From: Camelus ferus | Taxonomy: Eukaryota | Direction: 5' to 3' | DNA length: 64,000 bases | Assembly (NCBI RefSeq): GCF_009834535.1 | Contig: NC_045696.1 | Span: forward strand, 53,198,001-53,262,000 | Shown: piece by piece, positions 1 through 64,000 of the stretch | How positions within the stretch are numbered: position 1 is the first letter of the stretch | How the letters are laid out: every line of letters starts with the position of its first letter | Position numbers and translations under genes: made by a program | The notes under the pieces: model-generated | Database searches by the model: none | What the model saw: only the letters and a program-made list of their open reading frames with translations | What the model was told of the DNA's origin: nothing

Positions 1-879
1 AGATTTTACAGATGGTAAAGGTAGATTATCAGAACTATACTTAAATATTAACAGTTACTGACTAAAAAACATAATGGAGAGAGAAAAAGAAAGAATAACT
101 GAATTGCAAGAAGATATGGGTGAGGTCGGGGGAGGAAGGTTTCAAATAGGCATGCAGAAATGTCTGGAAACAAAGGAGATTGCCTGGGAGGAGCTATATG
201 CAGAGAATGACAGAGGTACAGGGTTGTGTATAATCCTTTTGTGGCAGATTAAGGAAGTGCTGGGGCAGAATTAGGGGCCCACTTGCTCCAAGAGGTGCCT
301 ACAAAGTGGCAGAGGTGTTTCTTCCTGACATCTTTGTTGCCAGAGAATGCGTGCAAGTGGCAAGAAGGTAAACACAGGAGGCTCCGCTGTGATGTACTTA
401 CTGAGCCTTTCATGCTAGGGGATAAAACACTTTTGCTTGTCTTTACCACGTTAATATGCAAACCCTATGATCTTAGAAACACTCAACGTTGGCCAGTTCC
501 CTCTAGCCATGTATTAGGTATTGGGTTTCAGCTTTTTAGCACATAGTGATACTGCTTCTTACTTAGTGGAGCAAAAACTAAATGGGTGGTAGAAAAAAGG
601 GCATTTGATATAGTCACACATCCTGCAGTGCTATGCTATTGCATCTATTTTCATATATTTCAAAATTGGTTTGATTTCTGGGTTTCCACCCGACAGTAGA
701 CCCAGGGAGACTCTGTACGAATAACCTTTTCCCTGTAACGTGACAGTGTTGTCCCTGGTCTGTAGGCTATGTCACCTTCAATTAAACAGTGGCTCAATCA
801 GTGTGAAGACAGCCTTCGTATTGTTACCAGAGAAAGGCTTCTCCTTTGTGACTGAGCCTTTTCCAGCTGTTGAGATGTT

Positions 880-1210
880 CACCAGTTGCTGCCTCAGCTC
901 CTTGGAACCCACTTGGCTTGCGAGCAACGATGCATTTACTGTACTAGTAATTAATGCCGTTAGCTTTGTAATTAAAAAAAAAAACTTTTTGCCTTTATAC
1001 TCAGGGTGATAATGCTGCAAGTAAAAATTAATTAAAATGAGATGAATTGCCTTCAGTTAAACGAAATGGAAAGAGACAGGGAGGGGTAAAGGGAGGGAGG
1101 GACCTGACGAAGTTTGTAGTCTTATTAATGAAGCAAACTGAGGAGGTCGGGCTTCTAATTTTCTCCTGATTCTTTTTCCTTTGTGTTACAGCCTGGGTTA
1201 ATGGAGCCAA
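880..1210. promoter_or_regulatory. Candidate enhancer / conserved non-coding element
   Basis: Non-repetitive, clustered TAAT/TAATTA motifs, several retained CpGs; conservation not testable here. Confidence 0.3.
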
Positions 1211-1664
1211 AAACCATCAGTTGGAGAGGGAATACAGAGAATTTCCACTGTTACTCGACTTAGCTATGTGTCACTATGAAGACCACAAACATGAATGCCC
1301 ATGTTTGTCAAGTCCCCCTTCAATTTTCCTGTATCGGTCTGTTTGAAGTAATGGGCTGTGAAATTGGCTTTTATATTATTATTAATTAGATCTGATGCTT
1401 GATATTTTTTAACACTTGATGTAGTGAGAAGATATGGTTCTTTTTACAGGATAAAGTCCTGATAAATTCAATCACTGACTATAACCAAGTTGGAGTGAGA
1501 AAGTCTAACTTCTTCCCAACCTGAAAGCAGGCCTGGTGACAGCCAACTTTTTCATCTTCCACGCTCCTAATTTTTCTGAATTTAGCCTCCCAATTCTGTC
1601 TGTGGGACACAGCTCTTTTAAATTAGTTTAATGCACCAGCATTCGAAATTTCATACAGGAACAA

Positions 1665-1930
1665 CAGTCAATTAATCAATAAACATGTGCTTAATGAAAT
1701 CCTTGTGTGTACCTGAGGGTTATGTCAGTGCTTCAGGGAATACAGAAACAGTGAAATAACAACACTTGTCTTCAAAGAATTGATACACTAGGAAAACAAC
1801 AACTAAGTTGCATAAACCTCTTACAAGTGGGCAATTAAAGCCTAAAGGCTCTGACACTCTGAAATGAAATGTGTTTGTGTACAAGAAGGGACACCATGGT
1901 CTGGAGAAGTCAGCAACGACTTCATAGGGA
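1665..1930 (-). mobile_element. L2 LINE 3' fragment (ancient)
   Basis: CAATTAATCAATAAACATGTGCTTAATG... resembles the reverse complement of the L2 3' end; heavily diverged. Confidence 0.4.
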
Positions 1931-4404
1931 GAATGAGCCAATGGAAAAGAGCAGAAAAAAGGACATAGTTAAGGAAGAATTTTCATTACAGCTCAGAACA
2001 TAAAATTTATATACATCTCAGTCACTGGTCAAGAAGGGAAAAAATACTGTCAGCAGGTAAATAGTCGTGGAATATCTCTAGTGCTCCCTGAATCTTCTTT
2101 TTATACTCTAAAAATAACTGGCAGACTCCTTTGGCTCTGTTTGGAGTTCTATAGATTGTCACACATTGGACATTCTACCCTTGTAAGCTTTGAATCTCTA
2201 ATATGTCTTCCTTACATTTTCAGCCAGAAACATTCCCAAGGCTTATAGTTGGGAATCTCTATACACTTCATCTTTCAAAGTTAGGCCTCTAATTTTGATG
2301 CACGAACTGAGCGCCTTTAGAAAAATATACATTGAACCAACAGCTCTCTGTGTGGGTTTAGAAATCCATACAAGGGATACTGGGGAGCCTTCAGATCATC
2401 TCTTAGAAGTACTAAACATAGCTCTTCAAATTCCACAGTTTTATCATGTTTGGGGCCATTTCACTAGCATCGCCAGGTTATAGCTTTCCAAGAAAATGGT
2501 AGTAAGTGTGACCATATGACTTACTTCTTCAACGTCTGTTCTCAGATATTACAGATTGTAAAATTAGATTCCTTAGATTTAAGGACAAAGTTGATACTCT
2601 CTTTACGAAGCCGTCTGCATTTCTGCAAAGGGAATTTCTAAAAGTCCCTTCAACTGAAGACATTTAGAGAAAAATGTTCACTTGGTCCACTCCACATTAG
2701 ATGGAAAGCCTGCTGACAGTCTGTTGAGCCCTACAGAAGATGCTCAGATGCTTTATAAAGGTCGTGGCTTGGCTGCAGAGCACCTACAGTTTCCTACCTC
2801 CAGCTAGTGTCGCCTGAGAAAGAGACAGTTTGAGAAGATTTTTTTTTTTTTTTTAAGCAGCAGGGTTGATTTTCTGCCTGAGGCAAGGAAGGTCCTGGGT
2901 CTCAGATGAGCACAGGTCTTAAACACCGAGAAAGCAGAGCTATTAGGTTAAATGAACCTAGCCGGCCTTTGATGGGTGTCAGATGGGCTTCTGAGCAGCT
3001 GCTGAACTATTCAAACTAGGGAGAGGCCTGCAATTGGAAGCATCCTTTTGCTACATTAGTCAGAAATTAGCAAGCAAGGGAAATGTATTTAAAGCCCTGC
3101 TTCCTGCCTGCCTTTATGATGTGTGACAATGTACTATCAAGTTGTGTGGCACTGACAAAACTAAAACACACAGTTGATTCCTTTTCCAGCTTCTTTTAAT
3201 CACTCCTTGGAGCCTTATAGAAAAAGAAATTGTAGTTTAGAACGTCTGAGAACTTGCAAGAAAAACATGTGCAGCCCCATTTTTAATTAAGACATGAACT
3301 AGATTATACTTATGACACAAGAGAAGACAGACCTTGAAGTAATGAAGCAGTGTGGAGGGAAATGGGCCAGAATAGAAACGATAGTATATTACCAGTTCAA
3401 GGCGAATTACGGATTTTCTGTGACCTCTGTGAAACCCACTGCAGTTCAACGGGTAATGGTCACATGGTTTACTTGAGTCTCTCCTGCTAGTTCCAGAAGG
3501 CACAGCAACGCGCTCCACGAACAGCAGAAGACTCTCCTGCTGACTGGTTCATAGACGCTCCACTTGAAGTGCTGGACTTACAATCTGGTTCGAGGAAAGA
3601 ATTGCTGACTGACAGCTGGCACCTGCACAACCACTGGCTCGCGTACTTTCAGGCTTGGCTCGTAGAAACAAACACAGTGAGGTCTGGGATCTTGGAGCTG
3701 GCTGCCCAGGACACAGCCTCTCTGTACACACTCTTCCTGTGATAGTGCAGTCTTCTTCTGCCGCGTATGTTGAATAGGGGCTTCTCTTAGGTTTTCACAG
3801 GTCTGATCACAGATCCCATGGATTGGAGAATGCAGGCACATTCATTTTTCATTTCAACTTCTCTTGGGATATGAATGTTAGAAGAAAGAAGAAAAATTGA
3901 AAGGGCATACACAGAGAATAATTTATGAAATGACCAAATGCTGCCCGATAGATAAAAAAGTGGAATTTGGCAAAAGACAGACATAGCAAAGGACACTGCA
4001 GTCAGCTTCAAGACTTCATTCATCCTACTGCTGTCTGTCTATCTACCTACCTACCTACCTAATTATCTATCTAAATAAGAAATCCTATTCAACCAAAGGA
4101 AAATGATTTCTTGTTTAAAATTCAACCATAAAATTAGCATCCAAGCTGACTGCATTAGTCCTGATAGAGTAGTTTATTAGAAAAGAAAGAAACTTTCTTC
4201 TAAATGTGTTAACTGAAAGATAACAAAGACAAGCCCTCTTCTGAAAAATGAAATTTATCTTTCTTTCCACATTCCAATTTTTAATTCTCTGCTCTTGTAT
4301 TGAGGACATGAGTACTTGTTTTTCTTGATACTGAAAATGAAAACAGCCATTTTTTACAGAACTTTTTTCTATCAGTTGCAATTCTGAAGTAGAATGTACA
4401 TTCA

Positions 4405-4648
4405 AATATGATGTTTCATGGAATTGTGGGTTGTTTGGGAAATGTTTGATATGTTGTAGATAATAATATGCTTTTTTAGAAATTTACAGCCCATATAAAC
4501 ATACTAAAGGCTCTGAGAAGTCCTGTAAAAAAGACTTTAAATCAGAATCCACCAAACTTTTCGACCATGAACATATATCTTTTCAATGTAACACAATTAG
4601 TATTTCTGCAGAACAAATACTCCAAAAGACATGATTTGGGACATGCCA
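4405..4648. mobile_element. hAT-Charlie DNA transposon relic (MER112-like)
   Basis: AAAGGCTCTGAGAAGTCCTG...CAAACTTTTCGACCATGAAC...TTTGGGACATGCC resembles non-autonomous Charlie elements. Confidence 0.45.
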
Positions 4649-5016
4649 TTATAATGCAAAGACAAGACTGTTATGCAATAGCAAAAGTAATGTTGTGTAT
4701 TAGTAAAGAAAAAGGAAGTACTTGAATGTCTACTATGTGTCACTCACCCTTAAAAGGTACATTATATATGTTATTTCATAAAATTATAAAAATGTTAATT
4801 GCAAAAAGTATATTTTCTCTGAAAACATCAGGGTAAATCCAATCTATACATATGGCCTTACTAGGTATAGAAACTAATATACCTACACAATCCCTGTCAC
4901 TTTTATAGTCTGTTCTTACATTTGGATTAAATAAAGGACTAAAGAATAAATCTTGTCTGTATTATTCTAATCCAGATACTGGGATGTGACTGAGACTAAA
5001 CTGAGTCTTTTTAGCA

Positions 5017-5038
5017 TGTATGTATGTACATATGTATG

Positions 5039-5072
<34 letters not shown>

Positions 5073-5089
5073 TGTATGTATGTATGTAT
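5017..5089. repeat. (TATG)n microsatellite
   Basis: Directly visible tetranucleotide run. Confidence 0.95.
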
Positions 5090-5872
5090 TATTTATGATT
5101 GTGTTTCTCCACTCTGTGTTGGTTATCATCAAAAAGCTAAGGACAAGACACAATGGAGCCTGGGTCACTGGTAACTAGAAAAAAGAAACACTTGGTTGGT
5201 ATCAGTTGTATCTTCTCTTTCATTTCTGATTTTATTTATCTGGGCCTTCTCTCTTTTTTCTTGATGAGTCTGGCTAAAGGTTTATCAATTTTGTTTATCT
5301 TTTCAAAGAAATAGCTCTGAGTGTCCTTTATCTTTCTGTTTCTGTGGTTTTTTGTTTGTTTGTTTTTGTCCTTATTTCATTTATTTCTACTCTAATTCTT
5401 ATTACTTCCTTCTCCTACTAACTTTGGTCTTTGGTTGTTCCTTTTTCTATTTTCTAGTGTAAAGTTAATTTTTTTTTAAATTTAAGAGTTTCTCATTTCT
5501 TGAGGTAGGCCTATATCACTATGAATTTTTCTCTTAGAACTGCTTTGGATTTGTTGCATAGATTTTGGTAGTTGTGTTTCCATTTTCATTTGTCTCAAGG
5601 AATTTTTTATTTCCTTTTTGATAGCATCTTTGACTCATTGGTTGTTCAGCTGAATTTTGTTTATTCTCCAGGTGTTTGTGTTTTTTCCAGTTTTCTTCTT
5701 AAAATTGATTTCCAGTTTTATACTATTGTGATTGGAAAAGATACTTGGTATGATTTCAATCTTCTTAAATTTACTGAGACTTGTTTTGTGGCCTAACATG
5801 TAATCTATCCTGGAGAACATTTCATGTGCATTTGAATGGGTATTCTGCAATTGTTGAACAGAATGTTCTATA

Positions 5873-6345
5873 GAGACAGAGGAAGAGAGTCATTCTACAG
5901 TTTTATTTATACAACCAGTGAAGGACATGTCCTTAGAATACCAGCTTTAATCCTTTTCAAACATACTAATATAAGAAGCCAAATTGTAATGACACAGCAA
6001 GTGAGGCCACTGGCATTAATACAGGTAGCAAGGGTCCACATCTGGGTGGTACTGACATCGGGGAAATTTCCAAAACTTGTTGCTTTCTTGTGGTTGCTAC
6101 TGACAAAAGCTTGAAATAACTTACATTTGCAGGGGGTACTGGCATTGCTGCATGTCATAATTGGGACCTCTTGCAACAATTCAACAAGGAATACAGCAAC
6201 ACACGAATGTAGAAAATGTGATTCATGAAACATAAATAGCAGACGGTTCTCCATATTGTTGCACTATTTGATCATGAGTAAACTTCACAAATGCATCATA
6301 CTGTTCTACAAATTTTGTGTTCATTATTTCTTCATTCTCTTCCCA
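5873..6345 (-). pseudogene. AKIRIN2: AKIRIN2 processed pseudogene fragment (C-terminal 40 codons plus 3'UTR)
   Basis: 6345->6223 translates [40 protein letters not shown], matching the AKIRIN2 C-terminus [40 protein letters not shown]; followed by 3'UTR with AATAAA (plus-strand TTTATT ~5903); TSD AATGTTCTATA (5862-5872) / AATGTTTTATA (6346-6356). Confidence 0.93.
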
Positions 6346-7668
6346 AATGTTTTATATATAAAGTCCATCTGATCTAATGTGTTGATTAATGCCAATATTC
6401 CCTTATTAACTTTTTGTCTACATTATCTATCCATTCATCTAAGTGGAGTAGTTAAAGTCCCCTGCTATTATTGTCTTACTGTCAACTTCTCTCTTATGTC
6501 TGTTAACATTTGCTTTATATATTAGGGGCTCCTATGTTGGGTGTATTAATATTTTTAAATGTTACATTCTCTTCTAGGATTGACCTCTTTATTATTATGT
6601 AATCCCTTTCTTTGTCTTCTTTTTTATAGTGTTTGTTTTAAACTCTGTTTTGTCTAATATAAGTATTGCTACCCCAGCTTTGTTTTTAATTTCTATTTCC
6701 ATGGCATATCCGTTCTCATCCCTTTGATAATCCTATGTCTTTTGATTGGAACATTTAGTCCATTTATATTTAAAGTGATTATTGATTGGTATGTACTTAT
6801 TGCCATTTTGTTGATTGTTTTCTGGTTGGTTTTGTAGTTGTCTGTTTTTTCCTTCTCTTACCCTATTGTTTGATGATCTTCTTTAGTACTGTTTGTGTTC
6901 CTTTCTCTTTATACTTTGTATATATTGTAGGATTTTGGTTTGTGGTAACCAAGAGGTTCATATATATTGATCTATTGTAAATATATGTATATACATTTAT
7001 TTTAAGCTGATAGTTGCTTAAATATGAATATTTTCTAAAAAATGCTGTGTGTGCCAGCATTTTTACTCCTCACCTCATGTTTTATGCTTTTGATGTCATA
7101 TTTTATATCTTTTTTATATTGTATATCATTTAATTTGTTATTGTAGAATAGTTGATTGCACAACTTTTGTCTTTTTAACATTCATAGTAAATGGCTGATC
7201 CACTGCCTTTCCTATATACCTGCCTTTGCCAGTAAGATTTTTTTCTTTCATATATTTTCTTAGTTCTGATCATGACCTTTTCTTTTCTGCTTAAAGAAGA
7301 CATTTTAACATTTCTTGTAAGGTAAGTTTTTGTGGTGATGAACTCTTTTTGTTTTTGCTTTATCTCTCTTTCAATTCTGAATGATAACCTTGCCAAGTAG
7401 GATATTCTTGGTTGTAAGATTTACCCTTTTAGCACTTTAAATGCCTCGTCACTGCTTTTGGTCTGCAAAGTTCCTGCTGAAACATCATCCTTAAAATGTA
7501 AGACACTAAGATAGTCTTATAGGGATTCCTTTGTATGTGACTAATTTGTTTTTTCTTGCTGCCTTTAAAATTAATGTTTATATTTTGCCATTTTACTTAT
7601 GATGTATCTTGGTAGGATCTCTTTGGGTTCATCTTATTTTGAACACTCTGTAGTTTCTGGACCCGAAC

Positions 7669-8255
7669 TGTGGGAACCCATGATTGAGTTAACAAATTGT
7701 AACAGATCCCAGCTGCTTATCTCCTTTAAAGATGTGCTTAGTAACTGTCTTGAGGTTTTAGCAACAACCCAGGCCCTTGGCTATAAACACTGGGCATACC
7801 TGCTGTTAAATAGTCTTCTATCCCCAAAACAGCTTTGGGCTGAAATGGTAAACAAGTTATAAAAAGCTGCAGACTCAGAGGTGAGAAGGCTGGTTAGCCA
7901 ATGACAGGTGAGTCCAAGAAAAATGTTATTAAGCAGCTGATTCTCATACATTCTGCCCTGATAAGCTGAAAGGCTCAACAGAAACATGATTCACCAGAAA
8001 GGGTCTTCTGACCTTGAACCAAACACCAACAATAAACAAAGCCTTTGTACTCATTGTGATCCCACCCTGTCCTTCCCTAAATTCCTGTATTCCTCCTTTG
8101 ACTGTACACAATAAATATGGGAGCATTTGAGAGGCACATGGAGTTGGCTCCTGACTCCCTCTCACTCTCTTGACTTTTTCCAGAGTCTTGAATAATTCGT
8201 TCCATCTCAGTGGGACTTCTGCTGGCCAGAACCCACAACTGGTGACAAACCCACA
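7669..8255 (+). mobile_element. Solo LTR, probably class II (ERV2/ERVK-like), inserted in L1
   Basis: TGTGGG...CCCACA inverted termini; 6-bp TSD CCGAAC (7663-7668) / CTGAAC (8256-8261); L1 sequence resumes on both sides. Confidence 0.85.
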
Positions 8256-9422
8256 CTGAACATCTGTTTCCTTCCCCAGGTTAGGGAATTTTTCAGCCAT
8301 TAATGTTTTCAAATAAATTTTCTGCCCCTTTTTCTCTCTTCTCCTTCTTGGACCCTATAATGTGGATGTTAGTATGCTTAATGTTGTCCCAGAAGTTTCT
8401 TAAGCTATTCTCATTTTTTTCCCATCCTGTTTTCTTTTTGATATTCTGATTGGGTGATTTCCATTATTCCGTTTTCCATGTTGTGTATGTGTTCTTTTGT
8501 ATAACCTAATCTGTTATTGATACCCTATAGGGCTTTTTAAAATTTTTAAAATTTTAATTTTTAAAATTCCACAGCTCTGATTGGTTCTATATTATATTTT
8601 TAACTCTTTTTTGAGATTCTCTCTGTGTTCCTCCATTCTTCTACCAAGTTTGGTGAGCATCTTTATAACCATTATTTTGAACTCTTTATCAGGTAAATCA
8701 CTTGTCTCCATATCGTTACGGTTATTTTCCCTCAGGTTTTATCTTGTTCTTTCATTTGGAAAATATTCATATGTATCCTCATTTTGTTTGACTTTCTGTT
8801 TCTATGAACTAGGCAAAACAGTTTTCCTCCTAGTCTTGAAGTTCCAGACTTATGTAGGAGCAACCCCTGCGTGTGCCAGCAGCTTTGGCAGGATGGCTGG
8901 ACCTGGAGAAGCATGGGACAGGGGTGTCTCAGGGCATGCCACTTTGGGGCTGCTCTAGCAAAAAGACTGGAACTGGAGCGAGTGCAGACTACAAAGTCCC
9001 AGATTATAGTCTCAGGGCTGCCATAGTGGTACAGCCAGAGATGAAGTGGACATAGGCTACAGGGGTCCTGGCATATGCTATGCCAGGGCAACCTTAGTGG
9101 GACAACTAGTGCTGGGCTGGGTGTGGGAGGAGGGCTGGGGGACACTGCCCCAGGGCTACCTTGGCTGGAACTGGTGTGGGTGCAGTGGGCAGCCTTGGCA
9201 GGCCAGCTAGAATACCTGGATTATCTTCCTACTGCACTATCAAAGTAGAGGGGAAATGAAAAAAAAAAAAAAAAAAAAAGGCATTCTGGTGCCTCTGACC
9301 CTGGAGAGAGTTCTAGCAGTTCTCTGCAGACACTTTAGGATTAGTAAATGTATTTTCTTTATATATTGTCTAGGTACCCTTTAAACCACTGTACAACCTA
9401 TTCAATCAGCCCTCAAGTCTTC

Positions 9423-9570
9423 TTTTTTTTTTTTAATTTTTTGGGGGGTAGGTAATCAGGTTTATTTATGTATTTATTTATTTTTAATGGAGGGACAGGG
9501 GATTGAACGCAGGCCCTTGCGCACGCTAAGCAGACACTCTACCACTGAGCTATAACCTCCCCCACCCCCC
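9423..9570 (-). mobile_element. Vic-1-type tRNA-derived camelid SINE
   Basis: rc GGGGAGGTTATAGCTCAGTGGTAGAG (A box)...GTTCAATCCC (B box), A-rich region, ACCTGATTACCT tail and poly(A); TSD AGCCCTCAA(G/T)TCTTC. Confidence 0.88.
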
Positions 9571-10384
9571 AGCCCTCAATTCTTCTTTAGGAGGAATTGC
9601 TCTATATGTATGTATAGATTCAGTGTGCCTGTGCAAGGAGGTGAGTTCAGAGTCTTCCTATGTTGTCATCTTGGTCCATTTTCAAATTTTTTTGTAGATT
9701 CTTTGTGAAGCAAAAGAGGTATACTAGATGATTTATAAGATCATATCCTACTCCAAAAACACTATGTCTCTACAATTAGTATATATTTTCAGACATAATA
9801 TTCTCCATTTAAAATAAATCATTTAAAAATCAGGAATGTAAAATGGAGGACACTAAGATTAGTTTCTGATGGTGATGTCAAAAACATGCCTGGATAAGTA
9901 TAATTTAGTTGGAGCACAATGTTAGTCCTATCTTAACATGATATTAAAATCCACTTCCCAATTGCTATACTTTTCACAAAGAGTCAAGCAAAGGTGAGCC
10001 TAATGTTAGTATCAGTAACAACATATAGATCCTGTAAGTATTGTGTTCCTTTTATCTTAATAAGCACGACTCATTGTTCAGTGTGCTAAAAAGAGTTGTA
10101 ACATTCAAGGAATTAGTTATTTGTCAATTTCATTCTTTTTTTCCCCCTCTCTTCTTTTGCTAAGTCTCTATGGCTGCAATATTCTTGTTGGTAAATGAGC
10201 AAAGCAGAAAAAAAGAAGAGTAAGAAGCTTTGCCATTATATACAAGGCAATGAAGTAAGGAACGGACACCTAACACAGTACATGAGCTTCACACCTGTCT
10301 CCTAACCCAACTGATACAGAGGTATTATAATACAGGATATCTACTTCCATCTTCTTCATTTATTTTCACCATCATTTACTAAAT

Positions 10385-10555
10385 ATTCACACAGCATTCA
10401 GTCCTCACAAGAAACCTTAGAGACACTGTTAGCTCTATTTTATATATGAAGAAACTGATGTTTAAGGAGAATTCTAAATGGCCAGAAGTCATACAACTCA
10501 CTGACTGGGACTCAAACCCAAGCCATTTGTTTCTGAAGCTTGTGCTTTTACTATT
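10385..10555 (-). mobile_element. MIR SINE
   Basis: ATTTTATATATGAAGAAACTGA...CTGGGACTCAAACCCAAG, MIR core. Confidence 0.7.
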
Positions 10556-10673
10556 GAATAATTCAGCAACACACTAAACCAAGTTCTCCGGTGTGTCTTA
10601 GAAAGCTGTGCGATGGAGAGAGAGAGAATCAGTGGGCTGACATATAAAGGCCAGTCCAAATAAATTCCTCAAG

Positions 10674-10903
10674 CAGGGTTTCTCAGCCTTGGCACTACTG
10701 ACATTTTGGGAAAGAATAATACTTTAATATGAGGACAGCCCTGTGCATTCTGGGAGTAGAAGCATCTCTGGCTTCAACTGACTATATGTTACTAGCATCC
10801 ATCCCTTCCCCCACCAAGATGGGACAATCAAAACTGTCTCTAGTTATTGCTAACTGTTTATCTGGGTTGAGGGGTATAAAATCACCACAGGTTGAGAAGC
10901 TCC
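10674..10903 (-). mobile_element. MER20 (hAT-Charlie)
   Basis: CAGGGTTTCTCAGCCTTGGCACTACTGACATTTTGGG...GGTTGAGAAGC matches MER20 with terminal inverted repeats. Confidence 0.85.
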
Positions 10904-12439
10904 ATTCTAGAGGAATGATACTTTACCATGACCACCTGAGTCACCAATTCCTGTATTTATCACAGGCCTTCTGGGGCTTGGACCTTCCTGGTTGTCTCCT
11001 AAGGGATTGACTCCCTCAAAGGTTCACTAAACAGTACAATCCTTTTGGCTCTATCTAGGCTAATCAAGGTTTTTTGGTCACTGCATCATTATTTTTATCC
11101 TGCCTGGCATTTCTGAAAAATGGTGAAGATTCTAGAATAGAAGCATAAATTAGCTACAATTTTGAAAACATTATTTTCTCTGATCTTTTTACTATCCCTG
11201 CATAATTGTGATCTGCTTAAATACTTGCCCTGACTGCGAGAGGTGGTCACTCATATATGGGCACATGGCTAAGCAGACGACATTTCTTGAGTCCATCTGT
11301 CTAGCATGGTTACTCCCTGGCCCATAACTCATGTGCAAGGTATCCAGGAAGGAAAGTCATGAAGAAGTGGAAGAAGATAACTGTGTCTAATGCCTTTATT
11401 CAAAACCTATTTAATGGATGGTACTAGAGCTCCTTCCCCCCATGTTATCATGTCAGTTTTCTAATCTCTCCTCCCTTTGCCCAGTATAATCAGCCTATAA
11501 TATTCTGGTCCACCTTCCCCTCCTCTAAAATTAGCTAAGAAAATATAAACCTGATATCAAGGCATTCCATATGCATTGGCATTTGCTGACTTCAGTAGAA
11601 AATGTGCTTAATATAAAAATGAAGTGATGACATGACTATCTTTTTTGGGGGGAAGTACCAATGCTAAACCACTCTCCCTGCAGTCTAAAAAACAGACTGA
11701 GTTTTGTGCTTTTATTTTTCCTCTCACCCCATGCATCTTCAGCATTACATTCTATAGTCATAATCCCACTGACAAGGTTTTGATGATTCACAAGGTGAGA
11801 GTGAATTTAGCTCAGTTCTCCCTATGTGGCTAGGTATCGCTATGCTGTTACAAACTATGAGTAGTAGACTTGCGTTTGTGTCATGTCACCTGTGACAGTC
11901 CAAGTCTGGAATAAAGGGAATCTATTCCAGTTCTTCTTCTGTGAGGGTTGCTGACCTCACCACAGGATTGTGAAATAGACAGTCCTCTGTGGAGAGTAAA
12001 GTGGATGACTTGGGTTTCCAATCATGATATTCTGCTGAATAAATGTCCAGGTGGGAACACACAAGCACGCATATAGGCATAGGTCTCTGTCTTGATCAAG
12101 TTCACTTAAACTATAGAAAATTAAAGCAACCTCCTGGTTTACTAGGCTTTAGAATTATAACTTGAGTTCCAAAAATCCTAGAATACATGACCCAGAATGT
12201 ACGTTTTTTAGAAAGGGGGAAAAAAGATTGGTAAAATCAAGAAGACCTATTGAAAGCCAGGAATCCTATTCTTAAATTCCTGATTAAATTTAAGGCAAGA
12301 TACTATATTAAGGAATGTGTTGTTTGAGTCATTGTATAAATTAACATGTACTATAAATTAAAAAATGATTTAAATCTTTAAATGATTGAAGCAGAGAAGA
12401 TAAACTAATTTGCAGAACAATCAGGAGGGACCCGAAGGG

Positions 12440-12473
12440 TGTGTGTGTGTGTGCGTGTGTCTGTGCGTGCATG
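12440..12473. repeat. (TG)n microsatellite, imperfect
   Basis: Directly visible. Confidence 0.9.
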
Positions 12474-12529
12474 CACATCTTCCAATTAGTGGTGGAATAC
12501 AAGATATATAATAGTCACATAAGAGAGTC

Positions 12530-13000
12530 ACCACATTTTAGATTTAGAATAATTTTCAAAATGTAGTTCTTATTTTCCCCACATGTAGAATACACTTAAC
12601 AGGTTTTCTAACTAATGGTCATCTAACCTCAACTTGAACTCTTCTAGAGATAGAGAGTTCACAATTTAAAAGATCTATAGTCTGCTGTTGGATGGATTTA
12701 CTTGCTTTAAGTCAGTCTGATATTAATCTGACATCTTTCTACCCTACTCCTTCCACATATATCATTCTCACTACCCCTAGTTCTGACTAGGCAGAATTAG
12801 CTCCACTAATTCAGAACTAATATACCCCTTCTTCCCATGCCAGTCCTCCCTGAATTGGAGAGAGACATGTCTGTACACTCTTCTCTAGGTTAGATTTAAT
12901 CATATAGGTTATATTCCATGCTTCCATGCCTCCTTGTATAAACAAGTTTATGATCTACAAACTCTGACATTTGAGGTCCCCTCAATTAGACATACTCTAG
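12530..13000 (-). mobile_element. L3/CR1 LINE 3' relic
   Basis: ATCTAACCTCAACTTGAACTCTTCTAGAGATAGAGAGTTCAC resembles the CR1/L3 3' region. Confidence 0.5.
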
Positions 13001-13109
13001 TTGCTATTGCTCTCTTCAATTTTTTTTTTTCATTTTTGTGATCAGTGTATATTTATGTTACACACAGGCCACTAAGCACCGTAAGTATTTTTCATGTTTT
13101 TAAAAACAT

Positions 13110-14805
13110 ATTTTATGTTTTTAGAGCAGTTTTAGGTTTACAAGAAAATTGAGAGGGAGGTACAGAAATTTCCCACATACACTCTGCCCTTACTCACGCA
13201 TAGCTTTCTCCATCATCAACATCACACCAGAATGGTACTTTTTTTAACCTACACTGACATATCACAACCAGCCAAAGTCCACAGTTTACCTTAGGGTTCA
13301 CTCTTGATGTTGAACATTTTATGAGTTTCGATAAATATATAATTATATGTAGCCATAATTATACTGCTATACAAAGTATTTTCACTGCCCTAAAAATCCT
13401 CTGTGCTCTGCCTATTCATCTTATCACCCTCCTCTGGCAACCATTAATTTTTCTATTGTCTCCATAGTTTTGCCTTTTCCAGAATGTCATATAGTTGGAA
13501 TTATATAGTATGTAGCCTTTTCAGACTGACTTCTTTCACTTACTAATTGCATTTAAGATTCCTCCATGTCTTTTCATTGCTTGATAGCTCATTTCTTTTT
13601 AGCACCAAATAATATTCTATTGTCTAGATATACCACAGTTTATTTATCCATTCAAGTACAAAATGACATCTTGGTTGCTTCCAAGTTTTGGCAATTATGA
13701 ATAAAGCTGCTATAAACATCTATGTGCAGGTTTTTGTGTGAATATGAATTTTTACTCTTTTGGGTAAATACCAGGGAGCACGACTGCTGGATCATATGGT
13801 AAGAGTACATTTAGTTTTGTAAGAAACCACCAAACTGTCTTCCAAAATGGCTGTACTGTTTTGCATTCCCACCAGTTATGTATGAGAGTTACTGTTGCTC
13901 CACATCCTTGTCAGCATTTGGTGTTGTTAGTGTTCAGGATTTTGGTCATTCTAATAGGTGAATAGCTGTATTGCTATTGGTTTTAGTTTGTAGTTCCCTG
14001 ATGACATATGATGTGGAGCATTATCTCATAAGCTTATTTGCCATCTGTATATCTTCTTTGGTGAAATGTCTGTTAATGTCTTTGGTGCATTTTTCAGTTA
14101 GGTTGTTTGTTTTCTTATTGTTGAGTTTTAAGAGTTCTTTGTATACTTTGGGTAACAGTCCTCTATCAAATGTGTCTTTTACAAACATTTTTTTCAGTCT
14201 GTGGTTTGTCTTCTAATTCTCTTGATATTATTTTTTGCAGAGCTTAAATATTTTAATTTTAATAGAGACTAGCTTATCATTTTTTTCATGAACTGTATCT
14301 TTAATGTTTTGTCTAAAAAGCCATCATCATACGCAAAGTCATCTAAGTTTTCTCCTTACATTATTTTCTAGGAGTTTTATAGTTTTGTGTTTTACATTTA
14401 TGTCTATGATCCATTTTGAATTAAATTTTGTGAGGGGTGTAAGGTTTCTGTGTCTATCCTTTTTATTTTTTTAATGTGGATGATCAGTTGTTGTAGCACC
14501 ATTTGTTAAAGAGACTATCTAAGCTCCACTGTATTACCTTTGCTACTTACTTAAAGATCAGTTGACTTTATTTATGTGCGTCTATTTCTGGGTTCTCTAT
14601 TCTGTTCCAGTGGTTTATTTATATATTCTTTCTCCAATACCATATTGTCTTGATTATTGTAACTTTATAGTAAATTCTGAAGTTGGTCAGTGTTAGTCCT
14701 CCCAATCTGTTCTTCAATATTGTATTGGATATTCTCAGTCTCTTGCCACTTCATATAAACTTTAGAATTAGTTTGTTGATATACATAAAATAACTCTCTG
14801 GGATT
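13110..14805 (-). mobile_element. Old L1M (L1MB/L1MC-like) 3' fragment: 3'UTR and end of ORF2
   Basis: TTTTAGAGCAGTTTTAGGTTTACA 3' end; GCATTCCCACCAG, TTTGCCATCTGTATATCTTCTTTGGTGAAATGTCT typical of antisense L1 ORF2. Confidence 0.9.
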
Positions 14806-15429
14806 ATTTTTTCGTGTTTTTAAAGATCTTCATAATGTAGAAAAATTCTCAAATTATATAATTAATAGTTGTTTAAAGAAGTGTGTTCTGAGAACAAGTT
14901 GAACAGCTCTACAAAAACAGATAACCTCTAATGTTCTTCTTACAAAGAAAATATCCATGAGTGAGAATGCTTGATTGAAAAATATCTATCATGAATGATA
15001 TTTATAAGTGGGGTCCAGATGTCCTGAAGCTTCTATAAGACCAATAAGTTTCCATAAGGCCTTTCATTAGACCTTAATGAGAAAACCGCATCACTGGACC
15101 TGGATCTGCTGTTTTGGGGATATCAAAATAAAACCTTGCCACTTAGCTCCAGGTAGGACAGGGCTTGGAGCAGGGAGAATTCACAGTAGCAAGACTCAGA
15201 AAAAGATGTATAGTAAGTAGAATGCTATATTATTAAGTTACATTGAGAAATATATCTGCCAAGTAAACCAAAACATTTATACTACACCTGGCTGGCACAA
15301 TCGTTCCCCTAGAGAAAACACTATAGAAGAAGGAAAATTGAAATTAGAAGTTCACTTGATGAGCAAGAGATTAAAGCCAAAAGGAAAAACGATCTGTAGA
15401 GCTAGCAGCACCAATTACAGAAGTTGCAT

Positions 15430-15600
15430 CAAGTATTTTTAACTCATGTCTATGGACTCTTAGGCTTTAAGGCATTTGTGAAACCCAAGATATTGTAAGC
15501 AAAAAAAGCATGTTTATATGCAAGAGTTTATTTTCCAGGAGTGAAAAGGCAATAGGTTCATCAGATCCTCAAGAGAATCCATAAAACAATGTTAAGCACT
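15430..15600. mobile_element. MER103-like hAT relic
   Basis: TTCATCAGATCCTCAAGAGAATCCAT...GTTAAGCACT resembles the MER103C end. Confidence 0.45.
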
Positions 15601-16989
15601 AAATAATATGCCACACCAAGTAAACAGGAAATCTTTTGTCATCTGTACAAAAATTTCTTTTCTTAACACAACATGCAGACACACACGTTTCTCTTTTACT
15701 CACTTTGTTCCATGTTTTTTGCAGACTACCCTTTTTGTTAATAAACTCTTTATATAGACAATTTCTTAATGTATGCTCTTCTTTATAATAAAAGCTGTCT
15801 ATAAAATATGTAAAATTACGACACAAATCATAGCACTTGGGGTATAATTTGGGGTATAATTGATGTTGGGAGTGCAATTCTACCCACAGAACAGCAGATT
15901 TGGATTCATCACCTTTTATCTCAATATATCACCTTTGGTAACTTGACAGCCTGGAAATTTGACACAACTATACACCTACCATAAAAGTAGGACTTTGTCT
16001 TTAGATCCAACTTAACCATATGGGTAGGCCTTCTCTTCATCTTTCAAATGTTCAGACTGCACAATCCTTCCCCTGTATTAATTTGCTCAAAAGCTTCTTT
16101 CTCTGTGGAATACAGGAGCAGAAAACTACCAAAGACAGAGGAGTAAAATAAAACAAACTGCCAAGGAAAAATATCCAAAAACTCATCACAGGGAGAAGGG
16201 AAAAATTGAGGTCTCCACAGATGAGTGCTTTTAATTAGGAAGAGGGCTGAACGGCAAAGAGCTTATGCTAATAAGCAGCCTCTTTTAATCAGCTTATTAA
16301 AAAGAAACATTTTTAACAGCCAAAATAGTTTCAAAAATGGTAATTATTAGAAAAGCATTAGCAGGCTGATGGTGGGGGAAGGAAAGAGCTGGTCCTGAAC
16401 TGAAATTAACAAGCTCTTTGGACACTCTGGGCAGGCTCAGTGGTCCTGAAGAAGTGGGACGGCACCGGTGCGGGCACGTTGTGCCAGCTTCGTCTCTTCT
16501 TTTCTAAATGACTGTCTCTTTTCTTCTGCACGTCCCCTGCTTTTCCATTTTGCCTTCTTTCTTTTGGTTTTTTTTTTTTTTTTCACTTGCTGCCCTTTAC
16601 TCATTTCTAATGTTTTCCTCAATACTTTTCCTGTATTTTTTTGTTGTTGTTCCAAGGCTTTGGTTCCACTTTCTTTCCCCTTATAAACATGCTTTCCTTG
16701 TGTACTGATCTTTGCAGTCCAAACTTGTTCAACCTTGCTAACTTGAATATTAACATGAAAAAAAATCTATTAAGGTTTGGCTTCCAAAAAATATTTCCAG
16801 CACTTTCACTCTGTTCTGCATCTAGTTAGAAAAATACTTCCAAATAGTTACTGAATTATATTCTAATATGGATTAAAATATCAGGATATCTTACCCTGAA
16901 ACGAGCTCCTAACTTTACTGTTAGTCAAGGTATAAGCAAAAAACATAATCCTCTATGAGTGTTTAAAAGAAAAGGAAATTAATGTAGAG

Positions 16990-17396
16990 TCTTGACAAAC
17001 AGATGATGGAAGAGACTGAGAAGCCAACCAGGGGACACTGAGTGATTAGTAACACTAGTTATAAAGTCAGAGTTTAGTTCAATTGCTTGAACCCAGGGGC
17101 AAAGATCAAAACTATGCAGGTCTGTCCCAGGGATCTGGAACCACTGAAGAGACTCAGCAGCTGCCCCAAGATAACCAACTGAAGCAAAGAGAAGAGGAAG
17201 GGAATACGTTAGCTGTTCCCTTTCTCTTGCTCTCCAGTTTCTCACCATGCCCTCCACCGGCTGAGTCCAGCAAGAGGCCAACTTAACAGGGGAGCCTTGG
17301 AACCAAAGCTTGTGGAGGTCAGACTCCTGATAGAAAGAGAAGGCAGGGGACTGTGAGGACTGGATCTGTGGAGCAACTGCCTTGGGGCCAGCACAC
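16990..17396 (-). mobile_element. ERVL-type solo LTR (LTR33-like)
   Basis: rc TGTGCTGG...CAGATCCA...GGAGTCTGACCTCCAC...GGCTCCCCTG resembles the LTR33 start. Confidence 0.6.
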
Positions 17397-17665
17397 TCCA
17401 GCTCTTTAGCATAGGGAGGAAATAGATGATTCTTTTTTTTTTTTTTTTCATTTTGCATCCCCCATATGTAAGCAAATTGTCAATGCCTGTGTTGAAATAG
17501 AATTCAAATATCTATGAGACTCAAGTCTGAAATATTTGGAACTTTCTTAAGTTCTCAAAGTCTTAAGTACTTAATGCATGTTTTAGCTTTGAACTAGCTA
17601 TTTTGACACAGTAAGAGTTCAAGAACTACCCTGCTTGTAGAAAGAAATTTCCCCCTTTATCCACA

Positions 17666-18186
17666 TGGGATGAGAAAGGCAACTTTTTGAGAAAACAACT
17701 TTTGCTTTTCTGAATTGCTGCCTAGGCATTTTACAGTATAATAACTCTGCTCACACCCAGAATCTGGGTATTTAGATAAGGACTGAGTCTAGGATGCCCG
17801 CCATAAGTTCCTGCTTTTTTCTGGGCACTTTTTAAAGTAATCATTAATAGTTAAGCCCACAAAAATTTAGTAACCTCCCCCTCAGCCACCTTAATAAGCA
17901 ATGGGTGCTTGCTACCCTGCTCTTTATCTCCTGCTCGCTTAAGACCTGGAAACAACTGCCCTCCTCCCAGCTCACTGCACCCCCTCACTTCTGGTAATAT
18001 ATCTTGTGACTACTTCCTTTCTGTGGGTATCCAGTATTGAAGACGTATTTTCAATCAAAACAATCCCAATCCCGTGTTTCACTTCCCCAAAGTGGGAGCT
18101 TGGATGCTGAGGGAGCTACCTGCTGCCCTTGGGTGGGTATCTCCTCTAGATCTCCTCATTTAGCAGGTCATATCGGGATTATGGCA
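17666..18186 (+). repeat. 5' LTR
   Basis: TG...CA; aligns with 24060-24605 (16 mismatches in a hand-aligned 70-nt block, 17701-17770 vs 24096-24165). Confidence 0.9.
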
Positions 18187-18188
18187 AC

Positions 18189-18210
18189 TGACAACCAGGA
18201 GGATGGGATT
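18189..18210 (+). promoter_or_regulatory. Primer binding site, tRNA-Ser(GCT)-like
   Basis: TGACAAC[CAG]GAGGATGGGATT versus TGGCGACGAGGATGGGATT (complement of the tRNA-Ser-GCT 3' end), 2 nt after the LTR CA. Confidence 0.7.
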
Positions 18211-18699
18211 GTGGACATAGTTTGTATCCCCTTGCAATGCCTTAGAGCTGTGAATGGCTCACTCACTTCCTCTCCCAGACTTCTCAGTCTCCCTGGGAAG
18301 GAACCGCTGCTTGCTGGTGCTGCTGTGTATTGTTGCTTCAGATGCTGTGAATCCCCGCCCTAAATTATTATTGCTATGAAAGGTCAGACTCCCCTGCAGA
18401 GACCAACTGGCAGGCCTCAGTCTGAGATGGGTATGTTTCCTATTAATCTCTAAGTGAGACCCTGCTGGGTGTCTGGTCTGTACGTGATGGCTATAATCTT
18501 ATGCAAAAGTCGCTGCACTGAGCCCAGGTGAGCTAACCAGGACAGTAGGGCTCTGCCTCCATTCCCCCAGGCAGGGACTAGGGGTGTGGGCCATCAGATC
18601 TTGGGAGCCAAGGAGAGCTCTCCTAGATTAGTGTCAGTAAGGGGAGGCTAGCTGCTGGCTCCAAAGTGTCCCCAGGATCCTGATCTTGGGGAGACAGCC

Positions 18700-19400
18700 C
18701 TAACCCAACACAATCATCCATCACAGTCATTACGGCTAAGGCTCATTTCCAGGGAGCAACCCCAGATGAAGTGTGCCTTCTCTTAGTGGAATTGGGATGG
18801 CTCAGTGGGTATATCGTTTTGCTGAGCATCATGGTCCCACAGACACCACCCCCCCAAACCAGAGGAGGCGCCCTTGGGACCAGAATCTAAGGAGTTCTTA
18901 AAGGGCATCCCCCAACTATAGGATGCTGTTACAATTCATAGAAGTGTCAAATACAGTACAACAGGCATTAGACTGCATCAATGCTGGAGCTAAACGTGAA
19001 AAAGAGCATTTTCCTGAAGCCCAAATCTTGTTTGTTGGTAAAGGTGAACGGCCCTGCTGCCTCCCCAGCCAGGAACCCAAAGGACAGGATCTAAAGGCTA
19101 TGAAAGCTTCTAGGCCCCTTACTGGTTCTCGCCAGCTCCTTCCCTCATGGGATAACCTTCAGGCCTCTCTACTGGCAGCTCCAGAGATCTGAATCCCTAA
19201 TGACTTAATCTCAGGACAGCCTGAGCTAAGGTAGAAGCCTTCATTCAGGTGCTGTAGGCTCTTTAGAAAACTACACACCATGGTGAGGGCAGATGAAGTC
19301 ACCTCTCAGAATGACCCAGTCCTGGCGGCAGGATCCGGAATCCCAGATCCCATTCCCTGAACTTGGAGAAGGGCAGCCTCCAAGGCCCCTGCCCTAGGGA
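18700..19400 (+). pseudogene. gag: ERV gag remnant
   Basis: Inferred mainly from position between leader and protease; weak ERVL gag-like LKGIP/VQQALD segment; many stops and frameshifts. Confidence 0.5.
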
Positions 19401-19449
19401 CCCAGTTTCCTGGAGCTTGTCTCTCCTCCAAGAGACACTCCCCCATACA

Positions 19450-19720
19450 ACTCTAATTATCCACTGGGACACACAAAATAGACAACACTTTACTGCTCTC
19501 ACTGACACTGGAGCCCAAATTTCAGTGCTTCCCAGGAACCCCTCAAATATAAGCAAGAGGCAATCTAAATGACAAGGCATAGTGGGTAGAATAGTAGCAG
19601 GCTTTCGCTGGATGCCACTCTTGGAACAATCTTTATTAAAAATCCTTTAGTGGCGGTGGCCCTGTCCTCCCTACCCTTCCTTGTTATAGGTGTGGATCTT
19701 TGTTGCACTGCCATGCCATC
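19450..19720 (+). pseudogene. pro: ERV aspartic protease remnant
   Basis: QHFTALTDTGAQISVLPRNP, with catalytic DTG. Confidence 0.88.
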
Positions 19721-19799
19721 TGGAATAAACCCTGATTCCTGGCCTTCCTGGTGGGAGCTGCACATTAGGAGCTCATAAGACTGCCACTCCTGATTAAGA

Positions 19800-21370
19800 C
19801 AGTAAATATGCCCCAATGTCACTTGTGACAGGGGACTGAAGGACTGTGGCCCATAATTCAAGATTTATTAAATGAAGGAGTCATTAAACACACCATTTCT
19901 CCTTTCAGTTCCCCCGTTTGGCTGGTATTAAAGCCCTCTACTAATGAGTGGTGCAACAGTTGACTGCCGAAATTTAAGTACTCAGGTGCCCCCTATTAAG
20001 GCTCCCTTTCTCAACATTGTCCTGTTAATTGAGAACATCCAAAGGGCTCCAGGGGCTACTTTGCCATGATCGATCTAACTAATATGTCCTATTCAGTATT
20101 GATCACAGAGGAGTCCCAGCTGCAATTCGCCTTCTTATTTGAAGGCACTCAATATACCTTTACCTGACTGCCTCTGGGCTATCTTAACAGCCAGGCTATT
20201 GCCCACAGTCTTTGCCAGCAAGACTTGGACGCCCTTACATTGTCCCCATTACACCGTCTGGCACTATATGGATGACATTCTAACGCAGGGGTCCTCGGAG
20301 GATGCAGTGTGTGAGGCCCTAACACAGCTGACGATGCACCTACAACACAGAGACTGGGCTGCTGCCCCACATAAAATTCAAGGGCCCATCACCACTGTTA
20401 AACTTCTAAGCATTTTTTAAATTCTCTGAAGGCCAGGAAGTCCCACTTGCAGTTAAATATCAATTGTTAACTATTCAGCCTCCTCCCTTGGCAAGCCCAA
20501 CAAGTCTTAGGCCTCTTCATGTTTTGCAGGCAATGCATACTGCACTTACCCACCATTCTTAGACCCATTTATGCCATCGCACGTAAATCCTCCACATTTT
20601 ACTGCGGGGAGGCTCAACAGTAAGCCTTAGAGCTGGCACGAAGGTCAGTCCATCAAGCCCTCTCTCTTGGCCCCCCAGGTCCTCCTTCCAGGTTGAGACA
20701 CTGGCTGCAAGGGACTATGGGTCCTGGAGCATATGGACTAAACACAGTTCTCCTGGCTGCCTGTGGGCTTCTGGCACAGATGGTGGCCCTTCAGAGCTTC
20801 TTGCTATACCCCCTTAGAGTGTTAGATTCTGGCTGCTTCTTGGTATTTGTTAGAAACAGAGGCACTCACAAGAATGGAGCCTCTTCTCTTGAGTACCCAC
20901 ATTCCCATTAGGCCATGGATAGGGGATGTCTCCTGAGAGCAGCTCAGCACAGCTATAACTGCCACTTTGCTGAATGGAAATGGTACCTTCAGGAGCGGCA
21001 TTGACAGCTGTACTGATGTCATGGGTCTTTTCCAATTGCAGAAGGATGTGGCTTCCCCACTCCTCAGCCCCCTGCCCATGAGCCTTGAGGGACTAGTGAT
21101 GGCAGCCCCATTGCCTAAAACTCTAGAGACCTGGGGTAGCCCCTGGGAAGAGCTTATGGAGAGGCAGGAATTTTGTGGATCTTGGACGTCAGCACCACCA
21201 CGTAAGTCACCAGCCAGGTCACCAGCCTCTTGGGGCTCTCAACCACTGACTCTTTACCAACAGCTCTGCGAGGTCCACCCACCATGAAACCATGGCTTCT
21301 CCCACCCTCACCCCATCAATCAGTCCTCGGCTCCACCAATCTGGCCTCTCTTAGTCACTACTTCCATACT
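19800..21370 (+). pseudogene. pol: ERV reverse transcriptase, tether and partial RNase H remnant
   Basis: ISPFSSPVWLVLKP...TVDCRNL...FAMIDLTN...QFAFLFEGTQYTFT*LPLGYLNS...HYMDDIL (YMDD 20265-20276); WGSPWEEL tether motif; multiple stops and frameshifts. Confidence 0.92.
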
Positions 21371-21379
21371 CCTTATCCT

Positions 21380-22640
21380 CTGGCACAATGATCCCATATC
21401 TCTTTGGGTTATGGGGAGCTGCTGCCACTTGGGCCTGGGGCAGAAGTGTTTTGTTTATGGCACATCTTAAAAAATGCATGGTTTTGAATTGCAAAGTATG
21501 CTCCCAAACCAAACACTGGAAACTGCCCTCTCATGTTTTGGTTCTGCAAGGGAACCACTCTTTTATTGCCAGTAGATGTAACCGGCATCCAGGTTCTTGT
21601 CCCGTTCCAGAAGGAATTCAGAGACAAGACACAGAAGTTAAGAAGAGTAAAGTGGGAATTTATTAAGGGATAGACAGTACACTCCCAAGGGGAGAGCAGG
21701 CTGGCTCAGGTGAGCAGCTGCCCTGAGGTTTTTTAGCAAGTTGGTCACATAGAGTGTAAAAATGAATGGGTAGAATATTCATTGGGGAGGGTGGGGTTTG
21801 GGGTCATAGTCCCTCCATCCCAACTCCACCTTCCAGAAGGGAGGGGGGATTTTTGTCCTTATTTAGTCTGTATCGGAAGTGTCATGGTGTCGGTGCATGA
21901 TGGATACTTCTAATCTGCAAGGCTAACTTTATTGAAATGAGGGCATAATGAGCAAAAGGTTACATTTGGACACTCGAGATTCCTGCCTGTTCCCAGTTTT
22001 CTTTGTCAGCCCCCAGGCTGCACATCACCCCAAAGAGTGTGGCCACTTATCAGCCCAAAGGTTCTTGCTTTTCTTTCTCTGCCCAGGGACCCCTGGTGTT
22101 TACATGATGTATGGTTTCCTGTATTCGGCCTGTGCGCCCTCCTTTCTGCCCAATTCCTGCCATTTGGCCTGTGTCCCCCTTTCTCTGCTCATAGCTAGCT
22201 ATCTGTCTGCTCTAACACTTCTGGCCCTTTGATTTCATGAAGCTGCTTCCTTAGTCAGCAGGCACTATCCATTTTGATATTACATGTGCAGATATTTCTA
22301 CTTGCTTACTGCTTGCTACACTCACCAGGAATATTTCTGTGGAACAGGTAATCTCTTTCTTTTCTAAGTGTATCCTTCCCCATTGGGCCCTCCTGACATC
22401 ACTGACTCAGATAAAGTATCTTATTGTACCCACATAACACAGCACTGGTCTCTCCAACGGGGCATCTAATGGAACTTTCATATCCCATACAAGCCACAGG
22501 CCTCTGGCATTACTGAACTCCACTATGGTCTCATAAAAGTCTTTTCCTTAAGTTACAGGGTTATAAGTGAACTCCCAAATGGACTTCCTTGTTGCCAGGA
22601 GCACTTACCACTTTAAACTCTAAGCCACGCGGTCACCACT
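21380..22640 (+). pseudogene. pol: ERV integrase remnant, split by a nested LTR
   Basis: LAQ*SH..GYG and CKVC (HHCC); WPFDFMKLLP; ITCADIST; DSDK...WNFHIPYKPQASGITE...GLIK; ALTTLNSKP. Confidence 0.85.
21564..22217 (-). mobile_element. Nested solo LTR (ERV1-like), antisense
   Basis: rc begins TGTTAGAGCAGACAGATAG; AATAAA on the minus strand at ~21659-21664; 4-bp TSD CTTT/CTTC; integrase motifs continue on both sides. Confidence 0.8.
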
Positions 22641-22768
22641 CTCCTCATACTAAACTCGTCCAGCCTGTGACTGTTATCACAGGGGAATCTGGTACCTTCA
22701 CCTTGTGGGACAATATCATTTACATATTTCCCCAGTACATTTTTTTTTTTGCCTCTTACAGATTTAAA

Positions 22769-23990
22769 ATGTCAATCATCTCACTTTCCAATGAGTCCCA
22801 CAACCTTACAGGGGCCCCTTTAAACACTTCACTTAGCTGCTTGCCTTCACATGCATTAGCCTGGACTATGTCATGTGTCCTACTGGGAGTTAATGAACTT
22901 AATTTCTGTTGGGAGGACCCTTCCTTGGCTGTGAATGCTGCTACCACAGTATCCCACCCCTTATACCCTCCAGGACCACAGCAGCAAAATTACCTCCCTC
23001 CACTGCCCCAAGGGTGCCATTCCCCACCAACACCCTGTAGGGCTCCACAATCTTCTCACTCAAGACCTCTGATAATCTTAATATTTTTATACAATAGGCA
23101 GAAATCAGAGCTCACATTTTGGGCTGCTGTAATTGCTGGGCATGTTACTGGACTCAACAAAGGCTGTTTCCTAAGTTAGTGGCCTAATCAGCTGACTTAC
23201 TGACCCTGCCCCATTTGCCCAACAGAAGGCACCCCATGTGTCCCTGTGACTTGCCTGGCCACTCTCTATGGTGCTCAACTGATCCCATGCAGGATACTTT
23301 TTAATACAATATGTCGCACCCAGAAGGAGCCCCCACAGTTTTGGGCCAAGTGACACAGTCATCTGGAAGGAATCACAATTTATTCTGGCTTCCCTGATCA
23401 AGCAGTTGGTGTCCACTGTGGGTCCAGTGCCCTAGGCCCGTCACATATATGTGTCTCTCCTTACGTGCACTTCTTCTTCCCTCGACCTCCAATGTATTAG
23501 CCTTTTTGCCGGCCCCTGGGGAGTGCTATCTGTCCATACCAATGTGCTTTAGTCTCCCAGGGACTATCCTTACAAATCACTGAACAGGCACCTCACCGAG
23601 CTGTTAGACCAAACCCTAGCCTTAATGCAACAACAACATGATTCTTTTGCACAGATGGTCTTGAATAACCATTTAGCTCTAGATCACTTATTGAGCCAGG
23701 AAGGACGTATACCTGCTGCATGTGTATTAATAATTCTGCACATATTTAAAGACACTTACAAAAGATGGCTCAACAAGTATTCCATAATCCCACCCAAGTG
23801 TTTAATCAAATACCTACTTTAACCTTACCTGAGGGCTTTTATTTATTTTCTTCAGGGGACCTCAACAAATGGTGGGATGGTAATGAACAGGATTTCAAAC
23901 TGTTGTTTGCCTACTCATATTATTTGGCATTTTTGCTTTGCTTAAATGTTTCATGCACTGGGTGACCAAAACCCTGCCAGTGGTTTTTAA
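22769..23990 (+). pseudogene. env: ERV env remnant (SU and gamma-type TM)
   Basis: NELNFCW (CWxC-like); immunosuppressive-domain-like AQMVLNNHLALDHLLSQEG (~23649-23705); TCCMCINNS; hydrophobic anchor VVCLLILFGIFALLKC (~23900-23950). Confidence 0.85.
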
Positions 23991-24059
23991 TATCTCCACT
24001 ATCCAGACAGTGCCTATGATTTTCCCTAAAGATTAATGCCTAGGCATCATGGGGTCAAT

Positions 24060-24605
24060 TGTAATGAAAAAAAACAACTTTTGAGAAAAATAACTTCTGT
24101 TCTTCTGAGTTGCTGCCTAGGTATGTTACAGTATGATAACCCTGCTCTCACCTGGAGCCCGGACATAGATAAGGACTTGAGTTTAGGATGCCTGCCGTAA
24201 GTCCCTGCTTAACTTTTCCTGGGGCACTTTTAAAACTAACCACTTAGAGTTAAAGCTTGCAAAAAGTTAGTGACCTCTGTCTCATTCACCTTATAAGCAA
24301 TAGGTTCTTGCTACCATTCTCTCTACCTCCTGCTCTCTTGTGACCTAGGATGGAGGACTGCCTTTCCCCAGACTCATTGTGCCCCCTCGCTTTTGGGATC
24401 TGTAATTACAAATCTACTTCCTTTCTGTGGTGTACAGTATTGAAACTGTGTCTTTAATCAAAACCACCCTGTGGGTTTCACTGCCCACAAGTGGGAGCTT
24501 GGATACTGATGGAACTCCCTGCTGCCCCTGTGCAGGTATCTTGTGTCTCCTCATTCAGCAAGTCTGAATCTGCTGAATTCAATACACCAGCTCTAGCTTA
24601 GGACA
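24060..24605 (+). repeat. 3' LTR
   Basis: Starts TGTAATG after GGGGTCAAT (class III-like PPT position); homologous to the 5' LTR; 3' boundary approximate. Confidence 0.88.
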
Positions 24606-25329
24606 TCATACAATTTGGGGAAAGTCAGGGCTAGGAAAAGATAGGGTATCCGTGCAGCTGTAACCTCCACTTATTTCACAAATCATATGCTGCTACCAAA
24701 CTAAATGTGTACAGGGATGTGATAAGCAGATATGGAGGAGTAGATGGAAATAAAATTTATGGCAAGTACTTTTTACTCAAATGTCAAACAGTCTATCATA
24801 AATTATCTGAAGACTCAATTGTGAAATTTGTATTTCTATATTATTAATATGGTTAATGACAGAAAAAGCAGAATCAAGTAGTCTAATTTCAGTGGAATGG
24901 TCTATGTTGCTTGGCAACTTTTTTCAGTTTGTCCCCCATGGGTTCTCTTGTGCACGAACTCCTTACGGTTGAGTTACTAAATTTTTACCACTCTACTTTA
25001 AAATCCACATTCCAAACACTTTAAAAATAAATTCCTCTAGATGAGATATGCCTCAGTTTCCCTTATTTGTTTTAACATTTACAGGTTTATTCATCTCTAC
25101 TTAATTCCTGTCGCAAGAGGAGAACTCTGGTCCCTTCTCCCTGGAGTCCTACATTACCCTGGTCCATAGGTCCTATCCTCTCAACTCTTCTGGCAATTGT
25201 TTATATCAGTTAGGTTCCTTCTTTGAAATTGTCTCCTTTATCTCTTTCTCAACCACAATCATTACGTCAGTTTTCCTCTACAATTTGGTTATTCCCCAAC
25301 CTGTACCCACTGATCTCTTACCATGTAAC

Positions 25330-25770
25330 CAGATGTATATCTAACTACCTACCAGACAAATCCACGTTTTCACCCCTGACATGTCCTCCATGAAGTCATT
25401 ATCCCTTCCAAAAATTGTTTCCTTTATTCTCATCTATTGAAATTCAAAAATAGATGTCCATCCCTGTGTCTGGAATATTATTCTTCCTAATCTCTATGTG
25501 TCTGAATCTTTCCTGTAATTCTCCTCTTTGCTTCAATGAGAATTTCCTAATCCATCAACTGAAAACAGCTGCCCTGTTGCTCTGACACAGCATCGCATGT
25601 TAATGATCTCCAAAGCACCACCATCACAGGATATCATTCGTTTGTTCATATATTGTCTATCCCCTCCCCCTTAGAAAAAAGCTCGTAGAAAACAAGGATT
25701 CAGTCTGATTTATTGCTGACACATTATAGGCATTCAATAAATATTTAATACATGAATTAGTAAGCAATGA
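25330..25770 (+). mobile_element. L2 3' fragment
   Basis: Ends TAGGCATTCAATAAATATTTAATACATGAAT, an L2 terminus. Confidence 0.65.
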
Positions 25771-25899
25771 CCTCCTGATTCCATTAGATATACAATCAGG
25801 AATCAAATTTTCTTGATCCCACCCCAGAAATATTCTTCCCCTTTTCATTCAGATTCTTAGCATTTTTCTCCCGGGCTACTTCAGGTGGTCTGAGATGCC

Positions 25900-26500
25900 A
25901 GTCTCTCTTCAGGTAAAACATCTTCTAAATTACTATCAGCATCATAACTATTACAAAACAAGTGATCTGATCATGATACTTCATTTTGCACATAAAAAGC
26001 TCTATTGTTTCTCTATTTTTTAAAAGCTAAAAATCCAAATTTTTTAGACAGGAATATAAAGCCTTCAAAATCTGGCCCATATTTTCCTCTTAGCTTTTAA
26101 TTCCTACCTTTTTCATCTAGAGCCTATATTCAGGCCATATAAAATTTCTCATTTTTCTCCAAACATGTTGGACCTTTTCATGACCCTTAGTCTTAGTATA
26201 TACTGTTTCCTTTGCATACAGTATTTTTTCCTTCTTCGTTGGAGAAATTATAGCAATTTCTCTAACACCCAACCCTAAATTTAGTGACAGTTTCCCCATA
26301 TCTTTTTAGCAAAATTAGTGCCCTGTGTTTTATTTTAGCACTTTTACTACATCATGCTTCAAATATATATGTACGCAGCATGCCTCTTGCTGGACTGCCG
26401 ATTACTGTAGGGCAGGGAACTATCCTAACCATCACTGTATCCCTACAGCCCAGCACCTGCCTCCAATAGGGTTTGTTGAATAAATGAATACATGAATTTG
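25900..26500 (+). mobile_element. L2 3' fragment
   Basis: CACTGTATCCCTACAGCCCAGCAC...TTTGTTGAATAAATGAATACATGAAT. Confidence 0.65.
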
Positions 26501-27562
26501 TTTCTTCAAACACGTGAGAAACTATAGCCATTTTCTTGGGAGTTGTCTATTCTCTCAAAGGAAATCAAAATTGAGGCACAGAAGGTTTGATTCTATGGGA
26601 AGAGAGAGGAAGAAAAGGATGAAAAGTTGAATATATTTCAGATATAAAATGCAAACTGAGTCTTGAGGCCATTTTCATTGTGTTCTCTCTTTTCCTTTTA
26701 TTGTTCTTTAAACTAAACAACTAAATAAATAAATAATTTTAAAAGCACACACTAAGGCCAAGAGGTAGGTAGGTGGCCTACATTATTGTTTCATTAGTTT
26801 GCATAGAAATAGCAAATCAAAGAAAATTAGAAAGAGGAAAAAAAATCTTAGTAATCACCCAGTCCAAACTCCCCACTTTCCCAATGAGAAAAACTGTAAG
26901 TCAAATAGGTTTGAGCTATTTAAAATCACCCAGTTAATAAGTAGTATAACCTTAATTTGAGTTTTCTAAAACAAAGATTAATGATCCCTTTACCACTTCA
27001 TATTTTTCTTTCAGACATTTGTTAGTTCGCAGAATTTAAAACACATTTGTATTCTTTCTGCCATCATTTTTATTTCTATTTGTCTCAAACATACTCTACA
27101 TGCTTAAATGTAATTTTCTGATATATCACTACCCAAGAACATTTATGGAAATACATAGGACGGTAAATAGAAAAAAGCTCAGTCATATACAGAATTTTGC
27201 TTAATAAAGAATGTCAGAAGTTCAGCTGTGTCATATGAACACACAGGAGCTTATGGCACTCAAATGCACATAATTTAAAATCTCAATACCTTTTCCAGAA
27301 AAGTACCTTATTTTCATTGTTATGTTTTGATGTGGATGACTACAGCAGGCAAATGCCAGTGTTCACAGCCCTAGTCCTAGTTTGTCTGAGGAAATTATGC
27401 CAAGCGTGCAGTGCCATCTGCTCCTGTAGCGATGCCATCCTTCCCTTTTTCAGCATGGTGATAAACAACCCAACTGCACATCATTCTCTGAGCTCCATAA
27501 GCACCTCGGGGCAGAAGTGGGGAGGGGATGTGGGCCCCCTATGTCACATCCAAAGTGATGCA

Positions 27563-27841
27563 TGTGAAACAGAACCAGACTTTCAGATACAGAGAACAAA
27601 CTAGTGGTTACCACTGGGGAAAGGGATCGGGGGAGGGACAAGATAAGGGCAGGGGATTATGAGGTACAAACTACTGTGTATAAAATAAATAAGATACAAG
27701 GGTATGTTGTACAGCACAAGGCATATAGACAGTATTTTATAATAACTTTAAATGGAGTATAATCTATGAAAATGTTGAATCACTATCTTGTATACCCAAA
27801 ACTAATATAAAATTATAAATCAACTATACTTTAATAAAAGA
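27563..27841 (+). mobile_element. 5'-truncated L1 3'UTR insertion
   Basis: GAGAACAAACTAGTGGTTACC...ATCAACTATACTTTAATAAAA; TSD AAAGTGAT(G/A)CA at 27552 and 27842. Confidence 0.88.
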
Positions 27842-29399
27842 AAAGTGATACAAATGGCAGGGCGGGGGAAGGAAGAGGCAATGAGTAAACATTAAAAATG
27901 TTGAATGGGAGGGCAGTCCTAGAAACACTAAAAGAGCCACAGGAATGAAAGATTCTCTCTTACTTTACAAATGTCCTGGTAGTGATGATGAAAGGGCAGA
28001 AGGGAGATAGAGTAGGGATGGGGGCGATGATCATTTCAGAACATTTTGAAATCAACAAGCCTCATATCAACTTTTCTATTCTCAATTTTTTTTGTGATTG
28101 TGGTCATTTTTCTTATGAATAAAGAAATGGTCAGGGAATGGATATGTAATTAGAAAACAAGCTGGCAAAATTCTATAGAATGGTGTGGTGTTAACAATTC
28201 ATGCAGGGCTCACGTACCATTTTCAGTGAGACATAGAAGTGAAGTCACAGAAGTCTGATATCAACAAAATGACATGAAAGATGAGAGAACTGTAAGTCTG
28301 GGAGTGATCATCATCTAACATTTAAATTGCTTCTGCAATTTCCCTACCTCTGTATTGAGCTGCCTTCTGTTTGTCCACAGTCAGTGACAGGAAACTCATT
28401 ACGTTACTCTCCCAGACCAGAACCTTTCTATATACACTCCAGACTTTCCAGATCTTTTTCAATATGTATCTGCTACACAGTCTCTTAGTTTATGAATACA
28501 GCAAATTGTTATATGGCATCAGTGTCATCCTCTAAGGCACTAATATATAACTGGAATAAGTATTTAAGAAAGTTAACGTGATATTTTGATGGTTTAAGAA
28601 TAAAAATCCTATAAATATGACACAGAGAAACAAAAGTGTGGGATATTTGGAGATGTTTTTGGAGAAATTGTGGCAACAAAGTATACCATAACATTTTGAA
28701 AAGGAAGAAGTTCAGGGACTAGGGTAAGCTTATGGCTGTACTCAGGCGAAAAGTGTTTCTATGGATAGAAACCAGGAAGAAATATCAAACTGAATTTTGG
28801 CCTGGAACCAAGTATGGACTCCAGAAAGAAGAGACTTTAGTAACTAATCTCTGTACCTAGTCTTTGACTACTTAAAGTAAAGGTGAATTATGTAGTTAAA
28901 CCTAAGGTGACAACACAAACCAGCCAACAGGAATTTTTTTGTCAGGCCAAATTGATCCATCTGAGAGAGTTTAATGTGATTTACTTATTCTACCCTCAGA
29001 GTATAATGACATAGCACGTGTGCACCTAGAGACCTACAGAACATGGTGAGTTTGAGTCCACATAGTATAGAAGAGAAATCACAGAAGAATAAACAAAAAG
29101 AATGCTGACCTTAAGGATATATTCTCAAAGGCATATTCTTTAAAAGTGATACTTTTAACTACTTGGTTAGTGACAGTTACCAAACTCTGTGCCAGGTAAT
29201 GTGCGAGGTTCTGAAGATACAATGATGAAGCAGACCAATGTCCTATCTCTAGAAAGAAGCTCATAGATTAGAATTTGATGTACACACAAAGCCCCTTTAG
29301 ATCATGCTTAGTCAAAATTATCAACCAGTATACTACTCCGTAGCATAAATTTAGTAGTATTACTATAGTTTTACCAATGATAGTATCATACTTTCAATA

Positions 29400-29650
29400 A
29401 CCTCTGCCAATAAAATGATTATTTATAATTTACAAACAATACTTAAGTGCATTATCTTATTGAAGTCTCCTATGAGCCATAAGATGAGAATTATTATGAA
29501 CCTCATATTATAAACAAGTAGGCTGGGATCCAGAGGAATAATTGACTTGCCCCAGATCACTTAGCTATTTGGTAGCAGAGCCTAGAAAAACAAAAAACAA
29601 ACAAACAAAAAAAAAACAGAGATGTTCTTCTTCCAAGTCCTATGCCTTTT
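29400..29650 (-). mobile_element. MIR SINE
   Basis: TGACTTGCCCCAGATCACTTAGCTATTTGGTAGCAGAGCC. Confidence 0.65.
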
Positions 29651-32600
29651 ATTGCCCCAGAATGACCTGTGTCATTCTGTGCCACATAGAATCAAAATCA
29701 ATAGCATGAATAATAGTGTGCTTGGCAATGAAATCCATGCTGTATTTCCTTCCCAAACTTAAACAGAGATATCATGGTTTTGTTATTTTGCAATGAATAC
29801 TTGTTTCAAATGAGGGAACATCTACTTTGCTGCCTGAGACATGATGTCAATTGCAGAGTACCAGTACTGTCAGGAACATTCTACTGACTCTAAAAGAGTG
29901 CAGTCTACTACTGACTATGCATTTAGTTATGCTTCCCTTACTAAAGAGTTGGCTCCTTCACTCTGACTTCCATTCATTTTCAATTCATCCTCCCCAAGAA
30001 AACATCTAAGAAAGAACCATATCTGTTAGAGATTAAACGTAAATTGTTATCAACACTGGAGCATCCATTTCCTACCTCATCCTTTGGATGAAAAAAAGAA
30101 AAAGAAACAAAGATAGAAAAAAAGAAAAAAGAAAGAAAAAGGAAAAGCAAAGAGAGCCAGAAAAGCAAAGAAAGGGAAAAGGAAGCTCATTGCTGTCAGT
30201 GTGCCTACTTCTATGTTAGAGGTGGGACAAACATATTCAAGCAGAGAATGCATGACCAGCTCATTCTTTTGGTAGGATTCCTTCAAGGGACAAGTTTGTT
30301 GTCCCCGTGCCCACCTCCATCTTGTTGCCATATGTAGATGCCTCCTTGCTAAGACACATTACTCCCTTTCGAAAACACGTGGTCCTGAGCAACAGTTTCC
30401 ATTTTTATAAAATATGCCCCTGCCATTTACATGGGTCAGCTGAAACAATAAACTATTGGAAAAAATTATTGTTCATTTAAGGTTAGAAACTTCTGACTCG
30501 AGCATCAATTTGACTTATAATTTCTTTGATGAAATCCTCATTCAAATTTTATAAATTCTAGACTCTAAAATTACCAATTCAGCCACAAAGTATAGTTTTA
30601 ATTTTTTGAGGAAGGCATGGATAGTACAAAAGGTAGAGATGAGAAGGAGGCAGCAAACACCAGAATATCATGAAAACCTTTCTAACAGTTGTGGTGTCAT
30701 GGGGGCCAAAGCCACCCAGCAGGTGCTTTACCCGTAAAGGCAATCACACAGAATTCAGGTGACTCCATTAGCAAAGGAGGGGTCACAGATACAGACACAG
30801 GCAGGTGAGATGAGATAGTTCAAGTCTGGCAGGTCATTCCTTTTATTTCAAGGCTGCAGAGTGCAGCTCCTTTAAAGAAACTGAGTAAGTCGGGCAAAAT
30901 GTTCAAGCAAGAATAGATAGCTGACCCATTCCTCAGGAGGGATTCCTGTAAGGCGTCAGAGCTCAGGCCAAACAACATTTAAGAACAATTCCAGGGCTAA
31001 GATTCTATGAAAGATTTCAATTTGTAAATACCTTAATTTCATCTTGTGGAAGCCTTATTTTTTTTTTGAACCAAAATTCAGAGCTTATTACTTAAATCAT
31101 GTTGTACCTTTAAATTTAAATGGATGGATGGTAAACAGCATTATTTGTTAAGCCTGAAGTCCTCAAAGCTGAAAAACTCATTCTGCATCTCATACATTTG
31201 ACCAATAGTGACAAATCACCAGCTGTAGGCAGCCCAAGCGGCCAATGTTTATTAAATGTCTCAGTCAACCCCAAACCTCATGAATTGTTTAACATACAAG
31301 AGAGACAAAAAGCCAGTATTTTTCCTTGTGTCAGCTCTCGTTAGGAGCGTCTCTGCTCTGCTCCTCTCCCTGCTGGCTAGTGACATTAACATTCATTGTT
31401 CTTAAACACATGGGGGCTTTGGGGGCCTCTGTATACACAGCCAATCCTGTGCCAAGTGTCTACAAATGCACACACAGTCTCCAAGCACAAAGAGGCAAAT
31501 ATGAGGGCCACACTGATGGTACACACTTAGGAGGGCAGGGCAGTTGGTAGAATGTTCTGCCACCTTTGGGGGCAATTCAGATGTTCTAGAGAAAGAGCTC
31601 AGTAATTTCACACCAAGAAGAAAACCTCATGAAATCAATAAAATGAGACTTTTCAGCTCATCCACTTAAAGTTAGCCAGAACGGAAGTGGATTTAGGTAG
31701 CTGGTGGCCTACAAGACAGAGACTTTTATCCAGCCTTGGGAAGCACTAGAGAATTTCACCATTGTTGCATTTTTCCCCATGCTGCTTCCCTCCATTGTGG
31801 GGAAAAATTGGAAGGCACACTGTAGGGGTGGTAGGTGGTTCATTTGAAAAATCTCTAGAGGCACTATAATCACAAGTCCCTGTGATTCTAAGTAGCTAAA
31901 CATTTTTAATAAATAACTTGGATTTTTCTTTGAGAAGTAAATATTTTAGCATTATAGATGTGAACAGTTCAAGGAAAACTTGACTACAGTAGGTGCCTAC
32001 TTAACAGGCATTCAGTGCTACCATTTCTATAAATAGGTTTTAGCTGGCCCCACACATGACCATAAAGTCAACCTTAATGGATTTTTTTTTTCTACAGCTT
32101 TGCAACAGCCTCCAGGAAGGCTGATTCTATGACACCCATCATTAAGAATTAGGGGATAAATCAAGTGAATTGGAGAATTTTTTAATACTTGACCATATTA
32201 AAAAAGGGCCCTAACCATTGAATAAGTCTTTTTCTTTCTAGAGTTCTTTGATCTATATGATCTTGAACTAAGCCAGCAGTCCCAGAGCAGTTCCAGATTT
32301 CCCTCCTCTTTTTTCCTAAAGGGAGACCTAGGGATCTGATACACTACTATTGCACAGGGGTCTAAGAAATGGATACATTTTGCAAATCGAATAAACACAG
32401 AAATAAAACAATTCACCATCTGCACATACCGACTGGCCACATAATGTAATTTGCAGTAATCAGAGTTCATCCATGGAAATATAGAAAATAGGAAGTAGCA
32501 TTTTCCATCAGTGGCATCCAATCCCCAAACAAGGAGTTTCTGCAATGATTGTAAACATCAGCTAAACTCCCTGGAGACACAGATTTTTCTAGAACATTGT

Positions 32601-34130
32601 ATGCATGTGATACATACAGCATGTTTTTCTTACTATTATTTGTCTTTTATCTTCCACATATCTTTGCAGATGACAATTCACAGAAACCCAAGATAAGACT
32701 GCGAAGGCAAGGGGGAAAGACAGCCCTAGATAATGCTAAATGTAATAAACATTCTCTCTTGTTTGTTCACAAACTGAAGCTAGTCTTCAGGAGGGCCTAT
32801 GTAGGTTCTTTTTGCAATATGGAAGTTTCTCTCTCTCTCTTTTTGTCCTACATTGGACACCCACAGCTGTTGTGCTTCTGGGAACTCAGAAGTTTTAAGT
32901 AGCAAGAAAAAAAAAATTAACAAAGTTAGAAATTTAAGAGTGGAGGACAATGCCAGAGAAACAGAGTGGAATGGCATGATTCAAGCTGCTGTGTGAGTCA
33001 GGATGATAACTCTCCTTTCTCAAATAGGCCTGACGAGATCATTCTCATTCTCTAATCCTCATAACATTTTATGAAGTGCAGATTTATTTTCAGACCATCA
33101 AGTTCTTCCCAACTGAAATGCCATGTGCTTCCTCCCACTACTTCCTCTCCCTAGAGTTCCAAGATGATCCTCCACCTTCTGAAGTCCAGCAGCTCTGCCT
33201 GTGCCTGTCCTTCATGGGGGACATTTAATATGATAACGTGTACAGAGTGGTTTCTCTTTCAATATATCCTGAAAATACATGGGATATTCCCTAAAAACTG
33301 AGGCCATGATACATTTCTTAGAATCTCCAATCCTTCAACATTGAGAAGGAGGTAAAGAAGTATCTGTTGATGATAAAAGTTCCTGTATCCATTTTATAAC
33401 CAGCAGTCTGTCCATTATTTACAGCTGGATTCAAAAAGTCTTCTACTCATTCATGCAGCAAATAGATTTATACAGAATTTTACTCACCACTGCCTACTTG
33501 CTTATCAGAGAAGGACAATGACTTAGAGTGGCCAGAGCAAGAATGAGAAGGAAATAGACTATTAAAAACAGAGAAAAAGATTAATAAGAGAAGGAAGCCC
33601 AACATGCCATGGTAAAAATGACTGTTACCTCCATCTCTGCCTCTTCCAGGTAAACAAACCCAGTTCTCCTCCTGACATCTCTGTTCAGCAATGCCATAGC
33701 ATAATCCTGCTGGGACTTAAGCTTTAAGCAAGTGCCATAACTTCATCAGGGCTAGAAAAAAGCCAACCAGTGGCTTTATACACATCTTTAACTGCAATTT
33801 GTTTAGTGGCCGATTTTGTTAGTTTCAATCATTTTGGAAGAAACTCTTAACAGTTGGCACTGTTTCCCAAGAAATTTCTCAGAATCCCAAAATCACCCCA
33901 TAATGTATTTTTCTACAAACCTCTCTAGATAAAAACTCATAATTTTGCCAAGAATATTCACTTTTGCACTGGGTGTTGTCCAGTCTCTCAGACCTCCCCT
34001 TTCTGTCGCCTTGGAGAGAATTTCTGATAGGAAATTTACTCCAATGCTTCTTCAGATTGGAGGGGGCTCTTCACCAATTGCTGAGGTTGGAATTTGGCAA
34101 AACACCTTTCTCCTTGGCAATTTGGTCTTA

Positions 34131-34137
34131 GCTGTTT

Positions 34138-34204
<67 letters not shown>

Positions 34205-34289
34205 TTTTAATGGCAGTATTGGGGATTGGACCCAGGATCTTATGCATGCTAAGCATGTGTTCTACCACTGAGCTATATTCCTCTCCCCT
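34131..34289 (-). mobile_element. Vic-1-type camelid SINE with (TAAA)n tail
   Basis: rc ATAGCTCAGTGGTAGAACACATGCTTAGCATGCATAAGATCCTGGGTCCAATCCCC; long (TTTA)n; TSD CA(A/G)TTTGGTCTTA. Confidence 0.88.
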
Positions 34290-35159
34290 CAGTTTGGTCT
34301 TAATGAGTCTTTCTTTACACAGTACCTCTGTGTGAAACTGCATTTTTTGTTTCCATCTCATTTTAGAGAATAGCTCTATTCTAGATTTTTCCATGCATGA
34401 TCTTCCTCTTCATGATCCACCCAGCAATCACTGGTGGTGATGATGTTTGTTTCAGTAACATACTTACATACTGACATGACAGTTTTGGAACAGAATGAAA
34501 AAACTGAACAACTCAGTGCCCTAGATTTTTGAAGAATATCTAGAAGTGTAACTATATTTTAGCACATAAGTTACGAAAAGAAAGATTGGCCAGAGACATG
34601 CAAAAGAATATAAGAGAGGGAAAGGGTATGATGCTTTAAACATGAATTTATTGATAAGATTGCTACAGGGTAAGTCTTTAGTTTGAGCAGAGACAGTGTA
34701 GGAGTCCACATGCTAAAACAGTTTGATTACGTGCCAGAGTCTTTCAACAGACACTATGAAACATGTATATTTATAGACAAAGAGAACCATAAAAATTGCT
34801 TATGGTCTTCTGACCGCTTGAGCACTTAACTTCAGAGAAGTGAAGTGGAAGCCAATTTAATCTTTATTCCCTCATTTTTTAATACTTTGGTGGCACAGCA
34901 TTACACCTACAGTTACATTTGCTACTCTTAGTTAAGTTCCTGAAGGCCATGCTCTGAGATTCCTAAGACTAGAGCTGAAGGATGTAGAAGAGGAAGGGTT
35001 GAGCTTCCATGAAAATTAAATAAGAAGTCTCTCTAGGAATCCAAATCAGCTTGGACTTAAGGGGAAAAAAAAAAATTTATGCTTTCAGGAAAAAAGAAGA
35101 AATTTATCACTAACATAGCCTAGGGGTAAAACCATACTTAAATAGGAGGTGCTGTTTGA

Positions 35160-35530
35160 GAGCTTTGTGTGTTTATTTTATTTATTTTTTAGGTGACACA
35201 TTAAATCATAATGAAAACAGTCAGACACCAAGAGGTTGTTTACACTGTGATCATTTTTCTTCTTTTTCCAGTTTTCCTTTTTCTTGCTGGTGCTTCCCTG
35301 TTTATCCGATCTAATGCAATAAAATGCATAATTAATTTCTAAACGCTTCTGTTGAGCGGTGCAATTTGTCAAGTCGAGTTGTTAATAGAATTAAGCTTTT
35401 TATCAGCGATTAGCAAAAGAAGGTAAAAAAAATTAATTACGGAATTGTATGCCTCCCTGGTTCAAAGCCAGGTTTTGGATTAAATGTTCAGTAAGGGTTT
35501 CCTGACACGTTATAAAACATTTAACAAAAG
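35160..35530. promoter_or_regulatory. Candidate enhancer / conserved non-coding element
   Basis: Non-repetitive, dense TAAT/TAATTA motifs, about 7 CpGs in AT-rich sequence. Confidence 0.4.
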
Positions 35531-35647
35531 CTACTTTCCCCTAGTGTGTTTAGAACCTGTCACTGTGCAAAACCAACCAGCAAGGAAAGAACATTTGGGG
35601 AGACCTTTGTGCACACCAGTGTGGGGAGACAGCAAATCAATTTTACA

Positions 35648-36640
35648 CAACCTATTGAAAAGGAAAAGATATTTGCAAACCTCATATCCAATAAGGGGTT
35701 AATACCTAAAATACAGAAAGAACTCATACAACTCAACAAAGCAGCAAAAACCAACCTTGCCCAGTTAAAAAATGGGCAGAGGATCTGAAACAAACATTTT
35801 TCCAAAGAAGACGTACAGATGGCCAATAGGCACATGAAATCAGAGACGTTCAACATCACTAATTATTAGGAAAATGCAAGTTGAATCACAATGGGCTAAC
35901 ACTTCACACCTGTTAGAATGACTATCATCAAAAAGACAAGAAACAACAAGTGTTGGAGAGGATGTGGAGAATCCTCGTACATTGTTGGGTGGAATGAAAC
36001 TGGTGCAGCCACTACAGAAACCAGTACAGAGATTCCTCAAAAAATTAAGAATGGAACTACCATATGATCCAGCAATTCCATTTCTGGGTATTTATCCAAA
36101 GAATTTGAAAATACAGATTCAAAAAGTTATGTGCACCCCTATGTTCACTGCAGTATTATTTATAATAGCCAAGATATGGGAACAACCTAAGTGCCCATCA
36201 GTGGATAAATGGATAAAAAAGATAGAGTACACACACATACACACACAAGAGGAATACTACTCAGCCATAAAAAAGAATATAATTGTGCTATTTGTGACCA
36301 CCCAGATAGACCTTGCAGATATTACATTAAGTGAAATAAGTCAAAGAGAGAAATACAAACAACATGTTATTTCATTCATACATGAAATCTAAAAACAAAA
36401 TAAGTGAACAAACAGAACACAACAGAAACAAATTCATAGATACAGAGAAAAGATTGGTGATTACCAGAGGGGGAGAGGGCTGATGTGTGGACAAATTGGG
36501 TGAAGGAGTAACTGTATGGTAATGGATGGCAAGTAGCCCTTTGGTGGTAATCACTTTGCAGTATATACAGATGTTGTATTATTATGTGGTACACCTGAAA
36601 CTTACATAATTCTATACACCAATTTTATTTCAATAAAAAC
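35648..36640 (+). mobile_element. 5'-truncated L1: end of ORF2 and 3'UTR
   Basis: ORF 35964-36392 ELPYDPAIPFLGIYPK...KCPSVDKWIKK; AATAAA end; possible TSD AATCA(A/C)TTTTAC. Confidence 0.93.
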
Positions 36641-37629
36641 AATCACTTTTACAAAATACTAAGGAAAACACTGGTTTCCCTCATACTGCTCAAGAGAAGG
36701 AACAAGCTATGACCATACAGGTGTAAAGATCAAAATTAAATCTTTAATTTTTGATGGTATGATTTGCAGCTTCAGCAAAGCTGAAGAACTGGCTGGAGCG
36801 AGTAACAGAACAATGCATTGATGACATGATTAATATAATATGCCTTCACTTGTAATTATATACCACATATCCACAAAGGTTATTATGTATAGGGTTCAGA
36901 GTGAAGAGCTGAAAGGCAACTCAAAATATCTATTATCTCTAAATCTCTAGCATAGTTTATCCACTTCTCCTCTGCTTGATACTCTCTTCTCTCTCCTGTG
37001 CCCTTGTCACCTCATTTTCCTGTAAAATCAAATAATTCAATCAATATCATCCTCTCAGTTTCTCCAGTCCAAGCAAGGACAGAAAGGATGAATCTGATGG
37101 GTTAGACTCTGATAAACACTGAGTCATTTTTCATGAGTGGTACAAGCTACTGCTCCCCAGTAGTGGGAAACAAGTTTCATTTTACCTTTATTCAACTGCT
37201 TGTACTCAGGTGCAGCAAGCCCTTCTTGCCTGCTCTTCCACATCTGGGGCTACCGAGCTTGTGCTGTCTGCTTCCAAATCCCACCTTGGGGGCACTTTAG
37301 GGTAAGGCCCAAAGCATGGTTTCCATAGGAACACTTGTGCTCCTCAAAGAAGGCACACTCATGTGTAAATCCCAAGTTCAAAATTTTGGATGGGAAGTCA
37401 GAAGTTGCCCTGCAGCCTCAGAGTCATGTTCTCTAATGCTTCCTATCATAGCAGAGAGACAAGCACTGGAGTTACAGGGAAATTTTACAGACTAAAAGAA
37501 TGCACACTCATTTACAAATGGAGTATATGCCATCTAGGCATATGTACACCATCCTTCAGAAACCTGGGAGAAGTGAGTGGCAGTCACCAAATACACAATA
37601 TGTAAAGCAGTCTTCTTCTACCATGGGTT

Positions 37630-37971
37630 CCATCTTAGTTCAGGCTGTGATAACAAAAACAAAAACAACTATTACTCACTATTCTGGAGGCTGGGAAGTC
37701 CAAGATCAAGGCACCAGCAGATTTGGTGTCTGGTGAGAGCCTGCATCCTGGTTCAAAGTTAGTTGTCTTCACATGGTATCCTCACGTGACAGAAAGGCTG
37801 AGAGAGCTCTCTGAGGTCTCTTTCTTATAAGGGCACTAATCCCATTCATGAAGGTTTCATCCCTATGAACTAATCACCTCCCAAAGGCCCCACCTCCTAT
37901 ACCATTACACGGAGTTTAGAAACACAAAGTATGAACTAAGAAGGGTGTAGTAATACATTCAGCCCATAACA
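37630..37971 (-). mobile_element. MLT1A-like MaLR solo LTR
   Basis: TTCTGGAGGCTGGGAAGTCCAAGATCAAGGCACCAGCAGATTTGGTGTCTGGTGAG...TAATCACCTCCCAAAGGCCCCACC...CATAACA. Confidence 0.88.
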
Positions 37972-38309
37972 ACTGTTTACTCTTTTCTTCTATTTTCTTA
38001 GTCCTCTTTCTTTCCCTTTAGTCTTTTCTCTACTTTCTGCTTTCCAATATTCTTTGGATAATTTCTTGAGCAATCACAAAGGACTCAATTGGTAAGAAAC
38101 ATTTGGAGTAGCATAGTACGACTACCTTAGGTAACAACTTTGAATTGTGTGAGACAGTGGTATTATACTTTCCTATATAAATTATAGATTTGTTCTAGAT
38201 GTCTGCTGCTAATTATAAAATAAACAACAATAACAACAAAACAGAAGACAAAATCAGCTTAGCTATCTGGTTGAGAATTGTAATGAGCGATGTGTTTTTT
38301 CTGGTTGTT

Positions 38310-38440
38310 GGAATTTGAGCTCCATGAACTCTGGGGACATTTTTAGTCTTGCTTATTATCACTATAACTTAATTTCCCAGAGTTTCTGACACATAGTAGG
38401 TAACTCATAAATATCAGTTAAATCAAGGAATAATTAAGTG
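38310..38440 (+). mobile_element. L2 3' end
   Basis: GAGCTCCATGA...CTGACACATAGTAGGTAACTCATAAATAT. Confidence 0.6.
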
Positions 38441-41400
38441 ACTGTTTGTGTCTTTTTTCTTATTTCAACTCTTCTACTGAAATTTTTTTAAAAAGTGTTC
38501 CTTTGCTTGCTTCTTCAGTAAACATGAAGACATACTCTGACTTCTTTAATGACTCAGAATTTTGCAGTTCCTCATTAAGTATGAGTAATATTAATTAGCA
38601 CTATAAAATTAATAACCTGACAATTATCAGGTAACATGGGAAGAATTCAAACAGATCCTCATTGACCCTAACTTGTTAGCTTGCTTTTTGACTGATTCTT
38701 TGATTCCAGCTTGCTTTCTTGTCCTTTATCTCATTCTCATAAAAGAATGACGAAAGTGTAATTCTATGGCCTCCTGAACTAAATTTAACACAGTTGCCTT
38801 TTACAAAATTAATGAGTAAATCTAAGGATGACTGTATCTTCTCCCAAATTGTTTTCCAACCCTCATTATAATCTTTCTTACCATTTGTATGTCTCCTTTG
38901 AATTTTCAGTAGCTTTAAAATGTTCTTTATTAGCTAAGCATTAACAGTAACTTAAACATGAAAGCTTTACTCCACTCTCCTTTTTTTGTTTTAATTGAGT
39001 AAGAATCCTTTCCATTTTAAAAATTAGTATTTTTGAGAACCTTCATCTTTAAAGTACTAAACAGTGTCAGGGACAATTTTTTCCAACCTTTTCTTTTTTT
39101 ATGAAAATTTAATAGAATTCTAGAAGAAAGCAACATTGTAAAAAATCTCATACTATAATTAGGTGATGTAAATCTCTTTTACAGAAATGTATCACATTCT
39201 AAGCAACTTGTAGGGCCATAGTTTGAATTAAGAAAGCAACAATTGCAAATAGGAAAATGATAAGAAAATATCACACCTTAGCTTTTGCTTCCTGAAAGTG
39301 AAGCACTTCTGCCTAACAGTAAAACAGTTACTCTGTTCAGGTGAGCGCATGCTTCTGCAGTCATCTCTTATTGCATGTGTAATAAGGGACCACTCAAAAG
39401 GAAAAAAGAGAGAAACAGAGTGGCATTTATGCATAAATTTGTACTTTCTTAGCAAATGGTTTACATGTAACACTCTGAAAACTATTGGAATGATATTCTT
39501 TATTAATAAAATTTTGTTTTTTTAAAACACACACTGTACTTATTTAATCTAATCTGTAGGTGTTTGAATTTAGCTTGACCCTGTACAAGGATTCTCTCTC
39601 TCTTTTTTTTTAAACCAAAACACATCAGTTCCTTGGTGCTCTAACACTGTTCAGCATATTTAGTAATCAGAACAACAGAAATTCAAAATTCTGCAAAATT
39701 GTGCAGTTGCTAAACATTCAGCTGATAAATTTTCACAGTGTACATTTAGCTATCCAATAACATGTCAATCTTAAAATACCATTACTATCTTACCAGCAAT
39801 GCATATGCCTGTATCAACTGTATTAACTCAAAAACATTTATTGTAACTTATTCATGACACATTGGTCCACAAACAGAAGTTAAAAACACTCAAATAAAAT
39901 ATGCTTTGTATATTATAATTCTGTTCTATGAGTATAAGATGGTATTCAATAGCTGTATTTGCTCACAAACGGTAAAGAATTTAGATTGGCTCATTTTCAC
40001 CCCGACCATCTACATTATAAACTAAAATTAGAAAACCTTGCCACAGCTTTTTCACATGTCCATTGTTCCTTAAAACTATATCTGCATTTTTCCATTTTAA
40101 GGCTTATACCACTTTGACAGATTACTTTTCTATCTTTCACAACTAGAAGCCAATACGATAGTGCTATGCATGGAACTGGTCATTAACTTAGAAAGCACTG
40201 CCTAAACTTGTGTATTTGTGGTGCTGGTGGGGCTGGTAGTGACGTGCAGTGATGTGGCAGTGTCACTGGCAGTAACTCCTTATCCCCCAGTGATTGAGTG
40301 TAAAGGTGACTGGGAAATTGTTTTGGTAACAAACACCCTCAGACGTAAGTGAGTGTTTGATTCTCCTACTTCTTCACTCCCAGCCACCACAACTACTAGC
40401 CTCACGCTCTGTAATATCTGTGTATTGCTGTGTGCTCTATCCTTTTTCTCATTTTGCTTCCTCCCACAACACAACCTTTTTCTGTCGTTTTTCTCCTCAG
40501 TTTTCTACCTGCAATTTCCCAGCTACGGATTGGTGCTTGAGAGGGTATATTTTCAAGCGTAAGACTCCTCACTCTGTTCCCATTTTCTCTGACCTGAGCC
40601 AGATAAACACTTGTGAGGCTTAAGAGTAGTGGAAGCCCTGATGCCTCTGTGCCTTGGGGAGTTAGAACCTGGGCCCAAGGCCCAAAGTCCAAGGCAGCAT
40701 CTTCATGCAGGAGATTCGGCCTTCAGGGTAGCGCTTCTCCTTGAGTGCTGGTGGGGGTAGAAGTGCACGTGGAGACAGTGCATCATTCGGGGGAGGACAC
40801 ACCTGATTAACATTCTGGGCGTGTGAAGCAGTCTGTGCACAGTTAACTTTTCTGAAGTGTATTTTGGAGCTTTCAGATTACGTTTTACATAGTGTAATTC
40901 TATCCTCTTACCCTTAGCCACAGACACCTTGGTATCACAGTACTGTAAGGTATTGCTTTGCCTCAGAGTTTACAACTTTCTGATATAACACTTATATGAT
41001 CATGCATATTCCATCCTAGTTACCACAGTGAAACTAGAGCTATTTTATTCTTCTAATCTTTCTTCATGAGTCCTAAAATTCTTTAACAATCTTTGTTGTT
41101 GGTTTCTTCTTTCATTTCCAGTTATCAGTATCTTTCTGATCCTGAGGCACTCAGACTTAGAAGGAGAATGCCAGCTAGAGTCTCACCTTACCATATACAT
41201 AGTAGCTACAGGCTACAGCTTTCCTGCTCTGTGACAGCATTTGTCTGTTTATGAAGCCAGTGCTCTTACATATGTTTATTATCTTAGCATCAGGTTGAAT
41301 TATCAGCATGTCACCTTGCCATTTAGAAAGCTGTCATCTGAGTCCCTCTTCTTCATGGCATCCTTAGACTTTAGCTCAGTCTTTATCATAGATTTGAATT

Positions 41401-42496
41401 CCATTTTTTTCCAGGTTTTCTTTGCTCAATGCTGAGTAATCTGTGTTTTGCCCCATTTCCTGTTTAAAAGACAATTGCCTACCTAGGAAACCAGCATGGT
41501 ATCCTTCATCCAATCTCTCTGAAGACTAGACTCTTCAGAGAAGTCTTAGCCAACCGTGAGCAGGCTTGCAGAAAGTACTGATCTTGAAAATCTCCTTCCC
41601 AAAATGTGCTAACTTCAGTCTCTTTGCCACTAGAATGTGCTGCCATTCTGCATCCCCATACCTACATTTCACATATTTTTCTAAATTAAAGGAAGAGAGG
41701 GTTAAGCAAATATTTTAATACTTGGGTTGATGTACACAACAGAAGGATAATCAGAGAATGTAATAAATACTAAATTACTTCCCAAATGAGCCTAATGAAT
41801 CCTCTTCTTACCATTTTCTTATTATTTTTCTGACCCAAATTGAGGTAGAAATACACATACTTTATTTGCTAATTTAGGTGTCTTTCATCCAAGTGTAAAG
41901 ACTTCTGCTTAAAAAAAAAAAAAGAAAAAGAAAAAAGACATTCCAACATTTCCCACTGGCTATGCAAACAATCAATGATTACCAACTGCTGTTATGCCTT
42001 TCACTTAGTGCTACTGAATCTGAAATTTGATTTTAACCATCAGGAAGTAGTAATCATAAACTATAGGTCCTACATTGTAGTGTGAGAAGAAGATTTCAGA
42101 TTCTTGAGCTTCTAGATTTTGAGGGATAAGTGATTTAAATGCTGATAAATTTCCTTCCTGACTCCATATTGAGGTCTTGAATCCTCCCATAAATGCATCT
42201 TTTTATGTTAACGTTTTGGCCACTTTTGACTCATCAAAATGTTCAAGGTCCTTTAAGTACAGAGGTCGTGAAATGTGAGCTTGTATTTATAAGACTCAAT
42301 ACAATTAATGACTTATGCCACTAATATCACTAACATTTCTCTACATAGAAAAATGTATTACCTTGTTGCATCCTCTGACTTCTAAGAAATTATGACAGCA
42401 TGATTTTGAAGCCAGTTTTCTTACTGAAAGCGGAAGGAAAGCATCTGTGGCTTAACTCCGATGGGAATGGAACACACTCCGTTGTTTGGGAGAATT

Positions 42497-42742
42497 GGGG
42501 GTGGAGGGATAAATTGGGAGTTTAGAATTTGCACATACTAACTACAATATGTAAAATAGATAAGCAGCAAGGTCCTACTGTATAGCATAGGGAACTATAT
42601 TCAATACTTCAAAAAGAGCCTATAATGAAAAAGAATACAAAAAGGAATATATATATATATCTGAATCACTATGCTGTATGCCAGAAATTAACACAACACT
42701 GTAAACCGACTACACTTCAATTTTTAAAAAAATTTTTAAAAA
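42497..42742 (+). mobile_element. L1 3'UTR terminal fragment (artiodactyl type)
   Basis: GGGATAAATTGGGAGTTT...AAGGTCCTACTGTATAGCATAGGGAACTATATTCAATA...GACTACACTTCAATT plus A tail. Confidence 0.88.
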
Positions 42743-44189
42743 GAAGCAAGTGCAAAGTGCAGATCAGTTCCAAGAGGCTCCCTCTGAAAACGATGCTGTG
42801 TTGCTACCAGGCAGGATGGCAATGGAGCATGTCTGGATATCAGCCTGCACTTGGCTATTACCACCTGCCTGTCTTTAAAGGGAAGTACCACCTTTTAATA
42901 TTAAGTCATTTGCTAGTTCTGCAGAATGCCAGTCAGGTATACTAGCTCAGCAAATTACAGCAGAAGATGGTAAGCATTCTGCTACCTCCCTGGTCTCTTC
43001 CTCTGTATCTGGTAGAACCCTAAAAATTCACTCTTCTGGGATGAAGAGATAAGAAAGTTCTTCCTCTATCTTTCCTTCAGATTGCATTCTTGATCTGGAA
43101 CTTAATCTGGACTTCCTTTTGGGCCAAGATGGAGAGTAATCTGGAACTGACTACCTGCCAAAATGGCCTTGTGATATTTCCCAAATTGGGAAAAGCATTG
43201 GCTTTCAAGACACCAAATCACAGCTCTAGTGCAGTCCAGCTAAATGCTGACACAGTTCAGCTTCTGAGGTCAGACTCTCTGAGAGGCTCATGGGAGCTAA
43301 GGGGAATTGTTCAGTGTTTCTGCTTTACTATGAATAACAAGGGATAAATAAGTGTTAGAGAAGATAAGATGGTGGTAGGAATGGGTAAACATTAAACTAA
43401 TCAGCCCTACTCTATGTTTGATCCACCCATTTTCCAAATTTGTTTTATAGTCATCTATTTCTTTGACAATCTCCCTAGTGGCTTGACAACTGTTTACTAA
43501 TGTCCATGTACTATATGTGTAGTGCTCTATATATTACTATATGTAGTACTCTATATATTGACTTTCAGTTGAAGGAGGCTGGTTCAAGATTAGGCTCTCA
43601 TTTTAAACAGATTTATAATGTTGCACGTACTTTACTGAAAACCATCTTTGGCATGAAGAAGTATATACTCAAGAGTACCAGAGCTGTCAATTTTCCCCTT
43701 CCTGAGAAAGGGTCACCTGCAGAAAAGCTAAAGTTTGCGTTGAAAAAAAATTTTTCAGTTGAGAATTGGGCACTTGCTTGTGGTAGTTATGACTTCCAAG
43801 GGATTACAGGACTGCACTGCTATTAAGGTCCAAGATGGAACTGCATTTGGTGCTTTATATCATAATATGTTTACATCTGTCTTTTTGATGACATAGTAAC
43901 TTTTCAAATCCACATATAGGTGGCTCATAGCTCTGCCATCTGCTTCCCCATCAGAAGAAACACAATAGTTTATACTCTGCCAAAATGTGGCTTTAGTTTC
44001 TATGCCCTGCTGCTCTGGCCACAGTAATTTAAATAACTGTTCCAGGGTGATAGAGTCTTTAAAGAGGAGATATTTCTGCCCCTAATGCCTTGCCTCACAT
44101 CAGTGTCATGACAACTGTCCAGAGAAGGGGTACATCATCTTTCCCACAGGTGAGAAGAAAGTATTACAGCCAACAGTGTATCTAACTTG

Positions 44190-44730
44190 GTCATTCTTTG
44201 GCGTTTACATATGGGCCTCCTCAAATGTTTCCATGCTGAACAATTAAGGCCCAATTAAGGTTCCTTTGTCAGCTTGTGATGTGGGCAGTTATTTTCTCCT
44301 TGTCCAATTCCCCTGACCCAGGCTGGCGCCGTAATAGACGTTGTGTTCTCAGATCCAAATCAAACACAATAAACATTTTTATCTTTGGTTTAAATTTTTT
44401 TTAAGGTTTTACTTTCAAATAACTATCAACATGAATGGGGAGAAGGAGAGTTTGGCCTGTTTTTTTGTTTGTTTGTTTTTTGTTTTTTAACATAAGGGAA
44501 GTATTTTATTTTCTCCCCTTGAGAGTTTGATAGTTGTTTTGTCTCCAGGGTCACAACTAATTAAAACTTTAAGACTTAGCTTTACACCCTTTACCATCGC
44601 TAGCCAATCTCTTCCCTCTTTTTTTCCCCACACAAGGGTAAACTGCAGAGAAATACTACTTAATTATCACACCACGTAACTAATTAAAAGCAGGATGTTT
44701 GTGTATGGTATGCTAATGAGCCATTAGAGA
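44190..44730. promoter_or_regulatory. Candidate enhancer / conserved non-coding element
   Basis: CAATTAAGG direct repeat, CTAATTAA twice, CTAATG-AGC-CATTAG palindrome. Confidence 0.35.
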
Positions 44731-46169
44731 TCCAACGTGCTTTAGTGACAAGGCGTGGGTTCCTATTCTACCCGTCACCTAGCTGTGGATTTCTCGTTCG
44801 TTGACAGTTAGTGATGATGAGATGGGAATTTATTATGCCGCTTACGAGCCAAGAACTTGGGGGAGAGGGCAGGGAGGTCAAGCAACAAAGTCACTCAGAG
44901 GAAGCAACACCTGAGCTGAAACCAAGAGACAAAAAAATTCCCCTGAAGATTAGATTTATAGCAAACCATGGAATGTGTAGCTTGCACGGCAGAAGGTATT
45001 CAATAAACAGGGAAATTTCACTATTATCTTTGTTGGGCCCTGCAAGGGAAGATGAGCATAACAGAAGTGAACTATTGATTAGCTACTTGTATGCCATCTG
45101 TCCAGATTTGAGCATATCAGTTTATACGTCCTCCAAAGACAATGTAAAAAGATTGGCATTTCACGTTGAGGTGAGGGCAGAAATGTGCCGAGAAGTGTCT
45201 AGAGAGGAAAGAAGGAAGACGGGAGACAAGATAGAAAAGGGAAAGAATAACTATTTATAATCACTTTTGTCTGATTGTGAGAAAAAAGATTACAAATGGA
45301 AGGAGCAGGGATGTTAGCAAGAATCAAGAAGATGGCCACACTAATGCTAACAATAATGATAATCAACCCCGGACATTCCTTACCAGTAGGCAGGTACCTG
45401 CTAAGCACTTTAAATGCATTATTTCACAGATACCCCATCCTAGAGAGGGCTATAAGATCAGTGTAGGGTTCTGAAGCAAAGTGTCACTATCTCTAAATAG
45501 AGTTTCAAAACTAAGAACTTCTGCAATACATCAAGGAGAATGGACTCCCACCATGTACACTGAGCTGGGGTGCAAGGTAGGTGCTGCACCTTTTAAAGTG
45601 TCCACATCCTCTGCGTCCAGAGTATAATAGGTACTCATTTAAGTGGAAATAAACAGTAGAATGTTAACAATGTAAGTGAACTTTGAAGAGATCCATCCCT
45701 TTTTGTTAACAAACAGTAATGAAGGTTAGAGATGAAAAAATGGCTTTCGTGAGTTGATGCTGGTGCCGCCATGTATTCTGGCTCTGTTACTTAACCTCTA
45801 TTAAGAAATATGCATTTCAAAGTAATAGAATTAACACAATAAGGAATTTTATTTTGTGCCCACCCCCATATGTTTGAACAATATTCCTGATGTGCTTCTG
45901 TTTTCCTTAAGTCAGGAAGACCTACTCCCTTTCTCCCTAAGTCTAATTATCAACTGAAAGAAGGAAAGCAGCCGTCAGAATTTATGGGGAAGTCTTTTAC
46001 TTGCAAAGGGGAGAAGACACCATGCCAAGCCATCTCTGCCCTCCTGGAAACCCCAGAGTGAAGATAGCAGAGTCACTGTCACTACAGCAGCAACTCCCAC
46101 AGTGAAGTGTTCATTAGGTGAGCAACCTCTATTTTCTTGCCATCATGTGCATTTCAATAATAAAAAAGT

Positions 46170-46582
46170 AATCTCTGTGTTCTCCACAATATTTATTCTT
46201 CCCTTCTTACTCCATCAGAGAACATCTGTATTATTGGCAATGAGTTCAGCTAAAAACCTCCATTTTGCAGCCTCCCTTGTAGATGGAGTTGCCCCATGAG
46301 ATGTAAGTCAGTCAATGGATAGAGGCTCCAGAACATTCCATGAAGGAGAAATGGTCATGTAATGGCTGGACCCCCAAAATGTCCTTGAATCTTGAGGATG
46401 GAGGCCATATATTTAAGATGGCAAAGTCAAATAATAGGTTCAGGGCAGTTCTGATCTAATTTCAGCCCTGGATATCTCCTCTGGACTATTTTACATTACA
46501 GAAAGCTAAAAGCCCTCATTTGTTTAATCTCCTTTTTTGAGCTTTCTGTAATATGCAACTAAATCTAACCCAAACTGATGCA
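46170..46582 (+). mobile_element. MLT1J/I-like MaLR LTR
   Basis: CATTTTGCAGCCTCCCTTGTAG...GAGATGTAAG...CTCATTTGTTTAA...AACTGATGCA. Confidence 0.6.
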
Positions 46583-48043
46583 TCCTTTTCCCAGTCTCCT
46601 CCTAATATTCCTAGACTATTAATAATAGCTATTGCAAATGTTTCCCTCTTCTGATTTAGATAAGACACCACCACCCCTTGTTAATCTAGTTTAGAAAAGG
46701 AACTCCTTTTGGTGGGCGAAGCTGTCATGTTGGCTACAAATGCCTCTCTCGCTTGGCTAATCAAAATTCCTTTTCATTGCTATAATTCAAAGACTGGGCT
46801 TAAATCCATACCCTATCTTTCATGTTAGGCATGAAATTTTTTTTTCTTCTTTCCTTCTTAGCTATATCTGAGGAATTCGTGGGGGTAGGTGGAAGTTTAG
46901 AAAGAAAAGACAATCAGCTTCTTGATATGTTGGTATTGACAAGTGGGAGCCTAGGGTTTCATGGCACCTCTCCTTTAACATCCTTAGGGCTCTGCAAATT
47001 TGTGGGGCATCAGAAAGAAGCACTGCTTTTTGGAAAACCTGACAAGTGTAAAATCCCTCTGTTTTTGGTTTGACCTCAAAATTTGGGGTGTGTTTCAGGA
47101 TTTCTAAAGTTCTTTCATTTTTCTCTCACTGTTTTTTCTATTTTCTTTCATTTTTGTTTTTGTTTCTTTTGGACTTCACTCATGAATTTAGAAACTCTTG
47201 CACATTTAAAGGAATATTCTTCTTTTGATGGCTAAATAAAGGACAGGGTTGATAAGAGAGTAAGGATTTCCGTTGAGTTAAAAAAAGTGGGAAGTAACTT
47301 TTTTGGGGGTGAGGAGGGAGGGAGTTGAAAAGTAAATGAAATGCAGTCCAACCCAATTCAAGAATCTATGTAACAACAGATCTTTCAGTGGGCTGGATAG
47401 CCATGCTATGCTATCCCTGTTAAGGGTAGCTACATGGGTTCGAATTTCCCTGGTAGAACCAAGACAAGCCTTCCCACTGGATGGTCCCAAAAGCTCCGAA
47501 AGCTGCTGTGTTGAGAAGGGCTCTACCCATTCCTTTTTCATCATCATCTCTGTCCATTCTGTCCCATATACTAAGCACAAGGTTTGTTCATGCGTCTCTC
47601 AATTAAGCCTAAATTAAGGTAAAAATGATGGAGGGACAAGTACACAATTTTAATAATGAGTGGCTATAAATTTCAGCTTTTGCATATATGATCTATGTAG
47701 TAAGCAAGACATGAAACCTCAGCAAAACCATTCCCTCATTTATACAATGTGAATTGCAAACTCTCTTATTAAATGAGATGCACAACACACATACTATATA
47801 CATTGCCCACTTACAAATCACGTTTGGATCTTTGGTATCCTCTACACAATGCTCAATAAATTGCTCAAAAATATTTATTGACACACAATGCCCAAAGAAT
47901 ACTTGCTTGAGTTTGAATAATACATAATGAACAAATGGATGAATGTCCCACTGGCACTGCTTTGAGTCCTGGCTGAATTTTTTGTAATGCCATTCTGTTC
48001 AGTCTGACATTGAGCATATTCCATTGTGCAGCAACCCTAACAA

Positions 48044-48172
48044 TAAGGTGAGCATGTTATCCAAACCAGGACACTTTTGAGAATGAAGGGAGGCACTATT
48101 CATGATTACTTCAGAATAAGGATGTAAATTGCGATCGTCCTGGGTAAATAGGACATATATATGGTCATCGTC
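48044..48172. mobile_element. MER94 (hAT-Blackjack)
   Basis: TAAGGTGAGCAT...TCCAAACCAGGACACTTTTGAGAATGAAGGGAGGCACTATT...ATATGGTCA. Confidence 0.75.
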
Positions 48173-48223
48173 TTAAAAAGCACATAGCTCTTTAATCCTT
48201 GGTCAGGATCACAATTAATTTAT

Positions 48224-48563
48224 GGGGAAGGAGCTTTAGGACGGCAGAAGAGAAGGATGCAGAGCTCACCTTCTCCCACAAATACATCAAAAGTACATCT
48301 ACATGTGAAACAAATCTCACAGAATACCTACTGAACTCTGGCAGAAGATTCTGTACAACTGGAACTATAAGGAAAATCATCACAAAACAGGATAAACAAC
48401 AAGGTTCTATTGTATGTCATAGAGAACTATATTCAAATACCTTATAATGACCTGTAATAAAAAATAATATGAAAAGAAATATATATATGTGTGTGTATAT
48501 AAATGAATCACTATGCTGTACATCAGAAATTAACACATAAATCGACTATTCTTCAATTTAAAA
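48224..48563 (+). mobile_element. Internally deleted mini-L1 (5'UTR head fused to 3'UTR tail)
   Basis: L1-like start GGGG...GAGCTCACCTTCTCCCACAAATACATCAAAA joined near 48388 to GGATAAACAACAAGG...CTTCAATTTAAAAA; TSD AATTAATTTAT / AATGAATTTGT. Confidence 0.75.
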
Positions 48564-51500
48564 AATGAATTTGTAATTGTGAAAGTATGCACAGGTATGC
48601 TTTTCTTAATGCTTAAGCCAAGAGAAGTACTCAAATATTGTACAAGTATGCCTTACTCTGGGCGATGGATTGCTTCCTGAACAACTGTTTATTGGATTTT
48701 TAGTAAATGAAGGTATATATACATTCCCATGGGCACTCTATAAAGAATCTCAGTACTGAACCATTTTTAAAGTGACAAAATTCTAAAATCTGAATAATCA
48801 ACCCGCCGACTGGGAACTCTGATACCTAATTTATTTGCTTATAAATTAAAGTTTGTTTTGTTTCATTTTATATTGAGTTTTCCAAAGCATGATAGACCTT
48901 TAGGACAGAGTCCTGTATGAAACATGTCCTAATAATATGTGATTGGTCAATTACTCACCTAGGATACTTTTAGTCATACAAAACTGTCACTGTAATGAAA
49001 GTTGTTACCTTAATGCGGTGATACACAGAAACGGTAGAGGACTGTCACTGAGCAACGTGAAATGGCAATTTCCCTTCAACTTAGCACCCCATGTTCCTGG
49101 ATAGCCACAAAATTAGCATCCTTCTGCCCCATGAAACTCAAGCAGGGTTGCCTGCAATTGAGTTTGCGGGTTTAGATGGACCACAAAGCTTCTTCACTGC
49201 ATTTGAGATCTAGATTGTGATTGTTTTAGCAGTTAAGTTTGTCAGAATGGCTTCAGTAATACCAGAGATGGGTCTGGTGCCATGAGCAGCAGTCTTGGCC
49301 CTTCAGTGGCCAACAAGGACTGATTAAGAAGTGAAACATTGGTTAAGTTTCTCTCAATTAGGCGTAAGATAATGTCTTCCTGGAAGCACCTACTCACTGT
49401 AATTGCTAGACCCTGGATAAATTTGACTTGCTAAGGGAGCTTTAATGTTTAACACATGTTAAAGAGTTACAGAAAATCTTTTAGCTGTGACTTTCATAAG
49501 TGCTCCCTGTTTATCCTGTTTGAGTTGCAAACACAGAACGCCACTTTACAGACCATGTTGAGTAATATCTTAAAGTGCTAAACCCAGCCCTTCTATACCT
49601 ATCCAAACATCCAACTTGAATAGCTTTATTATAATAAGCAGTATCATATAGTTCTATCATAATAAGTAATATCGTAATTTAAAGGCATGAACATTTAAAG
49701 TGCAGTCCAGGTTTTGTTAGTCACTAGTTCTGAGATCTAGATAAAGAATACTTATTCAAACTTTAATTACTCCATATGTAAAATTAGAGGATGGGACCAT
49801 ATGTACTATAGGCTCCTTTTGTAAGTAACATTTTAGGAATGACTCCTTGAAGCCTCAAATAGACAGAAAACTACGATGTTATAGGATGATATAATGAGGT
49901 TCCATGGTTCCAGTATAAAGAGTTGATGACCAAGAAGTGAATTAACTCGAAACTTAAGCCACTGAAAAACAGAATTCAGGTTTTCTGATATGATACAGAT
50001 TATTTTCAGTAGATAAACATAAGATATGCTATAATTACCATGATATTCTTTTCAACTTAAAAATCAATCTCTAATACATAACTTGATTGTACTCATTTTA
50101 CAGAAGAGAAAACAGACTCAGAGGAGTTAAATATTTCCCCCAAGTTTGCTAGAACTTGAAATAGCCTAGATTTGCTTATTCCCAGTTAGTTTGTTTCATA
50201 TTTTAGGGTCTATTCAGGTGGAAAATAACAAAAGAACTGGATTTTGTTAGCAAGCAGTTGGTTCTAGGTGCTCTAGGATTATTAAACAAGAATATTCTAC
50301 TTCACTAACAGGAGGAAACAAATGGAGACATTTGATTATACTCATCTTGTACCACAGAAGTAAAATCTACTTTGTGGACAGAGAATAAAATGCAATTCAC
50401 TGAGGGATAATGAACCAAGTTGTGGTTAGTCTAAAAGAGAAGCTGGACTTTCACTACTGTTTTGTGGGAGAAGTCTTCCTGAATAATGATACTCAAACTC
50501 ATTACTGAATTCCTTTCTGCTGCGGAGAAGGACAGCTAAAAACTAAGGAGAGAAATAAGAAAGTACAATGGAATATATATTCTATGTAAATTGAGTATGG
50601 GGGGGATATGGGCTGGGATGCAATCGTGAAAGGGAAAAAAAACAGTGATAAAATGGAGATTGGATTTTAGAAAAGCAAAAGCAGAGTGAAAGAGGAGATG
50701 GATGTAAAGATGAAAGGAATTATTGAAGTGCATTTTCTCTCTTTGTCTTTGACAATGTCAACCACCTATTTATGCATATGTCTTGTGAATTACAGAACCA
50801 CAAATGAACATGCATATAACAAAAACAAATAGAGAAACCATACATGTGTTCATAACTGTTCTGTCTAGTGATGCATTTTTGCATAGACAGAGGCCTGATC
50901 ATGAGTCCCATTATATCATGGAAACTGAAGCCACTAATTAAGTGTTTGGAGAAAGGCAAAAATAACACTAAAAAAACAAAAACTAAAACCTACAACATCA
51001 AGACTTTGAACTGATATTCTTCTACTGGGAAAGATAAGTTCCTCTGTTTGATGTAAAGACCATCTAGATTAGTCTTCTTGCATTCACTAAATAATTATTC
51101 CCAAGCTAACTGACAGTGATTACAGTTAGCAGTTCAGCACACATCCTCAGATTTGTCATATGGTACTGCTAATGAGGGGATGTATTTTCCTGATAAAGAA
51201 TTAACCTAATTGTTGTTGGCTCCCTATTTTGAAGCAAAGACCCTGAACTACCTTGATGTTTTATGTTTCTCTTTTTCATGGTGTTTTCTTCTTTTTGTTG
51301 TGTTTTGATTCAAAGTCAGCAGGAATAACTGTTCATCTGCCAGTGGAGCCATTCTTTTCTGTATGACTTTAGCCTCCACAGATGCAAGGCACATACATAT
51401 AATGTCATCCTTAATGTGTAAGAATCTATTCTAAATAGGTGCTAGATGTCAATTAATATGGAGGGGAAAAGCCAAAAATGTTGGTTTGCTATTTGATTTA

Positions 51501-54109
51501 AATGTCTTAGCCATAATAAACAAACTTTTTTTGTTGTTTAGTTTTCTCCTCTTCCATGGAAGCAGCACTTTCTAGAATCAGGTAAATTATTTCTAGGGCT
51601 TTATGACATGCTAATGTGTTCCCTTGGATTTCATGAGTCCTTCTGGTGTTATTAAGTGCTGTCATTCATTGTTTGAACACTACTTAGAGTTGCACACTGT
51701 TCCCCCAAAGGTCATTAAAGCACTTAATTTTAGAAAGAGATAAGCAGGACAGAAGACCTTATCTATATATCAAATGTGAGTTCATGTGTGACCTGCTACA
51801 CCAGACAAACTGCTGTCCCTATCAATCCTCCCTCCACCTCACCCTATCCTTGACTAACATGGCTTCCCATTCTCATCCTGGCTTCTAAATTGATTTGCTG
51901 TGTAACCTCTGATCAGTCACCGATAGAAACCTACCCTCATGTTGATGTAAAAAGGAAACTGAGAGAAGTAGAATATTCAAGTAAAATGAATTTGGGGAGA
52001 GATAATCAGCACTCTCGTCTATAAAATAAAAATTATTAACTCCAAAAATTTTGGAAGGTTTGTAATTTCAGTCCCAGATAGAAATTAATGACTGCTCACT
52101 GTCTTGGAGAAATCTATCTCAGAATGTGCAATTACAACTTTATAATTTTGAGTTACATATATGTGTAATGCATTCTCTTTCTGTCTCTGTCTCTCTCTGA
52201 CTCTGTCTGTGTGTGTCTGTCTCTCTCTCCAGATGAGCCTAGATGACCACGACCTACCATGGACATGTAAAATGTGTTTGACCATGGGCTAGAAGAGTAG
52301 CCCCAGATAACAAAGATTCCTTCTAAATTTAAGATCCTCCTCTGGCTCTTCTCTGTCATTTGCTATCAACTCACTTTCTGTTTTCTCATCAAACTTCACC
52401 TCTTCATTGTGAATCATCTCAGAAGAAGTTTTCTGCTTGATCTGCCTCACATTTAGTATATTATTTTCAAAATTTACATTTTCCCTTCTGACTGCCTTTG
52501 AACTTTGCTCTGAGTTTCCATACTTAGTCCATGTATTAGAATTTGAAAGGCATGGAGGTTATATTGGAATATGATTAAAAATAAGTTGCTATTGTACTGT
52601 GTAGTTTGTAGTTCTTTGTTTTTTCAGTATTATCTTGCTGCTCTGTTAACTATGATTAGGCAATGGAAGAATAAAGAAATGTTAGGAGCTATTAAGAACT
52701 GGGGATATAAAGGAAATGATGTTAATAAAATTGATGCTTTTCTATGTATTAAATGTTATCTGACTGAAATCTTGACCATTGTTTTGTTTTTTTAACTTTT
52801 TAAACATTTTTTTCTTATGCTATTTTATGCTTAAAATGTTGACCTACATGAAATAAATATCCTCAGTCCATGTGCTATAATTTCAGTAATTAATTTAAAA
52901 TGTACTTACTGAGCACTTACTGGGTGCTGAACAAATAGGTTTTTCCCATACCTCAAGCTACTTAAAATCATAGCCTATATGAGGTTGGAACTGATGAAGC
53001 AGTAAAGCAAAAGATACTTGCCACTAGAGTTGGTAAAGAAGTTTTTGTTTGTTTGCTTGTTCAATTTTTGTTTTCATCATTTTCCAAGTAAAATATTTTT
53101 GTAGGAAAGGATGAAATGTATTTGCATGCTGTAGTCTTTTTTCTTAGCATTAACAAATTAAATGTGCAAAATTTAGTTAACTCACCAGATACCAACATTT
53201 ATATCTATACCTATATCTATATTTGCACATGAGTGTATCTCTATGATAAACAGGAATAATGGCAGGTTATAGCATCCAAGAAACTGTTGTCCACAGCACA
53301 GGCTTTTCTTTTTGAACTGCTTAAGACATTTTTTGGTTCTTTTATAAACATGATCATGAAGTAATTTTTGTTTCACTTCTTCATAATATAACATCTGAAA
53401 ACCACCTTTGTTTAATCACCTCGGTTATTTTTCTGAAAAAATTCTGTGTGTCTGCAGGTGGGGATGGAGGGAGGGTTTACAAGTTAAAGAAACGTTACTT
53501 ATCTAAGTATTAAACATGAAAACAATAGAAAAAAATCACACAGGTTGTCATTCCACTTTCTATTTTTTTCACCTCTTTTTTTTTTAGGCTTTTAGACTAA
53601 TGCAGAAAAATCATTAAGGCAAAATAACAGTCTTCCCAGACTTTTGAAATGGGATTGTGGGTAAAAGTTCAAAATCTGTTTCTTAAGAGGTTTAAAACAT
53701 CATTGGCAACAATGAGGTAGTAAATTCTTCCCCCTCGCTTTCTCTATATACATGTCTCTTACTTTTACCTGCATTCTTCCAAACCGGGACCTATATACCA
53801 ATTAATTTTATTATCATAACAGAGAAACAGGAGGAAGCCAGTATAAGCTGTAGGATCATTCTTCATTTAACTGAATAAAACCAAACTGGGGAAATGCATA
53901 AAGATGAAATTGTGTGAATTTTAAGTATTTGAACTATTTATAAGCACATGCATAAGGAGATAAGAAAAAAAAAAAAAAACCCTGAAGACTAAAGATTTTA
54001 AGGCCAACCAGACTTAGGGCTGTATTAGAGCTAATTGATCTGATGGATTCAAAAAACTATTCCTTGGAAACGTAAGTAATGGTTATCTCCAGGGAAACAT
54101 TTCTTTATA

Positions 54110-54423
54110 CAGTCAGCCCTCGTATCTCTTGGTTCTACCACGGTTGCAAATTCAACCAACCACAAATCAAAAATATTTGGGAAAAAGTTCCAGAAAGTTC
54201 CAAACAGCAAAAGTTGAATTTGCCACATGCTAGCAATGATTTACATAGCATTACATTGTATTAGGTATTGTAAGTCATCGAGGGCTGATTTAAAGTATAC
54301 AGAGGAATTACATAGGTTAAATGCAAATACTACAACATTTTATATAAGGGACTTTTGCATCTTGGACTTTGGTATTTTAGGGAGAGTCTGGAACCAAACC
54401 CCCATGGAAATGAGGAACAACTG
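54110..54423 (-). mobile_element. MER2 (TcMar-Tigger) DNA transposon
   Basis: TA|CAGTCAGCCCTC...GAGGAACAACTG|TA, terminal inverted repeats with TA TSD; internal TTCAACCAACC and GGAACCAAACCCCC. Confidence 0.88.
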
Positions 54424-57267
54424 TATAGTATATACAAATTTAGTAGATCCTCTCTATTGTTTAGGACTTCTTTTAATCTTGAGAGGAGGTGGTACAAAGA
54501 GTGTTATCTATAACTAGGAAATATCTGGATTAGAAAGTAAATGCATCTACCTGCTTCCTTTATGTTAGGGTTGGATGTACCTCGTAGAGCCCTCAAAAAG
54601 ATACATTTGAGATTTTTTTTTTAAAATATGTTACTTTATGCATGATTACACAACGTAAGAATTTAGGGATTACTTTAAGAGTTAGTTTAGACTGGAAATA
54701 AACATACCTCAAAAGAGAGTTAAGAAGTTTCATGGGTAACAGATAGACAAGGTATTTTTAAAAGAGGGTCTTTGTGGTAGATATTAAGCTTGAAGACTGA
54801 AGTCTGTAAAGAAATCCCATGAGGAACAGAATATGAATTCAAACACTCAGAGCTGACTCAGTGGGGCAATTCTTATTCAGAACATCCTAGACAACCTGCT
54901 GAGAGGCAGCCAGGCCGAGTGTCCAATATTGAATGGGCTGACCAACAAAGACCACCAAGGAGGAACTCTGGAATGAACAGGACTCCAATGCACTCATGCT
55001 TCTCACATTTGCTAATGGTCACGGTTATGGCAGATGCTGTTCACCCACAGGTCAGTACATATGCAACAGAAGACACAGAGTTAGATGAATCAAAAGAAAA
55101 GCCAGTAGTGGCGGGAGGGTTTACAGTTTTTGATTCTTGGTTTGAGCATCAATGAATGTGTAATAGAATGATCATCAAGCAAATTGCAATAGAACACTGT
55201 CCCTGATAAGGAAGATCAAACAATATTAGATCTATAAACATAAATGAACCTTAATACACTAGCGGAAAGTTTTGTATGGTTAACTTGTGCCTAATGTTGT
55301 GAGTCAATACTTGTTGATTCAGATAGTATACTGAACTTTCTAAGGAGGTAGCATCATTCTAGATACAAGAATTTCCAGGGCTACTTTTGTCCCAATAGTT
55401 ATTCAACATTTGCTTTAAACATAGTGATTCATTTGTTCTTCTTGTGTCAGTTTTTATACATCCACAAAAGAATGAAACCACAATCTGTCTACCCCTGTAT
55501 ACATATGTCAGATCTCTAATGGTCACCTCAAACGTCCCAGGATTGATATCCCGGTTGACATGATGAATTCAGCCTCTTCTTATTTTCATCACACAAAAGA
55601 TGTTTATTGCTTAATATAATAAGTTGTCCTATCTTTTGGACACCTAAATGATATTGGCACCATGATGTACAAGATTTCACTTGCTATGTTTAATAATCAC
55701 TGTAGCCCCATTTAATGTTATTTATCTGTATGAGATACTATGCTGACAAAACTGCACATTTAAAAGAGGGGCTGAAAGCAATAATCCTATAAAGTGAAGT
55801 GTATTAAAGATGGAAAGCACTATTACCACAGGTAAAATCCTTTGAGGGCACTGAACGTTTCCCTTATTTATAATTTAGTCCCAGCAGGACAATCCTTCTG
55901 TGTGCTGATTATCAGAGCAATTCTAGCTTTGGGGAGCAAAAAAAGTCACACACACACCCAGAAGCTGAAATAAGCTTTTCCCTTCATGTGATTTAAGAGC
56001 TATTGTCGCTCTGTGGAACTCTGAAAATTATTCCATTTGAAAATAATTCAGCTCCTAGATTATATATTGTCTAGGTTTCCTCTTCCCGCTCTTTACTACT
56101 GAGGATATTTAAATGAAACTATTAGCTGATTTTTTTTTTTACTGCTTATTCTCCACCTGAAGCTATTATCCTCAATTCATGATATCATACTCATCTGCAA
56201 AGCAACCAAACAGGAATATGAATTCAGTGGAGGGAAATAAACAAGATGAATGGAGGGATTTGTAAAACAGAAAGAGCCACGAGGAGAGGGGTCTCTGGGG
56301 AGACATGGGCACACATATAACTCTTTTCACCTCTGAGTTGCTGATTTAATTTTACCTGGGTTCAAAGTTACTAAGAGTTTCTTCTATTGTGACCTAATAG
56401 TGGCCATGATAAAGCAAGAAACCCATTTTCTGTTGAATAAGTATCTACCAAAATTAGCTCCTAGGAAGACAATGTTGCCCACGTTTGATGTGAATCAAGT
56501 TACAAGTCAACACTCAACACCTGGCCTAGCAAATGGCTGTTTCTCAATACATTTGTACTGAATAGATATTTGATAAATACATCTTTATTTAATTAGAATG
56601 TATATCTGTCAAACCGAATGCTTCGTTAATCTTTTTGTGTTAACTATCTGCCTCAAACAAGATGGATGGCTCTTTGGGTCAAGGGTCACCCTCCAGGACA
56701 GCTGAGGAAACCTCTGTTCTGCCAGTGCCCTGGGAAAGTGCATGTGATGCTTCATTCTGCAAGACTGTCAGCCAGTCTTTGCACCTGGTTTTTTCCTTTT
56801 ACTGTAGGAGAGTTTTCATTAAGATTCTTTTTGCTAGTACCTGCCACTTGAATAAAATTCAGACATGAGTCACAAGAATAGATTCATCATTTTTTGGCCT
56901 GTATTTTAAAATGATATTAAATTGTATGTGTCCTTGGGAAAAGAGAGGTATAGAAGAAACCCCGAGAGAGTGGGAGAGCCCTCTGCCTTGCCCTCAAACA
57001 GACACATGTCACCCCTTGGTAAATTACCAGTCACAAGAAGTCCGCCTTCCAGAGAAAGCAGAATTACACAAGAGCACCACCTAAAGCAGAATGGTCTCCT
57101 TCTCACAAAAGACCTGATTTCTAGCCTGGTTTTTCCCAAATGATGGCCTCCCTGAAACTAGCTTTCATGGCTGCCCAGAAAGTATACTTCCCTCCCCAGA
57201 CAAATGTCTCTTCTTTAGTTTAATTACGGTCTCTGACAAAAACCAGGTGTAGAAGTGAAGGAAGCTT

Positions 57268-57465
57268 ATTTTTTTTTAATTGAAGTATAGTTGATTTACA
57301 ATGTTGTGTTAATTTCTAGTATACAGCATAGTGATTCATTTATTTATATATATTCTTTTCTTATTCTTTTTCACTATAGACCATTACAAGGTATTGAATA
57401 TAGTTCCCTGTGCTATACAGTAGGATCTCGTTTATTTATTATACAGTAGTCAGTATCTACAAATT
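57268..57465 (-). mobile_element. L1 3'UTR terminal fragment
   Basis: Poly(T) then AATTGAAGTATAGTTGATTTACAATGTTG...GAATATAGTTCCCTGTGCTATACAGTAGG. Confidence 0.88.
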
Positions 57466-58254
57466 GTGTCCATGTCACGTGAAAAATTCTCTGTGCTGAT
57501 TTTTGCCTGTGCTAGTCTCAAATCTAGGAAAATTATATAAATGTTTCATATTTTTAAAAAGAATTATGGGCTTGCCTAAAGAAAATATATTCTTGGTTAT
57601 TATATTTTATTGCTTGTAATTACTGAAGAAATAAAATTATGTTCAATAATACTGCTACTTGTATATTGCTGACTGCTGAGTATATATTATCTGTATTGAA
57701 TTTTGGAAATCTGTTATACATGAAGCACATGAAGATTTCACCTAAAAATAGTAAGCATTTCTGGAGACACATTTTCCCCAAATTCCACAAGTTAATGATG
57801 ATTGAACTCTGTTGTAAATGAGTTTTGCATATACTTTGATAGATTAGCTGCATTTACCCTTTTTCCAAAATCATCTGTTCTGGTAGATGTCAGGAATACA
57901 TTCCAAACATTTACTGCTATTTAAAACCGGCCCTGGTTAGGAAAAAGATCACTTGAAAATCAGTTTGGGCCAAATATGAAGCCTATAATACAGGTGTTTA
58001 CAGGGGATTTTTTTTTTTTTATATTTAAAGAACTAAAAACACTGGTGGCTTCAATTACTGATAATCTTTACAAACTTTCTGTTTTGGTGCAACTTAAAAC
58101 AAAGCAGAATCTGACAAGAAACATTTATACCATAGAAGACAAAACAAAAGTGATAATGGTATTACATTAACACATGACAACTTTTTAAATTTCACATATT
58201 TCACCTAATTCATATCTGTTCTCCACCATGACAACAGAGTGAAGAAAGAACAGA

Positions 58255-58390
58255 TATTTTTACTTTAGAGATGAAGACATAGAGGCTTTGAGAAGGGAAG
58301 CATCTCAGGGTCACATGATCAACGACTGGTCCCGAAGGGAACTGGCTCCAACTTCCCGAGCCTCAGTTCTCTGCTTTAGTCCCTGTACTA
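58255..58390 (-). mobile_element. MIR SINE
   Basis: ACTTTAGAGATGAAGACATAGAGGCT...CAGGGTCACA. Confidence 0.55.
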
Positions 58391-61179
58391 AACTATAAAG
58401 AGGGGGCATTTTCAGGACTTGGTGACTGGAACTTTCAATTTATATGTGCCGAATTGTTCTCCCTTCCTACAGTAGCTTGGCTGTTGGTCAGGATTCAATA
58501 GACTGAAAAAAAAGACCCCGTATTGGCATCCAGTTCCATGGTGCTGGCCAGGAATTTTTTTAAAATGCTGTGTTACTGGATGATGCTTAGGGGCTGGGGC
58601 TTCTAAACAAACTTGCATAGACTTGGAAATAAACATATTTTGAGAATGTGGTTCACATACCAGAGGAGGCAACTGACAGCCTTTGCTAGGTGACTGGCTC
58701 TTATCCTGTAGCCCCTCTATCTTGCCAAAAGTCTTGTCTCTGTCCCTCATGATTCTGGACTCTGTTTATTCCCTTCTAGCCAGGGGAAGAGATCACTCAG
58801 CACAGATTTAAAGAATGGAATAAGAATGATAGGCTGCCTCTTGTGAAAAGCCCAGGAGGGAATTTTTTTTTCCTGACAAAATATCTTGGCTAATAAGTAA
58901 AATAAATTATTCCATCCTCAAGAAGCTAAAAGACCCTGAACACACAAATGGAAATGAAAGGGAAGGAGAAAGGGAAAGGGAAATGGAGGGAAGGAAAATG
59001 CAGGTGGTGGAATCAATATTAAAGAAAAACCAGCAGTCACAGCTTTGAAATGAAATAGTCCTGAGACTTACGGGATTCCTGAAATGAGGGAAAATGAAAA
59101 GTAGAGGAAGTTAGACTGAAAAGACTTTGAGGAGAATTTTTAAGGAGGTCTGAAGAAGGAAAAAGGATATCAATGATGCATGGAAGTGGAGTAGAGGCAG
59201 GGGAAGACGTCTTGTACCTCCTTTGAAACTCTTACAATCTATTTTTCAAGCTTCACATGAGCTGACATCTTGCTGTTTTCAAAGAAAAGTGTACGTTAGG
59301 AAAGTTGGTGAGACAGTCCATTTCTTTTAGTGTTCATGATAATTACCCACTTTGTAATTCAATGAGAAAGAATGACAGCCATGGTAATTATAAATGTAAA
59401 CAGAAGAGTCATACAATGGCCAGATTCAACATGTCAGTTAGAGTGTGTATTAAATACTGTTTGAAAAACAAGTGCAATAACACTATCTTACAGGACTCTT
59501 GTGAGGACTAAACTTGCATATGAAACTATGCTGTAAAATATAAGATGCCACACAAATAATAAAATGCTATTACTGCTCTTATTTTTAGCATGAATGCAGT
59601 TCCAAGGACCCATGGACCCTCTCTTCATGTAGGATAGATGCTCTGTTAAGTCTGAAGATACTAGCTCCATCTTTTGAGAGGAAGATGATTTCATTTAAAG
59701 CACCACTGTGATTTGGAGCATATTTTTCCCACACCATAGAACTTTGAATTTTCTGTGGCTATTGGGTATCTCCCCACATTGTCTATGTCATATTTTAGTA
59801 CTAATCAATAAACATAGGTTATACTTATGTCTGAAAGGTGTCAATCTGAAAAGAAAAGATACTTTTCCACATTAACAGTCTTATTAATTAATCTTCTGAC
59901 ACTGCCAGTAAGAAGGTTCAGGGTTGTATAGGAAAGGGGTGCTAGTTAAGTGATTATGCATGTGTTGCTGTTGTATTTTCTATAAGGAAATCAAGATGGT
60001 CTTTAAAAGCATCTTCATTCTCTACTAAAAGTGAGGGATAAGTTTGATACATTTCCATGCTCAGGAAGTGGACTAGGCTCATGCTGAGCAGGACTTAATT
60101 GCAATAGTGACAATTTGGTTTGATTTAACTAGGGAAAGAGGATGAGATGTAGAGAGAAAGGGTTAGAGGGGAGAATCAGCCTGTTGCTTCTGGTTTCTCC
60201 CATCCATCCTCAATTTTACAAGAAGGAAAATATCAGGTAATATCGAAAGTATCTCTTGGAGAGTCAGCCTCTGGAAACAAACTACAGTTTGGGGATTTAC
60301 AAGAAACAAAAACAAAATCCCACAATTCTGTTGTTTTAGCCAGTGGTAGAGATAAAGCTCTTCTTAAAAGTTATTTAATTGGTATCAGTCTGTCACTGTA
60401 ACATTCTTTTTCCTCCTAATTGTTCTTTCTTTATTCCTTATGAACTAGGAAGTTATGATATTACTTCCTTAACGGCTTCAGTTTAGCAGGAATGAGGTTT
60501 ACATCTTACCTGTATCATACATAGCTGTGCTATGAAGTCTGTTCCCATGTTCCTTAATCTGTACATATGTCCTTAATCTGTACTTATGTATGCTTCCAGG
60601 CCCTAAAACCTACATCTTCTGGCATGTGGGCAGGTGGGTTTTAACTATGCACTACTCAGACAATATAGAACAACCACAACAACAACAAAAATGTTCTGGA
60701 ATGTAACTAAGCCAAGGATGTTGTGTTAAATACATATATATATGTTATGTATTTGCCAAACAGAAGACTTACTATTAACTCAGGGACTGCAATTATATTT
60801 CTGTGAAGGAAATATGAGAAGCAAACATATCTGGCCCACTTCACAGTTGACACTGAGATCTAAACTGAAGCCAGTACCCTTCTTCCAAGAAAGACAAACC
60901 TCAAGCAAACTCATGGAAATGTTTGGTTTGGACTCCTTGCCAGTTTCCATTTCAAGGCTTCTTAATCTCTCTTCTACTTCCCCTCTTCCAACAAGCTCCT
61001 CATTGCCCTCATCCTGCTTTTGGCTCCCATGGCCTCATTGATATTCTATAATAATTTGCTCTTCCTTGACAACTGGCCATCTCTGGATGCGTCTCCCTGC
61101 TCTCCTCCCACAAGAGTGTAGTAGCAGTGATGGTGGTAGTCTAACAATAGCAGTAGCAGTAGAGTCACAACAATTTACA

Positions 61180-61400
61180 GCTGATGAACACTTTACGCTT
61201 GTATTGCCCTTAAACAATCATTGTTTTACTGAATCAATATGACAAGCTTGTAAGAGGGATATTTCTGACCACATTTTGCAAAAGAGTAAATTAAAATTCA
61301 GAGAAGTTATATCTTGCACTACTGGCAAAAAAATCTTACAGGTGTTGAGCGGGGAAATGGAAGTGGTTCAAGCTTGGGTTTTCTGACTCTAATTCAAAGC
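61180..61400 (-). mobile_element. MIR SINE
   Basis: CACATTTTGCAAAAGAGTAAATTAAAATTCAGAGAAGTTA...TTTTCTGACTC. Confidence 0.5.
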
Positions 61401-64000
61401 AAATGCTCTCTTATGCTGGACTTTCAAAAACCTTATAAGTTATTATTAGAGGTGAAGGTAGAGGAAGACAGTTATTAAAAAGCATAAAGGCCTTCTGAGC
61501 TATTAAATTATGCCACAATGACAAACTGCCTATAAACAAAACCATGCATACTCAGGTTCTCTATTCAGGTAGATTGGGTGAAATAAAATAAATATTTTCC
61601 AAGTATTTGGAAAAATTTAAGCTGATAAAAATTAAAGCATATGCCAGGCTCCTCAAGAAATGAAGCAGTAAGAAGGCCAACTTCCTAGGTGATATTAATA
61701 AAGATACAGCCTGCCACATGTTATACGAGATGTTGAGAATATTACAATGTAAGGTTTGGTGGAGAGAGATATCAAATACCAAATGGATTTCATTTCAGAA
61801 AAAAAAAAAAGTGGTAGGCTAGAAGACTTTTAAACCACTCACCAACATAAATACATACACACACACAAAACATAAAAGGTTTGAAAGCTAAAGCATATGA
61901 AAAGAGAAACTCTTCAGAATAACCTTTGCTATGATCACTGTTCCCCACTGATTGATGGCTCCCCAGTCTTTCCAAGAGAGGTTTCAACAAGACTCTCTGG
62001 GAGCGTTTATGCAGTAAGGGGTGACAGGGGACTTGCATCTGACTTTCATCTGAACATTCAGAGGGGCAAGAGATAGGCTGTAAGTGGAGCCAAGATGAAG
62101 TCATTTATATTATTTGGTCTAGCATTTACAGGAATCTTTGGGTGTTCCTTATGTACTAACATGTAACCCACATGGCAGAAAGCCAGGATGAGGTCCTCTA
62201 GGTTCTTTTCAATAGGGTAACCTGTAGAGGAAGGTAGAATTAAGCAAAAAACAACTGAAGTTATTTAACTTGATTAGTAGGGCTTTAAAAAGAGTCAATT
62301 ATCATTAGAAAGGGAGGATGTGTGGTCAAAAGAGCTGCAGGTGAGTACTTTTCAGAGATGGATAGTGTCTCCCAAGAATCCTCTAAGGTATCCATTAGAG
62401 AGTTAGCTGAAACTTTTTCCAGCATTAGAGAATGCAAAACTGTCTTATGACAGTACCCACAAGGTCAGATATTTCTTGTTTTCCTTACTCTTCTTCCCTC
62501 CCCAAAGCCCAATCCCAGACAAATAAAGAGGTAAAAAAGAAAAAAAAAAAGAATAGAATACTGACTGAATGGGAAAGGAGGAGAAAAGAAGCTGGTACTC
62601 CCTTTTTCCCAACTGAAATAGACCCTATCTTGAGATGAGGGAGAAATGTTTGAAAAAAGATTAAATTGTTGACTAATTAATAGGGATTGACAGTTTATCT
62701 TTAACCAAATCTATGCTTTGTACTTAAAGTTACCTTAGGGCTTTGGATTATCTGAGTGACCAGCAGTCTTGGTCAGGAATAGAGAAAAAAAATATCCCCG
62801 GGAATAAATTTAGAAAAAATACTGGGAATCAAAAAATAAGGTTGGTTTATAATGAAACTCATGAGACTTGCTTTTTCAAAGTCCAGATAAAGGGTGTGAT
62901 GCTCTGAGGAGTCTACCCAACAGGAGACCACATTCCCTCCTTAGTCTTCTCTAGTTTTTCTTTTGCTTCTCATTATGACGGGTCTAACTTAGTCAAAACA
63001 TTTATTTTTATATAGGCTTGTGATTTTATATATGGTGAAAAGGTAAAAAAAAAAATGGGACATTTTTATTATTGGTGTTTTCCAAAAATAAAGATGGAAA
63101 GGGTGATTGGAAGTCTGATTTTAGAGCTCCATCACTGGAAAGGCCAATTTGTTTCATGCCTGAAATTGCTTCTTTATCATCATATTTCCTCTTGTGGAAT
63201 AATTCACTACCTGGTCCCTTAACTCAGATTTCTGTAATTCCCCCTTCCAAAAAAAATGTTCATTTTTATATGTATTGATCCTCCAAAGCTATCAGTTTAA
63301 AGATTCCTCTTTTTTTTTTTTTAAGTAACTTTTTTCCCTAGGAGAGACATATACATACCTTAGGACTCAATAGGACCTAGAAGGCATACAATTTGCTAAC
63401 AATGCATTTGCACGTTTCTGGTTCAACAATTTAATATTAAATTTTATTTTCTCCAAGGCTAGTACATCATGGAACCCATAGACCATTTCTGAGAAATTCA
63501 GCCTATGTTCTTTCTTAGCATCACATGAGATTTTTATAGCATTTCATTCTTGACTCCAGCATAAGGCATTGCTAGGGTGGTACTGAAAAAAGGGTAACTA
63601 CTGAGTTTAATTCCTTGGTGGCTGTCACTCTGCTGTATATGAGACAGCCCATCAGCAGCATCGCTTCTTTCTCATGGACTCCTAATACAAAGAACCCACA
63701 GGATAGTTTCCAAACTATCCCCCTAAAATGATCAACTTTATCTAAAATCCAAATACCTGATGTCTGAAATGATCAAGTCCATCCATAATCCCAAATTATC
63801 TGCTCATTGATGCTATTTGAAGACATGTAATGACATATATTATGAAAATATAATAAATCAGGACAAGTATATATCCCCCAAATTCCTCACCCTGTAGTAA
63901 AGTACCTTTGCTTAGTAAATGGTTGAATGATCTAGCTGCTTTCAAAGAGAGACACCAGAAGGAACAAAGAGAGTAAAGGTTTTGATCTCAAAGTTGAGAC

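Follow-up and report, generated by a model that had tools for sequence, protein, structure and literature searches.

The 64,000-nt stretch of Camelus ferus DNA that we analyzed (NC_045696.1:53,198,001-53,262,000, here called the window) contains an endogenous retrovirus that is probably dead and decaying neutrally, a provirus left by an old class III (ERV3) lineage with a captured class I (gamma-type) env. The analysis shows the LTR pair, a reverse transcriptase (RT) of class III type, and the remnant of a gamma-type TM, along with stops, frameshifts, deletions, and an insert. The provirus codes for nothing today, and the copy is inert.

Organization of the provirus

Paired LTRs enclose a primer-binding site (PBS), gag, pro, pol, env, and a polypurine tract, in that order. 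The features are as follows:

17666-24605, +, provirus
17666-18181, +, 5' LTR, 3' end uncertain (18169-18193); TGT start at 17666, alignment to the 3' LTR
18182-18209, +, interrupted PBS, best fit tRNA-Ser(GCT), with a 7-nt near-tandem repeat at its 5' end
18240-19420, +, decayed gag region, limits approximate; partial by-eye likeness to the HERVL66 putein
19441-19720, +, protease remnant with DTG; Pfam RVP E 0.0015, just under the cut-off
19802-20680, +, RT of class III type by PDB ranking, several stops and frameshifts
20681-21200, +, connection/tether region and RNase H stub; WGSPWEEL at 21132-21155
21390-21576, +, integrase N-terminal zinc-finger region; CKVC at 21490
21577-22217, -, LTR-like secondary insertion of 641 bp inside integrase; TGT...ACA ends, two AATAAA on the minus strand
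22218-22640, +, integrase catalytic core; PDB matches to retroviral integrases
22738-22761, +, predicted splice-acceptor-like site (T tract and CAG), seen in the sequence
22793-23593, +, env SU remnant with a proline-rich stretch and four stops in its longest frame; 16 relatives, 41-58% identity
23594-24010, +, env TM remnant (heptad end, ISD, CC, hydrophobic tail); PDB matches
24049-24059, +, degenerate polypurine-tract position; short G run ahead of the 3' LTR, weak
24060-24605, +, 3' LTR, end between 24581 and 24605; TGT start at 24060, common with the 5' LTR to 24564

A first-pass annotation had proposed a near-complete, two-LTR provirus. The two-LTR structure was confirmed, and a position search of the window placed all of the motifs listed in that annotation within the provirus (starts: SPFSSPVW, 19898; LPLGYLNS, 20168; HYMDD, 20262; WGSPWEEL, 21132; FHIPYKPQASG, 22476), along with the protease DTG at 19504. 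"Near-complete" did not hold, as every gene carries stops and frameshifts, RNase H is mostly gone, and env has deletions. The RNase H loss, the env deletions, and the 641-bp insert in integrase had all been missed.

The LTRs are approximately 0.5 kb long. Alignment of 17670-18169 with 24064-24564 gave 392 identical columns out of 486 (80.7%; blastn, E 1e-82), corresponding to a K2P divergence of 0.228 (bootstrap 0.18-0.28). This dates the LTRs to about 50 My at 2.2e-9 (45-52 My), with a range of 23-76 My over the rates tried; the value is about 23 My at 5e-9 per year, the camel rate used in PMC8605555. A retrovirus would have infected the germ cells of a hoofed mammal and then integrated roughly 40-65 My ago. 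The target-site duplication of ERV-L-type elements is 5 bp (PMC8278194); for a start at 17666, we found no duplication with at most one mismatch, the best being 3 of 5 positions by eye.

The PBS had been assigned to tRNA-Ser(GCT), which is indeed the best fit, but to an interrupted site. Using the tRNA 3' end sequence from PMC8632637, we found that the last 11 of the 18 PBS bases are exactly complementary at 18199-18209, a match that occurs once in the window. The first seven bases match at six positions at 18182, 10 nt upstream of the 11-base part. Without a gap, the match is 13/18 by eye; a better fit needs the gap. An Arg(ACG) reading was rejected, as its ungapped match (10/18) is below that of Ser(GCT). 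The parent virus may have primed reverse transcription from tRNA-Ser(GCT). The PBS is an unstable marker.

gag and pol

Within the heavily decayed gag region, the segments at ~18880-18960 and ~19170-19230 resemble by eye the HERVL66 putein in its gag-derived portion. Searching three frames of gag returned no Pfam match, and no zinc knuckle was seen.

Consistent with the earlier class III assignment of pol, RT was closest to foamy virus RT when ranked against the PDB (51 bits), followed by MLV (34-35 bits) and by the 7sr6 "Polymerase" entry, which we take to be HERV-K, and Ty3 (both about 16 bits). With a 70-aa RT piece, foamy RTs were the only PDB entries that passed. RT also carries ERV-L-type motifs, and KIQGP and a "GLFGFWRQHIPHL"-type motif occur in it as in the HERVL consensus. 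Over 56 positions compared by eye, identity was 52% to HERVL (29/56), 48% to the HERVS consensus (27/56), 45% to LTR57, and 34% to HERVL66 (19/56); class I PRIMA4 also scored 19/56, so this rough count separates the classes poorly. Word-index protein searches with RT pieces (31, 2, and 701 candidates) yielded no scored pol relative, and thus the class call rests on the PDB ranking and the by-eye counts. An RT piece had no locus among viral contigs, and the piece containing YMDD had no meaningful PDB match. Pfam recognized the protease and RVT_1 below the cut-off only; the other RT pieces gave nothing.

Only ~230 nt separate WGSPWEEL from the zinc-finger region of integrase, so that most of RNase H is missing relative to its expected length. 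For the integrase core, 11 of 12 PDB matches were to retroviral integrases, deltaretroviral and foamy enzymes among them, with a best E of 0.003. The antisense insert is probably a solo LTR of another family, a foreign element that would have entered integrase at a later time. We found no target-site duplication at its TGT/ACA ends and no second copy in the window.

The env remnant

Env may have been made from a spliced RNA via the acceptor near 22761. Alignments with relatives revealed an internal SU deletion near 23320 and hidden compensating frameshifts near 23075-23115. In TM, an ISD-like LNNHLALD lies at 23661. All six PDB matches of the TM piece were gamma-type (syncytin-1/-2 or another gamma-type TM), in support of the gamma-type env TM that had been annotated. 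Each match is weak on its own (E 0.011-0.69). The camel env has lost its furin site and fusion peptide through deletion, with traces in relatives P0009 and P0012, and CC alone remains of the TM CX6CC (23714). A CXXC at ~23207 in SU is not conserved in P0003, P0005, and P0015. Neither the SU ORF nor P0009 had a meaningful PDB match, and the SU structure model was unusable (mean pLDDT 45.9, pTM 0.25).

Deletions shared with env relatives

Sixteen relatives of env, all from public assemblies, were found among 1.84 billion representatives. All are decayed, the longest is 267 aa, and none is full length. The SU segment near 23320 is also missing in three of the 11 relatives that span it (P0003, P0006, and P0007). 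The fusion-peptide segment is kept in six of the seven relatives spanning that junction and is missing in one, P0006. These three relatives are probably ruminant; P0003 and P0006 are presumed to be so from a SINE translation. P0006 had no locus among metagenome contigs, and the LTR motif had none among viral or metagenome contigs.

Shared deletions point to either an orthologous insertion or a subfamily that was already deleted. The two env deletions, with loss of the furin site and fusion peptide, would predate the parting of the camel-host and ruminant lines, having arisen at this locus itself or been passed on by a parent copy that was already deleted. Somewhat short of an even chance is that the env-deleted form was a non-autonomous subfamily that spread within cells, the ruminant-type relatives being paralogues at another locus. 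The deletions could then be inherited from a deleted parent, and the different, larger env deletion in P0008 suggests that deleted forms were common. The camel/ruminant split is dated to at least 64 My (PMC9604959); the LTR age at 2.2e-9 is younger than this, and that at 5e-9 does not reach back far enough for orthology with ruminants. However, an upper bootstrap K of 0.28, or a rate near 1.8e-9, gives about 63 My, and the few relatives with the SU deletion seem to represent a single locus sampled from related species. Class III activity in cattle is reported to have peaked about 60 My ago (PMC13582161).

A bolder reading, less likely than not, is that the provirus represents an undescribed env-bearing placental class III lineage, separate from HERV-S, HERVL32, and HERVL66. 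Such a lineage would have captured a gamma-type env independently, with an SU that belongs to no recognized family, and would have been infectious at about the time of the artiodactyl radiation; the insertion would then be at the same locus in camelids and ruminants and at least ~64 My old. If common to ruminants, the insertion would provide a dated calibration point.

Absence of a visible dUTPase

As the earlier annotation had noted, no dUTPase is visible. Downstream of the integrase core, neither a C-terminal domain nor a dUTPase was seen, and three frames of 22440-23100 matched no Pfam family, a weak test, given the sub-threshold or absent RVT_1 matches of the RT pieces, over an interval that looks deleted. 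It is conceivable, if unlikely, that the family has an ERV-L-like dUTPase that this copy lost through a deletion between integrase and env. Only ~150 nt lie between the end of the integrase core (22640) and the first SU homology (22793), and both the C-terminal part of integrase and a signal-peptide-like segment present in P0011 and P0017 are absent from the camel copy. In XtERV-S, moreover, a dUTPase accompanies class III pol and class I env. Against such a loss, there is no dUTPase match in the camel copy or in any of the 16 env relatives, some of which extend upstream of SU.

Relationship to known class III elements

Mammalian class III retroviruses are mostly env-less, and those that bear env took it from class I viruses. 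HERV-S has a serine PBS. Like the camel copy, HERVS/HERV18 (LTR18), HERVL32, and HERVL66 combine a class III pol with a class I env; they have no dUTPase after integrase, where none is visible in the camel copy (Vargiu 2016, PMC4724089; Kojima 2018, PMC5753468). The camel copy differs from HERVS and HERVL66 in its RT and ISD type and is heavily deleted. Its ISD, like that of P0006, is of the PRIMA41a/HEPSI1a/HERVL_C type, unlike HERVS, HERVL66, and HERVL32.

The first-pass annotation had called the provirus ERV-S-like, which holds for the architecture but not for RT or the ISD. True membership of ERV-S (HERV18/LTR18) in an artiodactyl is improbable. A class III pol, no visible dUTPase, a class I env, and a serine PBS would fit HERVS (PMC4724089, PMC5753468), and HERV-S-related ERVs are present in 29 bat species (PMC12402889). 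On the other side are the RT counts, slightly lower for HERVS than for HERVL, the different ISD, an SU without by-eye likeness to the HERVS env consensus, and a primer that is Ser(AGA/TGA) in the frog ERV-S but fits Ser(GCT) best here.

Among the references compared, HERV-L/MuERV-L has the nearest RT and shares RT motifs. However, ERV-L carries a dUTPase after integrase and lacks env, whereas the camel copy has an env remnant and no visible dUTPase; ERV-L primers are mostly Leu/Met. Compared by description only, XtERV-S (Yedavalli 2021, PMC8278194) resembles the camel copy in its class III gag-pol, gamma-type TM, and short env; its SU likewise belongs to no recognized family, and its serine PBS agrees with the best fit in the camel copy. 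Unlike the camel copy, it is intact and recent, contains a dUTPase, and uses Ser(AGA/TGA). HERVL chain 4244 (env group HERVL_C; Vargiu 2016) is class III, lacks dUTPase, and has a similar ISD, but it is a single mosaic human chain with a MER84/MER101-like env. Among the env entries listed from Vargiu 2016, we found none of the SU motifs of the camel provirus family. Five motifs of this copy or its type likewise gave no match in the first 400 characters of each cell of that paper's main table, an uninformative result, as the cells seem to contain no pol sequence.

The camel lineage appears distinct from both HERV-S and HERV-L; it may correspond to an unclassified ERV3 family in Repbase/Dfam. 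Several such families (HERVL68, HERVL40, HERVL74, LTR52-int, MER70-int, MER76-int, and LTR53-int; Table 4, PMC5753468) are, like it, old class III elements outside HERVL and HERVS. Set beside them by description only, the camel lineage would most likely find its home there.

A class III backbone with a class I env is a combination already described (HERVS, HERVL32, HERVL66, and XtERV-S), and the camel provirus changes no principle. If it is one more lineage that acquired env by itself, it would count as another independent capture and show chimeric viruses infecting early hoofed mammals. The literature searches turned up nothing that contradicts the annotation's "poorly described in artiodactyls"; Dfam/Repbase, the deciding source, lay outside our search, and the family may already be catalogued there.

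The open env frame and RNA-labelled runs

Co-option of the env SU by the host, as with ARTenvV, is very improbable. It would account both for the length of the open frame and for the matches in RNA-labelled runs, which contain words of the provirus: the frame at 22571-23614 has four stops in 348 codons, whereas shuffles give 14.1 (P 0.0008) and each of the other frames has 15, and a strong acceptor and an ATG lie ahead of it. However, we estimate that neutral decay at ~11% divergence would leave about five stops, no signal peptide follows the ATG, and the closest relatives are broken too. P0007 and P0018 cross 23075-23115 in another frame, so that the open frame hides frameshifts. We therefore rejected the open frame as a sign of co-option.

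Three RNA-labelled runs from two studies contain 63-72% of the stretch's words; these matches, which concern word content only, are unexplained, and DNA carry-over or read-through could account for them. Across the sequencing runs, at least half of the stretch's words were present in 20 of 24 rows, including 14 rows at 0.93-0.94 from one organism.

Structure and age of the provirus

A provirus with two LTRs lies at approximately 17666-24605, and all motifs named in the first-pass annotation are present where it placed them. The LTRs are 80.7% identical (392 identities in 486 columns, 60 transitions and 34 transversions), bearing out the two-LTR structure proposed there, and form the best self-match of the 64-kb window (E = 1e-82). 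The 3' LTR starts with TGT at 24060. The 3' ends of the LTRs are uncertain because the alignment of both stops at 18169/24564. For a start at 17666, no target-site duplication was found even when one mismatch was allowed.

The K2P distance between the LTRs is 0.228 (bootstrap 0.18-0.28), or 0.198 when CpG columns are removed. With the rate of PMC9604959, 2.2e-9 substitutions per site per year, the LTRs date to 52 My, falling to 45 My once CpG columns are excluded. Rates of 1.5e-9 and 3e-9 give 76 My and 38 My, respectively, and the camel rate in the excerpt of PMC8605555, equivalent to 5e-9 per year, would give approximately 23 My. A class III peak in cattle is placed near 60 My in the accessible text of PMC13582161.

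The 3' 18 bases of tRNA-Ser(GCT) appear in an excerpt of PMC8632637. Eleven consecutive bases complementary to the 3' end of this tRNA are found at 18199-18209, their single occurrence in the window. The start of the primer-binding site (PBS), at 18182, lies 10 nt upstream of this match, agrees at 6 of 7 bases, and has a 7-nt near-repeat after it. Without a gap, Ser(GCT) matches at 13/18 positions. Arg(ACG) was poorer (10/18 ungapped, 13/18 with a 2-nt gap). Judged from the sequence, the fit favours Ser(GCT) without being clean; the earlier Ser(GCT) assignment stands relative to Arg(ACG), with an interrupted site. PBS type is an unstable marker according to the available part of PMC4724089.

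Pol is class III

Searched against the PDB, a 70-residue RT piece gave hits to five foamy-virus RT chains (E 1e-5 to 2e-4) and, at E 2, to two unrelated chains. Among 21 matches to a longer single-frame RT reading, foamy RT (51 bits) ranked above MLV RT (34-35 bits), with another retroviral polymerase and Ty3 near 16 bits. KIQGP and downstream thumb motifs are shared with the HERVL consensus (PMC4724089 supplement). The ranking and the HERVL-type motifs agree with the class III call made previously.

Identities were counted by eye over 56 RT positions, from motif A to just beyond motif B: HERVL 29, HERVS 27, LTR57 25, and 19 each for HERVL66 and class I PRIMA4, an equality that marks the count as rough. 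By our estimate, a family member of such age should lie nearer 75% identity. On sequence grounds, pol is class III yet near none of these references. Neither word-index protein searches with RT pieces nor a search of viral contigs yielded a pol relative.

Env is gamma-type and shares deletions with relatives

All six PDB matches to the TM piece at 23580-23723 were gamma-type TMs (E 0.011-0.69), comprising syncytin-2, syncytin-1, and one "envelope glycoprotein," as expected from the gamma-type env reported earlier. Searching the SU region against 1.84 billion representatives returned 16 relatives (41-58% identity over 135-267 residues), none full length; the 10 looked up all lacked names. Neither the provirus SU nor any relative matched a relevant Pfam family. 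Within an incomplete env list, the ISD of the provirus and of P0006, one of these protein relatives from public assemblies, was closer to sequences labelled PRIMA41a, HEPSI1a, and HERVL_C than to HERVS, HERVL66, or HERVL32.

The frame 22571-23614 contains 4 stops in 348 codons, compared with 14.1 in shuffles (P = 0.0008). We estimate that approximately five stops are expected at the age of the provirus, and the frame hides frameshifts, since relatives P0007 and P0018 read 23075-23115 in another frame. The low stop count thus shows coding ancestry, not selection.

Near 23320, 8 of 11 spanning relatives carry approximately 25-30 additional SU residues absent from the provirus, and at the SU/TM junction, a segment with furin-site and fusion-peptide traces, kept in 6 of 7, is missing. 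The SU segment is also missing in P0003, P0006, and P0007, and P0006 aligns without a break from SU into TM, with 60% identity in 120 columns. These three appear to represent a single locus sampled in related species and were taken as one observation; the N-terminal peptide of P0003 and P0006 is presumably a translated ruminant Bov-tA SINE. Either the parent copy was already deleted and spread in both the camelid and ruminant lines, or the insertion is older than the parting of camelids and ruminants, no less than 64 My ago (PMC9604959), an age that calls for the upper bootstrap bound or a rate of about 1.8e-9. In P0008/P0028, a relative's ORF passes nearly straight from the SU start to the ISD, which marks a further and more extensive env deletion within this family.

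The copy is heavily damaged

The description of the copy as near-complete does not hold: besides the missing env segments, stops and frameshifts occur in every gene, RNase H does not fit into the approximately 230 nt between the tether motif and the integrase zinc finger, and integrase is interrupted by an insert:

21577-22217, antisense, LTR-like insert of 641 bp within integrase, bounded by TGT...ACA and carrying AATAAA signals on the minus strand

No target-site duplication was found at the ends of this insert, which has one copy in the window. A C/T-rich stretch (21200-21390, ~190 bp) with no assignable retroviral domain separates the RNase H stub from integrase. The integrase core and the first SU homology lie only approximately 150 nt apart, with no counterpart of the signal-peptide-like stretch that relatives P0011 and P0017 carry; a deletion here could therefore also have taken a dUTPase.

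Relation to known class III elements

PMC4724089 and PMC5753468 both describe class I envelopes and no dUTPase in HERVS, HERVL32, and HERVL66. All class III envelopes met in the former cluster with class I, and the latter lists at least seven unclassified ERV3 internal families. Excerpts of other papers describe an intact env-bearing class III element in frog (PMC8278194), HERV-S-related ERVs in bats (PMC12402889), horse ERVs with a serine primer, whose class is not given (PMC5682256), and env capture in review (PMC10536682). ARTenvV was excluded as the identity of the provirus, being a gamma-like ERV in the available text of PMC9604959. Full-text literature searches, in which most subscription papers were missing, gave no description of a camelid or ruminant class III family that carries env.

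The label ERV-S-like is apt for the workings, a class III engine with a borrowed gamma env, but the sequence comparisons speak against membership of the HERV-S family. As a decayed member of an old family, the provirus is a further example of the known class III plus gamma env type; that family has probably been catalogued as a repeat already.

Beyond the observed anatomy and damage, retroviral biology suggests a history. The parent virus would have been infectious and would have combined class III gag-pro-pol with a gamma-type env acquired by capture, its reverse transcription primed by tRNA-Ser(GCT) and its env spliced at an acceptor resembling the candidate at 22761. After germ-line integration, fusion function would have been lost through deletion, followed by the secondary LTR insertion and decay; today the provirus makes no functional protein.

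Sequencing runs and other repeats

Fourteen sequencing runs of one organism contain 93-94% of the sampled sequence words, and three RNA-labelled reproductive-tract runs (two studies) contain 63-72% of those sampled from 17400-24800. The latter may reflect transcription or DNA carry-over and are a lead only.

Elsewhere in the window, four related repeats of ~200 bp (42526-42739, 48391-48576, 57269-57465, and 27776-27844; 75-81% alike) presumably resemble LINE-1 3' ends. The segments 13640-14154 and 35703-36389 are related (66%) in opposite orientation, and we take the ORF at 35922-36389 to resemble the end of LINE-1 ORF2. At 9461-9563 and 34185-34287 (minus strand) lie two short repeats of tRNA origin, each with an A-rich tail; they are 79% alike, and ARAGORN called one of them tRNA-Ala. 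Both suggest, but do not establish, a camelid host. They are compatible with the simple camelid SINE vic-1, named alongside similar rodent and armadillo SINEs in PMC3531059 (SINEBase).
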